This document shows positions 1 through 37,014 of a stretch of DNA of 37,014 nucleotides, piece after piece; positions within the stretch are counted from its first letter, which is position 1, and each line of letters starts with the position of its first letter. The stretch spans positions 1-37,014 of the forward strand of contig JAEOUE010000126.1 in assembly GCA_016839515.1 (NCBI GenBank). Reading direction: 5' to 3'. A program made the position numbers and the translations under genes. Source of the stretch: Candidatus Hodarchaeum mangrovi. Lineage in GTDB: Archaea > Asgardarchaeota > Heimdallarchaeia > Hodarchaeales > Hodarchaeaceae. Below the pieces are notes generated by a model that worked only from the letters and a program-made list of their open reading frames with translations, searched no databases and had not been told where the DNA came from.

Positions 1-753
1 AAAATTAAATTATTAATCAGAAGTGATAAATTCATAGATTACCAAAATGATATTATTGCTCATTCTATTGAATATTTGGGGATTAATGAGGAACAAATAG
101 TTCGTTGTGAAATTGAACCAATGTTACGAAATTTTGGATCGGAAAACCTGATTCCAGGATCTACTCGTGAAATTCCCACATTGTATCATCCATTGAGTCA
201 TTCTATTCTAAAAAGTACATTAAATACTGAATTAGAAGGAACTTTTGGGATGGTGGGTGAAGCAAGTACTGGACGAGAGAAAATGCTGCATAAAATAATT
301 GCTTATAATAAATTACGCTCCCGGTTACAGATGACAGTTGCATATTTCACGGCAGAAACTGAAAATCGTATTTTAATAGGCACAATTAATAAAACAGAGT
401 TATTAACAGGACTCTTTACAATATGGGGCCATAGTCACTGCTCTGATTTAATGCCACTTGGAAATTTGTATCGAAGCCAGATTTTACAGATAGCAGAGGC
501 ATTATCTGTTCCGATGGATATTAGAAGTGCAGCTAAAGCAGATTTGTTGCCAGGTATTGAGAATAAATATATACAATTCTTCAATCTTTCTGCTAATGAG
601 GTCGATCGTGTATTGATCAGATTAGAACAAGGATTATCTCTAGAAGAAATAATTAAAGAAACTTCTTACTCTAGTGAATCTATTGAAAAAATTAATTTAT
701 ATTTTAATTCTTCTGCATATTCAAGAGCTGCGCCATTAATTCCCAAAATTTAA
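1..753 (+). CDS. NAD+ synthetase (NadE)-like protein, 5'-truncated by the window edge
   Basis: The frame is open from base 1 (KIKLLIRSDKF...), upstream of the ORF-track TTG at 76. NadE-like motifs: KLRSRLQM, LIGTINKTE, GLFTIWG, DLMPLGNLYRSQILQIA, ADLLPG. Clear paralog of 2575-3525. Confidence 0.75.
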   Translation, partial: KIKLLIRSDKFIDYQNDIIAHSIEYLGINEEQIVRCEIEPMLRNFGSENLIPGSTREIPTLYHPLSHSILKSTLNTELEGTFGMVGEASTGREKMLHKIIAYNKLRSRLQMTVAYFTAETENRILIGTINKTELLTGLFTIWGHSHCSDLMPLGNLYRSQILQIAEALSVPMDIRSAAKADLLPGIENKYIQFFNLSANEVDRVLIRLEQGLSLEEIIKETSYSSESIEKINLYFNSSAYSRAAPLIPKI

Positions 754-790
754 TATTCATATTATGACTTTTTTTAATTTTTCTCTCATA

Positions 791-2269
791 TTATATTAGA
801 TTGAAAATGAAAGCAAGGGCAGATAAATAAATCCCACTGAACAAGAGAAGTAATAGTGAGATAGGAACAAGTCTTTTCATAAAATATTTAAAATTTAATG
901 GTCGCCCTTCTTTTGTTAGAATTGAGAGTGCTAAAATTGAAGCTGCGGAACCAAAAGGGGTAAGACCGCCTCCAAATGCACCAGCGAACACTAGCATGAA
1001 CCAAAGATATAATGGATGACCTGCTGTAGAGGGGAGCGTACTTATCTCTTTGACAATTGGAATTAATGCAGCTGTTACAGGTATATTATCAAGTATTCCA
1101 CTCACAAATGAGGAAATGACTAATATAAGCATTCCAGATGAAAAAAGATCCCCACCACTTATTTCTGATATTATGAGGGCAAGATCTTCCAAAATATGTG
1201 TCGATTCTAGTGTTCCTACGAGGATGAATAGACCAGCAAAGAAAAGGAGAGTATCCCAAGATAGTTCGCGGAGAAGTTTCTTTTCATCAGTCCTTGTTAA
1301 AACAACTGCAAGGACTCCTCCTAGGATTGCTATAACACCAATAGGAATACCGATACTATCAGCTAAAATGAATCCCAGAATCGTAACACATAATGAAAGA
1401 GCAGCCAAATAAAATTTTCCTTTATCTTCGACAACTCCCCATTCATCTAACGATAAAATCATCTCAATGTCAATATTTGAGCTGTTATTGCTATTGAAAG
1501 GTATTTTTTCAGGAGGAAAAACTCTTTTGAGATAATAGATAGTAAATGGGATAGTACTTAGTAGAAAAGGGATTGAAACAATTAAAAAGTCTATAAAACT
1601 CATTCCTGCCGCAGCTCCTACCATTATTGCAGGAAGAGAACTAACAAGAGTAGCCATTCCTGCCAAGCTAGTAGCTAAAACACTTGCTAATAGAAATGGG
1701 GTTGGATCATAATCAAGACCATTACATACTGTTAAAATCATAGAACTGACTAATATCATTGCAGTAACATTAGCCAAAACTGTACTGAGAGCAAAAGTTA
1801 GAATAAAGGTTAACACGAATAGAGGAAATACATTTCCTTTGCTAATTTTTAACATTCGTATTATAATCCAGTCAAAAAGGCCGGTATGCGATGTAGCAGC
1901 TATTAATATCGACATCCCAAAAACAACTGCTAAGACTCCCCATTCCATAAACCCTTGCTCCTCTGTAGTGAGAATAATTTTAGACCAGTTGAAATTCTCG
2001 ATAAGTAATTGTGAAAGAAGTAGAGAGATCGAACTCGCTACAAAGATTATAGTAATTTGAAGATGATGAAATTTAGCAACTAAAATAAAAGTACCTACAA
2101 AAATTAATCCAAAAAGAAACATAATACCTAATTTACTATCTACAGAAAAGACTAAAATAAGAAATACTAAAGCAATAAATATGAATATAATAATTAGGGA
2201 ATTCTTCAAAAAATCATCTTTCTTTTGTAAGTAAATCTCTTTGAATTTCTGTTTATATTCTTTGAACAC
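791..2269 (-). CDS. ArsB/NhaD/SLC13-like (P-protein-like) ion/anion permease
   Basis: Polytopic membrane protein with LANVTAMIL, WDTLLFFAGLFILVG, SGILDNIPVT and GGGLTPFGSAAS motifs typical of the IT-superfamily ArsB/NhaD group. Confidence 0.8.
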   Translation of the reverse strand: MFKEYKQKFKEIYLQKKDDFLKNSLIIIFIFIALVFLILVFSVDSKLGIMFLFGLIFVGTFILVAKFHHLQITIIFVASSISLLLSQLLIENFNWSKIILTTEEQGFMEWGVLAVVFGMSILIAATSHTGLFDWIIIRMLKISKGNVFPLFVLTFILTFALSTVLANVTAMILVSSMILTVCNGLDYDPTPFLLASVLATSLAGMATLVSSLPAIMVGAAAGMSFIDFLIVSIPFLLSTIPFTIYYLKRVFPPEKIPFNSNNSSNIDIEMILSLDEWGVVEDKGKFYLAALSLCVTILGFILADSIGIPIGVIAILGGVLAVVLTRTDEKKLLRELSWDTLLFFAGLFILVGTLESTHILEDLALIISEISGGDLFSSGMLILVISSFVSGILDNIPVTAALIPIVKEISTLPSTAGHPLYLWFMLVFAGAFGGGLTPFGSAASILALSILTKEGRPLNFKYFMKRLVPISLLLLLFSGIYLSALAFIFNLI

Positions 2270-2574
2270 TCTTTTACCCTGCTATTTATTACAAATGCAT
2301 TTTTAGTCACTAGATATTTAGTAGGAGGTTTTGTGACATGATTCTGAAGAATTTGCTTTTAATTAAGTTTAATTAAATCCTTAAAGTATAAATTAGAATT
2401 GAGTAGATAATAATTCTGATGAGTCTTTTGAACTTAATTCAATTTTTGTTGATTTTTATAAAAAGCTAAAAAATATTTAACTCACATCTATTCTAATTAT
2501 AAACAATAAATATATCCAATAAATAGAATATTACAATTAAAATTCGTTATAGATTTAATTAATTAGGAGTTTAT

Positions 2575-3525
2575 TTGATGGAAATCGATGAGAAGTTAAA
2601 AATTAATCCTAGTAAAGTAGAGAAGGAAATTCTTGATTTTATTCAAAAAATAATCACACCTCGTGAAATTGAGGGATTTGTGATTTCATATAAATATTGT
2701 TTGGAAACTCTCCTTAGCGTATATATTGCTAGTAAAGTTGTGGGAAAAGAAAATGTAAAATTACTTGTAACCAAAGGACGCTTTATTAATAAACAACCAC
2801 GTGAAACAATGACTATTGAAGCGATAAATACTTTAATTGATCTCCCGGTTGAAAATGTTATAATTGTGAATAAGGAACAAATTTTACGTGAAATAAATCA
2901 AGCTATCTCTGGCTTTCAAGAATTAAAGCCTGGATTTTATTTTTCTGATTCATTGCCTGGATTGAATTATAACCTTGGATATTTTCTATTAAGAAGTATG
3001 GCCCAAGGAAATATGGAAGAAAAAACTTTTGCGTCACCTGAAAAAAGACCTAAAACTGGACGAGAAAAGTTTATTCAAAAAACTATTGCTGCTTATAAAA
3101 GTCAGATCAGATTAGGTGCATTATTAGCTTTTAATTTAGCAGAATCAGAGAATTATTCCGTGATAGGAATAGTAAATAAATCTGAATGGCTATTAGGATT
3201 ATTTACAAAGTTTGGGACGTTTCAAGCAGCTGATATTCTCCCTTTGGCTGATCTATATCGTACTCAAGTTGTTCAACTTGCTGAGTATCTTGGTTTCCTT
3301 AAACACATAAATTCTACTCTAACTCCAGGATCTTCTGATTTTCATGGGATATTCAATGTTTCAATCGAAGAAATTGATCGAATTTTAATCAGATTGGAGG
3401 AAGGTTACGAGTTTTCAAGAATTATTGAGGAAGTTGTGGTTTCAGAGCAGATAGTTAAAAAAATAGCCCATTTTTATAATGTTTCTCAGTATGCACGAAA
3501 AGTTCCATTGATCCCTAAATTCTAA
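2575..3525 (+). CDS. Divergent NadE-like protein lacking the SGGxDS PP-loop (probable pseudo-enzyme)
   Basis: NadE layout retained (EILDFIQK, VGKENV, GIVNKSEWLLGLFTKFG, DILPLADLYRTQVVQLAEYLG), but the PP-loop position reads VISYKYCLET. A GGAG RBS precedes ATG 2578. Confidence 0.75.
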   Translation: MMEIDEKLKINPSKVEKEILDFIQKIITPREIEGFVISYKYCLETLLSVYIASKVVGKENVKLLVTKGRFINKQPRETMTIEAINTLIDLPVENVIIVNKEQILREINQAISGFQELKPGFYFSDSLPGLNYNLGYFLLRSMAQGNMEEKTFASPEKRPKTGREKFIQKTIAAYKSQIRLGALLAFNLAESENYSVIGIVNKSEWLLGLFTKFGTFQAADILPLADLYRTQVVQLAEYLGFLKHINSTLTPGSSDFHGIFNVSIEEIDRILIRLEEGYEFSRIIEEVVVSEQIVKKIAHFYNVSQYARKVPLIPKF

Positions 3526-3537
3526 TAATTGGGTTTT

Positions 3538-3614
3538 AAATAATGAAAAATCACTCAAGAGAAATAGATTTTATTGAAGACATCTACATAAAACCTTGAG
3601 TGATATTGATATTT
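3538..3614 (+). other. Long hairpin with tandem G.A/A.G core (SECIS/K-turn-like) between convergent genes
   Basis: ATCACTCAAG 3550-3559 pairs with CTTGAGTGAT 3595-3604. Flanked by ATGAA 3543-3547 and TGAT 3607-3610. Apical mini-stem TAGAT 3565-3569 / ATCTA 3582-3586. Confidence 0.45.
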
Positions 3615-3753
3615 TTTACAGGGTTATTTGGCAATTTAGGAGTAAGAGGTGTTGATGATAGAACAAATATATTATATTTTTATGTTTAAGTTTTTATGAA
3701 ACTCCTTAAAAACTTAAAATTAATAAGGAAGGCTATTGTCAATATTATACTCA

Positions 3754-4551
3754 TTATTTACGGAAAATTTTTCTATAGATAACGAATATGATTCCAGCTG
3801 CAATTCCTGTTAGATCTAGAATTATTAATTGAGGATGTCCCAGATAATTAGTAAGAGAGGTGGTTCCATTATCTAATGGGTAGTATATTTGTATTGAAAT
3901 ATCAATATAAGGTGAATCATCATATCCCAACCTTTCCCAAAATCCTTTATAATCAGTTGTGGTCAAATTAATTAGTGCAACCCATTTAATCCATTTAAAT
4001 CCGTAAAATCGTGGACAGACTAATCTTAGAGGAAAACCATGTTCTTTGGGAAGAGGTTCACCATTCATTTCATAAGCTAGAATCACATCGTCCCAATATG
4101 CTTCATCAAGATTCAAAGAAGTAGAATAACCTTTAGTTGAAAGATCAGGTGTATGAAATGAGACATCTTGCACTTTATTCTTATCAATTTCAGCTAAATC
4201 AAGGATATAACTTAATTTTACACCTGTCCAATTTGCTACCCCAGTGTAATCACTTGCTCCATATTTAAATGAAATACATGATAATCTTACAATTTCCGAA
4301 GTGACTGGCATATTTCTAATTTCATTCAAAGTTAAGTTGAGGTTGTTCTTTACTGCTCCCTTTACCTGCAAAGTATAGGTTTCTGGATCAATATCGAAAT
4401 AATCGACCGAAATAACAAAAAATTCATCATTAGGAGTAATTGGAATTTCATCTGCACGGGATGATGTTGTAAAAACCATTAAAGAAAGACATAGAAAAGC
4501 ACTTAATAGAAGTGAAAGTGTTGTTGATGATCTATTTCTGAGGTTCATCAT
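3754..4551 (-). CDS. Sulfite-oxidase-family molybdopterin-dependent oxidoreductase, exported and C-terminally anchored
   Basis: Mo-ligating LSCIS, GVANWTGVKL, GYSTSL, LAYEMNGEPLPKEHGFPLRLVCPRFYGFKWIKW. N-terminal hydrophobic signal; C-terminal TM segment with a basic tail. Confidence 0.85.
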   Translation of the reverse strand: MMNLRNRSSTTLSLLLSAFLCLSLMVFTTSSRADEIPITPNDEFFVISVDYFDIDPETYTLQVKGAVKNNLNLTLNEIRNMPVTSEIVRLSCISFKYGASDYTGVANWTGVKLSYILDLAEIDKNKVQDVSFHTPDLSTKGYSTSLNLDEAYWDDVILAYEMNGEPLPKEHGFPLRLVCPRFYGFKWIKWVALINLTTTDYKGFWERLGYDDSPYIDISIQIYYPLDNGTTSLTNYLGHPQLIILDLTGIAAGIIFVIYRKIFRK

Positions 4552-4561
4552 GTAATCTCGG

Positions 4562-4579
4562 TAAGGATATTTATCCTTA
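4562..4579. promoter_or_regulatory. Perfect 8-bp inverted repeat (candidate operator)
   Basis: TAAGGATA-TT-TATCCTTA, about 10 nt upstream of the 4551 start codon. Confidence 0.35.
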
Positions 4580-4706
4580 AAAAAGACTTCTATGACTTTT
4601 TTCGTAATATAACTATAGTTAATTTTCTTTTTTAAAGAACCGAGACTTTTAAACTATTTTAGATGAAAAAACCATAAGAAAAGTATGTTAAATTCCTTTT
4701 GATGAG

Positions 4707-5774
4707 TTATTCTTGAATAAGATGCGTTAAAATATAATCTACTAACGGACTTTTCCGATTGATTGAAGAAATATCTTCCTGTACAATGAATGATATTGCA
4801 TGTCTATGATTTATCCTTCCACGAGGAGGTCGTGGGATTTTATTGACTACCATTATTATTTTTACGTTTGGGTCCATGTTTAGGTTATGGAGTGTTTTTA
4901 TCATACGAGGTGTAACAGAATTTTCAATAACTAAGATGTCAAATGGTGTAGAGTTATTCCACTTGGCAATTTTTTCAATTAAATAGTCTAATCTAGTGCT
5001 ATGTAAAGCTTTTATCCCTTTAACTAAGAAAATATTCGATAAAATATTAAACAGCTCTGTTTTCTCACAAACTATAAAAAGAACTTTCGGATCATGTTTT
5101 AAAATAGATTCTCCTAGATCATGCATTAAGCGATAAAGGATTTCAGAAATTTTAGCTTGGAGAATCTTATCAGTAATTAAATTCGATGCAACTTCTAGTA
5201 AATTTTCTAGAAGATCAATAGCATTCTTAAGAGCTAATGGATCAGAATCAGCAAAAAGCTGAACGGAACGCCAATGGAATATATCTAGAGGGATTTTGCT
5301 ATTGATTACATCATTGAAAAGATTCTGCAATTGCTCTCGTTTAATTTCTTCTAAAAGTTCCTTATCTTGGAGAAAGGCATTGATTTCATTGGTAAATAAT
5401 TCATTAATCTCAATCCAATCGAATGATAAATCTTCCATTTCACTCATAAATAGCTCAAGAAATTTTGTACCTACAAATTGTAACATTACTTTAATTGAGA
5501 ATGGTTGAAGTTTTTCTTCTCTTGGCATTACTATTGTAGCAACAATAATTTCACCTATAGTTTCAAAGTATAATTCGTCTTCTCCCATTTTTAAATACTC
5601 AAGAGATTTATGTTCTGCACTTAAAGAATCCGCAAAGTGTGATAATCCTGCTACGAATCCTGAAAAAAGGTTTTCATCAATTTGATAATCAGAATACGGT
5701 GCAGTATAATGGTAATAGCAGAGTCCAACCTTTGCAATTACCCAGAGATTTTTAATTATCATGGTAGGTTCCAA
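4707..5774 (-). CDS. Asgard-type longin-like domain protein with a C-terminal receiver-like domain
   Basis: N-terminal LWVIAKVGLCYY...IDENLFSGFVAGLSHFADSL longin-like pattern. C-terminal VLFIV...FDILVIE...VKIIMV beta/alpha pattern resembles CheY-like receivers. Confidence 0.55.
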   Translation of the reverse strand: MEPTMIIKNLWVIAKVGLCYYHYTAPYSDYQIDENLFSGFVAGLSHFADSLSAEHKSLEYLKMGEDELYFETIGEIIVATIVMPREEKLQPFSIKVMLQFVGTKFLELFMSEMEDLSFDWIEINELFTNEINAFLQDKELLEEIKREQLQNLFNDVINSKIPLDIFHWRSVQLFADSDPLALKNAIDLLENLLEVASNLITDKILQAKISEILYRLMHDLGESILKHDPKVLFIVCEKTELFNILSNIFLVKGIKALHSTRLDYLIEKIAKWNNSTPFDILVIENSVTPRMIKTLHNLNMDPNVKIIMVVNKIPRPPRGRINHRHAISFIVQEDISSINRKSPLVDYILTHLIQE

Positions 5775-5994
5775 ATAAATATTTGGGTTAAAATCTTGAA
5801 ATTTTTCCCCAAGCTAAAATAAATAAAAGTAATTGAATTGGAAATATACTGCTATATTATTAACCTTAGTATTTGCTAGCTGAGATTTAATTTCCTTTAT
5901 TGCAGTATTTTTTTTAGAATCCAACGATTATCATATGAAAATATCTTTGAGAATGACTCAATTATTTTCTTTGAGTATATAATAATGTTGATTC

Positions 5995-6405
5995 ATGATG
6001 TTAAGGTCAAAAAGCAGACTTATTAGTGGATTGTCAACTCTAACTGATGACGGGAGAACCCATCAGGTAAGAACTGATCTTCCTCCTGAACAAGGTGGAG
6101 AAAATCAAGGAACTTCTCCTCTAGAACTTGTTGTCATGGCTTACTCTAGCTGTACGGTTACTTTATTCAAATTGATTGCTGAAAGAAAACGAATATCTAT
6201 CGATGATCTTGAAGTAATCGTAGAAGCAGAGAAACCAGACCCAATGGGGACAATTTTAAGCTTAAAGTCAATAATACGCGTAAAATCCATCGAAACCCAA
6301 GAAAAATTAGAAAAAATAATGGATATGGTCATTAAATCATGTCCTGTAGGAGCTATTATTGAAAAGGCTAATATTCCAAGTTTAATGTCCTTAGAAAAGG
6401 TTTAA
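5995..6405 (+). CDS. OsmC/Ohr-family protein
   Basis: TDLPPEQGGENQGTSPLEL plus two conserved Cys (SSCT, KSCPVG). Confidence 0.9.
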   Translation: MMLRSKSRLISGLSTLTDDGRTHQVRTDLPPEQGGENQGTSPLELVVMAYSSCTVTLFKLIAERKRISIDDLEVIVEAEKPDPMGTILSLKSIIRVKSIETQEKLEKIMDMVIKSCPVGAIIEKANIPSLMSLEKV

Positions 6406-6438
6406 TCCTGTAATGAGGGGAAAATTAGATAGTTCTAG

Positions 6439-7686
6439 TTATTTAGCCAATTCATCTAAATCATAAATTACTTGGAGTACCAATTCTGCAGCACAAGCAA
6501 TACTAGCTCCATTTAACCTTTCTGGGGTATCTTGGAGGGTATGCCAATCCATAGGAACCCCATTGGTTGAAAGACCAAATAGAGTTGTTGCGTGTATTCC
6601 TTTTCTTGAAAAGTTGGCAGCATCTGAACCTGCGAACGTTAATGGTTTTACCGTTACAGATAGTTCCAATTTTATAGCAGCTTTTTCAATTATCTGGATT
6701 AAGGGTAATGAGTGTTTTGCTAGGAACATCGTTTCTCTAGTTGCAAGTAGAAAGGTTTCTGCACTTAAACATTCAAGATTAAAAAGAAATGCATTACGTT
6801 CTATTAATTCTTCTTTGTGAAGAGAAACAAATCTTTTAGATCCGCGCATATGTTCCTCACCTGCAAAACTAATTAGCCAAACTTCAACATTTTCAGGTAA
6901 ATTATTAACAAGATATTTTCCAACTTCTAAAACCGCAGAAACAGCACTAAGATTGTCATTTGCACCAAGAACTCCACGATTTGATCGTAAAAACATCCCA
7001 AGAATAAGAATTAGTATGATTCCAGGGACAAATGAAAAATATTGTATTAAATCGATTAAAAACAAATTAGTCAACTTATTAAACAGTAAAATTGTTTTGA
7101 GAACTCCAAGTAGAATATTAAGGACGGTTATGAATACTAATCCAAAAATAAGAAATTTAGACTTTTCTCCTAATTTACTCAGGAGAGGAAATTCATATGC
7201 TGAATCATGATGCCCTGATATTAAAATAAGTTTCTTTACTTCCATACTAGGCTTAATCTTTCCTATTATATGATAAGAGGTTTTTTTAGGGTAGAGGAAA
7301 TCAACAACCTCCCAGAGTAACAATTGTTGGACAAAGTAGATACCTAATCCTAAAATAAATAAAAAACTAGAAATTAAAGGGTGAAGGAAGATATAAGTAA
7401 TTATCCCTCCAAAATATAATGCTACAATTATCCAAATAAAGTCTAAGAATCCTTGGGGATGACAAGTAAATTCTTCTTGCTCAACAGAATCACAAATCAG
7501 ACTCATTTCCTTATATATTAAATCTCCAGCATCTTTTTCTTCTTTTGTTCCACCAATGCGAGGACCAATGTTTTCACAAATATTATTGATGAATTTTATC
7601 ATTCTTTTACCAGAGGGGTCTATCCTAGGAATTTTCTTAACATTCAACTCAGTTAACCAACCAACGAAAATTTCCGAACCAATCAA
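6439..7686 (-). CDS. Membrane-embedded M28-family Zn aminopeptidase
   Basis: IGPRIGGT, GHHDSA, GANDNLSAV, FAGEEH, NLECL, GSDA and WHTLQDT, with two inserted TM hairpins. Confidence 0.85.
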   Translation of the reverse strand: MIGSEIFVGWLTELNVKKIPRIDPSGKRMIKFINNICENIGPRIGGTKEEKDAGDLIYKEMSLICDSVEQEEFTCHPQGFLDFIWIIVALYFGGIITYIFLHPLISSFLFILGLGIYFVQQLLLWEVVDFLYPKKTSYHIIGKIKPSMEVKKLILISGHHDSAYEFPLLSKLGEKSKFLIFGLVFITVLNILLGVLKTILLFNKLTNLFLIDLIQYFSFVPGIILILILGMFLRSNRGVLGANDNLSAVSAVLEVGKYLVNNLPENVEVWLISFAGEEHMRGSKRFVSLHKEELIERNAFLFNLECLSAETFLLATRETMFLAKHSLPLIQIIEKAAIKLELSVTVKPLTFAGSDAANFSRKGIHATTLFGLSTNGVPMDWHTLQDTPERLNGASIACAAELVLQVIYDLDELAK

Positions 7687-7723
7687 ATAAATTCTTAATA
7701 TAATTTATTGATTTTTACTTGAA

Positions 7724-8395
7724 TTAAGAGGAGTTATTTTTCATAGTGGGAAGAGATGTTACAGAATCATTTTGGTCGAAATAGACTTTATTTTCGTCAT
7801 GATCCCGTTTTTTCCGTACCTCAGAAGATGATAAAAGGTCTTTAATATTATTTTTACGGATAGAGTCAAAAATTATAGGTACTAGATCAAGTACTCTTGA
7901 ATTTTCACTGGAAAATATCATTGAAACAAGATTAGATGTTAATGCAAAATCATCTGGACAAACAAAGTTAGTTTCACTAATTTGAAGTTGTATCTCAAAC
8001 ATTTTTTCAAATGAGGTAGTTAATTCAATTAATTTCTTTCTAAATACAGGGATTTCTTTATTTACAATTAATACAGAAAGAAGATTCTCACGATCCTCAA
8101 TTAAAACCATTTTTTCTTTTAAATCTATAGTATTAATTCGTGCGTTTGAGTCCACAATTTCTCTCATCATTCTTGTTAACGCTGTAAATCCCATTCCTAC
8201 AAGTTGAGTTTCAATTTGAGAAATCGGCCCAATTTGGAAATGGTGTGAGTATAAACATATTCCATCCATCGTACGAACTAGATATAAGGAAATTAAACCA
8301 TCATGCCAGTCACTAAGAAATTGTTCCGACTTGAATATATAAAATCGGTTCAAAAACTGATGAAAAGCACGAATTAAGGAGGTCATTTTCTTCAT
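7724..8395 (-). CDS. Asgard-type longin-like domain protein
   Basis: SLYLVRTMDGICLYSHHF...ETQLVGMGFTALTRMMREI...INTIDL...LLSVLIV pattern. Confidence 0.6.
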   Translation of the reverse strand: MKKMTSLIRAFHQFLNRFYIFKSEQFLSDWHDGLISLYLVRTMDGICLYSHHFQIGPISQIETQLVGMGFTALTRMMREIVDSNARINTIDLKEKMVLIEDRENLLSVLIVNKEIPVFRKKLIELTTSFEKMFEIQLQISETNFVCPDDFALTSNLVSMIFSSENSRVLDLVPIIFDSIRKNNIKDLLSSSEVRKKRDHDENKVYFDQNDSVTSLPTMKNNSS

Positions 8396-8517
8396 ATTTG
8401 TTATCGTAATAACTATATAATCTCAGAGGTTTTAAACGAAAAATTGATTACTTAAAAATGTAAGAGAAAATGTAGAAATAATTGGGATATTATATAGTTT
8501 AATCACCATAATTCTAT

Positions 8518-8820
8518 GTGAGTGCTAAACTGAAAGCGAAATGCCCGCTTACAAATAAGCAGTGTAGTTTATTCGTTCTTAATTGTAAGGGACGTTATGA
8601 ATGTCAAGGAATAGGCGTACTTACGAATTATGATAGTATAACAAAATGTCCGATAGCTGCTGAACGAGGAATTTTTTTCTCACGATATAAGAATTATCCA
8701 ATATGCTTTTTCTGTAATAAAAACAATGGAGTTCGAAAAGGCTTTATTTCTAAAAAATATCTAATTTATACTTGCGTTCATTGCTTTGTTAAATTAAAGA
8801 ATTTCGAAAAAAATATCTAG
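8518..8820 (+). CDS. Small Cys-rich hypothetical protein (probable Zn-binding)
   Basis: 9 Cys in 100 aa, including CFFC and CVHC knuckles. Confidence 0.6.
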   Translation: MSAKLKAKCPLTNKQCSLFVLNCKGRYECQGIGVLTNYDSITKCPIAAERGIFFSRYKNYPICFFCNKNNGVRKGFISKKYLIYTCVHCFVKLKNFEKNI

Positions 8821-8823
8821 AAA

Positions 8824-9897
8824 TTAGATAACAGACTTAAATTTTTGTTTTGAATACCATGGATTGTTTTCTAAAAATTCGTTTAATTGTTGCATTGATT
8901 CTTCTAAATTAATTTTTGACTCAAATCCTATCATTTTCAGCTTGTGATCATCTATCCAAATATCCTGACCGAGCTTATCAAAAAGTACTGGAAGAAGAAG
9001 TGATTGTTCTTTTGCATGCTTAACTCTTCTAATAATACGAGTAAGATAAAACATGGGCTTAAAGAAAAATAATGGTACCGTTACAATATATATTTTCCTA
9101 TTTAATGTTTTAGATAATTCAATTACAAAATCACGAACAGTTGGGGTGAAACTAACTAAATTAAAAACTTCTCCATTCGATTTCTCATTCAATATACAGA
9201 GATAAATTGCGTGAGCAACATCTTTCACATCTACTAGACTTAACTTGTCTTTACCCCCTCGAGGAAGAGGTATATAAGATTTAAATATCATTCGGGCAAA
9301 TAAATCTATAGTAGTTCCTGAACCTCCAATAATGCCTGAAGGACGAAGTACCGTGATGTTTCGATTGGGATTTGCGTGAAAATATTGCCAAATACGGTCT
9401 TCAGCAAGAGCTTTTGTAAGTTCATAGGTAGGTTTCATAGTTAAATCTAAGGGCTGATTTTCCGTAATCCCTTGGCTACTTGAACCAGATAAATTACCAT
9501 AGACTGCTGCAGAGGAAATAAATATTAGCTTGTGAAGATTATTCTGGTGAAATCCATTTAATATCCGTTCAGTTCCAAGTACATTGACATCATAAAGCAG
9601 TTTATATGGTTGCCAGAAATTAAAAATTGCACCTGAATGGATTAAAGTAGTATTTTCTGGATCTTTTACACATGTAAAGGCATAAACAGATTCATTGCAA
9701 TTTAAATCGCCAAAAAACACATCTATTCCAATATTAATGCACCATTCAATAAAAACTTGGCGATCAGGAGAATAATTTTTCTTTCGGAGTAAAATCCGAA
9801 TAGCTTTTGGGCTATTTTTATATTCCGTTTCTTTTAATAAGTAATAAATCAAAGTTTTACCGACAAGACCTGTCGCACCCGTAATTAAGAGTGTCAT
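8824..9897 (-). CDS. NAD-dependent epimerase/dehydratase (extended SDR)
   Basis: TGATGLVG, NVLGT, FISSAAVYG, YELTK (YxxxK), LRP. Confidence 0.9.
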   Translation of the reverse strand: MTLLITGATGLVGKTLIYYLLKETEYKNSPKAIRILLRKKNYSPDRQVFIEWCINIGIDVFFGDLNCNESVYAFTCVKDPENTTLIHSGAIFNFWQPYKLLYDVNVLGTERILNGFHQNNLHKLIFISSAAVYGNLSGSSSQGITENQPLDLTMKPTYELTKALAEDRIWQYFHANPNRNITVLRPSGIIGGSGTTIDLFARMIFKSYIPLPRGGKDKLSLVDVKDVAHAIYLCILNEKSNGEVFNLVSFTPTVRDFVIELSKTLNRKIYIVTVPLFFFKPMFYLTRIIRRVKHAKEQSLLLPVLFDKLGQDIWIDDHKLKMIGFESKINLEESMQQLNEFLENNPWYSKQKFKSVI

Positions 9898-9974
9898 CCA
9901 GCCTCATTCCAAATGGAAAATCAAAATAGTTAAAGAAAGAAGCCTTAAAAGCTCCCCAAAATTATTATGAAAAG

Positions 9975-10832
9975 CTAGAAGAAATCATTCAGAGACATTT
10001 GTATCTGAAAGGGTTTTGGTTTCAAATATTTTGTACGATCTTGAAATCCTTTCACAGCAAGATTCTCTTTCTTAAACCGATTGTAAAGTATTATCGCATC
10101 GTTTATCGCATAACCTGAAAAACGGTTATTAATAACAACAAAAATGGTTTCATAATGTGCATTTAACTCACTAATTTTTTTCGACCATTGTTGTAACTCT
10201 ATTGATTTATCTAAGAACTTTTTTCCTAGCATTTCATCAGGAATCAGAGATCTATCCCCTAAAAGCCGAATATAATAGAAAGAATCATCAATGAAAGCAT
10301 CAGATTGAATTTTTAAATGAGGAGTATCAACTAATTGTATTGATTTATTTTGCAAGTATTTTAACACAGTATCTCTTATCCATGATGTATTGCGAAACTC
10401 AACAGCTATTTTATTTGTAAACAAAGATCTACACTTACCTAGCACTTGACGAAAAAAGTCAAAATTAGACTCTGAGTAATGGAAAAATTTAGGAAATTGA
10501 GCAATTATAATTTGGAGTTTTTCTTCAAGTTGTTCCATATTAAGAAAAAATTTTTCAATTATATTTTCAACTTTTTGAAATCTAGGAGAATAAGGATGTG
10601 TAATATCCTTAACCAGTTTTGCAGAGAAGATAAAATCTTTTGGAGTTTGCCAGTACCATAATCGTGATTGAGTATCCTTTGGAATACGGTAATATGAAGT
10701 GTTAATTTCATTAAATTGGGAATATTGAGTATAATATTCGAGTTCATTTCTGGTGCCTTTAGGATAGAACGTGCCCCGCCAATGTTGATAACTCCACCCC
10801 GCACATCCAAGATATATCATATTTAAGCACAA
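9975..10832 (-). CDS. DUF72 (YecE-like) TIM-barrel protein with a C-terminal PIP box
   Basis: IYLGCAGWSYQHWRGTFYP, EINTSYYRIP, FSAK, QFP, AVEFRN, YIRLLG; ends QMSLNDFF-stop. Likely start ATG 10820. Confidence 0.9.
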   Translation of the reverse strand: MCLNMIYLGCAGWSYQHWRGTFYPKGTRNELEYYTQYSQFNEINTSYYRIPKDTQSRLWYWQTPKDFIFSAKLVKDITHPYSPRFQKVENIIEKFFLNMEQLEEKLQIIIAQFPKFFHYSESNFDFFRQVLGKCRSLFTNKIAVEFRNTSWIRDTVLKYLQNKSIQLVDTPHLKIQSDAFIDDSFYYIRLLGDRSLIPDEMLGKKFLDKSIELQQWSKKISELNAHYETIFVVINNRFSGYAINDAIILYNRFKKENLAVKGFQDRTKYLKPKPFQIQMSLNDFF

Positions 10833-10960
10833 AAAATATAGTAATGTATGGGATTTAAAAATTTCATTGACTTGTTGTACCTTTAGAAATCAAACTGTCC
10901 TACAGATGAAATTTTCAGAAACAGTCTACAAATTAAAATATTACTTCACAAGTTATAAAG

Positions 10961-11101
10961 ATGCAGATTTGTGAACATAGAGAAACTGATCATCAAGATC
11001 TCCTAGAAATACATGAGCAAGACTTAAGACATTATTATTTCAATCGAATTGGAAAAAATTTACCCATAAATAGAATTAATTCGATTATATTAATGCAATA
11101 G
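10961..11101 (+). pseudogene. Possible remnant of a GNAT acetyltransferase N-terminus
   Basis: 46-codon ORF MQICEHRETDHQDLLEIHEQ... resembles the 'IR.Y...D...L.EI' start of GNATs; stops follow. Confidence 0.25.
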
Positions 11102-11214
11102 AATTTGTAGCTGTTAGTTATGAGCTATTGATGAGTTATTAGGGAAGAAATTAGATTTCACCTATTAATCAGTTGATGATAGAGACATTCTGGATCTAAA
11201 TTATAATAACCAAG

Positions 11215-12351
11215 TCAATCTTTAACAAGAAATCTATCTAACTTATCTTTTGCCTTTTCTCGTTCTTTACGGTGATGTATTAAAAATTCATTGGCCTTTT
11301 CTATAAGAATATTCTTTAAATCTCCTGTTAATAAATCTCCTGTTCGATAATCTTCTTCAATTTTCTTTAATTTTTGATCATCAGGTTCAAAAAGTAGTTT
11401 TAACCATTGAAAGCTGACATCTATGTCAGGATTTCCTCCAAGTTCTCGATGTTCTTTTATAGTTGCTTGGCCACCTGAAAAAGCATATTTTATTATTTTA
11501 TTCTTAACTGATTTAGGTGTATCGGTAACAAAAATCGTTTCTGTCGGGTCGCTAGCTGACATCTTGCTTTCTGGACCACTTAGACCAGGAATAAATTGAC
11601 ATTGAATATTACCAGGTTTATAAAATCCAAGTTTTGGTAAAACATCTCTAGCAACACGAAAATGAGGATCTTGATCTATGGCATGTGGAATAAGACATGG
11701 GATATTTTTACCTTGTTTAACACTTTCTAAAATAGCAGGAACTGCCTGAATGCTTGTATAAAAAATACTACCAATATTCATGGAATTGTCAAAGCCGAAG
11801 GAAGCTTTAACAGTTGAAAAAGTTATTTTTTTAGCAATAGGTAAAGCAAGTTTATAGAAAGTTTTTGCGTTATCGGTATCAATATAAATTTCTGTTTTAT
11901 TAGGATCGAAACCTAGGGCAATAACATCAAGAGCGTTATCAAGTGCATAGGAATAAGTATCAGAAAGTTCTAATTCCTCTTTAAACAAAAACTTCTCATC
12001 ATCAGTCAATTGGAATATTAATTTGGCATCGAATTTATCTTGAAGCCATTTTGTAAAAACCCAAGGAACAAGATGTCCTAAATGAGTATGATCTGAAGGC
12101 CCTCGACCTGTATATAAATGGAATTTATTTCCCTTTTCAAATTCATCTAGAATCCAATCCATATCGCGATGTGTAAAGAAAATCCCTCGACGAAGCATAA
12201 AGTGTAAATCACCAGCATGTCGACGGATTCGTTCTAGAAGGTCTTCAGTGATAGGACTTGTTCCAAATTTTTCCATAAGACGGTTATAGTCAATTTTTCC
12301 ATGAACTTCCCAAGGGGTAACCACGAAATCGTTATTTTGTTCATTAACCAT
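11215..12351 (-). CDS. trpS: Tryptophanyl-tRNA synthetase, archaeal/eukaryotic type
   Basis: VTPWEV, LYTGRGPS, HLGH (HIGH), QLTDDEKFL, AIDQDPHFR, KMSAS, KYAFSGG. Confidence 0.97.
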   Translation of the reverse strand: MVNEQNNDFVVTPWEVHGKIDYNRLMEKFGTSPITEDLLERIRRHAGDLHFMLRRGIFFTHRDMDWILDEFEKGNKFHLYTGRGPSDHTHLGHLVPWVFTKWLQDKFDAKLIFQLTDDEKFLFKEELELSDTYSYALDNALDVIALGFDPNKTEIYIDTDNAKTFYKLALPIAKKITFSTVKASFGFDNSMNIGSIFYTSIQAVPAILESVKQGKNIPCLIPHAIDQDPHFRVARDVLPKLGFYKPGNIQCQFIPGLSGPESKMSASDPTETIFVTDTPKSVKNKIIKYAFSGGQATIKEHRELGGNPDIDVSFQWLKLLFEPDDQKLKKIEEDYRTGDLLTGDLKNILIEKANEFLIHHRKEREKAKDKLDRFLVKD

Positions 12352-12420
12352 ATTAAAGGTTCTCCAAATGTCTTAAATGGATTTTTAACTGAATTTGGCT
12401 AAATTCAGAACCCTTTAATA
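12351..12420 (-). promoter_or_regulatory. Structured 5' leader of trpS (three-way junction abutting the start codon)
   Basis: Plus-strand ATTAAAGGTTC 12352-12362 is complementary, with one bulge, to GAACCCTTTAAT 12408-12419. It encloses TGAATTT/AAATTCA (12390-12407) and TCCA/TGGA (12363-12381) hairpins. Confidence 0.45.
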
Positions 12421-12487
12421 AGAATATCCAAAATATATATATTGAATGGAATTAACCCTTTTTTTCTCCTCTTTAGTGGGATGATTC

Positions 12488-13609
12488 TTGCCTCAAGAGA
12501 TTACAATAATAGGGGGGAATGTTGCGGGGTTAGCATCTGCATATTATCTGTCAAAAAAGGGGATCAATGTTACAGTTTATGAGTCAAAGATATGGAATAA
12601 ACCTTGTGGAGGAGCGATAAGCCTTGAGTTTGATTATTATTTACGAAATGTTCTAAGCGTTTTTTTGGAGGGATCAGATCATTTTACTGAACGATTTCGG
12701 GTTGGTATGTGGAATGGACGATGTATGGAAGATGAAGGAATATTTAGAATAATTTCGCGTCATGATCTCCAAGAAAAATTAATCAATCGGATAGAGAAAG
12801 AAGAAGGTGTTAAAATTAATTTTAAACAGGTATCTGTTAGAGATAATCATCTATTTACGCCACAAACAATTGTAGCAACAGGATATAGTGGATTTTCGCA
12901 AAAAATTTTCCGACGAAAATGGCATCCTTCCGAGTTTGCATTTACGATTCGATATGATGGAATAATTGAAGAAGGAAAATTCCCAAACACAAACCTGATT
13001 ATTCTTGATTCCAAAAAAATGGGTTATGGATGGATTTTTATTGGTAAAGGCAATCATGTGAACATTGGTGTAGGTGCTTTAGCTCCTCGTGAGTATGTTT
13101 GGAAAAAATATTATGAGCTCTTTAATATTATAAAAGAAAAATATGGTTATTATATCGATACACCTCAAGCTAAGCCAAAATGCTGGATATTGCCAATGTT
13201 GGTTAACAAGCTCAAATATCCAGTAAATCAAAAACAAAATGGGATTGAATTTATTGGAGTTGGTGATACCTTAGGACTGGCTCATGCGATTTCAGGAGCT
13301 GGGATAGAGCCAGCTTGGATGTCAGGATGGGTATTAGCTGAAAGTTTAAATGATAAAAGGCAGATTAATGTAAAAAAATATACTCAATTATTAAAAGTCA
13401 ATCTTAGAAAAACTGTATGGCGTAGAACTGATCATTTATTATCTTTCCTTAGTCGAAAACCAATTCCTTTCAAAAGTTCACTTGGATATTATAGCCTTCA
13501 TATTGTACGCCATAGAATGATAAAAATGATGAGGAAGTATCCTTGGTTCGCTTTTGTTCATAATGGAATCAGAGAAACAGGCTTTTCCTTAGAGAAAATG
13601 AGTGATTAA
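12488..13609 (+). CDS. Geranylgeranyl-reductase-family FAD-dependent oxidoreductase
   Basis: IIGGNVAG, VYE, KPCGG, GYGWIF, NIGVG, VGDTLG...SGAGI. Confidence 0.85.
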   Translation: MPQEITIIGGNVAGLASAYYLSKKGINVTVYESKIWNKPCGGAISLEFDYYLRNVLSVFLEGSDHFTERFRVGMWNGRCMEDEGIFRIISRHDLQEKLINRIEKEEGVKINFKQVSVRDNHLFTPQTIVATGYSGFSQKIFRRKWHPSEFAFTIRYDGIIEEGKFPNTNLIILDSKKMGYGWIFIGKGNHVNIGVGALAPREYVWKKYYELFNIIKEKYGYYIDTPQAKPKCWILPMLVNKLKYPVNQKQNGIEFIGVGDTLGLAHAISGAGIEPAWMSGWVLAESLNDKRQINVKKYTQLLKVNLRKTVWRRTDHLLSFLSRKPIPFKSSLGYYSLHIVRHRMIKMMRKYPWFAFVHNGIRETGFSLEKMSD

Positions 13610-13618
13610 AAGCAAAAA

Positions 13619-14410
13619 TTACAGAATTTTCTTTTCTTTTAGAAGATCAACAGATTCAATGGCACATTTAATCGCAGAATTGAGCCCCTCATTAAATTTT
13701 TTTATATTAGTATTTTTATCCCCAGCATAAATATTTGTATTGTCAGGGAGATTTCCGTCAGAAGTTAAGATAGATCCAGTAAGAATATCAATTGATTTTG
13801 TGGCAGGAAAAGTGAAGAGAATGGAAGACTCCATTTCTACACAGATAGCACCGAAATTAGCCCACTTTTTATAATCAAGTGGATCATTAGAGTAATAAAT
13901 ATCTGTTGACAAAACAATTCCCTTCTTGGGAGAGAGTTGGAGAACTTTAGCAGCTTCAAGAAGACTCTGATACAATAAAGGATTAGCTGTAGCAGGGTAT
14001 GAAAGGGGTATAAATCGTATTGAAGTTCCTTCATCACGGATCGCAGCATGTGGAATGAAGATAGTTCCAATACCCATATCCTTACCACTCTTTAAAGATC
14101 CAGTAGAACCAATTCGAATGAAGATTTTAGCTCCTGCGCGATAAGCTTCTTCTAATACTATTGCAGTACTTGGACACCCCATACCTGTCGTTAAAATTGT
14201 AATAGGAGTTTTAGTTCTTGGAGAGACTCCCCTATAACTTATTAATCCCCTATGTTCTATAAGTTTCTGAGATTTTTCTAAAAAACTAGCTATAAGGGGA
14301 ACACGATCAGGATTTCCACTTAAAAAACAGATTTCATCCACAGTTTCAAGTTTAATGTGAGGCTGAGGCATGGTCATCATTTTCATATCCGATATTTTAT
14401 GGAAAATCAA
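13619..14410 (-). CDS. Nucleoside phosphorylase (uridine/purine, NP-I family)
   Basis: SGNPDRV, TGMGCPS, IRIGSTGS, AIRDEGTS, VEMESS. The true start may be ATG 14383 or slightly downstream. Confidence 0.9.
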   Translation of the reverse strand: MIFHKISDMKMMTMPQPHIKLETVDEICFLSGNPDRVPLIASFLEKSQKLIEHRGLISYRGVSPRTKTPITILTTGMGCPSTAIVLEEAYRAGAKIFIRIGSTGSLKSGKDMGIGTIFIPHAAIRDEGTSIRFIPLSYPATANPLLYQSLLEAAKVLQLSPKKGIVLSTDIYYSNDPLDYKKWANFGAICVEMESSILFTFPATKSIDILTGSILTSDGNLPDNTNIYAGDKNTNIKKFNEGLNSAIKCAIESVDLLKEKKIL

Positions 14411-14528
14411 TCGTATCCAATATTTTTAAAAATTCTCAATCAATTCCTAGATTGTTATGAATTATTCTTTAAAAAGAGCATCAAAAAGTATTATATTCAT
14501 TTAATCAACATTTGAAAGGTTTTCCTAA

Positions 14529-14825
14529 ATGAGTCTAAAATCATGTATTTTATTAATTTCTTGTTTGAATGAATCATTTTGTCTTAAATATAAGATCTGG
14601 TTAAATGAGTGTCCCTCTGCCTGCCCTTATTTTCAGTTTGGTGAAAGTGGATTATGTAATGATTTTAAAGAAGAAAACTTCAATATTAAATGCATATATT
14701 TAACACGCTTTGGACTAGGAAACGATTATCCAAAATTTTATTGTAATTTATTGCAAATAGAGTCCCCTATCTGTAAAAAGTGTGTGTTAAGAGAGTACAT
14801 AGAAAGTGATGAACTAAATACATAA
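14529..14825 (+). CDS. Small Cys-rich protein with an internal duplication
   Basis: Two units: C-ILL...FC-x9-C-x3-C and C-IYL...YC-x9-C-x2-C. Confidence 0.6.
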   Translation: MSLKSCILLISCLNESFCLKYKIWLNECPSACPYFQFGESGLCNDFKEENFNIKCIYLTRFGLGNDYPKFYCNLLQIESPICKKCVLREYIESDELNT

Positions 14826-14831
14826 AATGTT

Positions 14832-15080
14832 TCATGAAACATTCAATGTCATAAGAGGGGGATTTGAGGAGAAAGAATGCCCAATTTTATCCTGAAAGGA
14901 TTCCAAGGTATAGTTATTTCCAGAGGAATCATGAATTTGAAACATAACTTCTTCGATTAATATTTTAAAGACATCAATACTCATTGTAGGATAAAATGTA
15001 TTACCTGTATAGGTACCTAGAGGAAGAATTTGGAGTTTATTCTTCCCATTCTTTCTCTCAAGGTAATAATAAGTATTCAT
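14832..15080 (-). CDS. Hypothetical protein
   Basis: 82-aa ORF preceded by a GGTGA RBS; fills the gap between neighbouring genes. Confidence 0.55.
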   Translation of the reverse strand: MNTYYYLERKNGKNKLQILPLGTYTGNTFYPTMSIDVFKILIEEVMFQIHDSSGNNYTLESFQDKIGHSFSSNPPLMTLNVS

Positions 15081-15191
15081 ATTTCTATCACCACAGCATG
15101 AAAACCTAGATTAAAAATAGAGAAGTAAACTATTTAGAAAATATCATGTAATATCTCAATAATATCTGAGGATATAGATTAAGAACTTCTT

Positions 15192-15884
15192 TTAGAGGAA
15201 TAATAAGAAAATTCCTATCAAAATAAATAAAAATCCGCTAAGAATGGTAAGACCTCTCCGTGGTATAATTTTAGCAATGGAATCACCAGCAAAAACCCCA
15301 ATTCCATTTACTATGATTAAAGCAGACAATGCTCCAAAAAATACACCAATTGGATTAAGCTGAGTGGAGAGTCCCATCCCCATGAGCATAGTTTTATCGC
15401 CTAATTCAGCAAGGAAAATTAACATACTTGATTTTAAGAAAGCTCCTTTTCTAACAGTCATATCAAGGAAGTGATCACATCTATCCATTTCAGGACAATT
15501 CTCTCTTGGTTCTGTACATTTATCTAGAGAAACTGGGCAAATCTGTAATTGAGATTCATTTGTTCTTCGAATCTCCATAAAAAGAAACACAAATCCTCCC
15601 GATATGAATAAAAATCCAATTATAGGTTTTAAGAGAGTTAAATCTATTGTATTCTTAATTATCAATCCGAGAATAATCGCAAGGAGTGTAACACCAGTTA
15701 AACCTATGATAATTCCAAGAAAAACTCTTATCGGGCTTCTAAATCTTAAACTTAACGCAAAAGCTGTTAATTGTGTTTTATCTCCTAGTTCCATAAGAAT
15801 AACTGGTACAAGGGATAGAAAAAAAGCCTGTACCACTTCAGAAATAAACATGGTCAATGTTTGTTCATATAAGGGATTTTTCAA
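15192..15884 (-). CDS. GDT1/TMEM165 (UPF0016) Ca2+/Mn2+ transporter
   Basis: Two family signatures, ELGDKTQL and ELGDKTML, in a 6-TM protein with a Cys-rich central loop. Confidence 0.92.
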   Translation of the reverse strand: MKNPLYEQTLTMFISEVVQAFFLSLVPVILMELGDKTQLTAFALSLRFRSPIRVFLGIIIGLTGVTLLAIILGLIIKNTIDLTLLKPIIGFLFISGGFVFLFMEIRRTNESQLQICPVSLDKCTEPRENCPEMDRCDHFLDMTVRKGAFLKSSMLIFLAELGDKTMLMGMGLSTQLNPIGVFFGALSALIIVNGIGVFAGDSIAKIIPRRGLTILSGFLFILIGIFLLFL

Positions 15885-15971
15885 TATACTTCAAAAGGAA
15901 TTGGATTAATGCCTAAATCCTAATCAAGTATACTTTTTAAGGAGTCCCCCCCAAAAAAAATGGTGTTTTAG

Positions 15972-16421
15972 TTGAAAAAATTAACAACAGATCGATTTCT
16001 AAAAATCTCATTTCTCATTGGAGGAATTTATGACCTAATTTTAGGCATCAGTCTCTTATTTATTCCTGATATAATGATAAATATTCTTGATTCAATAAAT
16101 TTCTCAGTATCTAAACCTGAAAATATGCTTTTTGCTCAAACGAGTGCATTGTTTCTAATTGCAGTTGGATATATGTTATTATATGCTGCATATTATACAC
16201 CAGTTAAATTCGCATTTATTGGAATGAGTTCTGCAATAATTCGCTTTGGATATACGCTTGTAGTTCTATTTACAGCATTTACTAAAGGAGTTGAATCAGG
16301 GTTTCTTTTAACTGCAATGGCTGATTTGTTAACAAGTTTATTGTTGATTTTTGCGTTAGTTATGACCGAGGGGGTTTCATGGAAACAACTTTGGAGGTAT
16401 AGTCCTTCTAATAGAACCTAG
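15972..16421 (+). CDS. Hypothetical 4-TM membrane protein
   Basis: Four hydrophobic segments; GIYDLILG and DLL motifs. Confidence 0.75.
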   Translation: MKKLTTDRFLKISFLIGGIYDLILGISLLFIPDIMINILDSINFSVSKPENMLFAQTSALFLIAVGYMLLYAAYYTPVKFAFIGMSSAIIRFGYTLVVLFTAFTKGVESGFLLTAMADLLTSLLLIFALVMTEGVSWKQLWRYSPSNRT

Positions 16422-16458
16422 GTGTTAACTTAACATGGTTTACCAAGAAATTCAACCA

Positions 16459-16476
16459 CGAAAAAAGATATTTAAG
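16459..16476 (+). promoter_or_regulatory. Archaeal BRE-TATA promoter candidate
   Basis: CGAAAAAAGATATTTAAG, about 200 nt upstream of the likely thrC start. Confidence 0.4.
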
Positions 16477-16681
16477 GTTTTAATACTAAAAATTGTCTTT
16501 TGGGTGCTTGAAAGAGCGATTTCCTCCACTTCTAAATTTGATTCTCAAATCAAAGCGAAAATATAAACTTGGCCTTTAAATACAAGTATAAAATTCTTTG
16601 CTCCTAACAATGGGTCAATTGAACTATATGATTCATTGCCCTTACTTCAAAAAGCTTATGAGAATTACAAGGGATAATGTG

Positions 16682-17851
16682 ATGAAAAGACCTTTAAATA
16701 AATCTCTTCTTTCTAATTTACGTTGTACTGCTTGCAAATCTAAATACGAATCTCAAAAAATTTATACTACTTGCCCACGATGTGGCAAAATCCTTTTTGC
16801 TGAATATGAGCTTGAAAAGGCGAAGGAGAATATTTTAAATCTCGAAAATAGAAGTTTTAACATTTGGCGATTTAGCGAAATAATGCCCGTTATAAATCCT
16901 AAATACCAGTATACATTGGGTGAAGGATGGACCCCACTCCTTAAATTGAGAAGATCAGCCAAAAGTCTGAAAAAACTCTTTTTAAAGGATGAAGGATTAA
17001 ACCCAACAGGGACTTTTAAAAGTAGAGGCTTATGTGCTGCTGTTTCTAAAGCAAAAGAGCTTGGGATAACCAAATTTGTTATCCCGACTGCAGGAAATGC
17101 AGGTGCAGCACTAGCTGCTTATTGCGCATGTGTTGGCGCAGAGGCACATATTTTTATGCCCTCTGACACCCCTGAAATGTTAATAGCTGAGGTACGTATG
17201 TTTGGAGGAAATATTACTTTAGTAGATGGTTTAATCAATACTGCTGCTACTCTAGTTCATGAAAAAAGCATAGAATTAAATTGGTTTGATGTTTCAACAT
17301 TAAAAGAACCATATCGTGTAGAGGGGAAGAAAACAATGGCGTTTGAGATTGTAGAACAAAATAATTGGGAAGTCCCAGATGTCATAATTTATCCTACAGG
17401 AGGAGGAACTGGAATTGTGGGGATGTGGAAAGCCTTTAATGAGATGGAAGGATTAGGATTGATAGGATCAAAACGACCTCGGATGGTTTCAGTTCAAACT
17501 GAAGGATGTGCTCCTATTTGGAAGGCTTTTCAAAAAAATCAGACAAAAGCTGAAGAATTTGATAACGCTTCTACTCTTGCACCAGGTTTACGTGTTCCAA
17601 AGGCATTCGGTGATTATTTGATCTTAAGAGCAATCTATGACTCGGGAGGAACTGTGGTTAAAGTTACTGATGCAGAGATAATAAGAGCAATGAATATCCT
17701 AGCAAAAGATGAAGGAATTCTACAAGCTCCAGAAGCAGCAGCTACTTATGCATCATTAGATTATCTATTAGAAAATAAATTTCTAGATAAGAGTGAAGAA
17801 ATAATTCTCTTTGGAACTGGCTCGGGATTGATCTACCCCCATTTATGGTAA
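16682..17851 (+). CDS. thrC: Threonine synthase (PLP-dependent, fold II)
   Basis: N-terminal CTAC/CPRC, TLGEGWTPL, KDEGLNPTGTFKSRG, PTAGNAG, EGKKTM, PTGGG, TGSG. Start placed at GTG 16679/ATG 16682 rather than TTG 16598. Confidence 0.88.
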   Translation: MKRPLNKSLLSNLRCTACKSKYESQKIYTTCPRCGKILFAEYELEKAKENILNLENRSFNIWRFSEIMPVINPKYQYTLGEGWTPLLKLRRSAKSLKKLFLKDEGLNPTGTFKSRGLCAAVSKAKELGITKFVIPTAGNAGAALAAYCACVGAEAHIFMPSDTPEMLIAEVRMFGGNITLVDGLINTAATLVHEKSIELNWFDVSTLKEPYRVEGKKTMAFEIVEQNNWEVPDVIIYPTGGGTGIVGMWKAFNEMEGLGLIGSKRPRMVSVQTEGCAPIWKAFQKNQTKAEEFDNASTLAPGLRVPKAFGDYLILRAIYDSGGTVVKVTDAEIIRAMNILAKDEGILQAPEAAATYASLDYLLENKFLDKSEEIILFGTGSGLIYPHLW

Positions 17852-17859
17852 AAAGATTA

Positions 17860-18270
17860 ATTTTCATGAGAGCTGATTTAAGTGAGTTAATAAAGAAATT
17901 TGACCAATGAGTAGAGTCATACTCAATAAGATAAAGAAGAATCCACTTTATTGAATAACTATCATTTTCAGAAATAAAAAGCTTATCAAAATCAGGGATC
18001 ACGTTTAATTTTTATATCATTTTTATTCTAACTTCATTTAATCTGTCTAAGTAAAGTAATTTAGATTCTCCTTTAAAATGAGGAAGATTAATAGATTCAT
18101 GTAGAAAAAAGGTATATTTCCAATTCTAAAAATCCATCCTTAAGCCAGAGATGTCTTTTAAAATACATAACCATTCTATTGCAACAATTTAAAGTAAAAG
18201 TGTACCAATAACTTCTAAATTTTCTCATTAAGTATAAAATCGTGAACATCAGTATCTAGTACACTTATTA
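17860..18270 (-). pseudogene. Decayed DinB/DUF664-superfamily gene
   Basis: Fragments IGTLLL*IVAIEW (18171-18209) and YLDRLNEVR...YSIKWILLYLIEYDSTHW match the DinB 'IG.LL.H...E' and 'W.L.H..EH..H' helices. Stops and frameshifts present. Confidence 0.5.
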
Positions 18271-18447
18271 TTTCTAACCTCCTTCCTTTAAACTAAAAGA
18301 AGTTGTGTATTTGACGGAAATTCATCCTCAAAGAAAGGAGAATAAATTTGAAGATCTTTCTTTCGCATATATATATGAAAAAATTTCCGAATTATTAAAT
18401 ATCTCGTTCTAAAGCTTGGATTTTCAGTTTTATGGAGTAATGTTGCC

Positions 18448-18798
18448 ATGTCATTAATCCAAGAAAATAAACGAATGGTCCGTGAACGAAAAACAATAGA
18501 CATTATGATCCAGATTTATTGTAATGATAAACACAATACAAAGGATAATTTGTGTGAAGAATGTATTGAATTAAAGATTTATGCCAACATTCGTTTAGAT
18601 AAATGTCCATATGGAGTAAATAAAACAACATGCAATAAATGTCCAGTCCATTGCTATAAACCTGAAATGAGGGAAAGAATCCGAGAGGTAATGCGACATT
18701 CTGGGCCGAAGATGAGTTATAAGCATCCTATTCTAGCTTTTTATCATCTTGTTAATGGACTTAGAAAACCAAAACTTAGGGAAAAAGAGCAAAAATAA
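18448..18798 (+). CDS. YgbA / nitrous-oxide-stimulated-promoter family Cys-rich protein
   Basis: RERKTIDIMIQIYC...LCEEC...YANIRLDKCP...CNKCPVHCYKPEMRERIREVMRHSGPKM...HP. Confidence 0.9.
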   Translation: MSLIQENKRMVRERKTIDIMIQIYCNDKHNTKDNLCEECIELKIYANIRLDKCPYGVNKTTCNKCPVHCYKPEMRERIREVMRHSGPKMSYKHPILAFYHLVNGLRKPKLREKEQK

Positions 18799-18984
18799 GC
18801 TGATCCATATCCTACGATTGGTAAAAATGGATGTTTTATTAAATTAAACCCAATTAGTGAATTGGTCTTTAAATTTGACTTTATTGCAATTTCTATAGCT
18901 ATATCAAAAAATTAAGTGTATAATTGAAAGGTAAAAAATCTGATAAAAAAAAATTTACATTCTTAAGGATATTTAAGAAAAAGG

Positions 18985-19115
18985 TTCTCCTTCCCAAAGG
19001 GTGAAAGAAGTGGAGTTGGACAGAATGAGTCGTAAGGGGAAGCTTTATAGCCATATTTCCTAGTGGGTTATATACGACTAATTAAGACCGACTAGTTAAC
19101 CCACCATTCTGTCTT
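18985..19115. ncRNA. Unassigned structured RNA: pseudoknot enclosed by a terminal stem, plus an adjacent hairpin
   Basis: GACAGAATG 19019-27 / CATTCTGTC 19105-13; AGTCGTA 19028-34 / TACGACT 19073-79; GTGGGTTA 19063-70 / TAACCCAC 19097-104. The last two helices cross. Locally GC-enriched, no ORF. Confidence 0.6.
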
Positions 19116-19509
19116 ATGATCAAATTAGGCATTGATTAAGTTATAAATCTACAGCTGAGTTATCAAAACAATAATTCATTAATTTAGTTTTTAATACATG
19201 ATTTAACAGCCTTTTTTTCACTAACCAGACCTTAAGTCATGTGACTAATTTTATATGCATTTAATGTTATAGTATTGCATATAAAGGAGAGAATAGCCAA
19301 TTTGTTACTATTCATAAAGATTAGAAGGTTTTCCATAAAAATTTTTAGATAATCCATCTTAATTAAAATTGTTAAATTTTTTAAAAAATAAAATATCTCC
19401 GACAAAATTCTAGAGAATTATTTTCCATCTGAAAGAAGAAAAATTTATATAGCTCGTTCAATTAGGAGTGATTAATTTGAAGCTTATGACGTTTAAGTGA
19501 GATATATGT

Positions 19510-19686
19510 ATGAAAAACCCACCTACTTCTTCTCATAATGCTAATTGTCAAGATATACAGGAAAAACAGCTTGAAAACATCACAGAAAAGATAGTAGTAT
19601 GTCAAACTGAGCAGGGGCCTGAAACGTTTCGAAAATATTCTCTTAAAAATGCGATTGAAGAATTAGATGAGCTTTTTGATAGTTAA
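19510..19686 (+). CDS. Small hypothetical protein (58 aa, below the ORF-track cutoff)
   Basis: MKNPPTSSHNANCQDIQEKQLENITEKIVVCQTEQGPETFRKYSLKNAIEELDELFDS; GTGAG upstream. Confidence 0.5.
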   Translation: MKNPPTSSHNANCQDIQEKQLENITEKIVVCQTEQGPETFRKYSLKNAIEELDELFDS

Positions 19687-19698
19687 ATAATATTCTAA

Positions 19699-20595
19699 CT
19701 AATTTAACATTTTTTTGATTTTTTCTACATAATTCTGGCTGTACTTATCATAACCCACTAAATCTATTTTCTCTAAGCTCTTAATACCTAAAGATAATTC
19801 AATAGCTCGAGCGATTTGTTCTTGATCGAGAATAGATCCTTTAGATACCTCGGGAGTTGTTCCTAATTCTCTGAGAATAGCTACTCCAATAGAATCGATG
19901 GCTATTCTATCAGTACTTGCTAACATTACTTGTGCATTCTTAAGCGATCCTTTAGCTGGACCTCCAGTCACAAACGCATCAACTCCATCTAAAATTATTA
20001 GAGAAGGATTATAAATTTGATTGATTTCTGCGATCATTTTCCGGATATGAGGAGATGAATGAAGTTCACTCATATAATTATAACCATCTCGCGGCACTAA
20101 ACCTACAGAAATCTTCAAGGAGAGAGTGAAATGTCCCCCAAATTGATGGGTTTTAAGACATGGAAGAGTAATAATGGCATCCGCTGTTTCTAATAATTTA
20201 GGGTAAAGAAAACCTTTTTTCCAATGCAAATCGTCAGAATTATAAGGAATCCAATGAGTTTGAGGTTGTGAAAGGTCAATAATATCGAAATTCCCTAATT
20301 CTTCTTGTAATGTATACAATCCTTTAATTACCATTGTTTGATGGGTATTTGCCGGACCTGATCTTTCCATTACTATCACTTTTTTTGCTCCCACCGATAT
20401 TAGATGAGAAATTAATTCTCTAATAATAGTTATATCGGTTGATGCTGGAGGTGGATCAGCTGTATTAAAATTGGGTTTTATAATTATAGTTTTATTCTGA
20501 AAAGTACGAAAAGTATCTGTATAATATTGAAAAATTTTTTTCATACCATCAATGCGACTTTTTGTTTTAACAACCAGTACTTTAACCATGATCAA
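19699..20595 (-). CDS. DUF362 family protein
   Basis: IIIKPNFNTAD, VMERSG, LPCLKTHQFGGHFTLSLK, ILDG, DRIAID. Confidence 0.9.
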   Translation of the reverse strand: MIMVKVLVVKTKSRIDGMKKIFQYYTDTFRTFQNKTIIIKPNFNTADPPPASTDITIIRELISHLISVGAKKVIVMERSGPANTHQTMVIKGLYTLQEELGNFDIIDLSQPQTHWIPYNSDDLHWKKGFLYPKLLETADAIITLPCLKTHQFGGHFTLSLKISVGLVPRDGYNYMSELHSSPHIRKMIAEINQIYNPSLIILDGVDAFVTGGPAKGSLKNAQVMLASTDRIAIDSIGVAILRELGTTPEVSKGSILDQEQIARAIELSLGIKSLEKIDLVGYDKYSQNYVEKIKKMLN

Positions 20596-20601
20596 TTCAC
20601 T

Positions 20602-21212
20602 TTACCATTTTTTTACAAAATACCCCATATGATCTCGCATACTACCAAATAGAATCTGTAATAAATCAATTAGCCAACCTAGACCAAAAAAGCCAAATGT
20701 TACGAGATAAATTAATCCTGAAAAACTTTTCCCAGATAAAATCGATGAACACCAAAAAATCCTAAGAAGAAGCAAAGGAGAAGAGTAACCAATCGGTTTT
20801 TTTCCGAAATTGGATAGATTGTTTGATAAGGAGTTGGTGTTCTATACAGAGGTCGAATTTCCCTACTAGGGCTAGTTTGTGTGGAAGGAGTAGGAGAGTA
20901 AGATGGTGGAGAGACATTTTCTTGTGTTAAGCTATTTCCGCAATTGGAACAGAATTTTCCTTTATGAATATTTTTCCTTCCACAGGTTGGACAAAACCGT
21001 GCAGTTGAAGAATCCAAATTTATATCTGGAAAATAGGAAAAACTAGTTTTACAAAAAGAGCACTGGTCAAGTCCAGCATCTATTGATGCATTAATTGAAT
21101 CCAAGCAGTATTTACGTCCACAATTAGGGCAAGTGATCCCCTTTTTTAGAACTGGATGAGTAGCTTCACATAAACCATAATAATATACATTTATATCAGA
21201 GCTTTCAGCCAT
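20602..21212 (-). CDS. Zinc-finger/zinc-ribbon + TM2-domain protein with a one-base frameshift
   Basis: CPNC, CSFC, CPTC and CSNC knuckles, then TM2 (LLCFFLGFFGVHRFYLGK). The rest of TM2 (SGLIYLVTFGFFGLGWLIDLLQILFG...KW*) continues in the -1 frame from about 20721-20733 to TAA at 20602. Confidence 0.8.
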
Positions 21213-21294
21213 TGAATGAACAACAATTATAAAAAAAGGTATATACTTCTATTATTTTGTTATCTCATAAAATTATTTCCTAATTTAAAAGGAA

Positions 21295-21876
21295 TTATCC
21301 AAAAACTCGCTTCATTAGAAGAGAGAGCCGTTGTTGGATTAGGGGGTCAGAATCCCCTAAACTGCTGATTTTATTCCAAGCGTCCTCTGTTAATCCGTAT
21401 TCCTGTAGACGATCAGGGAGAATCATATTCCACCTTAAAGCTCCTTCTTGATAATTTGGTGCTTTATCTAGGATAATCTGAAATTCAATGCTTAATTGAA
21501 AATAGACTTTAAGTGAAGCAGGATCAAGTGAAACACCTTCAAGAGGGGGAAATAAGGGTTCTAAAGGCAAGTTCTGAGATACTTTCTTCGGTTTGATTCC
21601 TAATTCACTGAGGTAACCAAAGAAATCAGGGATTTGGGGAAAATTAGAGTCAAAAAATTCAGCGTTTTTATCAAAGGGGGCATCCTGAGGATTTATGCCT
21701 TTTGAAAAATCATGCTGTAGATCGACTGGAATAACTGGTTTAACTTCAATATTTTTTTTGGTCAGGGCTTCTTTATTTCCACAATGTGGACATGGATTTC
21801 GCTCATCTAATTTCATGACATAATTATGACACTTTTTACAGACAGGAACTGTAATTTCCTCCGAGAATGAGGACCT
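21295..21876 (-). CDS. Hypothetical protein with an N-terminal zinc ribbon; start uncertain
   Basis: The frame stays open upstream of ATG 21816 to 21876 and adds VCKKCH, the partner knuckle of CPHCG. Confidence 0.65.
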   Translation of the reverse strand, partial: RSSFSEEITVPVCKKCHNYVMKLDERNPCPHCGNKEALTKKNIEVKPVIPVDLQHDFSKGINPQDAPFDKNAEFFDSNFPQIPDFFGYLSELGIKPKKVSQNLPLEPLFPPLEGVSLDPASLKVYFQLSIEFQIILDKAPNYQEGALRWNMILPDRLQEYGLTEDAWNKISSLGDSDPLIQQRLSLLMKRVFG

Positions 21877-22244
21877 TTACTCATTAACGAAATATAGTTT
21901 TTGTGACTTAAAAAGTATCTAGTTAGGTAGTGAAATCAATCTCTCATCAAGTCTATAATAAAATTAGATCTCACAATTTTGGCTATGTCAATAAAACTAT
22001 GATTCTACTATTAAATCCTCAAATCAATATAAAAATGAGTAGAATCAGTTATATTAACTAGGAATGTGCTTAATTGGTACCGTAGTTGCTCCCATTCTTA
22101 GTATGCTATATCAAATTTGTTATAATTCACAGCAGAACTATTAGTTGAGAGTTCAAGTAATCCTTCATATACTGCTGGAAAAGAAGTTGCTTGATTATAA
22201 GATATTTTATGAAAAGATCAGTAGAGGGTGGAATTTTTGGGATT

Positions 22245-22283
22245 TTAGTCATTTCCCATCCATAAAAGGTGGGAAAATTCCCA
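22245..22283. mobile_element. Possible IS200/IS605-type end-hairpin remnant
   Basis: TTTCCCATC-CATAAAA-GGTGGGAAA hairpin resembles CCC-N-TAAA-GGG subterminal hairpins. No transposase nearby. Confidence 0.25.
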
Positions 22284-22319
22284 TGCTGTCCAAAAATATC
22301 GGTACAACCTGATAGAATG

Positions 22320-22739
22320 AAAATTGAGGCAAGTCAAACAAGGATAGCATGGATCTTAAGATGTTGCATAAAAAACAATTCGAAATTTAATTGATAAATG
22401 TTAATAAATGTTATGATTGATTCATTAACGTTTAAGGAATTTCTAGTCGTCGTTGATAATACTCGATGGTTAGCAGAAGGAACAAAACAGAATTCATAGA
22501 TTATAAACACAACTGTGAATGGAATAGTAAAAAAGTTTAATAATTCAGTAGATACGATCCAAGAAACATTCAAGAATTTTGTTACTGAGTCAGAAGAATT
22601 TTTTGCCTCTTCTGAGGAAGTTATAGCTAGTATCGTGGAACAAAATACTAGTATGGCGAAATTAACTTCCTCATCTCAGGACTTAATTTACCTTGGGAGT
22701 AGATCATCCAAACAAATCTTGAAATCTTGGATCTTTTAG
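22320..22739 (+). pseudogene. Decayed methyl-accepting chemotaxis protein signalling domain
   Basis: EFLVVVDNTRWLAEGTKQNS* (TAG 22497-99) resembles GFAVVAD.VR.LAE.T. SEEFFASSEEVIASIVEQNTSMAKLTSSSQDL resembles the methylation helix. A frameshifted IEASQT/G*HG lies upstream. Confidence 0.65.
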
Positions 22740-23419
22740 CGATGTGATTGTAGAAATTTATTAGTAAGTCGAATAAAACAGTTCTCCAGTCCTTGGGAAG
22801 AAGAAGGATCTTCAAAATCAATCTCACAATAATCCATATTATGTAGATATGCATAATGATATCCTTCCTTTGACGAAACACTGCTCTTTTCCAAAACTTT
22901 TGTCTCTGGCTTATGGTTTTTTTTCTTTTTTAATCTGAAATTTGATCTTTTTCGTAAAATAAAATGAAGAATAGGACTCAATTTCCCCTTCTGTGGGCGA
23001 ACTGTGTTTTTATCAGATAATTTGGTTACTTTCTGGGTTTTTTGAGGATAATTTTTTATTCCCAACAGCAGGATAGGAATATCTTTGGAGGGTACATGTT
23101 TCCGAAATTCCATTATCCAATTCGGAATTGCTGCAATGCTTTGTTTATCTTCTATTAAAAAAAAGATCATGCAAGCAGAAGCTCCTCGATAGTAACTTGG
23201 ACGTAACTTTCCGAAAAATTCCTGGCCAGCAGTATCTACAAGAATCAATTTAATATTATTATTTTCAATTGTAATTTTCTTTGTAGTTATATCTACTCCT
23301 AAAGTTGGAAGATAATTCTTGTCAAATTTATTCTCAGCATATCTTCTAATTAAAGAAGTCTTTGGTGAAGAGGGTGATCCAATAGCACAAATTTTGAAAA
23401 GATATTCATTTGAAACCAA
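22736..23419 (-). CDS. Rab-like small GTPase with degenerate G1/G4/G5 motifs and a polybasic insert
   Basis: YLFKIC, YLPTLGVD (G2), VDTAGQE (G3) and SYYRGA are intact. G1 reads GSPSSPKTS and G4 reads GIKNY. GGGGTGA RBS upstream. Confidence 0.9.
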   Translation of the reverse strand: MVSNEYLFKICAIGSPSSPKTSLIRRYAENKFDKNYLPTLGVDITTKKITIENNNIKLILVDTAGQEFFGKLRPSYYRGASACMIFFLIEDKQSIAAIPNWIMEFRKHVPSKDIPILLLGIKNYPQKTQKVTKLSDKNTVRPQKGKLSPILHFILRKRSNFRLKKKKNHKPETKVLEKSSVSSKEGYHYAYLHNMDYCEIDFEDPSSSQGLENCFIRLTNKFLQSHR

Positions 23420-23527
23420 TGTGTCACCCTCATGCTCACATTAAGTCCCGGATTTCATAAAACTATCCAGAGAAATTCTCCGACAATAAGTTGAAAAAAG
23501 AAATTGGTTATCGAAGAAGGAATTAGG

Positions 23528-23537
23528 AAAAAAAAAA
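23528..23537 (-). terminator. Oligo-T terminator of the H/ACA-like RNA
   Basis: 10 consecutive T on the minus strand immediately after the ACA box. Confidence 0.55.
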
Positions 23538-23615
23538 TGTGTGGTTGCATGGAATGGGTCAATCACAACAACATAATATGTTATATTCATGACCCCACTA
23601 TAACTTGCAACCAAT
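23535..23615 (-). ncRNA. Box H/ACA-like pseudouridylation guide sRNA (predicted target LSU rRNA helix 69)
   Basis: Basal stem UGGUUGCA/UGCAACCA; pocket AGUUAUAGU / UUCC; upper stem GGGUCA/UGACCC; K-turn (UGA...GUGAU); ACA box followed by a U-run; TTTTAAG box about 20 nt upstream. Confidence 0.8.
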
Positions 23616-23720
23616 TATGTTCTTTTAATTTAGTCTTAAAAGTTCTACTAAAAATACTTGATAAAGAATAAAAAAAACTGTGTTTATCAAACTTAATACA
23701 TTGGTTCTGGTAAGAAAATA

Positions 23721-26087
23721 ATGGTGATCAATAGCATGGCTGTAAAACCTGCTCTCTGTGGATTAATAATTCTTCTTTTAATTATTTCATTAAATTCTAG
23801 TAATTCTACCCTTAAGAATAATTATATAGTGGAGGATTCAATTTCTAAGATAATTCAACCAACTTATAATTTCGATAATAATATAGAATGGGATTTAATT
23901 TATCATAACACTCGTGAAGGATATTATCGAAGTCCAGGTTGGGCTACAACAGATGGGTGGAATAAAAGTGGGGCGGTGAGGGTAGGGCAAAATGTCATAT
24001 TAAGGATTCGTTCAGCAATAAATGATCTTACACGAGTCCAGATCCGCTATTGAGATGGTGAAGCTGGAGTCGAAGGATTTCGTGAGATGACAAAAATTGC
24101 TTCAACATTAGAATATGATTTTTGGGAAGGTACGATTTTATCTCCTCTACAACCGAGTGATTACTTTTATTCCTTTTTTCTAACTGATGGCACCGAAACT
24201 GACTATTATTCCGATGATGAGGGATTAGATGGTGGAGTAGGCAAAATGTATGCTTCCTATAATTCTGGACGAGATTTTGGTATAGTATTCTACGATCCAG
24301 GATTCACTACTCCAGACTGGCATAAACAAACAGTGGGGTACCAAATTTTTCTCGATCGATTTTTCAATGGAGATTTAAGTAATGATGCTATAGGAGATGG
24401 CTCAAGTGGAGATATCACATGGTTTGAGTGGGATAGCAATGGAGATGGATCCTTTACTTCAGAGGATGCACAACGAGTGTTTGCTATTAAACGAGATTGG
24501 ACAGAATTACCAACTGGAGGTAACGATTTTTTTGGTGGAGATCTTAAGGGTGTGTTTAATAAAATTGATTACCTTAAGGACCTTGGTATTGGTTTTATAT
24601 GGTTAAATCCTTTTACGGAATCACCTGACAATCATGGTTATTCTGTAGATAATTATAAATCAGTAGATCCCTAGTATGGGTCGATTGCTGCTCGTGAGAA
24701 TGGAATTGTAAGAAATAATATCACAGCCTCTTTGGAAATTTTTGATGAACTGGAGTCAACTCTCGAATTCAATGGGATAAAAATCATCTATGATGTTGTG
24801 ATTAATCATGTATCTGCTCAATCAATATACTTTCAGCGATTTGAAAACATGGACGTGGGAGATCTTCTTCTTCCAACTGCTTTTCAAGTTCCTGATCCTT
24901 ACCCATACGTAAAAGGAGCATATGAAGGTGTAACTTCTCTCTTTAACAATTGGTTCCGCTTTTATACCCGTAATCATGACTATGATGCTTGGTGGGGTTT
25001 CTACAATATTCCTACTTTGAAATATGATCAGACAATGAATATTGCTACTGAATTAATTACTGGAGCTAATTCTTTGTTCACATTTTGGGCTAATCATGGT
25101 GTTGATGGATTTAGGCTTGATGTTAATCCCGATTATGACGATGGTACAGGTTCCAGAGTCGTCAATAAACTGATTCGAGATCGTGTCAAGGTAGATAAAT
25201 CTGATAATATTATTATTGGTGAAGTTTGGGATAGAGCAAACACTTGGCTTACTGGAACCATGAATGATGGAGTGCAAAATATGCTGTTCAGAGATAATAC
25301 AATAATTTGGATCCGAGGAACTAATGTAGGGTATACAGATAACACTTATATCAATAAACTAGTATCATTCCAAGATTTTTATCCCCCAGAAGCTTATCAC
25401 TCTCTCTGGACAAATCTAGGAAATCATGATACTGCTCGAATACTTACAGAATTAGAAGAAATAAACGATCGTGTTTTGTTAGCTGCAGCATTACAATTCT
25501 TTGTTCCAGGAGTTCCAGTTATTTACTATGGCGATGAAATTGGATTACCTGGTGTAAGGGATCCTGATAGCAGACGACCTTTTCCATGGGGATCAGAAAA
25601 TCAAACAATGCTAAAGAATTACAAGGATCTAATTCAAATAAGGAAGAACTATAAGGTTTTTCAACGAGGTTCATTTTTTTCTATAGAAGATCAAGTTGAA
25701 GGAGTTTTATCGTTTGGACGTGAATTATCCTCTACGTCCCAAAGTGCAACAGTGGGTATTTTTAATAGGAATAAAAATCGTTTAGCTTATTTACTAAATT
25801 TATCAACCTTTCATGAGATCCAAGTAGGTGATGTATTAGTAGATCTCCTTAATAATAACACCACATATATAGTAGATGAGAATAAATCTATTAATCTCTT
25901 ACTTGAACCATATGGAAGAATGATTTTATTAAATGGAATCAGTGATCCTCTGACTCAAAGTACCTCTAAAACTATAAGTCAAAAATCCTCTAATTTTTCG
26001 CTAATACCATTACAAGTAGCACTTTTAACATTGATATTGAGCAAGAAACTCTATACTAGGAGAACCAAGAGAAAAAGGAAAAATTAA
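23721..26087 (+). pseudogene. Secreted, C-terminally anchored GH13 amylopullulanase/neopullulanase-like gene with two in-frame stops
   Basis: Three ORF-track pieces lie in one frame, separated only by TGA 24051-53 and TAG 24672-74. Motifs YQIFLDRF, GGDLKG, NHGY, DVVINH, GFRLDV, IGEVW, LGNHD and IYYGDE present. Signal peptide, and a Ser/Thr linker-TM-basic tail. Confidence 0.85.
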
Positions 26088-26093
26088 TTTTTT

Positions 26094-26603
26094 TCATTTT
26101 AAAATATTACCAACTGTCCTATATTCCCTTGGCCAGTAGAGAATTGCCTGCTGTCGAGAATAATCTTTTCGGACATAACTAGTAACAATTTCTCCGATAA
26201 ACCAGATATGAGTTCCTCCTTGGTTAATTTCATTAATTACTTTACATTCAAGACTAACTGGGCATTCTTCAATGAAAACAGAGGTTATTTTTTTTCCAGG
26301 AACCGGTGTTAATCCTGTTTCAGCAAATTTATCACAATCTCGTCCTGAGTGAGATCCACAGTACTTTATTGCAGGAAGAAGTTCAGTAGTAGGAAGATTG
26401 AGGGAAAAATCTTGAGTTTTTTTGATTAATTCAAAGGAATATCTTGAAGGTACTATACCAATCATTACCATAGGCTTAACAAAGGAAAAGAAACTTACTG
26501 CTGCAATAGTTATGATATTTTTGTCCACACAAACTAATACAACAGGAAATCCAGGAAAGGTCATTAATCCTGCCTCAGGTGATACTTCTTCTTTTTGTAA
26601 CAT
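26094..26603 (-). CDS. Flavin reductase (DIM6/NTAB-like) family protein
   Basis: FPVVLV, CGSHSGRDCDKF, IEECPVSLEC, GGTHIWFIGEI. Confidence 0.92.
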   Translation of the reverse strand: MLQKEEVSPEAGLMTFPGFPVVLVCVDKNIITIAAVSFFSFVKPMVMIGIVPSRYSFELIKKTQDFSLNLPTTELLPAIKYCGSHSGRDCDKFAETGLTPVPGKKITSVFIEECPVSLECKVINEINQGGTHIWFIGEIVTSYVRKDYSRQQAILYWPREYRTVGNILK

Positions 26604-26795
26604 AATTATCTACCAAAAGGGTTATTTTCAGGAAGTAAAAACTTATAATTATCCATTTTAAATTTTTAAAGATCTGTTTGGATAAGTATATCTCAAACTT
26701 TAACTGATTTAAGTTAAAAATAAATTGAGTCAATTGAATAACATAAATCCATTTAGATAGTATATACGAATAGAATAGCTATAGAGTCTGAGAAA

Positions 26796-27944
26796 ATGGT
26801 CTATCTGGCAAATGAAGTATTTATTAGCCTTATCATAATTTTTATTGAAATAATATTTGAGATATTTTTTATTTATCGTATTTCTAAAGCTTTAGTTAGA
26901 CAAAGATATCCTAAAACGTTAATATTCCTCTTATTGATCTTTACATTTCTCCTTTTTAGAGACTTTGCAATATTTTTTAGTATTTTTGCTCCTCAGAATG
27001 ATAGGGGTCTTTTTATTGGATTTAGTAAAGTTTACCTTCTTTCTACACTCTTTATCACATACATTTTCTTTCTGTTTTCTGAGAAGTTTGAGTATGATTC
27101 AATATTAACACGTGACCAATTTTTAGTCACGATAGTAGCCACAGTCATTAGTACTCTAATCGTTATCAGTAATTTAATACCAATTTGGTCAGATCAGCTA
27201 AATATGTACCGAATAGCGACAGATTACACCCTTGAAATGTTGATGTTAACCTTGAATGGTATTATGGGCATGGTCGTAACCATAAGCTTCTGGAATGGGT
27301 ATAAGGATGTATGGATTACTCAAGAGAGACAACTAAAATTATTAATAATAGGGAATCTGATTATTTTCTTTATTCCTTGGATTTTCACCATTATTTTGCT
27401 TTTCTATTCGATTCCTCCGAATATTTTTATTAGAACACTAATTCGAGCTTTTAACCTAATTGGTTTATTATTCTATTATTTTTCATTCCATGGATTCAAT
27501 TATCCAAGTTTATTCAAAAGACAACGTGCAGATAAAATAATGGTTACTGATTTAAATGGAATTCCATTATTTACCTATGATTTTAAAGAAGATATCCATA
27601 AAATTGATGCAATTCTTTTTGCTGGAGCAATTGTGGCTATTACTCAATTAATGCTTGAATCTATCAAATCACCATCTCCCATTATTGAAGTGGCTATGAA
27701 AAATCAATATAAAATCATGCTCGAATATAATTCCAACTTTTTAACCCTTATTTTAACCCCCAAGGGGGATTCATACCTTCGTAGTTCGTTAGATAATTTT
27801 TCTTATTCATTTGACAAAAATTTTAGTTCTATTATCGCTTCAGGTGAAGTTCATGATATTAACCTTTTTGAAAAAGGTGCACGAAGTATTTTGACTACCC
27901 GTTTTGGAATCCCGTGGCAGTTTCTTCCAGAATCTGAGAGCTAA
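26796..27944 (+). CDS. Seven-TM membrane protein fused to a C-terminal longin-like domain
   Basis: Seven hydrophobic segments in the first ~235 aa, then IMVTDLNGIPLFTYDF...IDAILFAGAIVAITQLMLE. Confidence 0.7.
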   Translation: MVYLANEVFISLIIIFIEIIFEIFFIYRISKALVRQRYPKTLIFLLLIFTFLLFRDFAIFFSIFAPQNDRGLFIGFSKVYLLSTLFITYIFFLFSEKFEYDSILTRDQFLVTIVATVISTLIVISNLIPIWSDQLNMYRIATDYTLEMLMLTLNGIMGMVVTISFWNGYKDVWITQERQLKLLIIGNLIIFFIPWIFTIILLFYSIPPNIFIRTLIRAFNLIGLLFYYFSFHGFNYPSLFKRQRADKIMVTDLNGIPLFTYDFKEDIHKIDAILFAGAIVAITQLMLESIKSPSPIIEVAMKNQYKIMLEYNSNFLTLILTPKGDSYLRSSLDNFSYSFDKNFSSIIASGEVHDINLFEKGARSILTTRFGIPWQFLPESES

Positions 27945-28614
27945 TCAAATCTAGTATTTCAGTTAATGATTTTATGTAAAAATAATCAATGGCCTTTCCT
28001 TTTGTGAAGTTATTTCTATCAAGCAGTACAAATGGAATACCTGCAGCTCTACTGGCCTCTCCATCTGTACTTAAAGAGTCACCAACAAATAACATATTTT
28101 TTGGTTCGATTCTAAGGATTCTCATAGCTTTGAATAACATTTCTGGATTAGGTTTTCCATTAGTGACATCATCAATCGTAAAAATAGGATGAACATGAGT
28201 TCTTAAAAATTGATTTTTAGTAACTATTTCTGATACTACCTTTTTTGGTGCATTTGAGGCAACACTTAAAGAGATACCCAATTCATGCAACTTTTCTAAA
28301 ACGTTCTGAGTTTCAGGGAAAAATTTAATTCGAGAAGTCATATATGTGATAAAATGCTCTTCTAAATAAGCATTGGCCCGTTCTACCTCTTTTTGCAGGG
28401 AACCATACTGTGGATAGTATTTTTCAATTAGAGCTGCAAGAATTGTAGGGTTTGAACGTACTCTAATGGTCTGAGCAATATCCAATGAGGGAATGATGTT
28501 ATAGAAATGGTTGAACGTTGCAGTTATACTTTCATCCCATAGGGGTTCTGAATCAAAGAGTACACCATCAAGATCGAAGATAATGCCTAATACTTGAGCC
28601 AAATCGTTCACCAA
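27895..28614 (-). CDS. HAD-superfamily phosphatase
   Basis: IFDLDGVLFDSE, VASN, GKPNPE, FVGDSLSTD. Confidence 0.93.
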   Translation of the reverse strand: MVNDLAQVLGIIFDLDGVLFDSEPLWDESITATFNHFYNIIPSLDIAQTIRVRSNPTILAALIEKYYPQYGSLQKEVERANAYLEEHFITYMTSRIKFFPETQNVLEKLHELGISLSVASNAPKKVVSEIVTKNQFLRTHVHPIFTIDDVTNGKPNPEMLFKAMRILRIEPKNMLFVGDSLSTDGEASRAAGIPFVLLDRNNFTKGKAIDYFYIKSLTEILDLISSQILEETATGFQNG

Positions 28615-28636
28615 AAAGGATTACTAGCTACAGTAC

Positions 28637-29176
28637 TCACTTCATCATCAGTAATAATTCATGTTTCTCTGGGTTAACCGATTTAATCATTTCTAATGCA
28701 CGATTGATATCAAGATTTATCAAAGGAGACAAATGCTTTATCATATCATCTCTATCTTTGGCTTGTCGACTTAGGTCATAGAGGATCTGCCAGAGATCTT
28801 TTTCCATATACTTAACGATTTCTTTGCTATTAAAGCGAATGATGGGTTCATAATACTCTCGAAAAGTCTTTTCGGATTGGATGCCCTTTAAAGTGAAAAA
28901 AATAAACAAAAAAGGGTCTTTTTTAATCTTGTCGACATCAAACTTCGCTATTAGCTCAATGTGTTTTTTTAGATGATCTGGATCATCAAATTTAATTAAA
29001 TTATTGTATAATTTGGTCCAAATTTTATCTAGGAGAAGCTTTAAAGCTTCATTCTCTTTAATCTTAAATATTGGTTCATAGCGATCCTTAAAACCTTTTG
29101 GATTTTCAATCTCTTTTTTTGAAGTGAATATGTATAAATAAAAGTGTTCAGCTACTTTTTCTTTAAATTGCCCCAT
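28637..29176 (-). CDS. Hypothetical helical protein made of two ~77-aa repeats
   Basis: FYLYIF...FKDRYEPIF...IWTKLY...DPDHLKKH versus FLFIFF...FREYYEPII...LWQILY...DRDDMIKH. Confidence 0.75.
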   Translation of the reverse strand: MGQFKEKVAEHFYLYIFTSKKEIENPKGFKDRYEPIFKIKENEALKLLLDKIWTKLYNNLIKFDDPDHLKKHIELIAKFDVDKIKKDPFLFIFFTLKGIQSEKTFREYYEPIIRFNSKEIVKYMEKDLWQILYDLSRQAKDRDDMIKHLSPLINLDINRALEMIKSVNPEKHELLLMMK

Positions 29177-29324
29177 AGAAATCTAACAAATAGAATGAGC
29201 ATAAAACTATTTGCTAAATAATAAATCTACATTGATGAATGGTTAGAACCTATCTTTAAGGAAAACCACGATATTATTCTAGGTACAAAGATTAAAATCC
29301 ACAGAAAATTCTAAAATTATTTTC

Positions 29325-30683
29325 TTACTTCTTAAGATTATAGGAAAAATAGCACGCAGGTGTTCGTACGCCATAATAAGTATCTTTGGGTTCTTTTAAA
29401 AAGAATGCATCGGAAAGGACTTGATAAAAATTTCCTGCAATAGTGGTATCTTTAAGTGGGAATTTAAATTCCCCATTCTCAATGGCAAATGAATTTTTAC
29501 AGACACCACTAAATTCGCCATTTTCCATATTTACATTCCCTGAAAAATCACCTATTATAGCACCTTCTTTAATATCTTGTATGCTTTCTTCTAAAGATAA
29601 TTTTCCATCAACTTCGAGAAAAAAATTTGTCCCTGTTATATATGGACGAGAGGTATACCCAGAACGGGCAGAGTTACCAGTATTCGTGGTATCGAAGATA
29701 TTTGAGTAGTAATTGTCAAATAAATACCCTTTCAGATAGCCTTTATTTGCTAAAATCGTTTTTTGTCTAGGAACCCCCTCTGCGTCAAACGTACTTGAGT
29801 ATAAACCATTAGATAATCTTCCATCATCAACAAGAGTAAGATTCGAATTAAATACATAGTCTCCAATACGGTCAACAAAAGGAGAACGTTTATTGTGGAT
29901 ATTTTCAGCAGAAAGTGCTGAAATAAGGCCACGTCTACATAACATAGCAATTACATTAGGTTCTAAGAGAATTTCTCCTTTCATTTCTGGTATTTTTTGT
30001 GCTCCTAGATTTAATATGGTTTTTTGGGCTAAATCCTGACTAAAATCATCAAATTTATCTATAATGTTAAATCTCCGTGAGGTGAGAACATCCCAAATCC
30101 CACCACTTACTTCCTCACCTCTACGACAGTTTGCTCCTAAATTAAGTGTCACACGGCTACTTTTTTCCTGACAATTAACTCCATTTGTATTAATAATTCC
30201 TGAAAGTTCAGTTGTAAGAGAAAATTGCCCGCGAGTAGAAATTTCTATATTATTTTTTTCCCCAAATATCGTTATGGGTAGGATGACCATATTTATAGAT
30301 TCTAAAATCGTTTCTGAAGAAAGATGAGCGATTTCTTTATCATATATTCCTTGAACAGGGGAACTTGATTGGGATAAAGTAAACCCTGACCAATTCGGAT
30401 CTTCAGGACTTTTGTTAGCAATTTTAACAGCTATATCTCCAGTTTTCATCAATGTATTGATATTAGTTGAGTTGGAGTAAGTCAATCCTTTTTGTTTTCC
30501 CTTAACGACACGAAAAGTAAAACCTTGGGTTATTTCTTCTCTTTCTGATTTAATTGAGTTCTGTTCAATCGAAACGTGTAACCTTTTTGCTGCTGTAAAG
30601 TAAACCTCAGCTTCTAATCCTTGATTACTAATTCGATTGATAAGTTTCTCAGCTAAACCAGGGTAATCTGTAAAAAACATCAA
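29325..30683 (-). CDS. pmbA: PmbA/TldE family protein
   Basis: AEVY, FDAEGVP, TGNSAR, GEFS, TIAGN; no HExxH motif; overlaps the tldD stop codon. Confidence 0.88.
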   Translation of the reverse strand: MMFFTDYPGLAEKLINRISNQGLEAEVYFTAAKRLHVSIEQNSIKSEREEITQGFTFRVVKGKQKGLTYSNSTNINTLMKTGDIAVKIANKSPEDPNWSGFTLSQSSSPVQGIYDKEIAHLSSETILESINMVILPITIFGEKNNIEISTRGQFSLTTELSGIINTNGVNCQEKSSRVTLNLGANCRRGEEVSGGIWDVLTSRRFNIIDKFDDFSQDLAQKTILNLGAQKIPEMKGEILLEPNVIAMLCRRGLISALSAENIHNKRSPFVDRIGDYVFNSNLTLVDDGRLSNGLYSSTFDAEGVPRQKTILANKGYLKGYLFDNYYSNIFDTTNTGNSARSGYTSRPYITGTNFFLEVDGKLSLEESIQDIKEGAIIGDFSGNVNMENGEFSGVCKNSFAIENGEFKFPLKDTTIAGNFYQVLSDAFFLKEPKDTYYGVRTPACYFSYNLKK

Positions 30684-32077
30684 TTTTTTCCTCCAACATT
30701 AAGCTCAGTAAGCATAAATGGGCCTCCTCCTCCAGTAAAAGCTGTTTGGCCTTTTCCACAAAATCCTGCAAACCCCCGTTCGATTTGTTTACTTAAAAGT
30801 CGAGTTTTACTAAGAACATCTAATGCAATCCCCGAAATAGTCACAGCACGATAATATTTATCAGTTAACTCTCCTTTTAGAATTTCACGGCCTTGTTGAA
30901 CACCAAACATAAATTCTCCAGAATAGTCTGCTTGTCCCATCCGTCTTCCTTCTAATAAGAATCCATTTGCAGTTTCTGCTATCATTTCCTCTAAAGATGA
31001 ATCACCCCCTAAAATAACTGAATTAGTCATTCTTATTATAGGATCGTTATTATGCATAAAAGCTCTAGCATTTCCAGTTGGGATGGTTGAATATTCTGCT
31101 GCACTCTCACGATTATGTAAATGAGTAATTAATATACCTTTATCTACCATAACTGTTTTTTGAGCTGGTGTACCTTCATCGTCATAGCCAGGAAGCCAGC
31201 CAAATGAACCTGGATAAATCGCATCATCAAGAATTGAAATTTTATCATTGCAAATCTTTTTATTTATTTTACCTTGTAAAACAGAACCACCAGACACCAA
31301 ATCAGCTTCATTGGTATGTCCAAATGCTTCATGAGCCAGAAGACGTGTGAGTTGTGGTCCAAGGATCACGGTATAATAACCCGAGGGAGCAAACGAAGCT
31401 TCAGTAAGGCGAACCGCGCGACTCCCAACTTCTTCAGAAAGTATATGGGATGAATCTTTCTCAAAAATTTCAAATCCTTTTGTTCCAGCCATACGAGAAG
31501 CTGCTGGGGATAAAATACCATTCTTTTTCGCTACTCCTGAAAGTAGCAGAGTTGTTTTTTGATCATGAAGTTCTAATTTTGTCCCTTCACTTGTAAGAAT
31601 GAATTTTTGGTCTACTGTATCAAAATAATCTGCTGATGCTTGAACCATAAACTCATTATGTGTTCTAAGACTTTTCTCTGCTTCTAGACATACATCGATT
31701 TTATCAGTAATTGAGATTTCATTTGTGGGAATTCGGATGCTAGGTTTAACAATGTCTTCATTAATGGGAATTTCTGCAAGTGATATAAATCGTTTCTTAA
31801 AAGAATGGGAGTTTTTTGCAAGCTCTATACACTTCAAAAAACCTTGTTTTATTTCAGCAGGTGTAAATCCCTCTAATGTCATTGATCCCCAACTTCCATT
31901 AATTAAGGCTCGTAGTGATAATCCTTCTGTGATTCCGCTACTAACATTTTTGACAACTCCATTTTCTATTTGAATAGAGGTTGTATCACGAGTATGATAT
32001 CGTGCTTCAAGATAATCATCACTCTTTATCTGTAAGCTATCAATAGCTGATATTAATCGATCTAGCATTTTCAACAT
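30680..32077 (-). CDS. tldD: TldD family metalloprotease
   Basis: AHEAFGHTNEAD (HExxGH), YDDEG, TGNARA, IRMTN, C-terminal CGKGQ...GGP. Confidence 0.92.
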   Translation of the reverse strand: MLKMLDRLISAIDSLQIKSDDYLEARYHTRDTTSIQIENGVVKNVSSGITEGLSLRALINGSWGSMTLEGFTPAEIKQGFLKCIELAKNSHSFKKRFISLAEIPINEDIVKPSIRIPTNEISITDKIDVCLEAEKSLRTHNEFMVQASADYFDTVDQKFILTSEGTKLELHDQKTTLLLSGVAKKNGILSPAASRMAGTKGFEIFEKDSSHILSEEVGSRAVRLTEASFAPSGYYTVILGPQLTRLLAHEAFGHTNEADLVSGGSVLQGKINKKICNDKISILDDAIYPGSFGWLPGYDDEGTPAQKTVMVDKGILITHLHNRESAAEYSTIPTGNARAFMHNNDPIIRMTNSVILGGDSSLEEMIAETANGFLLEGRRMGQADYSGEFMFGVQQGREILKGELTDKYYRAVTISGIALDVLSKTRLLSKQIERGFAGFCGKGQTAFTGGGGPFMLTELNVGGKN

Positions 32078-32117
32078 TAAAAAAGGAATTTAATAAGCAA
32101 TTAAATAATTATTCCCA

Positions 32118-33347
32118 TTAAGGGAAAGAAATTTCCAATCGTGTTTTACCAATTTTTTCTAATCTTAAAAAAAGATATACAACAATAAGGGTTCCAAAGA
32201 ATGTAATCAGTAGTAAAATTTGGAAATTAAGTAAGGAAAATAAGAAACCTCCAATCGCTGCAGTTGGAACCCATCCCATTCGTTGAATAAAAGTTAGAAT
32301 TCCAAAATTAGTGGCGACTGCAGATTTGTCCACTTCAATAAAACTAAGAGTAACAGCTGGTCTCCAAAATGCAATACTTACTCCTAAAACACCACTAGCA
32401 ATGACTACTAAGTCCAAGGCAAAGCTTGATGGGAAAGTAAAAGTGTAAAATAAGATCGAAATCCAACAGATCCCGACAAATTCTCCCATGAGAAGGCCAA
32501 AGGTTCTTCCAATCTTATCAACTAGATATCCTGCTGGAAATTGAAGAATAACAAGTAATAAGGATTGAATTAAAGTAATTTCTCCTAAAAAACTAGAATC
32601 TACATCAAAAACAAGAATTAAGACTCCATTAAGAATCGAAAGTGATAGTCCCCAAGCAAATGTGTCAATAATGAAAGCTAGTGCAGTTGTACCAGTAAAT
32701 GGGTCAGTTAGAAATTGTTTAATTGGAATCCGTGCTTTTTTAAAATTAGGGTGAAGATCTTTCAAGAAGATAAAGTTAAACAATAAAGTGAAAAATAAGA
32801 TAAGACTTCCAGATTGAAAAAGACCAAGCATTACCTCATCACCTAGAAGTTGGATAAATAATGCACCCAAAATACCTCCAATCGAAGCAGCGTTATAGAT
32901 AACAGAATAAACTCTCCCTCGGTTGACTGCACGTGATGATTCATAGATGAGTCCTTGAAGAGGGGGATCATAGAATCCTACACCAATATTGAAAATAATA
33001 ATCCAAACGACACTATAGTAAATATTACTAGAAAAAAACCCAATTCCAAGCATTCCAATGACATTAAATAATTGGCCAGCTAAGATGAGTTTCTTCCGTC
33101 CATACCAGTCTCCTAAATACCCGAAAAATAAAGGAATTACAGCAGAAAGAGTTCCTATGGATAATATTAGTCCTAAAATACTAGCAGCTTCTGAATCAGT
33201 GCCAATAAGTGCTATAATAAAGGGTTGGATATTAATTGCATATAAAATATTAACGTAACCCCAGAAAAAGTGCGTAACAATGAGTGTTAGAATATTTAAG
33301 TGCGGAAGGAATGATTTTTTCATGTTTAAGTCCCTTAAATCGATCAA
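32118..33347 (-). CDS. MFS transporter
   Basis: About 12 TM segments; motif A twice (GYLGDWYGRK, GYLVDKIGR). Confidence 0.9.
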   Translation of the reverse strand: MIDLRDLNMKKSFLPHLNILTLIVTHFFWGYVNILYAINIQPFIIALIGTDSEAASILGLILSIGTLSAVIPLFFGYLGDWYGRKKLILAGQLFNVIGMLGIGFFSSNIYYSVVWIIIFNIGVGFYDPPLQGLIYESSRAVNRGRVYSVIYNAASIGGILGALFIQLLGDEVMLGLFQSGSLILFFTLLFNFIFLKDLHPNFKKARIPIKQFLTDPFTGTTALAFIIDTFAWGLSLSILNGVLILVFDVDSSFLGEITLIQSLLLVILQFPAGYLVDKIGRTFGLLMGEFVGICWISILFYTFTFPSSFALDLVVIASGVLGVSIAFWRPAVTLSFIEVDKSAVATNFGILTFIQRMGWVPTAAIGGFLFSLLNFQILLLITFFGTLIVVYLFLRLEKIGKTRLEISFP

Positions 33348-33881
33348 TTCTAGCTCCCTTAGACCAATTCATATAATTAACTAGAATGGCAATGGTTTAA
33401 TGCATATATGGGCCATAAAAACTCGAAAAAGGATCTAATAATAGGTATACTAAACCTTTAATTACACGGAAAATGGACTTAATCATGTTACAGGGGCAAT
33501 CTGGAATCATCAATGTCTGACAATAACTTAATCAATAAATTTGTCATTTTAGGTGAAATCTCATATTTTCAGTCCCCAAATCCCCCATGAAGTGTCAATA
33601 GATTATTTCGAAGATTAAACTTGATTTATTTTACCCAAAAAATTAGCAAAATTCCTAATTTCTATTATTCTTCTGTGTACCAATGATAATTTCCTTTCTA
33701 TAATTAAAGTTGGTCGTGATTTTCCACTAGTACTATTCCTATTAGGATTTTTATAAGGATATACAGTATGACTAATCGATGAATATGAGAGAAACTTGAA
33801 TGCTTATAAAAAATGAAAAAATTTTTCTAAATTTTAAATCACATATAAATTAAGCAATAATTTTTAAAATGAAGGATCAAA

Positions 33882-34391
33882 ATGCCAATAAAGCCTGTTC
33901 TTCTACTCGGTAATCCCCAATTACGTGAAATCTCTAAAGAAATCACTAAATATGATGATGAATTGGAACAAATAATCCTTGACTTAAGAGATACATTAAG
34001 TAATTTACAAAAAACCAAGAATATTGGCCGAGCATTAGCAGCTCCTCAAATTGGATATAAGAAAAGAGTTATTTATTTTAATCTCCCTGATAATGATTTT
34101 GCGATGATTAATCCCGTCATTCTCTTTAAAAGTTCTGACAAATTTCAAGTATGGGATAGCTGTTTCAGCTTTGACGTGGCTTTTTTTGTTCAGATATTAC
34201 GTCATAAAGAAATTCAGGTGGAATTTATGACTGAGAATGGAAAACAAACTCACGTATATGTGGAAGATTTAGCGGAGCTGGTTCAGCATGAAATTGACCA
34301 TTTAGATGGGATCTTAGCAACGGATCATCTTACTGATGTTTCCCAAATTATAATGCGAGAAGAATGGGAAGCTCGGTATAGAGGTGATTAG
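33882..34391 (+). CDS. def: Peptide deformylase-like protein (atypical motifs)
   Basis: GNPQLR, GRALAAPQIG, INP, DSCFS (for EGCLS), QHEIDHLDGIL. Confidence 0.85.
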   Translation: MPIKPVLLLGNPQLREISKEITKYDDELEQIILDLRDTLSNLQKTKNIGRALAAPQIGYKKRVIYFNLPDNDFAMINPVILFKSSDKFQVWDSCFSFDVAFFVQILRHKEIQVEFMTENGKQTHVYVEDLAELVQHEIDHLDGILATDHLTDVSQIIMREEWEARYRGD

Positions 34392-34400
34392 AGAAGCACT

Positions 34401-35204
34401 ATGCTAAAGGAAGGGGTTATAATTCCAAATATTCTAGATTCCTTAGCAATAAAGGCTATGGAAGAAGATTTTTCACAATTAAGAGACATTGCCAGAACCG
34501 ATTCTAATATCATTGGGCTTATCTTAGGAGGATCACGAGGAAAAGGTAAAGAAACCGAAAATTCAGATTATGATTGTTGGATTATAATTAAAGAGGAAGT
34601 ATACGACGAATATAAGGAAAAATTAAGCAATTTTAGTCCATATATTGACTTAGGAATCACAACACTCAAAAAATTAAGAGGATATGCTGAATGGGGGTCC
34701 TCTCTCTTCTGGGATAGATATAATTTTGCTCATATTACTCCAATGATTGATAAAACAGAAGGTCAACTCCTACAGATTATTGAAGAAAAGGGCCTACTAC
34801 CTTCAGAATTTGAATATGAATTTACCTCTTCAAATTTAGATGCTTACATAAACAGCGTTTATCGATCAATAAAATGCTTAAGAGATGGAAATGATATAGG
34901 ATATCGATTGGATGCAGCAGAATCGATCTCTTATATGTTAACAGTATTATTTGCATTACATGGACGAATTAAGCCATATTCAAAATATTTATACTGGGAA
35001 TTAGAGTCATTTCCACTCACGGAACTCCCTTGGACCCCTCAAGAGTTCATAAATATGCTTGTTCGGATATTAGATTCAGGGGATTATTGTATTCAACAAA
35101 AAATCCTACGTTATGTCAAACAGATCTCCCAGGCAAAAGGTTATGGCAAGATTTTTGATGAATGGGAAGGTGACGATCAATGGGCAATGAATTTTAAGCC
35201 ATAA
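34401..35204 (+). CDS. Pol-beta-fold nucleotidyltransferase with a helical C-terminal domain
   Basis: LGGSRGKG...SDYD signature. Confidence 0.75.
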   Translation: MLKEGVIIPNILDSLAIKAMEEDFSQLRDIARTDSNIIGLILGGSRGKGKETENSDYDCWIIIKEEVYDEYKEKLSNFSPYIDLGITTLKKLRGYAEWGSSLFWDRYNFAHITPMIDKTEGQLLQIIEEKGLLPSEFEYEFTSSNLDAYINSVYRSIKCLRDGNDIGYRLDAAESISYMLTVLFALHGRIKPYSKYLYWELESFPLTELPWTPQEFINMLVRILDSGDYCIQQKILRYVKQISQAKGYGKIFDEWEGDDQWAMNFKP

Positions 35205-35299
35205 TTTTTTATTTATTTTCCATACTTTTTCTCTTTGTAATTAGGGATAGGATGAAAATAATCAAAAATATCTAAAAAATCGGATTTTGTTTAGCCCTA

Positions 35300-35615
35300 G
35301 TTGATATCAATGAGAGATCCATAGAAAATTAACTTATAAATAAGTCAAATTCTCCACCGCCATAGATATTTTGGTATGTTTCATGAAGGGGGAAAATTCT
35401 TGAACTTTTATGTCCAGATATATAGAAAAAATTGTTCACTTCAGACAAGAAGATAGAATTAGATTTATAATCATTTCCTAAATCTCCAAAGAAGGTAGAA
35501 AATCAAATACTTGCCCGTCTATGGTTATAACTGAAATAAATCCATTTGTAGCTCTACATTTTCCTAGATGATATTCGTTCACTTGAGGAATATAATTGAT
35601 ACTTGCGAATATCCA
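35300..35615 (-). pseudogene. Decayed SBBP-type beta-propeller repeat fragment
   Basis: NGFISVITIDGQ / STFFGDLGND...FYISGHKSSRIFP...YGGGEFDLFIS*FS resembles 'STYLGGSG.D...Y.TG.T.S..FP...YGGG..D.F..K'. Stops and frameshifts present. Confidence 0.55.
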
Positions 35616-35645
35616 TTCAATAAAATTTTGAGTAAGTTATTTTTT

Positions 35646-36284
35646 ATGTTACCTATGCTATCTGAACAAGTTGAAAAAACATTAAGACAATTAGAAGTAT
35701 TAAGAGAACAGGAAATAGAAAGAGAAGAAATAGGTGAAATTTATACTAAAGAAAAACGATCATTAGCTATCCCAAGAGACGAAGGAAAGTTCTTATATCT
35801 TTTAGCACGTGTTATGAAGGCTAAATTAATTGTTGAAATTGGTACCAGTTTTGGGTACTCAACAACTTGGTTGGCAGCTGCAGTACAATCCCATGGAGGA
35901 ACAGTAATCTCTTATGATATATTACCAGAAAAAATTGAAGTAGCATCAAAATATTTGTCTGAAGCTGGACTAAAAGGGAATGTTGAGCTTGTTCTGGGAG
36001 ATGCAAAAACCTTACTTAGCCAAATATCTGAACCAGTGGATATTATATTTCTAGATGCGGATAAGGCAGATTACCCTGAGTTTATGGAGCTTGCAATCGA
36101 CAAACTCCGTATTGGTGGGATCTTACTTTCTGACAATGTATTAGATTGTTTAGAAATCCATAAAGATGACCCAGAAGTATGTGAGGAAATCACTTCTTAT
36201 TTAATTCAACATCCAAAAATTATGACAGTAACGCTTCCTTTCCTACCTAATGGATTAGAAATGACTTTAAAAATAGCAGATTAG
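35646..36284 (+). CDS. Class I SAM-dependent O-methyltransferase (COMT/CCoAOMT-like)
   Basis: EGKFL, VEIGTSFGYST, GDA, IFLDADKADY, GGILLSDN. Start moved to ATG 35646/35655 because the upstream part overlaps the propeller remnant. Confidence 0.9.
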   Translation: MLPMLSEQVEKTLRQLEVLREQEIEREEIGEIYTKEKRSLAIPRDEGKFLYLLARVMKAKLIVEIGTSFGYSTTWLAAAVQSHGGTVISYDILPEKIEVASKYLSEAGLKGNVELVLGDAKTLLSQISEPVDIIFLDADKADYPEFMELAIDKLRIGGILLSDNVLDCLEIHKDDPEVCEEITSYLIQHPKIMTVTLPFLPNGLEMTLKIAD

Positions 36285-36675
36285 TGATAAAAAATTAGAT
36301 TATTTGGAAAAACTCTGTTCTATTAAAAAGAAATATACTAACTTGACCAAAAGCCTAATACTATAGATATGGATGGAGATCTCAAAAGAAATTTATTCAG
36401 ACTAAAGATTATATTGTTCAATTGCTTTAGAATGATATCTGAAGAACACATTGTAAGATTTCGAAGAATTTAATTGCGGAGAAATCCAAATGAACATGTC
36501 ATATTGATTAGACTTAAATTTGTAAATATTGAATATCAATAATGACTTCTTTTAATCCTTAAATAATTTTTAATGGTTTTCTTATGGGCAAAAGGATTAA
36601 GAACTTGTAAGTAGTAGAATAAATTTATATTTTAGAACTCACTTTTCTAAAATTAAAGAAAAATTTGTGATTAAA

Positions 36676-37014
36676 ATGGCAGATTTAAAGTTTATTGGAA
36701 GAATATTAGGTCTCATTGGTGGTATACTTATGATCGTCCTTGGTATTATTATTGTTATAAATAATATCTTGGATGAAGCAATTCTAGCCCTAGATCAGTT
36801 TGGAGTCGATTTAGGTTTGAATTTTGTAGGTGATGCTGTAGGTGGAGCAAATAGTTGGCTAGTGGCAGCAGCCCTAATGATTATCTTTGGTATTGTTGCT
36901 ATTTTTGGCTACAAACAGCTTTCTGGAAAACCTAAAGGAGAACTCCTTGTTTGGGGTATTATTTATATCGTGGTTGGTATTCTAGGTGCTGGACTTGGTG
37001 GGCTTATAGTTTTA
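36676..37014 (+). CDS. Gly-rich multi-pass membrane protein, 3'-truncated by the window edge
   Basis: MADLKFIGRILGLIGGILMIVLG...LLVWGIIYIVVGILGAGLGGLIVL, open to the end of the window. Confidence 0.8.
   Translation, partial: MADLKFIGRILGLIGGILMIVLGIIIVINNILDEAILALDQFGVDLGLNFVGDAVGGANSWLVAAALMIIFGIVAIFGYKQLSGKPKGELLVWGIIYIVVGILGAGLGGLIVL

Follow-up and report, generated by a model that had tools for sequence, protein, structure and literature searches.

A putative family of small pseudoknotted RNA genes in one genus of Asgard archaea

RNAs that combine a pseudoknot with a multi-helix junction usually have dedicated tasks, among them catalysis, the sensing of ligands and the assembly of ribonucleoproteins. 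To our knowledge, only few structured RNAs of this type are known from archaea. The aptamer of the THF-I riboswitch, located in the 5' UTR of folate genes in Firmicutes, has a closing stem with a further stem stacked on top, a three-way junction and a pseudoknot in which one arm's loop pairs with the 3' strand linking both stacked stems. The P1-P4 core of RNase P/MRP holds a long-range pseudoknot inside a terminal stem. HDV-like ribozymes form a nested double pseudoknot with the strand order P1-P2-P3-P3'-P1'-P4-P4'-P2'. Small RNAs of the C/D box class are marked, beside a terminal stem, by a C box (RUGAUGA) close to the 5' end and a D box (CUGA) close to the 3' end, and those of the H/ACA class by an ACA (ANA) box directly 3' of the basal stem. 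Type III toxin-antitoxin loci such as toxIN combine a promoter, a tandem array of pseudoknotted RNA units, a terminator and a gene for an endoribonuclease of about 170 aa.

The window analyzed here is a stretch of 37,014 nt from Candidatus Hodarchaeum mangrovi. A sequence-only reading had proposed an undescribed structured RNA in it, built from three perfect helices, A (9 bp), B (7 bp) and C (8 bp), with B and C crossing each other and each directly adjoining A. Direct inspection of the sequence confirmed that all three helices in the window are fully Watson-Crick paired at the claimed positions (Table 1), and the coordinates bear out both the crossing and the abutment. Also seen in the sequence, as described, were the repeated CGACTA (19075-19080 and 19089-19094), a flanking hairpin (18987-18993/19007-19015) and, on the minus strand, a TTTATAA box (19147-19141) and a T5 run. 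Among 5000 shuffles of the 95 nt that preserved dinucleotides, one contained three disjoint perfect stems of at least 7 bp. Sliding a 95-nt frame across the 37 kb gave three such stems in two of 1846 positions; one is the RNA locus and the other (2441) is a trivial all-A/T stretch with 15% GC. Four DNA sequencing runs over the stretch gave an identical sequence apart from one SNP at 18983.

Two descriptions of the locus held only in part. The local GC enrichment is present but modest (0.36-0.40 as opposed to 0.22-0.29 in the flanks). The locus is not strictly ORF-free, as a 51-aa ORF on the minus strand (18899-19054) overlaps it, although this ORF is not conserved in the RNA family described below. 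The minimum free energy (MFE) of 138 nt of the window was unremarkable, with z-scores of -0.86 for the plus strand and -2.25 for the minus strand, and the nine family members ranged from -0.5 to -3.3 in sense and from -1.1 to -2.8 in antisense orientation. Thermodynamics alone would thus have missed both the element and its strand.

In the window's own 4.0-Mb genome, the element is single-copy. BLAST of 191 nt against 40 relatives detected one true homolog (G011:C5), and weak matches such as L015, lying within ordinary coding region, were dismissed as chance. With a sequence-only model built from the window copy and this homolog, we obtained eight strong members scoring 39-108 bits, spread over six genomes among the 22 of the window's genus. 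When these eight were used to build a structure model and the genus was searched with lax filters, the result was the same eight and one weak match of 21.6 bits (G005:C189), which may be a decayed copy and was left out of membership. Outside the genus, the structure model found nothing in 61 genomes of the class and nothing in the 143 genomes of a phylum sample, so that one of 52 genera was positive. A pattern scan listed 15 genome and 17 metagenome loci, seven of which were confirmed by the model, six of them already known. Its metagenome part added L061, a close ortholog of the window copy (88 bits), and its part over species-representative genomes returned the same Asgard MAGs together with bacterial chance matches. 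Three further loci with weak model matches (L023, L024 and L027) were left out of membership. Viral contigs and phage records contained no match. The homolog search in Asgard genomes therefore gave eight members in genomes of the genus and one metagenome ortholog, and none in any other Asgard genome searched. GC contents of the members range from 0.39 to 0.48.

We regard these nine copies as probably representing a new RNA family, known so far from one Asgard genus only. The RNA is missing from 16 of the 22 genus genomes and, as described below, from the loci orthologous to a neighboring Cys-rich gene in six genomes, indicating that it is dispensable. In the parts of the literature accessible to us, we found no description of such an RNA from Hodarchaeales or Heimdall-type Asgard archaea. 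One preprint reports ncRNAs annotated with Rfam and RNA sequenced from two cultured Hodarchaeales strains.

The fold was counted on the sense alignment of the nine sequences (A5), and helix positions are given as alignment columns. All nine members conserve helices A and B, as well as the duplicated CGACU and the inner hairpin's core; helix C is not a family feature. In the fold that we propose, a terminal stem A of 8-10 bp with near-invariant sequence would lead into a three-way junction of helices E, D and H, and a pseudoknot B of 6-7 bp would form between D's apical loop and the segment of the 3' strand linking E to A (Table 1). Overall, 93.4% of 287 cells are paired, compared with 38-46% after the 3' partners have been shifted by 1-3 columns. 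Changes on both sides of a pair were counted in 15 cells against a shuffle mean of 6.4, and none of 500 shuffles reached 15. These cells are spread over seven pairs (shuffle mean 4.9), a spread reached by 51 of 500 shuffles; independent events are few because there are only nine sequences, several of them orthologous.

Table 1. Features of the putative RNA gene, with positions in the window, columns of the nine-sequence alignment and the share of cells paired
Feature	Position	Strand	Alignment columns	Cells paired	Remark and basis
TATA-like promoter box (TTTATAA)	19141..19148	-			Ends 26 nt ahead of the first base of helix A
Predicted transcription start zone	19114..19120	-			1-7 nt ahead of helix A; inferred from TATA spacing
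Helix A			10-17/98-105	91.7%	
Helix A, 5' strand, GACAGAAUG	19105..19113	-			First 7 nt invariant in 8/9 members; RNAalifold
Helix A, 3' strand, CAUUCUGUC	19019..19027	-			Sequence and alignment
Helix C, 5' strand, GUGGGUUA	19097..19104	-			Middle bases 19100-19102 form helix E with 19037-19039 in the consensus
Helix E (tentative)			20-24/84-89	84.1%	
Helix D			28-37/55-64	95.1%	
Helix D, 5' strand, CUAGUCGGUC	19086..19095	-			Contains the first AGUCG copy (19089-19093); RNAalifold
Helix D, 3' strand (19060-19069)	19060..19070	-			Overlaps the 3' strand of helix C (19063-19070) in the window lineage
Pseudoknot B			44-49/91-96	98.1%	
Pseudoknot B, 5' strand, AGUCGUA	19073..19079	-			In the apical loop of D; second AGUCG copy
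Pseudoknot B, 3' strand, UACGACU	19028..19034	-			Flanked by E and A; linkers of 1 nt in the consensus of the family
Hairpin H, GGCU-AUAA-AGCU	19041..19052	-	72-75/80-83	97.2%	Core of the inner hairpin; RNAalifold
3' hairpin (19015-18987) then T5 run (18982-18978)	18978..19015	-			Likely 3' end/terminator; sequence, kept in the ortholog

RNAalifold, which is blind to pseudoknots, returned A, D and H on its own and did not return E. Several pairs vary between members in ways that preserve pairing: pair 17-98 of helix A occurs as A-U, U-A and U.G, pair 35-57 of helix D as G-C, A-U and G.U, and three of the four pairs of hairpin H show changes on both sides. In helix E, pair 23-85 changes from A-U to G-C in the window lineage. 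Pair 49-91 of pseudoknot B is C-G in seven members and U-A in the two of the window lineage, and a seventh B pair (50-90) is present in five of the nine members as A-U, U-A or G.U. From this alignment, we are confident that helices A, D and H are real, we lean modestly toward accepting pseudoknot B, and we treat helix E as tentative. An alternative pairing, B-alt (30-34/92-96), uses the first AGUCG copy in D with the same 3' strand; it is 97.8% paired but shorter and without a double change, and the alignment does not firmly separate B from B-alt. The junction bases AAU ahead of H are conserved as well.

The 3' strand of the consensus runs through E, 1 nt, B, 1 nt and A, and 2 nt connect A to E on the 5' strand. 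These linkers suggest that A, B and E could be stacked as a single long rod with the geometry of a coaxially stacked H-type pseudoknot. As in that motif, E and B cross with a 1-nt linker in the 3' strand, and here the long loops carry D and H; the 2-nt linker on the 5' side would cross the groove of the 6-bp B. The arrangement differs from an H-type pseudoknot in that the extra terminal stem A encloses it and its loops contain two more helices.

The remaining helix of the A-B-C model did not hold at the level of the family. Helix C is paired in 69% of cells across nine members (65% in eight) and is perfect only in the window; the close ortholog forms seven Watson-Crick pairs and one G.U. The seven remaining members use the shared 3' strand in helix D (95% paired) rather than in C. 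We compared folding energies without the values of G021b, which are unreliable owing to a shifted helix A in its aligned sequence; A+E+D+H beat A+C+H by 7-14 kcal/mol in six of the other seven members. For the window and its ortholog, on the other hand, A+C+H was favored over A+E+D+H by 1.5-1.9 kcal/mol. Six substitutions in the window lineage create an alternative 8-bp helix C competing with D and E. The A-B-C fold might be functional in this lineage, or the RNA might be bistable between C and D+E. All six lineage-specific substitutions extend C, and most other members have a weak C of 4-5 bp with two G.U pairs. The same substitutions, however, keep D (8 of 10 positions) and E (the A-U to G-C change) paired, so they do not discriminate between C and D+E; moreover, being confined to one lineage, they count as one event. 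Together with the 69% pairing of C across the family and its energy deficit in six of the other members, this makes a functional C, alone or as one of two folds, rather unlikely, and we retain A-E-D-H with B as the family fold.

The strand of the RNA is indicated by the nature of the tolerated mismatches. Read in the minus-strand sense, the paired cells of the nine members include 27 G.U pairs and 3 A.C combinations, and pairing consequently amounts to 93.4% in sense and 85.0% in antisense orientation. Compared with the window, the close ortholog carries three changes that pair only as G.U in the minus-strand sense, and one swap from U-A to C-G in hairpin H. No ORF is common to the members. 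A small coding ORF on the plus strand (peptide ...RLASPHFCL...) was rejected because of single-base indels in G021b and the lack of a shared start.

The sequence-only reading had also proposed a stand-alone gene, tentatively placed on the minus strand, with TTTATAA as its promoter and the T-run behind it, and this proposal is backed by the G.U bias and by a positionally conserved box. An A/T octamer ends 24-26 nt upstream of GACAGAA, the start of helix A, in eight of nine members; it reads TTTAAATA in four of them and TTTATAAC in the window. In the ninth member (G011a), the only candidate boxes end about 23 or about 33 nt upstream. The distance between box and helix A fits the usual archaeal spacing from TATA box to transcription start, which places the predicted start just ahead of helix A. 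Among paralogs at non-syntenic loci, homology is limited to about -31 to +109 relative to the RNA, i.e., to promoter plus RNA, and the homology block between paralogs ends flush with helix A. The 3' hairpin has a form specific to the window lineage. Runs of 4-6 T are found 0-40 nt past helix A in six of the nine members (W, WOR8, G011a, G011b, G007 and G021b). We consider it very likely that the locus is a real RNA gene on the minus strand. Positions 19120-18978 would then constitute a stand-alone small RNA gene with its own archaeal TATA promoter and oligo-T terminator, producing an RNA with a core of about 105 nt, or about 140 nt including the 3' hairpin.

Searches against known families supported the claim of a structured ncRNA without a counterpart in Rfam, both for the window and for six other member loci. 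Rfam 15, with its families for RNase P, HDV-like, hammerhead and twister ribozymes, riboswitches, SRP and 5S RNA, gave no match at the gathering score over the whole window, a sole match of 9.9 bits, by chance and outside the element, at E<=10 in 18850-19300, and none at E<=1 in the six other member loci (18.6 kb in all). The cloverleaf search by ARAGORN found no tRNA or tmRNA gene in the window. We also rejected several classes by their defining motifs. For a C/D box sRNA, none of the nine members contains CUGA, and no conserved C box is found at the 5' end even when one mismatch is allowed. For an H/ACA sRNA, the ACA common to eight of nine members lies only within the GACAGAA of helix A, and the tails past A vary. 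Likenesses to the U6 ACAGAGA box, to Y RNA and to K-turns were discarded, as the bases concerned are either paired or not conserved.

The topological resemblance to RNase P/MRP noted earlier is genuine, but nothing beyond topology supports it: the RNA here is about three times smaller and matches no Rfam model. Its presence in only six of 22 genomes in a single genus also excludes a universal enzyme RNA. The THF-I riboswitch resembles the inferred fold in its overall plan and in size (about 90-105 nt). Sequence and covariance-model similarity is absent (no Rfam match at E<=10), and the RNA here is an archaeal stand-alone gene with putative promoter and terminator of its own, located in the window between convergent genes. 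The likeness implies no ligand.

A new class of catalytic RNA, self-cleaving or other, could be suspected from the compact pseudoknotted fold, the invariant helix A, the conserved AAU of the junction and the homology block ending flush with helix A. The comparison with known ribozymes speaks against it. There is no Rfam ribozyme match (E<=10 for the window locus, E<=1 for the six members), and the hammerhead core motif occurs in none of the nine members. The strand order in sense, A-E-D-B-D'-H-E'-B'-A' according to the fold inferred from the nine-sequence alignment, does not fit the HDV order, and neither strand has a P3 hairpin between the crossing strands directly preceding P1'. We judge a catalytic RNA to be very improbable here.

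The genomic neighborhoods of the copies fall into different arrangements. The window copy sits in the 900-nt spacer that separates the convergent genes for YgbA_NO (18448-18798, plus strand) and DUF362 (19699-20595, minus strand). In G017, G009 and G011:C5, an ECH hydratase gene is followed by the RNA and then by a gene on the same strand for a Cys-rich protein of about 105 aa. In G011:C44, G007:C8 and G021:C113, the RNA precedes an ORF for a basic peptide of 43-45 aa, with a GGUGAG box about 28 nt past the T-run; a Cys-rich paralog follows further on in G011:C44, where it is broken, and in G007, where it lies on the other strand. In G021:C191, the RNA is at the contig end. Neighbors with Pfam matches are ordinary (ECH, DUF362, Ras, ABC ATPase, MBL and YgbA_NO). 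Pfam returned nothing for the Cys-rich protein, a 58-aa ORF and the 43-45-aa ORF, apart from one sub-threshold z-alpha match.

The Cys-rich family has eight invariant cysteines and no Pfam match, and its relatives are annotated only as 'hypothetical', all in Heimdall/Hodarchaeota records. An AlphaFold2 model of the protein had a mean pLDDT of 44 and was unusable. The genes occur in up to eight copies per genome, with at least one in 20 of the 22 genomes. Five of seven assessable loci, in two separate genomic contexts, have a Cys-rich paralog 200-420 nt downstream of the RNA; the nearest copy in the window (14529-14825) is 4.2 kb away. With filters off, we found no hidden RNA copies in ten loci orthologous to the Cys-rich gene and none in three loci orthologous to YgbA_NO. 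Six genomes have the ortholog of the Cys-rich gene without the RNA beside it. The syntenic spacer of G014 is 176 nt shorter and lacks the RNA, and the Cys-rich gene there keeps a conserved upstream region of its own. Because of this separate upstream region, the opposite strand in G007 and the distance in the window, the link between RNA and Cys-rich gene is one of proximity only.

The arrangement with a small ORF directly behind the RNA raises the question of a cis-acting leader or attenuator, similar to a riboswitch, which would control read-through at the T-run into the downstream small-protein genes. In G011:C44 and G007:C8, the Shine-Dalgarno-like GGUGAG box belongs to a 45-aa ORF that starts so close to the T-run that a second promoter has no room, and G021:C113 has the same ORF family at that position. 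The two AGUCG copies, as well as C and D+E, provide mutually exclusive pairings, and the architecture is like that of aptamers with a three-way junction plus pseudoknot. At the other loci, the evidence points the other way. The RNA in the window has no same-strand gene downstream and converges on YgbA_NO, and in G017, G009 and G011:C5 a distance of 200-420 nt, with hairpin and T-run, separates it from the next gene. Moreover, the Cys-rich gene keeps its own upstream region in G014, which has no RNA, and other copies of the small ORF (found in 21 of 22 genomes) are without such an RNA. Thus, we consider a leader unlikely as the general explanation, but a cis-leader role is possible for the three loci with an RBS-bearing ORF directly after the RNA.

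The same three loci share with type III toxin-antitoxin systems the order of promoter, pseudoknotted RNA, terminator and small ORF with RBS. However, the RNA here is a single unit instead of a tandem array (one model match per locus), and the ORF codes for a 43-45-aa basic peptide and not for an endoribonuclease; it is also absent from most loci. With downstream ORFs of 43-45 aa or the Cys-rich protein of about 105 aa, we rejected a type III antitoxin RNA.

The patchy occurrence, with one or two copies in each of six of 22 genomes and in differing contexts, would also be expected of a mobile-element relic or a non-autonomous piece, such as a MITE or an orphan transposon guide RNA, or of a site acting at the DNA level. 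Helix A could serve as a terminal inverted repeat, and presence and absence alternate at one orthologous locus. Yet a MITE would be dispersed in many copies, whereas we counted one copy in the window's genome and at most two per genome elsewhere. No transposase, RT, Cas or nuclease gene, including TnpB/IscB, is near any copy, and the viral and phage sequences contain nothing similar. Guide RNAs of transposons (TnpB/IscB omega RNA, IS110 bridge RNA) were specifically rejected, since no such ORF was found within about 1.3 kb of eight copies. The copies are 70-83% identical and hence old rather than recent insertions, and the compensatory and G.U-biased changes speak for selection on an RNA fold. 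A mobile element or DNA site is thus extremely improbable.

We therefore favor, as the probable explanation, a family of minus-strand RNA genes driven by a TATA box and folding as A-E-D-H plus B. In three of the contexts, a hairpin and/or T-run closes the locus and no gene in the same orientation lies nearby, so the RNA presumably acts as a free molecule. A fold this compact and a helix A of invariant sequence suggest that it probably works via a specific protein or RNA partner. It could be a trans-acting RNA that binds a protein or regulates, linked in evolution to the small Cys-rich gene downstream in most loci; this protein-binding or regulatory role is a tentative and somewhat doubtful proposal. 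The neighboring small Cys-rich or basic proteins are obvious candidate partners. The narrow, patchy spread and the nearness to a lineage-specific Cys-rich family argue for an accessory RNA-protein module and not for core machinery, which limits the reach of the finding. The RNA family put forward here would be new but of a kind already familiar, and its spread is narrow.

A bolder reading is that of a bistable sensor or regulator of a new class, locked by the pseudoknot and switching between A+E+D+H+B and A+C. The strand shared by the 3' sides of D and C and the duplicated AGUCG would allow two folds, in which the invariant strand of helix A could be exposed or hidden. We consider this quite improbable; if true, no RNA switch triggered by a ligand or protein would have been described earlier from the archaeal lineage closest to eukaryotes. 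The other bold reading would be a small ribozyme of a new class. For the favored family of RNA genes, the small size of about 105 nt, the clear promoter and the natural variants hinting at two competing folds make a well-defined test object.

Observations made post hoc concern helix A and the Cys-rich genes of G017 and G009. The invariant strand of helix A is complementary to AUGACAGAAA in the start region of these genes. Their ORFs start with AUGACAGAAAAUUGG, which repeats the 5' strand of helix A and is complementary to its 3' strand.

The putative structured RNA is often followed closely by the gene for a Cys-rich protein. These proteins, of about 100 aa, share 8 invariant cysteines and the motif CLxLKxW..CPxxCP; a search against Pfam returned no match for the family, and its relatives are annotated only as 'hypothetical', all in Heimdall/Hodarchaeota records. 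The Cys-rich family is lineage-specific. Of the 22 genomes of the genus, 20 carry the gene, and a single genome may have as many as 8 copies.

In the RNA-bearing loci of genomes G017 (L069, ~1495-1515) and G009 (L070), the Cys-rich ORF starts with AUGACAGAAAAUUGG. This start repeats GACAGAAA, which is invariant in the 5' strand of the terminal stem of the RNA, helix A, and is thus complementary to the 3' strand of the RNA. The ORF start is GAUAGAAA in the locus on contig C5 of genome G011, where N-masked sequence (L009, ~1050-1200) obscures the spacer between the RNA and the gene. The match to helix A was noticed post hoc and may have arisen by chance.

Features neighboring the RNA (L, extracted loci with their own coordinates; G:C, genome and contig)
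Feature	Location	Strand	Counterparts	Pfam
Cys-rich protein gene	window 14529-14825	+	L019:1807-2118; L021:1001-1270; L009:705-1025	
58-aa ORF	window 19510-19686	+	L026:2000-2176 (-)	no match
Ras/Roc-type small GTPase gene	window 22736-23419	-		Ras
Ras/Roc-type small GTPase gene	L026:2589-3074 (G021:C113)	-		Ras
43-45-aa basic ORF	L025 ~1635-1772	+	L026:1337-1465 (-); G007:C8:2073-2156	

Two short ORFs also accompany the RNA. The basic one, with the motif LERKYGREPKI and a C-terminal WH, starts about 28 nt past the T-run behind the RNA and is preceded by GGUGAG in two loci; its relatives, located away from the RNA, occur in 21 of the 22 genomes. The 58-aa ORF, which ends in ...ELDELFD(S/T), occurs in the window and in G021:C113, each time some 400 nt away from the RNA but with opposite orientations relative to it. 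The Ras/Roc-type GTPase genes of these two loci are found 1-3.6 kb upstream of the RNA, and a GTPase-like gene of 177-191 aa, whose sole Pfam match is a weak one to AimR, precedes it in G011:C5, G009 and G017. The proximity of GTPase genes may simply reflect their commonness in Asgard genomes.

Only one other 95-nt stretch in the window contains three perfect 7-bp stems (2441-2535). Because all its stems consist of A/T and it lies in a spacer of 15% GC between two ORFs, we rejected it as low-complexity sequence. The covariance model of the RNA family also matched G005:C189:7413-7491 (L068:1501-1579) weakly, at 21.6 bits. This stretch, possibly a decayed copy of the RNA, lacks helix A and most of D and retains UGGAUAAACUAGU and UUUCC...CACUC.

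Follow-up and report, generated by a model that had tools for sequence, protein, structure and literature searches.

A 37,014-nt stretch of the Candidatus Hodarchaeum mangrovi genome, referred to here as the window, very probably carries on its minus strand the gene for a single-hairpin archaeal box H/ACA guide sRNA, predicted to act on the U1911-equivalent in helix 69 of the large subunit (LSU) rRNA. The guide sRNA is estimated to be about 76–80 nt in size, extending roughly from 23613 to 23538 plus a short tail.

Re-reading the sequence placed every element listed in the preliminary description at its reported position on the minus strand. The basal stem (H1) is formed by eight perfect pairs between TGGTTGCA (23613–23606) and TGCAACCA (23549–23542), and the upper stem (H2) by six perfect pairs between GGGTCA (23595–23590) and TGACCC (23561–23556); both stems are evident from the letters, recovered by RNAfold and supported by covariation. 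The pocket enclosed by the two stems has strands of 10 nt (23605–23596) and 6 nt (23555–23550). Its 5′ side comprises the 5′ guide strand AGTTATAGT (23605–23597) and a pocket-top G at 23596, which is opposite A23555 and has no role in target pairing. Its 3′ side, ATTCCA (23555–23550), contains the 3′ guide strand TTCC (23554–23551), flanked by A23555 and A23550, which are both unpaired with the target. Stacked on the upper stem are the pairs U23589·U23562, G23588·A23563 and A23587·G23564, contributed by the non-bulged strand UGA (23589–23587) and the bulged strand (23567–23562) of a predicted K-turn; the latter strand consists of the bulge TGT (23567–23565) followed by G23564, A23563 and U23562. 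The apical (C) stem and loop of the K-turn hairpin occupy 23586–23568. The ACA box (23540–23538) is located 1 nt past the basal stem and is followed directly on its 3′ side by ten T residues (23537–23528), likely an archaeal oligo-T terminator. A TATA-like box, TTTTAAG (23641–23635), is positioned 22–28 nt upstream of the first basal-stem base. An overlapping second ACA on the same strand (23542–23540) was considered and dropped, as it is not conserved.

RNAfold recovered both main stems with a folding energy of -24.7 kcal/mol (z = -2.4), a stability equaled by four of 200 shuffled sequences; the K-turn is outside what this program can model. From our reading of the sequence, the apical stem of the window copy is compatible with a K-turn only if it contains an internal loop or a bulge of 2 nt. 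This stem is also very A+U-rich, whereas G-C pairs are usually described for the C-stem in PMC7991803.

The hairpin was compared with the rules derived for Pyrococcus guides as described by Muller et al. (2008, PMC2377435): an H1 of at least 7 bp followed by ANA or ACA, pocket strands of 5–11 nt, an H2 that measures 6 bp in all but one of 15 active interactions, and an ACA 14–15 nt from the target. H1 in the window has 8 bp with the ACA 1 nt beyond it, and the pocket strands of 10 and 6 nt are within the range. H2 has six Watson-Crick pairs, or seven if the pocket-top G·A (G·U in 13 of 22 homologues) is counted, and the spacing between H2 and the ACA (23555–23541) is 15 nt, or 14 nt with the G·A position included. 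The tandem G·A pairs and 3-nt bulge of a K-turn are present at the level of sequence, and a bipartite pairing around an unpaired UN can be formed with the LSU rRNAs of the same genus. There are two weak points. The duplex with the 3′ guide is short, at 4 bp including one G·U (5 bp in several relatives), and the same study describes the 3′ guide duplex as outweighing the 5′ duplex and a 4-bp duplex with two G·U pairs as inactive. The second is the extra pocket-top position, which would make H2 7 bp if paired; an H2 of this length is reported among the non-functional Pyrococcus interactions (PMC2377435).

The preliminary description had named a homologue search as a check on the RNA, and in this search 17 of the 22 genomes in the window's genus were positive, as were five of 40 genomes sampled from a second family. 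When 116 nt were compared by blastn with 60 relatives, three matches were convincing (G009, G015 and G014), each spanning query positions 33–109, which is exactly the segment from the basal stem to the ACA. A covariance model built from four sequences then located the RNA in 10 of 83 genomes of the class, all within the window's genus. With a 10-sequence model, the RNA was found as a single copy in each of the 17 positive genomes of the genus, in eight of 151 genomes of a phylum-wide sample (three of them from the second family), and as a single copy in each of the five positive second-family genomes. Model E-values in other genomes were as low as 1e-19. The 10-sequence model detected no copy in five of the 22 genus genomes, nor in 35 of the 40 sampled second-family genomes despite the presence of the same helix 69 in that family. 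Searches of the whole window against Rfam release 15 gave no match at the gathering thresholds, and raising the limit to E = 10 around the site returned only chance-level matches (E > 3) to unrelated families.

Sequences from 22 homologues were aligned, and 16 of 17 stem pairs vary on both sides while 94.5% of the cells hold standard pairs. All eight pairs of H1 vary on both sides, with 99.4% of cells paired, as do six of the seven pairs counted for H2; two apical pairs beside the K-turn bulge also covary. None of 500 shuffles attained the observed values, and sliding the partner by one to three columns reduced pairing to 32–52%. The 22-sequence alignments were fitted to the model and are hence biased toward the structure; an alignment of the first four sequences by MAFFT alone already contains two compensatory changes in the upper stem. 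The single-stranded elements behave differently from the stems. The 5′ pocket core TATAGT is present in all 22 homologues, as is YTCC in the 3′ pocket (TTCC in 16, CTCC in six). The bulged K-turn strand has TGA in all 22, with GA on the opposite strand in 18 and AA in four, and the ACA is found at the aligned place in 20. The pocket-top position (G23596/A23555) is G·U in 13 of the 22 and non-standard in the remaining nine, including the window copy, and the apical segment is free in both length (4 to 40 nt) and sequence. Drifting stems combined with fixed loops are the pattern expected of a guide RNA with a conserved target. The archaeal single-hairpin H/ACA layout proposed in the preliminary description, with its lower stem, pocket, 6-bp H2, K-turn and ACA at 15 nt, is thus supported by covariation over 22 homologues.

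The flanking signals are less uniform. An A/T-rich box occurs 22–32 nt upstream in the first 15 homologues found, but the TATA-like box is weak evidence because the genome has a G+C content of 33%. At least four T residues within about 12 nt of the ACA are present in about five of these 15, and the ten-T run is not conserved as such. Individual copies also depart from the common form. The copy in G019 (L137) has a variable apical segment of 40 nt, compared with the usual 10–22 nt, with the K-turn and pocket intact. Two second-family copies, in G201 (L072) and G221 (L143), are without an ACA at the aligned position; their only ACA overlaps the last basal-stem base, which would give an ACA-to-pocket distance of about 12 nt. 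The ACA is described in PMC7075261 as dispensable for typical single-hairpin guides.

The window's own assembly (348 contigs, 91% complete) contains no LSU or SSU rRNA, so the target was inferred from relatives. The LSU rRNA search covered the window's genus, and the second family was examined at 11 LSU loci. Helix 69 reads GCGGGAGTAACTATAACTCTCTTAAGG in all three same-genus assemblies that cover it (G016, G005 and contig 38 of G001), with the layout GGGAG-TA-ACTATAACT-CTC. The same helix 69 is found at nine of the 11 second-family loci; the search pattern did not locate the region in the other two. The arrangement GGGAG / UA / ACUAUAACU / CUC that the preliminary description had predicted is therefore present in the three same-genus LSU rRNAs and at nine of 11 second-family loci. 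Guide and target occur together in four assemblies (G001, G016, G005 and G206).

In the rRNAs of relatives, we looked for U residues with complements of the two pocket strands on either side. The window pocket forms 4 + 9 bp around an unpaired UA (ggag-TA-actataact), including one G·U: TTCC pairs with the GGAG immediately 5′ of the target U, and AGTTATAGT with the 9 nt on the 3′ side of the unpaired UA. Within the same-genus rRNAs, 8 bp or more is reached at helix 69 alone, with nothing in the G016 SSU, and this is the best site across the relatives' 3,074 nt of LSU and 1,476 nt of SSU rRNA. Over these same lengths, shuffled pockets reached at least 13 bp in 14 of 3000 trials. The shorter pockets of relatives reach the same U with 4–5 bp plus 6–7 bp, and in six copies containing C for U in the 3′ guide the single G·U becomes G-C, indicating that changes in the guide fit the target. 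In an alignment with an annotated E. coli 23S rRNA of 2904 nt, position 1911 coincides with the unpaired U of the relatives' helix 69, which supports the earlier assignment of the U1911-equivalent as the target, and the equivalents of 1915 and 1917 are covered by the 9 bp formed with the 5′ guide strand.

Other pairing schemes were tried and rejected. Alternative registers of the 3′ guide gave no helix-69 match, and from our reading of the alignment the alternative register also fails wherever the 3′ guide has C or the pocket top has A. A version of the pocket in which G23596 and A23555 pair with the target likewise gave no match to helix 69.

The rRNA genes of these genomes have features of their own. 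G001 carries two different LSU rRNAs, on contig 57 (L034) and contig 38 (L042); the full-length LSU on contig 57 has a helix 69 reading GGGGG-TA-ACTATGACC and may be the rRNA of another organism binned into the assembly. Many genomes of the genus contain stand-alone pieces matching only positions 2721–2973 of the archaeal LSU rRNA model, sometimes two per genome (L032, L033, L037–L041, L045 and L049, in G001, G002, G003, G007, G010, G012 and G013). These pieces are located apart from the remaining rRNA, and may stem from breaks in the assembly, from duplication of the 3′ domain or from a 23S that is fragmented or split by introns.

The proposed mode of action is as follows. Transcription would start about 25 nt downstream of the TATA-like box and end in the T run. 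L7Ae would bind the K-turn, and Cbf5-Nop10 (with Gar1, if present) the basal stem and ACA box. The open pocket of the assembled RNP would then pair with helix 69 of the pre-23S rRNA, UUCC with GGAG and AGUUAUAGU with ACUAUAACU, leaving U-A unpaired at the pocket top and placing the U in the active site of Cbf5. Isomerization of this U, the equivalent of E. coli 23S U1911, would yield pseudouridine. Genes for three of the four proteins are present in the organism's own genome, with Cbf5 at 434 bits, Nop10 at 41.7 bits and two L7Ae-family genes, all over the cut-offs. Gar1 (PF04410) was not found in this 91% complete genome, using a model that detected only three of four control archaea. A search for relatives of the genome's own Cbf5 brought up distant sequences only (37–56% identity), mostly from archaea of methanogen type.

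The one-hairpin plan has close parallels among known guides. The single-hairpin H/ACA sRNAs described for Pyrococcus, of which Pab91 is an example, share the 6-bp H2, the K-turn or K-loop and the ACA at 14–15 nt, and likewise pair with 23S rRNA in two parts around an unpaired UN and use the same protein set (PMC2377435). Unlike these guides, the window hairpin carries an additional non-canonical position at the top of its pocket. It has no detectable sequence relation to them, with no meaningful match to any Rfam family even when the E-value limit was 10, and its target differs, Pab91 guiding position 2685 of the 23S rRNA according to the same paper.

Guides acting on helix 69 are described in two other archaea. 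Motif 3 of Pab40 in Pyrococcus abyssi targets position 2016, where it makes one of two highly conserved loop pseudouridines (PMC2377435), and stem-loop 2 of sR-h45 in Haloferax volcanii targets positions 1940 and 1942 (PMC7075261). Both are described as H/ACA hairpins with a K-turn and a pocket on the helix-69 loop region, and both as parts of multi-hairpin RNAs, whereas the window hairpin stands alone. The window guide is set four nucleotides further 5′ than these loop-site guides; its unpaired U aligns with 1911, whereas guides of the Pab40 or sR-h45 type would leave the U of 1915 or 1917 unpaired. We take the sR-h45 sites 1940 and 1942 to be the two conserved loop sites of helix 69.

An alternative is that the hairpin is a genuine H/ACA-type guide with another job: it might act on some other RNA, modify a neighboring helix-69 U through an atypical register, or mainly assist the folding of rRNA as a chaperone that modifies nothing. 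The target scan was confined to the rRNAs of relatives; the 3′ guide duplex is short, with one extra nucleotide per side at the pocket top; and the atypical pocket of sR-h45 stem-loop 2, with an unpaired UNUN, is reported to modify two helix-69 uridines (PMC7075261). Against such a role, both pocket strands are invariant in all 22 homologues and compatible with one register only, and helix 69 is the single best match in LSU and SSU rRNA. We therefore regard another job for the guide as unlikely, though it is the strongest of the competing explanations.

The genomic setting raises a further alternative. The spacer containing the hairpin is flanked by a Ras/Roc-family GTPase gene (22736–23419), on the same strand and 118 nt downstream of the hairpin, and by a divergent 110-aa ORF without a Pfam match. 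Pfam searches of 15 window proteins identified ordinary housekeeping genes and this one Ras/Roc GTPase. L7Ae binds K-turns in several RNA classes, and the hairpin might accordingly be a conserved K-turn element of another kind, for example a leader belonging to the GTPase gene or a regulatory element bound by L7Ae, with an incidental complementarity to helix 69. However, tblastn with four flanking window proteins gave no match at nine homologous loci (about 1.5 kb on either side), so the hairpin is conserved independently of its neighbors, and a run of ten T lies between it and the GTPase gene. In addition, conservation is higher in the single-stranded pocket than in the stems, whereas the reverse would be expected of an element with a purely structural role, and the ACA is at the canonical distance. 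A regulatory or leader element is accordingly very unlikely. Least probable of all is that the hairpin arose by chance in an A+T-rich spacer or belongs to a small coding frame: although two short ORFs overlap the region (23441–23614, minus strand, 57 aa; 23504–23671, plus strand, 55 aa) and the fold z-score of -2.4 is modest, this reading is contradicted by homologues with model E-values down to 1e-19, by compensatory stem changes across 22 of them and by apical lengths of 4 to 40 nt, which are incompatible with any reading frame.

Two further observations concern the window itself. Three DNA sequencing runs contain the stretch, all without differences, and they therefore provide no population-level covariation. 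No RNA run is listed as containing the stretch, and a metatranscriptome run (X24) compared with positions 23300–23900 yielded no contig; neither outcome bears on expression. Elsewhere in the window, an alpha-amylase-family gene lies in two consecutive plus-strand ORFs (24087–24674 and 24732–26087) that match profile positions 1–61 and 66–412, respectively; the gene may be genuinely split, or the arrangement may come from a frameshift or a sequencing error.

Different systems act on position 1911 and its surroundings in the other domains. In E. coli, the pseudouridine at 1911 is made by RluD, which also makes those at 1915 and 1917 in helix 69; this enzyme shares the site with the proposed guide but is a protein-only enzyme that works without a guide RNA. 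We take human 28S-3737 to be the U1911-equivalent, four positions before the 1915-equivalent. If this is correct, SNORA23 would be an RNA guide for the same helix-69 U on the same type of stem; the snoRNA differs from the window hairpin in being a eukaryotic two-hairpin H/ACA RNA with no K-turn. The target table in PMC6466398 lists 28S-3737 and 28S-4331 for SNORA23 (ACA23). In yeast, the helix-69 pseudouridines given in bioRxiv 10.1101/2024.02.02.578723 are at 2258, 2260, 2264 and 2266, with 2258 and 2260 corresponding to E. coli 1915 and 1917; by arithmetic on this numbering, none of the four is the 1911-equivalent. A non-exhaustive literature search, without supplements, found no archaeal guide for the 1911 site, and for Asgard or Loki-type archaea our search yielded no paper on H/ACA guides.

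Taken together, these results give good support to the view that the hairpin is a new, uncatalogued member of a well-known RNA class and that its target site is an unusual one among guides of archaea. The annotation of these uncultured archaea lacks H/ACA guide RNAs and the family is absent from Rfam; the 22-sequence seed alignment with its structure could become a catalogue family. The working principle of H/ACA guides as already known is unchanged by the finding. In these archaea the helix-69 stem takes what has been called a eukaryote-like form, and RNA-guided pseudouridylation of the U1911-equivalent, together with a GGGAG/CUCUC stem, might already have existed in the archaeal lineage taken as closest to eukaryotes. 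The hairpin family would then be the counterpart, possibly the ancestor, of the eukaryotic snoRNA hairpin for the same U (28S-3737, SNORA23). This suggestion is a doubtful one, to which we give a small chance of being right; what favors it is the shared target and the type of target helix, which do not imply common descent of the guides. For the archaea themselves, the finding makes a concrete prediction: one rRNA pseudouridine at helix 69, the helix of an intersubunit bridge, would be placed there by this guide.

Follow-up and report, generated by a model that had tools for sequence, protein, structure and literature searches.

In the window, a stretch of 37,014 nucleotides from the Asgard archaeon Candidatus Hodarchaeum mangrovi, we detected a gene for a starch-degrading enzyme of the GH13 family that is interrupted by one in-frame TGA and one in-frame TAG and is most likely an ordinary gene being lost. 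We consider it a very young pseudogene caught as a loss-of-function polymorphism and not a case of recoding (probability about 0.8). Intact, single-hit and double-hit alleles of the gene segregate together in natural populations.

Structure of the interrupted gene

The features discussed below are as follows.

23721..26087, + strand: whole GH13 (alpha-amylase family, neopullulanase-like) gene; a single frame of 788 codons plus TAA, with two internal stops
23721..24053, + strand: fragment 1, 110 aa up to the TGA; comprises a hydrophobic leader at the N-terminus and the beginning of the N-terminal domain
24051..24053, + strand: in-frame TGA, codon 111; ancestral codon TGG (Trp)
24087..24674, + strand: fragment 2, 195 aa counted from the ATG that comes first past the TGA; remaining N-domain, then the catalytic domain to about profile position 60, up to the TAG
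24672..24674, + strand: in-frame TAG, codon 318; ancestral codon TAT (Tyr); within the conserved "...VDPxYG" of the catalytic domain
24732..26087, + strand: fragment 3, 451 aa from a TTG; remaining catalytic domain with the catalytic residues, C-domain and C-terminal anchor
25119..25121, + strand: codon of D467 (GFRLDV), invariant column
25221..25223, + strand: codon of E501 (GEVW), invariant column
25428..25430, + strand: codon of D570 (GNHD), invariant column

Translation of 23721-26087 on the + strand is interrupted only twice, by stops at residue 111 (IRY*DGEAG) and residue 318 (VDP*YGS), and the three pieces (23721-24053, 24087-24674 and 24732-26087) share the same frame, with no frameshift. 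The GH13 profile PF00128 has one match before the TAG, at profile positions 1-61 (60.1 bits, E 3.2e-16), and another after it, at 67-412 (96.5 bits, E 2.9e-27; cut-off 22 bits for both). Since the match flanks the stop at profile positions 61 and 67, a single domain has been divided by it. All relatives listed also carry PF00128. These results bear out the sequence-only reading of this DNA, which had described a 788-codon GH13 gene with one in-frame TGA, one in-frame TAG and no frameshift. The frame of the (beta/alpha)8 barrel is not complete and uninterrupted, given the TGA at codon 111 and the TAG at codon 318, the latter in the catalytic domain. Pfam gave no family for fragment 1 at E<=0.01, and PF02903, which is precomputed in many of the relatives, was undetected in the window gene's own fragments at the same threshold. 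Gene callers have turned fragment 3 into a protein entry (P0125, 451 aa, 100% identical).

In an alignment of 24 sequences, the columns that hold D358, N362, H363, R465, D467, E501, H569 and D570 (numbered on the read-through protein) are invariant. D467 is the presumed catalytic nucleophile, E501 the presumed acid/base and D570 the presumed transition-state stabiliser, and the invariant residues include the putative catalytic Asp/Glu/Asp as well as the putative His and Arg residues of GH13 conserved regions I-IV. With R465, D467, E501, H569 and D570 all in invariant columns, the earlier claim that the catalytic Asp/Glu/Asp motifs are intact holds, subject to these presumed roles. By inspection, the read-through translation has a hydrophobic N-terminus and a C-terminal hydrophobic stretch followed by a basic tail, in agreement with the signal peptide and anchor that had been noted as intact.

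The closest solved structures are chains of neopullulanase 2 / alpha-amylase II (TVAII; 1jf5, E 3.4e-56, and 1bvz, 3.6e-56), and neopullulanase 1 / alpha-amylase I (TVAI; 1ji1) matches at E about 1e-50; both enzymes presumably come from Thermoactinomyces vulgaris. Like the archaeal protein, they have the GH13 catalytic domain, which in them follows an Ig-like domain at the N-terminus that the archaeal protein may share; the alignment, which covers only part of the protein, passes through the N-region and the conserved regions with the catalytic residues. Relatives of the window gene combine PF02903 with PF00128, as in GH13 enzymes of the neopullulanase / cyclomaltodextrinase type. In contrast to TVAII and TVAI, the archaeal protein carries a leader at its N-terminus, a membrane anchor at its C-terminus and a long insertion behind barrel strand 1, and where the stops fall TVAII has Ala and Gln instead of Trp and Tyr. 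The window's copy, unlike these enzymes, is broken.

Ancestral codons

Orthologues are 737-813 aa long, and the best intact relative (P0002, 783 aa, 99% identity) has W and Y at the stop positions. Across the 23 orthologues, the residue at codon 111 is Trp in 21, Tyr in one and Leu in one, and at codon 318 it is Tyr in all 23. A locus of the sister lineage (L063) contains an intact ORF of 789 codons, 86% identical, with TGG and TAT at the two positions. The scan of metagenome contigs that yielded this locus gave two loci only, the intact sister and a relative at 55%; the contigs of the broken sister copy and of P0123, both described below, were not among them.

At both premature stops, then, sense codons are present in intact orthologues and in close strains. 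Because orthologues, close strains and the sister locus carry Trp and Tyr codons, both stops are derived point mutations, TGG to TGA at Trp111 and TAT to TAG at Tyr318. The suggestion that the TGA context suits Trp (TGG to TGA) rather than Cys or Sec agrees with the Trp in 21/23 orthologues and with the TGG of the sister locus and close strains. Comparison of orthologue residues and of sister genomes had been proposed as a check on recoding, and its outcome (Trp in 21/23 and Tyr in 23/23 orthologues; TGG and TAT in two of four public runs and in the sister locus) counts against recoding.

Alleles in public sequencing runs

We compared alleles in the contigs of four public runs, each from a different study, using Logan contigs, from which rare variants are dropped and which come without allele frequencies. 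Runs X1 and X3 carry TGG and TAT (G at 24053, T at 24674). Run X4 carries TGA and TAT (A at 24053, T at 24674) at a depth of 14.4, and here the entire gene lies within one record of 3063 bases. Run X11 carries TGA and TAG as in the window (A at 24053, G at 24674; depths 4.0 and 6.5); its two stops sit on separate contigs, and their linkage on a single molecule is seen only in the window's own assembly. The combination of TGG with TAG was unseen in the four runs, and none of them has indels in the gene. The TGA allele thus occurs on at least three distinct haplotype backgrounds (window, X11 and X4), and in the four runs and the window TAG is seen solely on a TGA background. X11 holds more than one strain, as alternative short contigs are present at 24291-24351 and 25133-25209. 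The best run contains a share of 0.92 of the window's 31-mers and none contains 100%. X11 is without a contig over 25933-26087, an absence that carries no meaning, and the same applies to the near-zero word shares of some runs. A second, identical copy of the 451-aa fragment after the TAG is called on a contig of another assembly (P0123).

The lesions are therefore found outside the window's assembly: the TGA in X4 and X11 (two studies), the TAG in X11 and, through the fragment that follows it, in P0123, with the limit that neither source for the TAG is certain to be independent of the sample behind the window. The sequence-only reading had held a recent pseudogene or base-call errors to be likelier than readthrough. 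Its first half is strengthened by the TGG and TAT of the ancestral gene, the absence of recoding machinery and the common use of both stops as terminators (see below). Its second half fails for the TGA, since the A at 24053 also occurs in X4, at a depth of 14.4 and from another study, and in X11, so that the TGA is no base-call error. For the TAG, the same G in X11 and the identical fragment in P0123 point in the same direction, as far as these possibly non-independent sources allow.

Genetic code and recoding machinery

The source MAG is 91% complete. In this genome, we found no tRNA-Sec (RF01852) over the cut-off, no match to the PylS profile (0 matches), a best SepSecS score of 17 bits against a cut-off of 225 and a best SelD score of 52 bits against 125. 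Twelve sub-threshold matches to RF01852 were rejected as ordinary tRNAs. Rfam gave no SECIS or other match of note over 23400-26800, where archaeal SECIS elements are perhaps not modelled in Rfam; a match to LPR17 in this region (21 bits, cut-off 98) was discounted. None of the Sec machinery searched for (tRNA-Sec, SepSecS, SelD and SECIS) was therefore detected in the 91%-complete genome. RNA folds after the TGA and TAG are ordinary (z -0.43 and +1.62), as are those after the terminal TAA.

Infernal detected 29 tRNAs, none for Trp and none (0/29) with a stop anticodon, and ARAGORN with default settings gave no suppressor tRNA. Its "tRNA-Stop(tta)" at C10:14925-15026 becomes Lys-UUU once the intron is set at the canonical 37/38 position. 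With relaxed settings, ARAGORN made five intron-less suppressor-like calls among 70, four of them inside ORFs of 193-645 codons and one AT-rich, and all five were rejected. The window's own candidate (21828-21917) lacks an Rfam tRNA match, and 388 relaxed calls that allowed introns were taken as noise, the introns being up to 2 kb long. The proposed search for Sec and Pyl genes or suppressor tRNAs hence returned nothing over cut-offs or credible.

Among 2889 ORFs with 150 codons or more, TGA terminates 623 (22%) and TAG 542 (19%). For Pyl, we found no PylS match and no credible CUA tRNA, and TAG is a normal end of long ORFs (542/2889). For selenocysteine, the position homologous to the TGA has Trp in 21, Tyr in one and Leu in one of the 23 orthologues, and Cys or Sec in none. 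Reassignment of TGA to Trp (table 4) or Gly (table 25) does not fit either, as TGA is a common terminator and the residues are inconsistent: the in-frame TGA corresponds to Trp in the GH13 gene and to Gly in an SdhA/FrdA-like gene. The neighbouring genes had been cited against genome-wide reassignment, and indeed TGA terminates both the gene of a Trp/Tyr-class tRNA synthetase ("trpS") and one of the two TldD/PmbA genes, and TAG terminates the DUF72 gene, as claimed; the second TldD/PmbA gene ends in TAA.

At least four other genes in the genome have in-frame stops, mostly TGA. The genome-wide count of in-frame stops that had been suggested came to five TGA, two TAG and no TAA inside genes, where codon usage predicts ~29%, 22% and 48%. 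The excess of TGA has a binomial P of ~0.03, calculated post hoc with n=7, and the mostly-TGA stops of the other genes give a weak hint of tolerance to leaky stops.

Selection and dispensability

Relative to the sister gene, dN/dS is 0.18 overall and no higher downstream of the stops (0.185 and 0.14), with a dS of 0.40; the unraised values downstream indicate that the stops are recent. Polymorphism within the gene comprises seven missense and six synonymous sites (pN/pS ~0.33, from 13 sites only), a ratio that would fit no more than a moderate relaxation.

In 21/21 other species of the genus, we found no orthologue at E<=1e-50. The sister lineage also has a broken copy, represented by P0124 (542 aa) and P0126 (204 aa) on the same contig, and the break falls where the intact sister reads TTA; this copy is broken independently. 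The GH13 gene would thus appear to be dispensable, an accessory gene in this lineage, and loss of an accessory gene would be tolerated. The restriction of TAG to the TGA background is as expected once selection has gone.

Proposed history of the gene

The intact gene probably encoded a GH13 glycosidase of the neopullulanase / cyclomaltodextrinase kind, of a secreted type and anchored in the membrane; two point mutations appear to have knocked the gene out. Judging from the allele combinations, the TGA probably came first and would have inactivated the gene: translation would end at codon 110, and the product would consist of the leader peptide and a third of the N-domain only. The TAG may then have arisen later on the already dead TGA background. 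Downstream pieces, if made by reinitiation, would lack the leader and the first barrel strands and would be inactive.

Some observations count against a pseudogene. The gene is pristine apart from the stops and the TGA allele is spread across at least three haplotype backgrounds, while a dead gene might show more decay or fail to spread. The changes affect third positions only, the in-frame stops are skewed towards TGA, and pN/pS is ~0.33.

Sequencing error, recoding and leaky termination

If the true genome had TGG and TAT, the stops would be artefacts of a low-coverage metagenome assembly or of a chimeric strain consensus. The genome is a MAG of 348 contigs with 6% contamination, the stop-bearing contigs of X11 are shallow (4.0 and 6.5), this run is a strain mixture, and even the best run holds only 0.92 of the window's 31-mers. 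We nevertheless regard such an error as very unlikely, given that the A at 24053 recurs at a depth of 14.4 in a different study with the gene whole in one record, that the G at 24674 is present in the independently built Logan contig of X11 with a matching 451-aa fragment on another assembly, and that substitution errors creating a stop twice in one gene across independent assemblies are themselves very improbable. Programmed recoding or an altered code, in which TGA would encode Sec, Trp or Gly, TAG would encode Pyl, or both, is strongly disfavoured, and we give it next to no weight. Excerpts of PMC9723677 report Sec and Pyl recoding in Asgard MAGs, which resembles our case in that in-frame TGA or TAG occurs within Asgard MAG genes; the genome is just 91% complete with a partial tRNA set (29 found, Trp missing), and several further genes have an in-frame TGA. 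In contrast to the recoding described in those excerpts, our genome yielded none of the machinery that defines it (tRNA-Sec, SepSecS, SelD and PylS are all below cut-offs or without a match, and there is no SECIS-like Rfam match), and the residues replaced by the stops were Trp and Tyr rather than Cys or Lys. The suppressor calls obtained at relaxed thresholds lie within ORFs (four) or are AT-rich without an Rfam tRNA match (one), the two stops end 22% and 19% of long ORFs, an in-frame TGA takes the place of Trp in the GH13 gene and of Gly in the SdhA/FrdA-like one, and sense codons are simply present in close strains.

Leaky termination could keep the gene partly alive as a "pseudo-pseudogene", with tRNA-Trp reading UGA and tRNA-Tyr reading UAG at low frequency. 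A little wild-type enzyme would then be rebuilt, and the nonsense alleles would act as a strong, reversible and mildly deleterious down-switch and not as a knockout. We consider both the readthrough and this consequence unlikely, at odds of roughly one in eight or less. Each stop is one third-base change away from the ancestral codon, so that readthrough by the near-cognate tRNA-Trp or tRNA-Tyr would restore the wild-type residue; the gene has no further decay and no indels; the TGA allele occurs in two studies on differing backgrounds; and the in-frame stops of the genome are rich in TGA and free of TAA. There are also bacterial precedents: excerpts of PMC7918605 describe TGA as leaky and read as Trp in bacteria, with in-frame stops widespread and under purifying selection, and excerpts of PMC9122581 describe low-level translation of Salmonella pseudogenes with in-frame stops, detected by proteogenomics. 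The cases in these two sources share with ours the single-base stops in otherwise intact genes, the intact alleles in close relatives and the possible low-level near-cognate readthrough. They differ in that bacteria have RF1 and RF2, whereas our case concerns an archaeon with a single aRF1 and two stops in one gene; the precedents are bacterial, not archaeal. Serial stops moreover multiply the loss, and a few percent of readthrough at each would leave well under 1% of product. The second stop occurs only on the TGA background, which suggests that selection had already ended, and the gene was not found in any of the 21 congeners, and its copy in the sister lineage has been broken independently. 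Neither stop is followed by a stimulatory RNA structure, and the skew towards TGA consists of seven events assessed post hoc. The aRF1 carries NIRS instead of the usual NIKS, as it does in 21/21 congeners and in 2/2 genomes of the same order examined. Its NIRS and YVCDNRF motifs are identical in all 21 congeners, which argues for no termination defect peculiar to the strain; such a strain-specific defect was rejected. A broader and quite speculative version, to which we assign a low probability, is that TGA nonsense alleles, and less so TAG ones, are only mildly deleterious in this Hodarchaeales-like lineage because of near-cognate readthrough that restores the ancestral residue. The GH13, SdhA/FrdA-like and ADP-forming acyl-CoA synthetase-like genes and several secreted proteins might then be "pseudo-pseudogenes", though we doubt it. 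Low expression and one-base reversion would make of them a population-level dimmer switch, again an improbable proposition, and the TGA-rich in-frame stops, together with a TGA allele found on several haplotypes, could conceivably be its footprints.

Implications

In-frame TGA and TAG codons in Asgard MAGs are sometimes taken as Sec or Pyl recoding; our results call for caution, as comparing alleles between public runs shows that plain nonsense polymorphism explains the GH13 case. The 451-aa tail of the gene has already been deposited as a "protein" by gene callers. If tolerated leaky stops were true after all, they would bear on the fidelity of archaeal aRF1 termination at UGA in nature. As a very young pseudogene, the gene offers a case study of gene loss at its very start in an uncultivated archaeon, with intact, single-hit and double-hit alleles coexisting and the sister lineage hit independently. 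It also marks extracellular GH13 activity as an accessory trait that is variable between strains.

Two in-frame stops in an otherwise intact GH13 gene

The GH13 (alpha-amylase family) gene is a single frame of 788 codons ending in TAA, and its translation contains exactly two internal stops:

23721-26087, +, GH13 gene
24051-24053, +, in-frame TGA, codon 111 (IRY*DGEAG)
24672-24674, +, in-frame TAG, codon 318 (VDP*YGS)

The open pieces (110, 195 and 451 aa) all share one frame, so there is no frameshift. Matches to the alpha-amylase catalytic domain (PF00128) flank the TAG (profile positions 1-61 before, 67-412 after); one domain is therefore cut by this stop. The nearest solved structures are neopullulanase 2/alpha-amylase II chains (best 1jf5, E 3.4e-56, and 1bvz, E 3.6e-56), with neopullulanase 1/alpha-amylase I (1ji1, E about 1e-50) also among them. 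The GH13 signature residues (D358, N362, H363, R465, D467, E501, H569 and D570) occupy columns that are invariant among 24 aligned sequences. Judged by eye, the read-through protein starts with a hydrophobic leader and ends in a hydrophobic stretch plus a Lys/Arg tail. The sequence-only reading of an unshifted gene with one TGA, one TAG, intact catalytic motifs, and a putative signal peptide and anchor holds.

The genome (4.0 Mb, 348 contigs, 91% complete, 6% contaminated, 32.9% G+C) encodes a Ras-family GTPase and a flavin reductase on either side of the gene, with no other carbohydrate genes adjoining. A stretch of ~900 bases lying upstream of the gene for the Ras-like GTPase (window 21817-22735) has neither tRNAs nor ORFs of at least 80 aa, and its Rfam matches reach E 1.3 at best. 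Elsewhere in the window, a citrate-transporter-like gene is flanked by two ORFs (1-753, cut by the window start, and 2575-3525, +) that each match the NAD_synthase profile over its C-terminal ~145 positions alone (97-242 of 242).

Ancestral codons, selection and distribution

Across 23 orthologues (43-99% identity), the residue aligned with the TGA is Trp in 21 and Tyr and Leu in one each; the residue aligned with the TAG is Tyr in all 23. The intact 86%-identical sister gene on metagenome contig L063 (2989-5358, 789 codons) has TGG and TAT at the two sites. Both stops are derived point mutations, and the Trp proposed earlier for the TGA is borne out, with TGG also in sequencing runs X1 and X3. 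Against the sister gene, dN/dS is 0.18 (dS 0.40), with no rise after the stops: 0.185 in the stretch between them and 0.14 beyond the TAG. This indicates purifying selection until very recently.

The sister gene is intact in one assembly (P0122) and broken in another after '...YINKL', into proteins of 542 and 204 aa (P0124 and P0126) on a single 34561-b contig. At that point the intact sister reads TTA, one step from TAA or TGA; this makes the break the third disruption of the gene, and an independent one. Named relatives of the protein come from Hodarchaeales, Promethearchaeota (Lokiarchaeota) and Heimdallarchaeota MAGs. No orthologue was found at E<=1e-50 in the 21 other species of the genus, whose genomes are incomplete, so that this does not equal absence; all three genomes from another family in the class carry stop-free orthologues (50-55% identity). 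As far as these incomplete genomes tell, the gene is accessory, and its patchy occurrence suggests that it was repeatedly lost or transferred.

Alleles across runs and the protein database

Of the 23 public runs listed, 20 (from seven studies) contain half or more of the 31-mers sampled from the gene; no listed run has all of them (best 0.92). We compared alleles in four runs, each from a different study, using Logan contigs, which give presence rather than frequency and hide rare variants.

Alleles at positions 24053 and 24674 in four sequencing runs
X1 and X3: G, T; TGG / TAT
X4 (depth 14.4): A, T; TGA / TAT; entire gene in one 3063-b record
X11: A, G; TGA / TAG; the two stops on separate contigs

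The classes seen in these runs were thus Trp/Tyr, stop/Tyr and stop/stop, with no Trp/stop class and no indels. The haplotypes share 13 further variable sites (6 synonymous, 7 missense) in mosaic fashion. Besides the sister proteins (P0122, P0124 and P0126), the 90% protein cluster contains P0002, an intact 783-aa form with Trp and Tyr, and two identical 451-aa tails, one the window's own (P0125) and one from a 3.7-kb contig of another assembly (P0123). Both stops are real, segregating alleles, X11 and P0123 possibly deriving from the window's own sample. The sequence-only reading had thought a pseudogene or base-call errors likelier than readthrough: error in the assembly can be discarded at the TGA and is unlikely at the TAG, and the pseudogene is supported.

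Decoding machinery and termination

Of the Sec and Pyl genes and suppressor tRNAs that the sequence-only reading had raised, we searched for tRNA-Sec, PylS, SepSecS, SelD and suppressor tRNAs in a genome without ~9% of its markers. This 91% complete genome gave no tRNA-Sec over the Rfam cut-off, no PylS match, and SepSecS and SelD matches far below cut-offs. None of the 29 Infernal tRNAs, with introns placed canonically, has a stop anticodon; suppressor-like ARAGORN calls appeared only at relaxed thresholds, in long ORFs or AT-rich sequence, and were rejected. Around the GH13 gene there was no SECIS-like or other Rfam match, and no unusual fold follows the TGA or TAG. Of the 29 tRNA genes detected, about a third have introns (e.g. 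C10:14479-14608, C63:13901-14141, C149:3386-3489), one sited outside the anticodon loop; ARAGORN misplaced some introns and miscalled anticodons. No tRNA-Trp was detected at default settings in the 91% complete genome.

Among 2889 ORFs of at least 150 codons, TGA ends 623 and TAG 542, in keeping with the earlier argument against genome-wide reassignment; within the window they terminate the trpS-like and DUF72 genes as claimed and, for tldD, one TldD gene. The release factor aRF1 (C10:31413-32636; L206:1096-2322) has NIRS instead of NIKS, with canonical YxCxxxF and GGQ motifs. NIRS is not peculiar to this strain, because all 21 congeners and both same-order genomes examined share it (loci L209-L230); NIKS or NIKD occurs in other families of the class.

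In-frame stops across the genome

A census of single stops flanked on both sides, in the same frame, by stop-free stretches of 100 codons or more gave 191 sites (105 TAA, 57 TGA, 29 TAG). Two are the GH13 stops and two lie elsewhere on the same contig (C40): a plus-strand pair (6466-7207) overlapping a minus-strand Peptidase_M28 gene (6439-7686), and neighbouring peptide-deformylase and nucleotidyltransferase genes. The other 187 were scanned against Pfam with the stop read as X (50 whole, 137 as ±150-codon windows). One domain spans the stop in four, a lower bound since 34 of the 187 have no Pfam family and cannot be judged.

Other in-frame stops in recognisable or possible genes
C58:44600-46285, +, TAG, Peptidase_M14 (L025)
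C68:334-1827, +, TGA, Succ_CoA_lig (L026)
C109:10078-11823, -, TGA, FAD_binding_2, SdhA/FrdA-like (L032)
C232:2063-3346, -, TGA, Beta_helix/NosD, secreted, C-terminal anchor (L052)
C29:13554-15155, +, TGA, probable SBBP-repeat protein with leader, from repeat pattern and leader (L017)
C174:27671-30133, TAA, possible, without Pfam support
C241:470-1372, TAG, possible, without Pfam support, FtsX-like permease linker

In the SdhA-like gene, the TGA sits where HY.MGGI has its conserved Gly, a residue kept by an intact protein of 575 aa on another contig (P0127, 99% identical). In-frame TGA thus stands for different residues in different genes, Gly here and Trp in GH13. C141 (L136) has another SdhA/SdhB-like pair, so the C109 copy may be redundant.

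The genome-wide count suggested earlier gives, inside recognisable genes and including GH13, five TGA, two TAG and no TAA, where codon usage predicts roughly 29% TGA, 22% TAG and 48% TAA, the commonest. For at least five TGA in seven P is about 0.03, a weak, post hoc signal from a small sample that includes two non-independent GH13 stops; the excess could stem from leakier termination at TGA, or from chance.

Interpretation

Recoding to Sec or Pyl, or an altered code, has been reported for other Asgard lineages (PMC9723677); here it fails on every defining feature tested. The main rival is leaky near-cognate readthrough sustaining a trickle of wild-type enzyme, for which there is bacterial precedent (PMC7918605 and PMC9122581), and at which both the TGA skew and the absence of further decay in the GH13 gene hint. 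However, two stops in series, and a TAG seen only on the TGA background, are hard to square with it.

The evidence best fits a very young pseudogene, seen while still polymorphic. TGG would have changed to TGA first, truncating the product after 110 residues, and TAT to TAG next, on the TGA background; the gene hit would be an accessory one that relatives lack or have also broken. Several nonsense alleles of this genome have sense counterparts in circulation.
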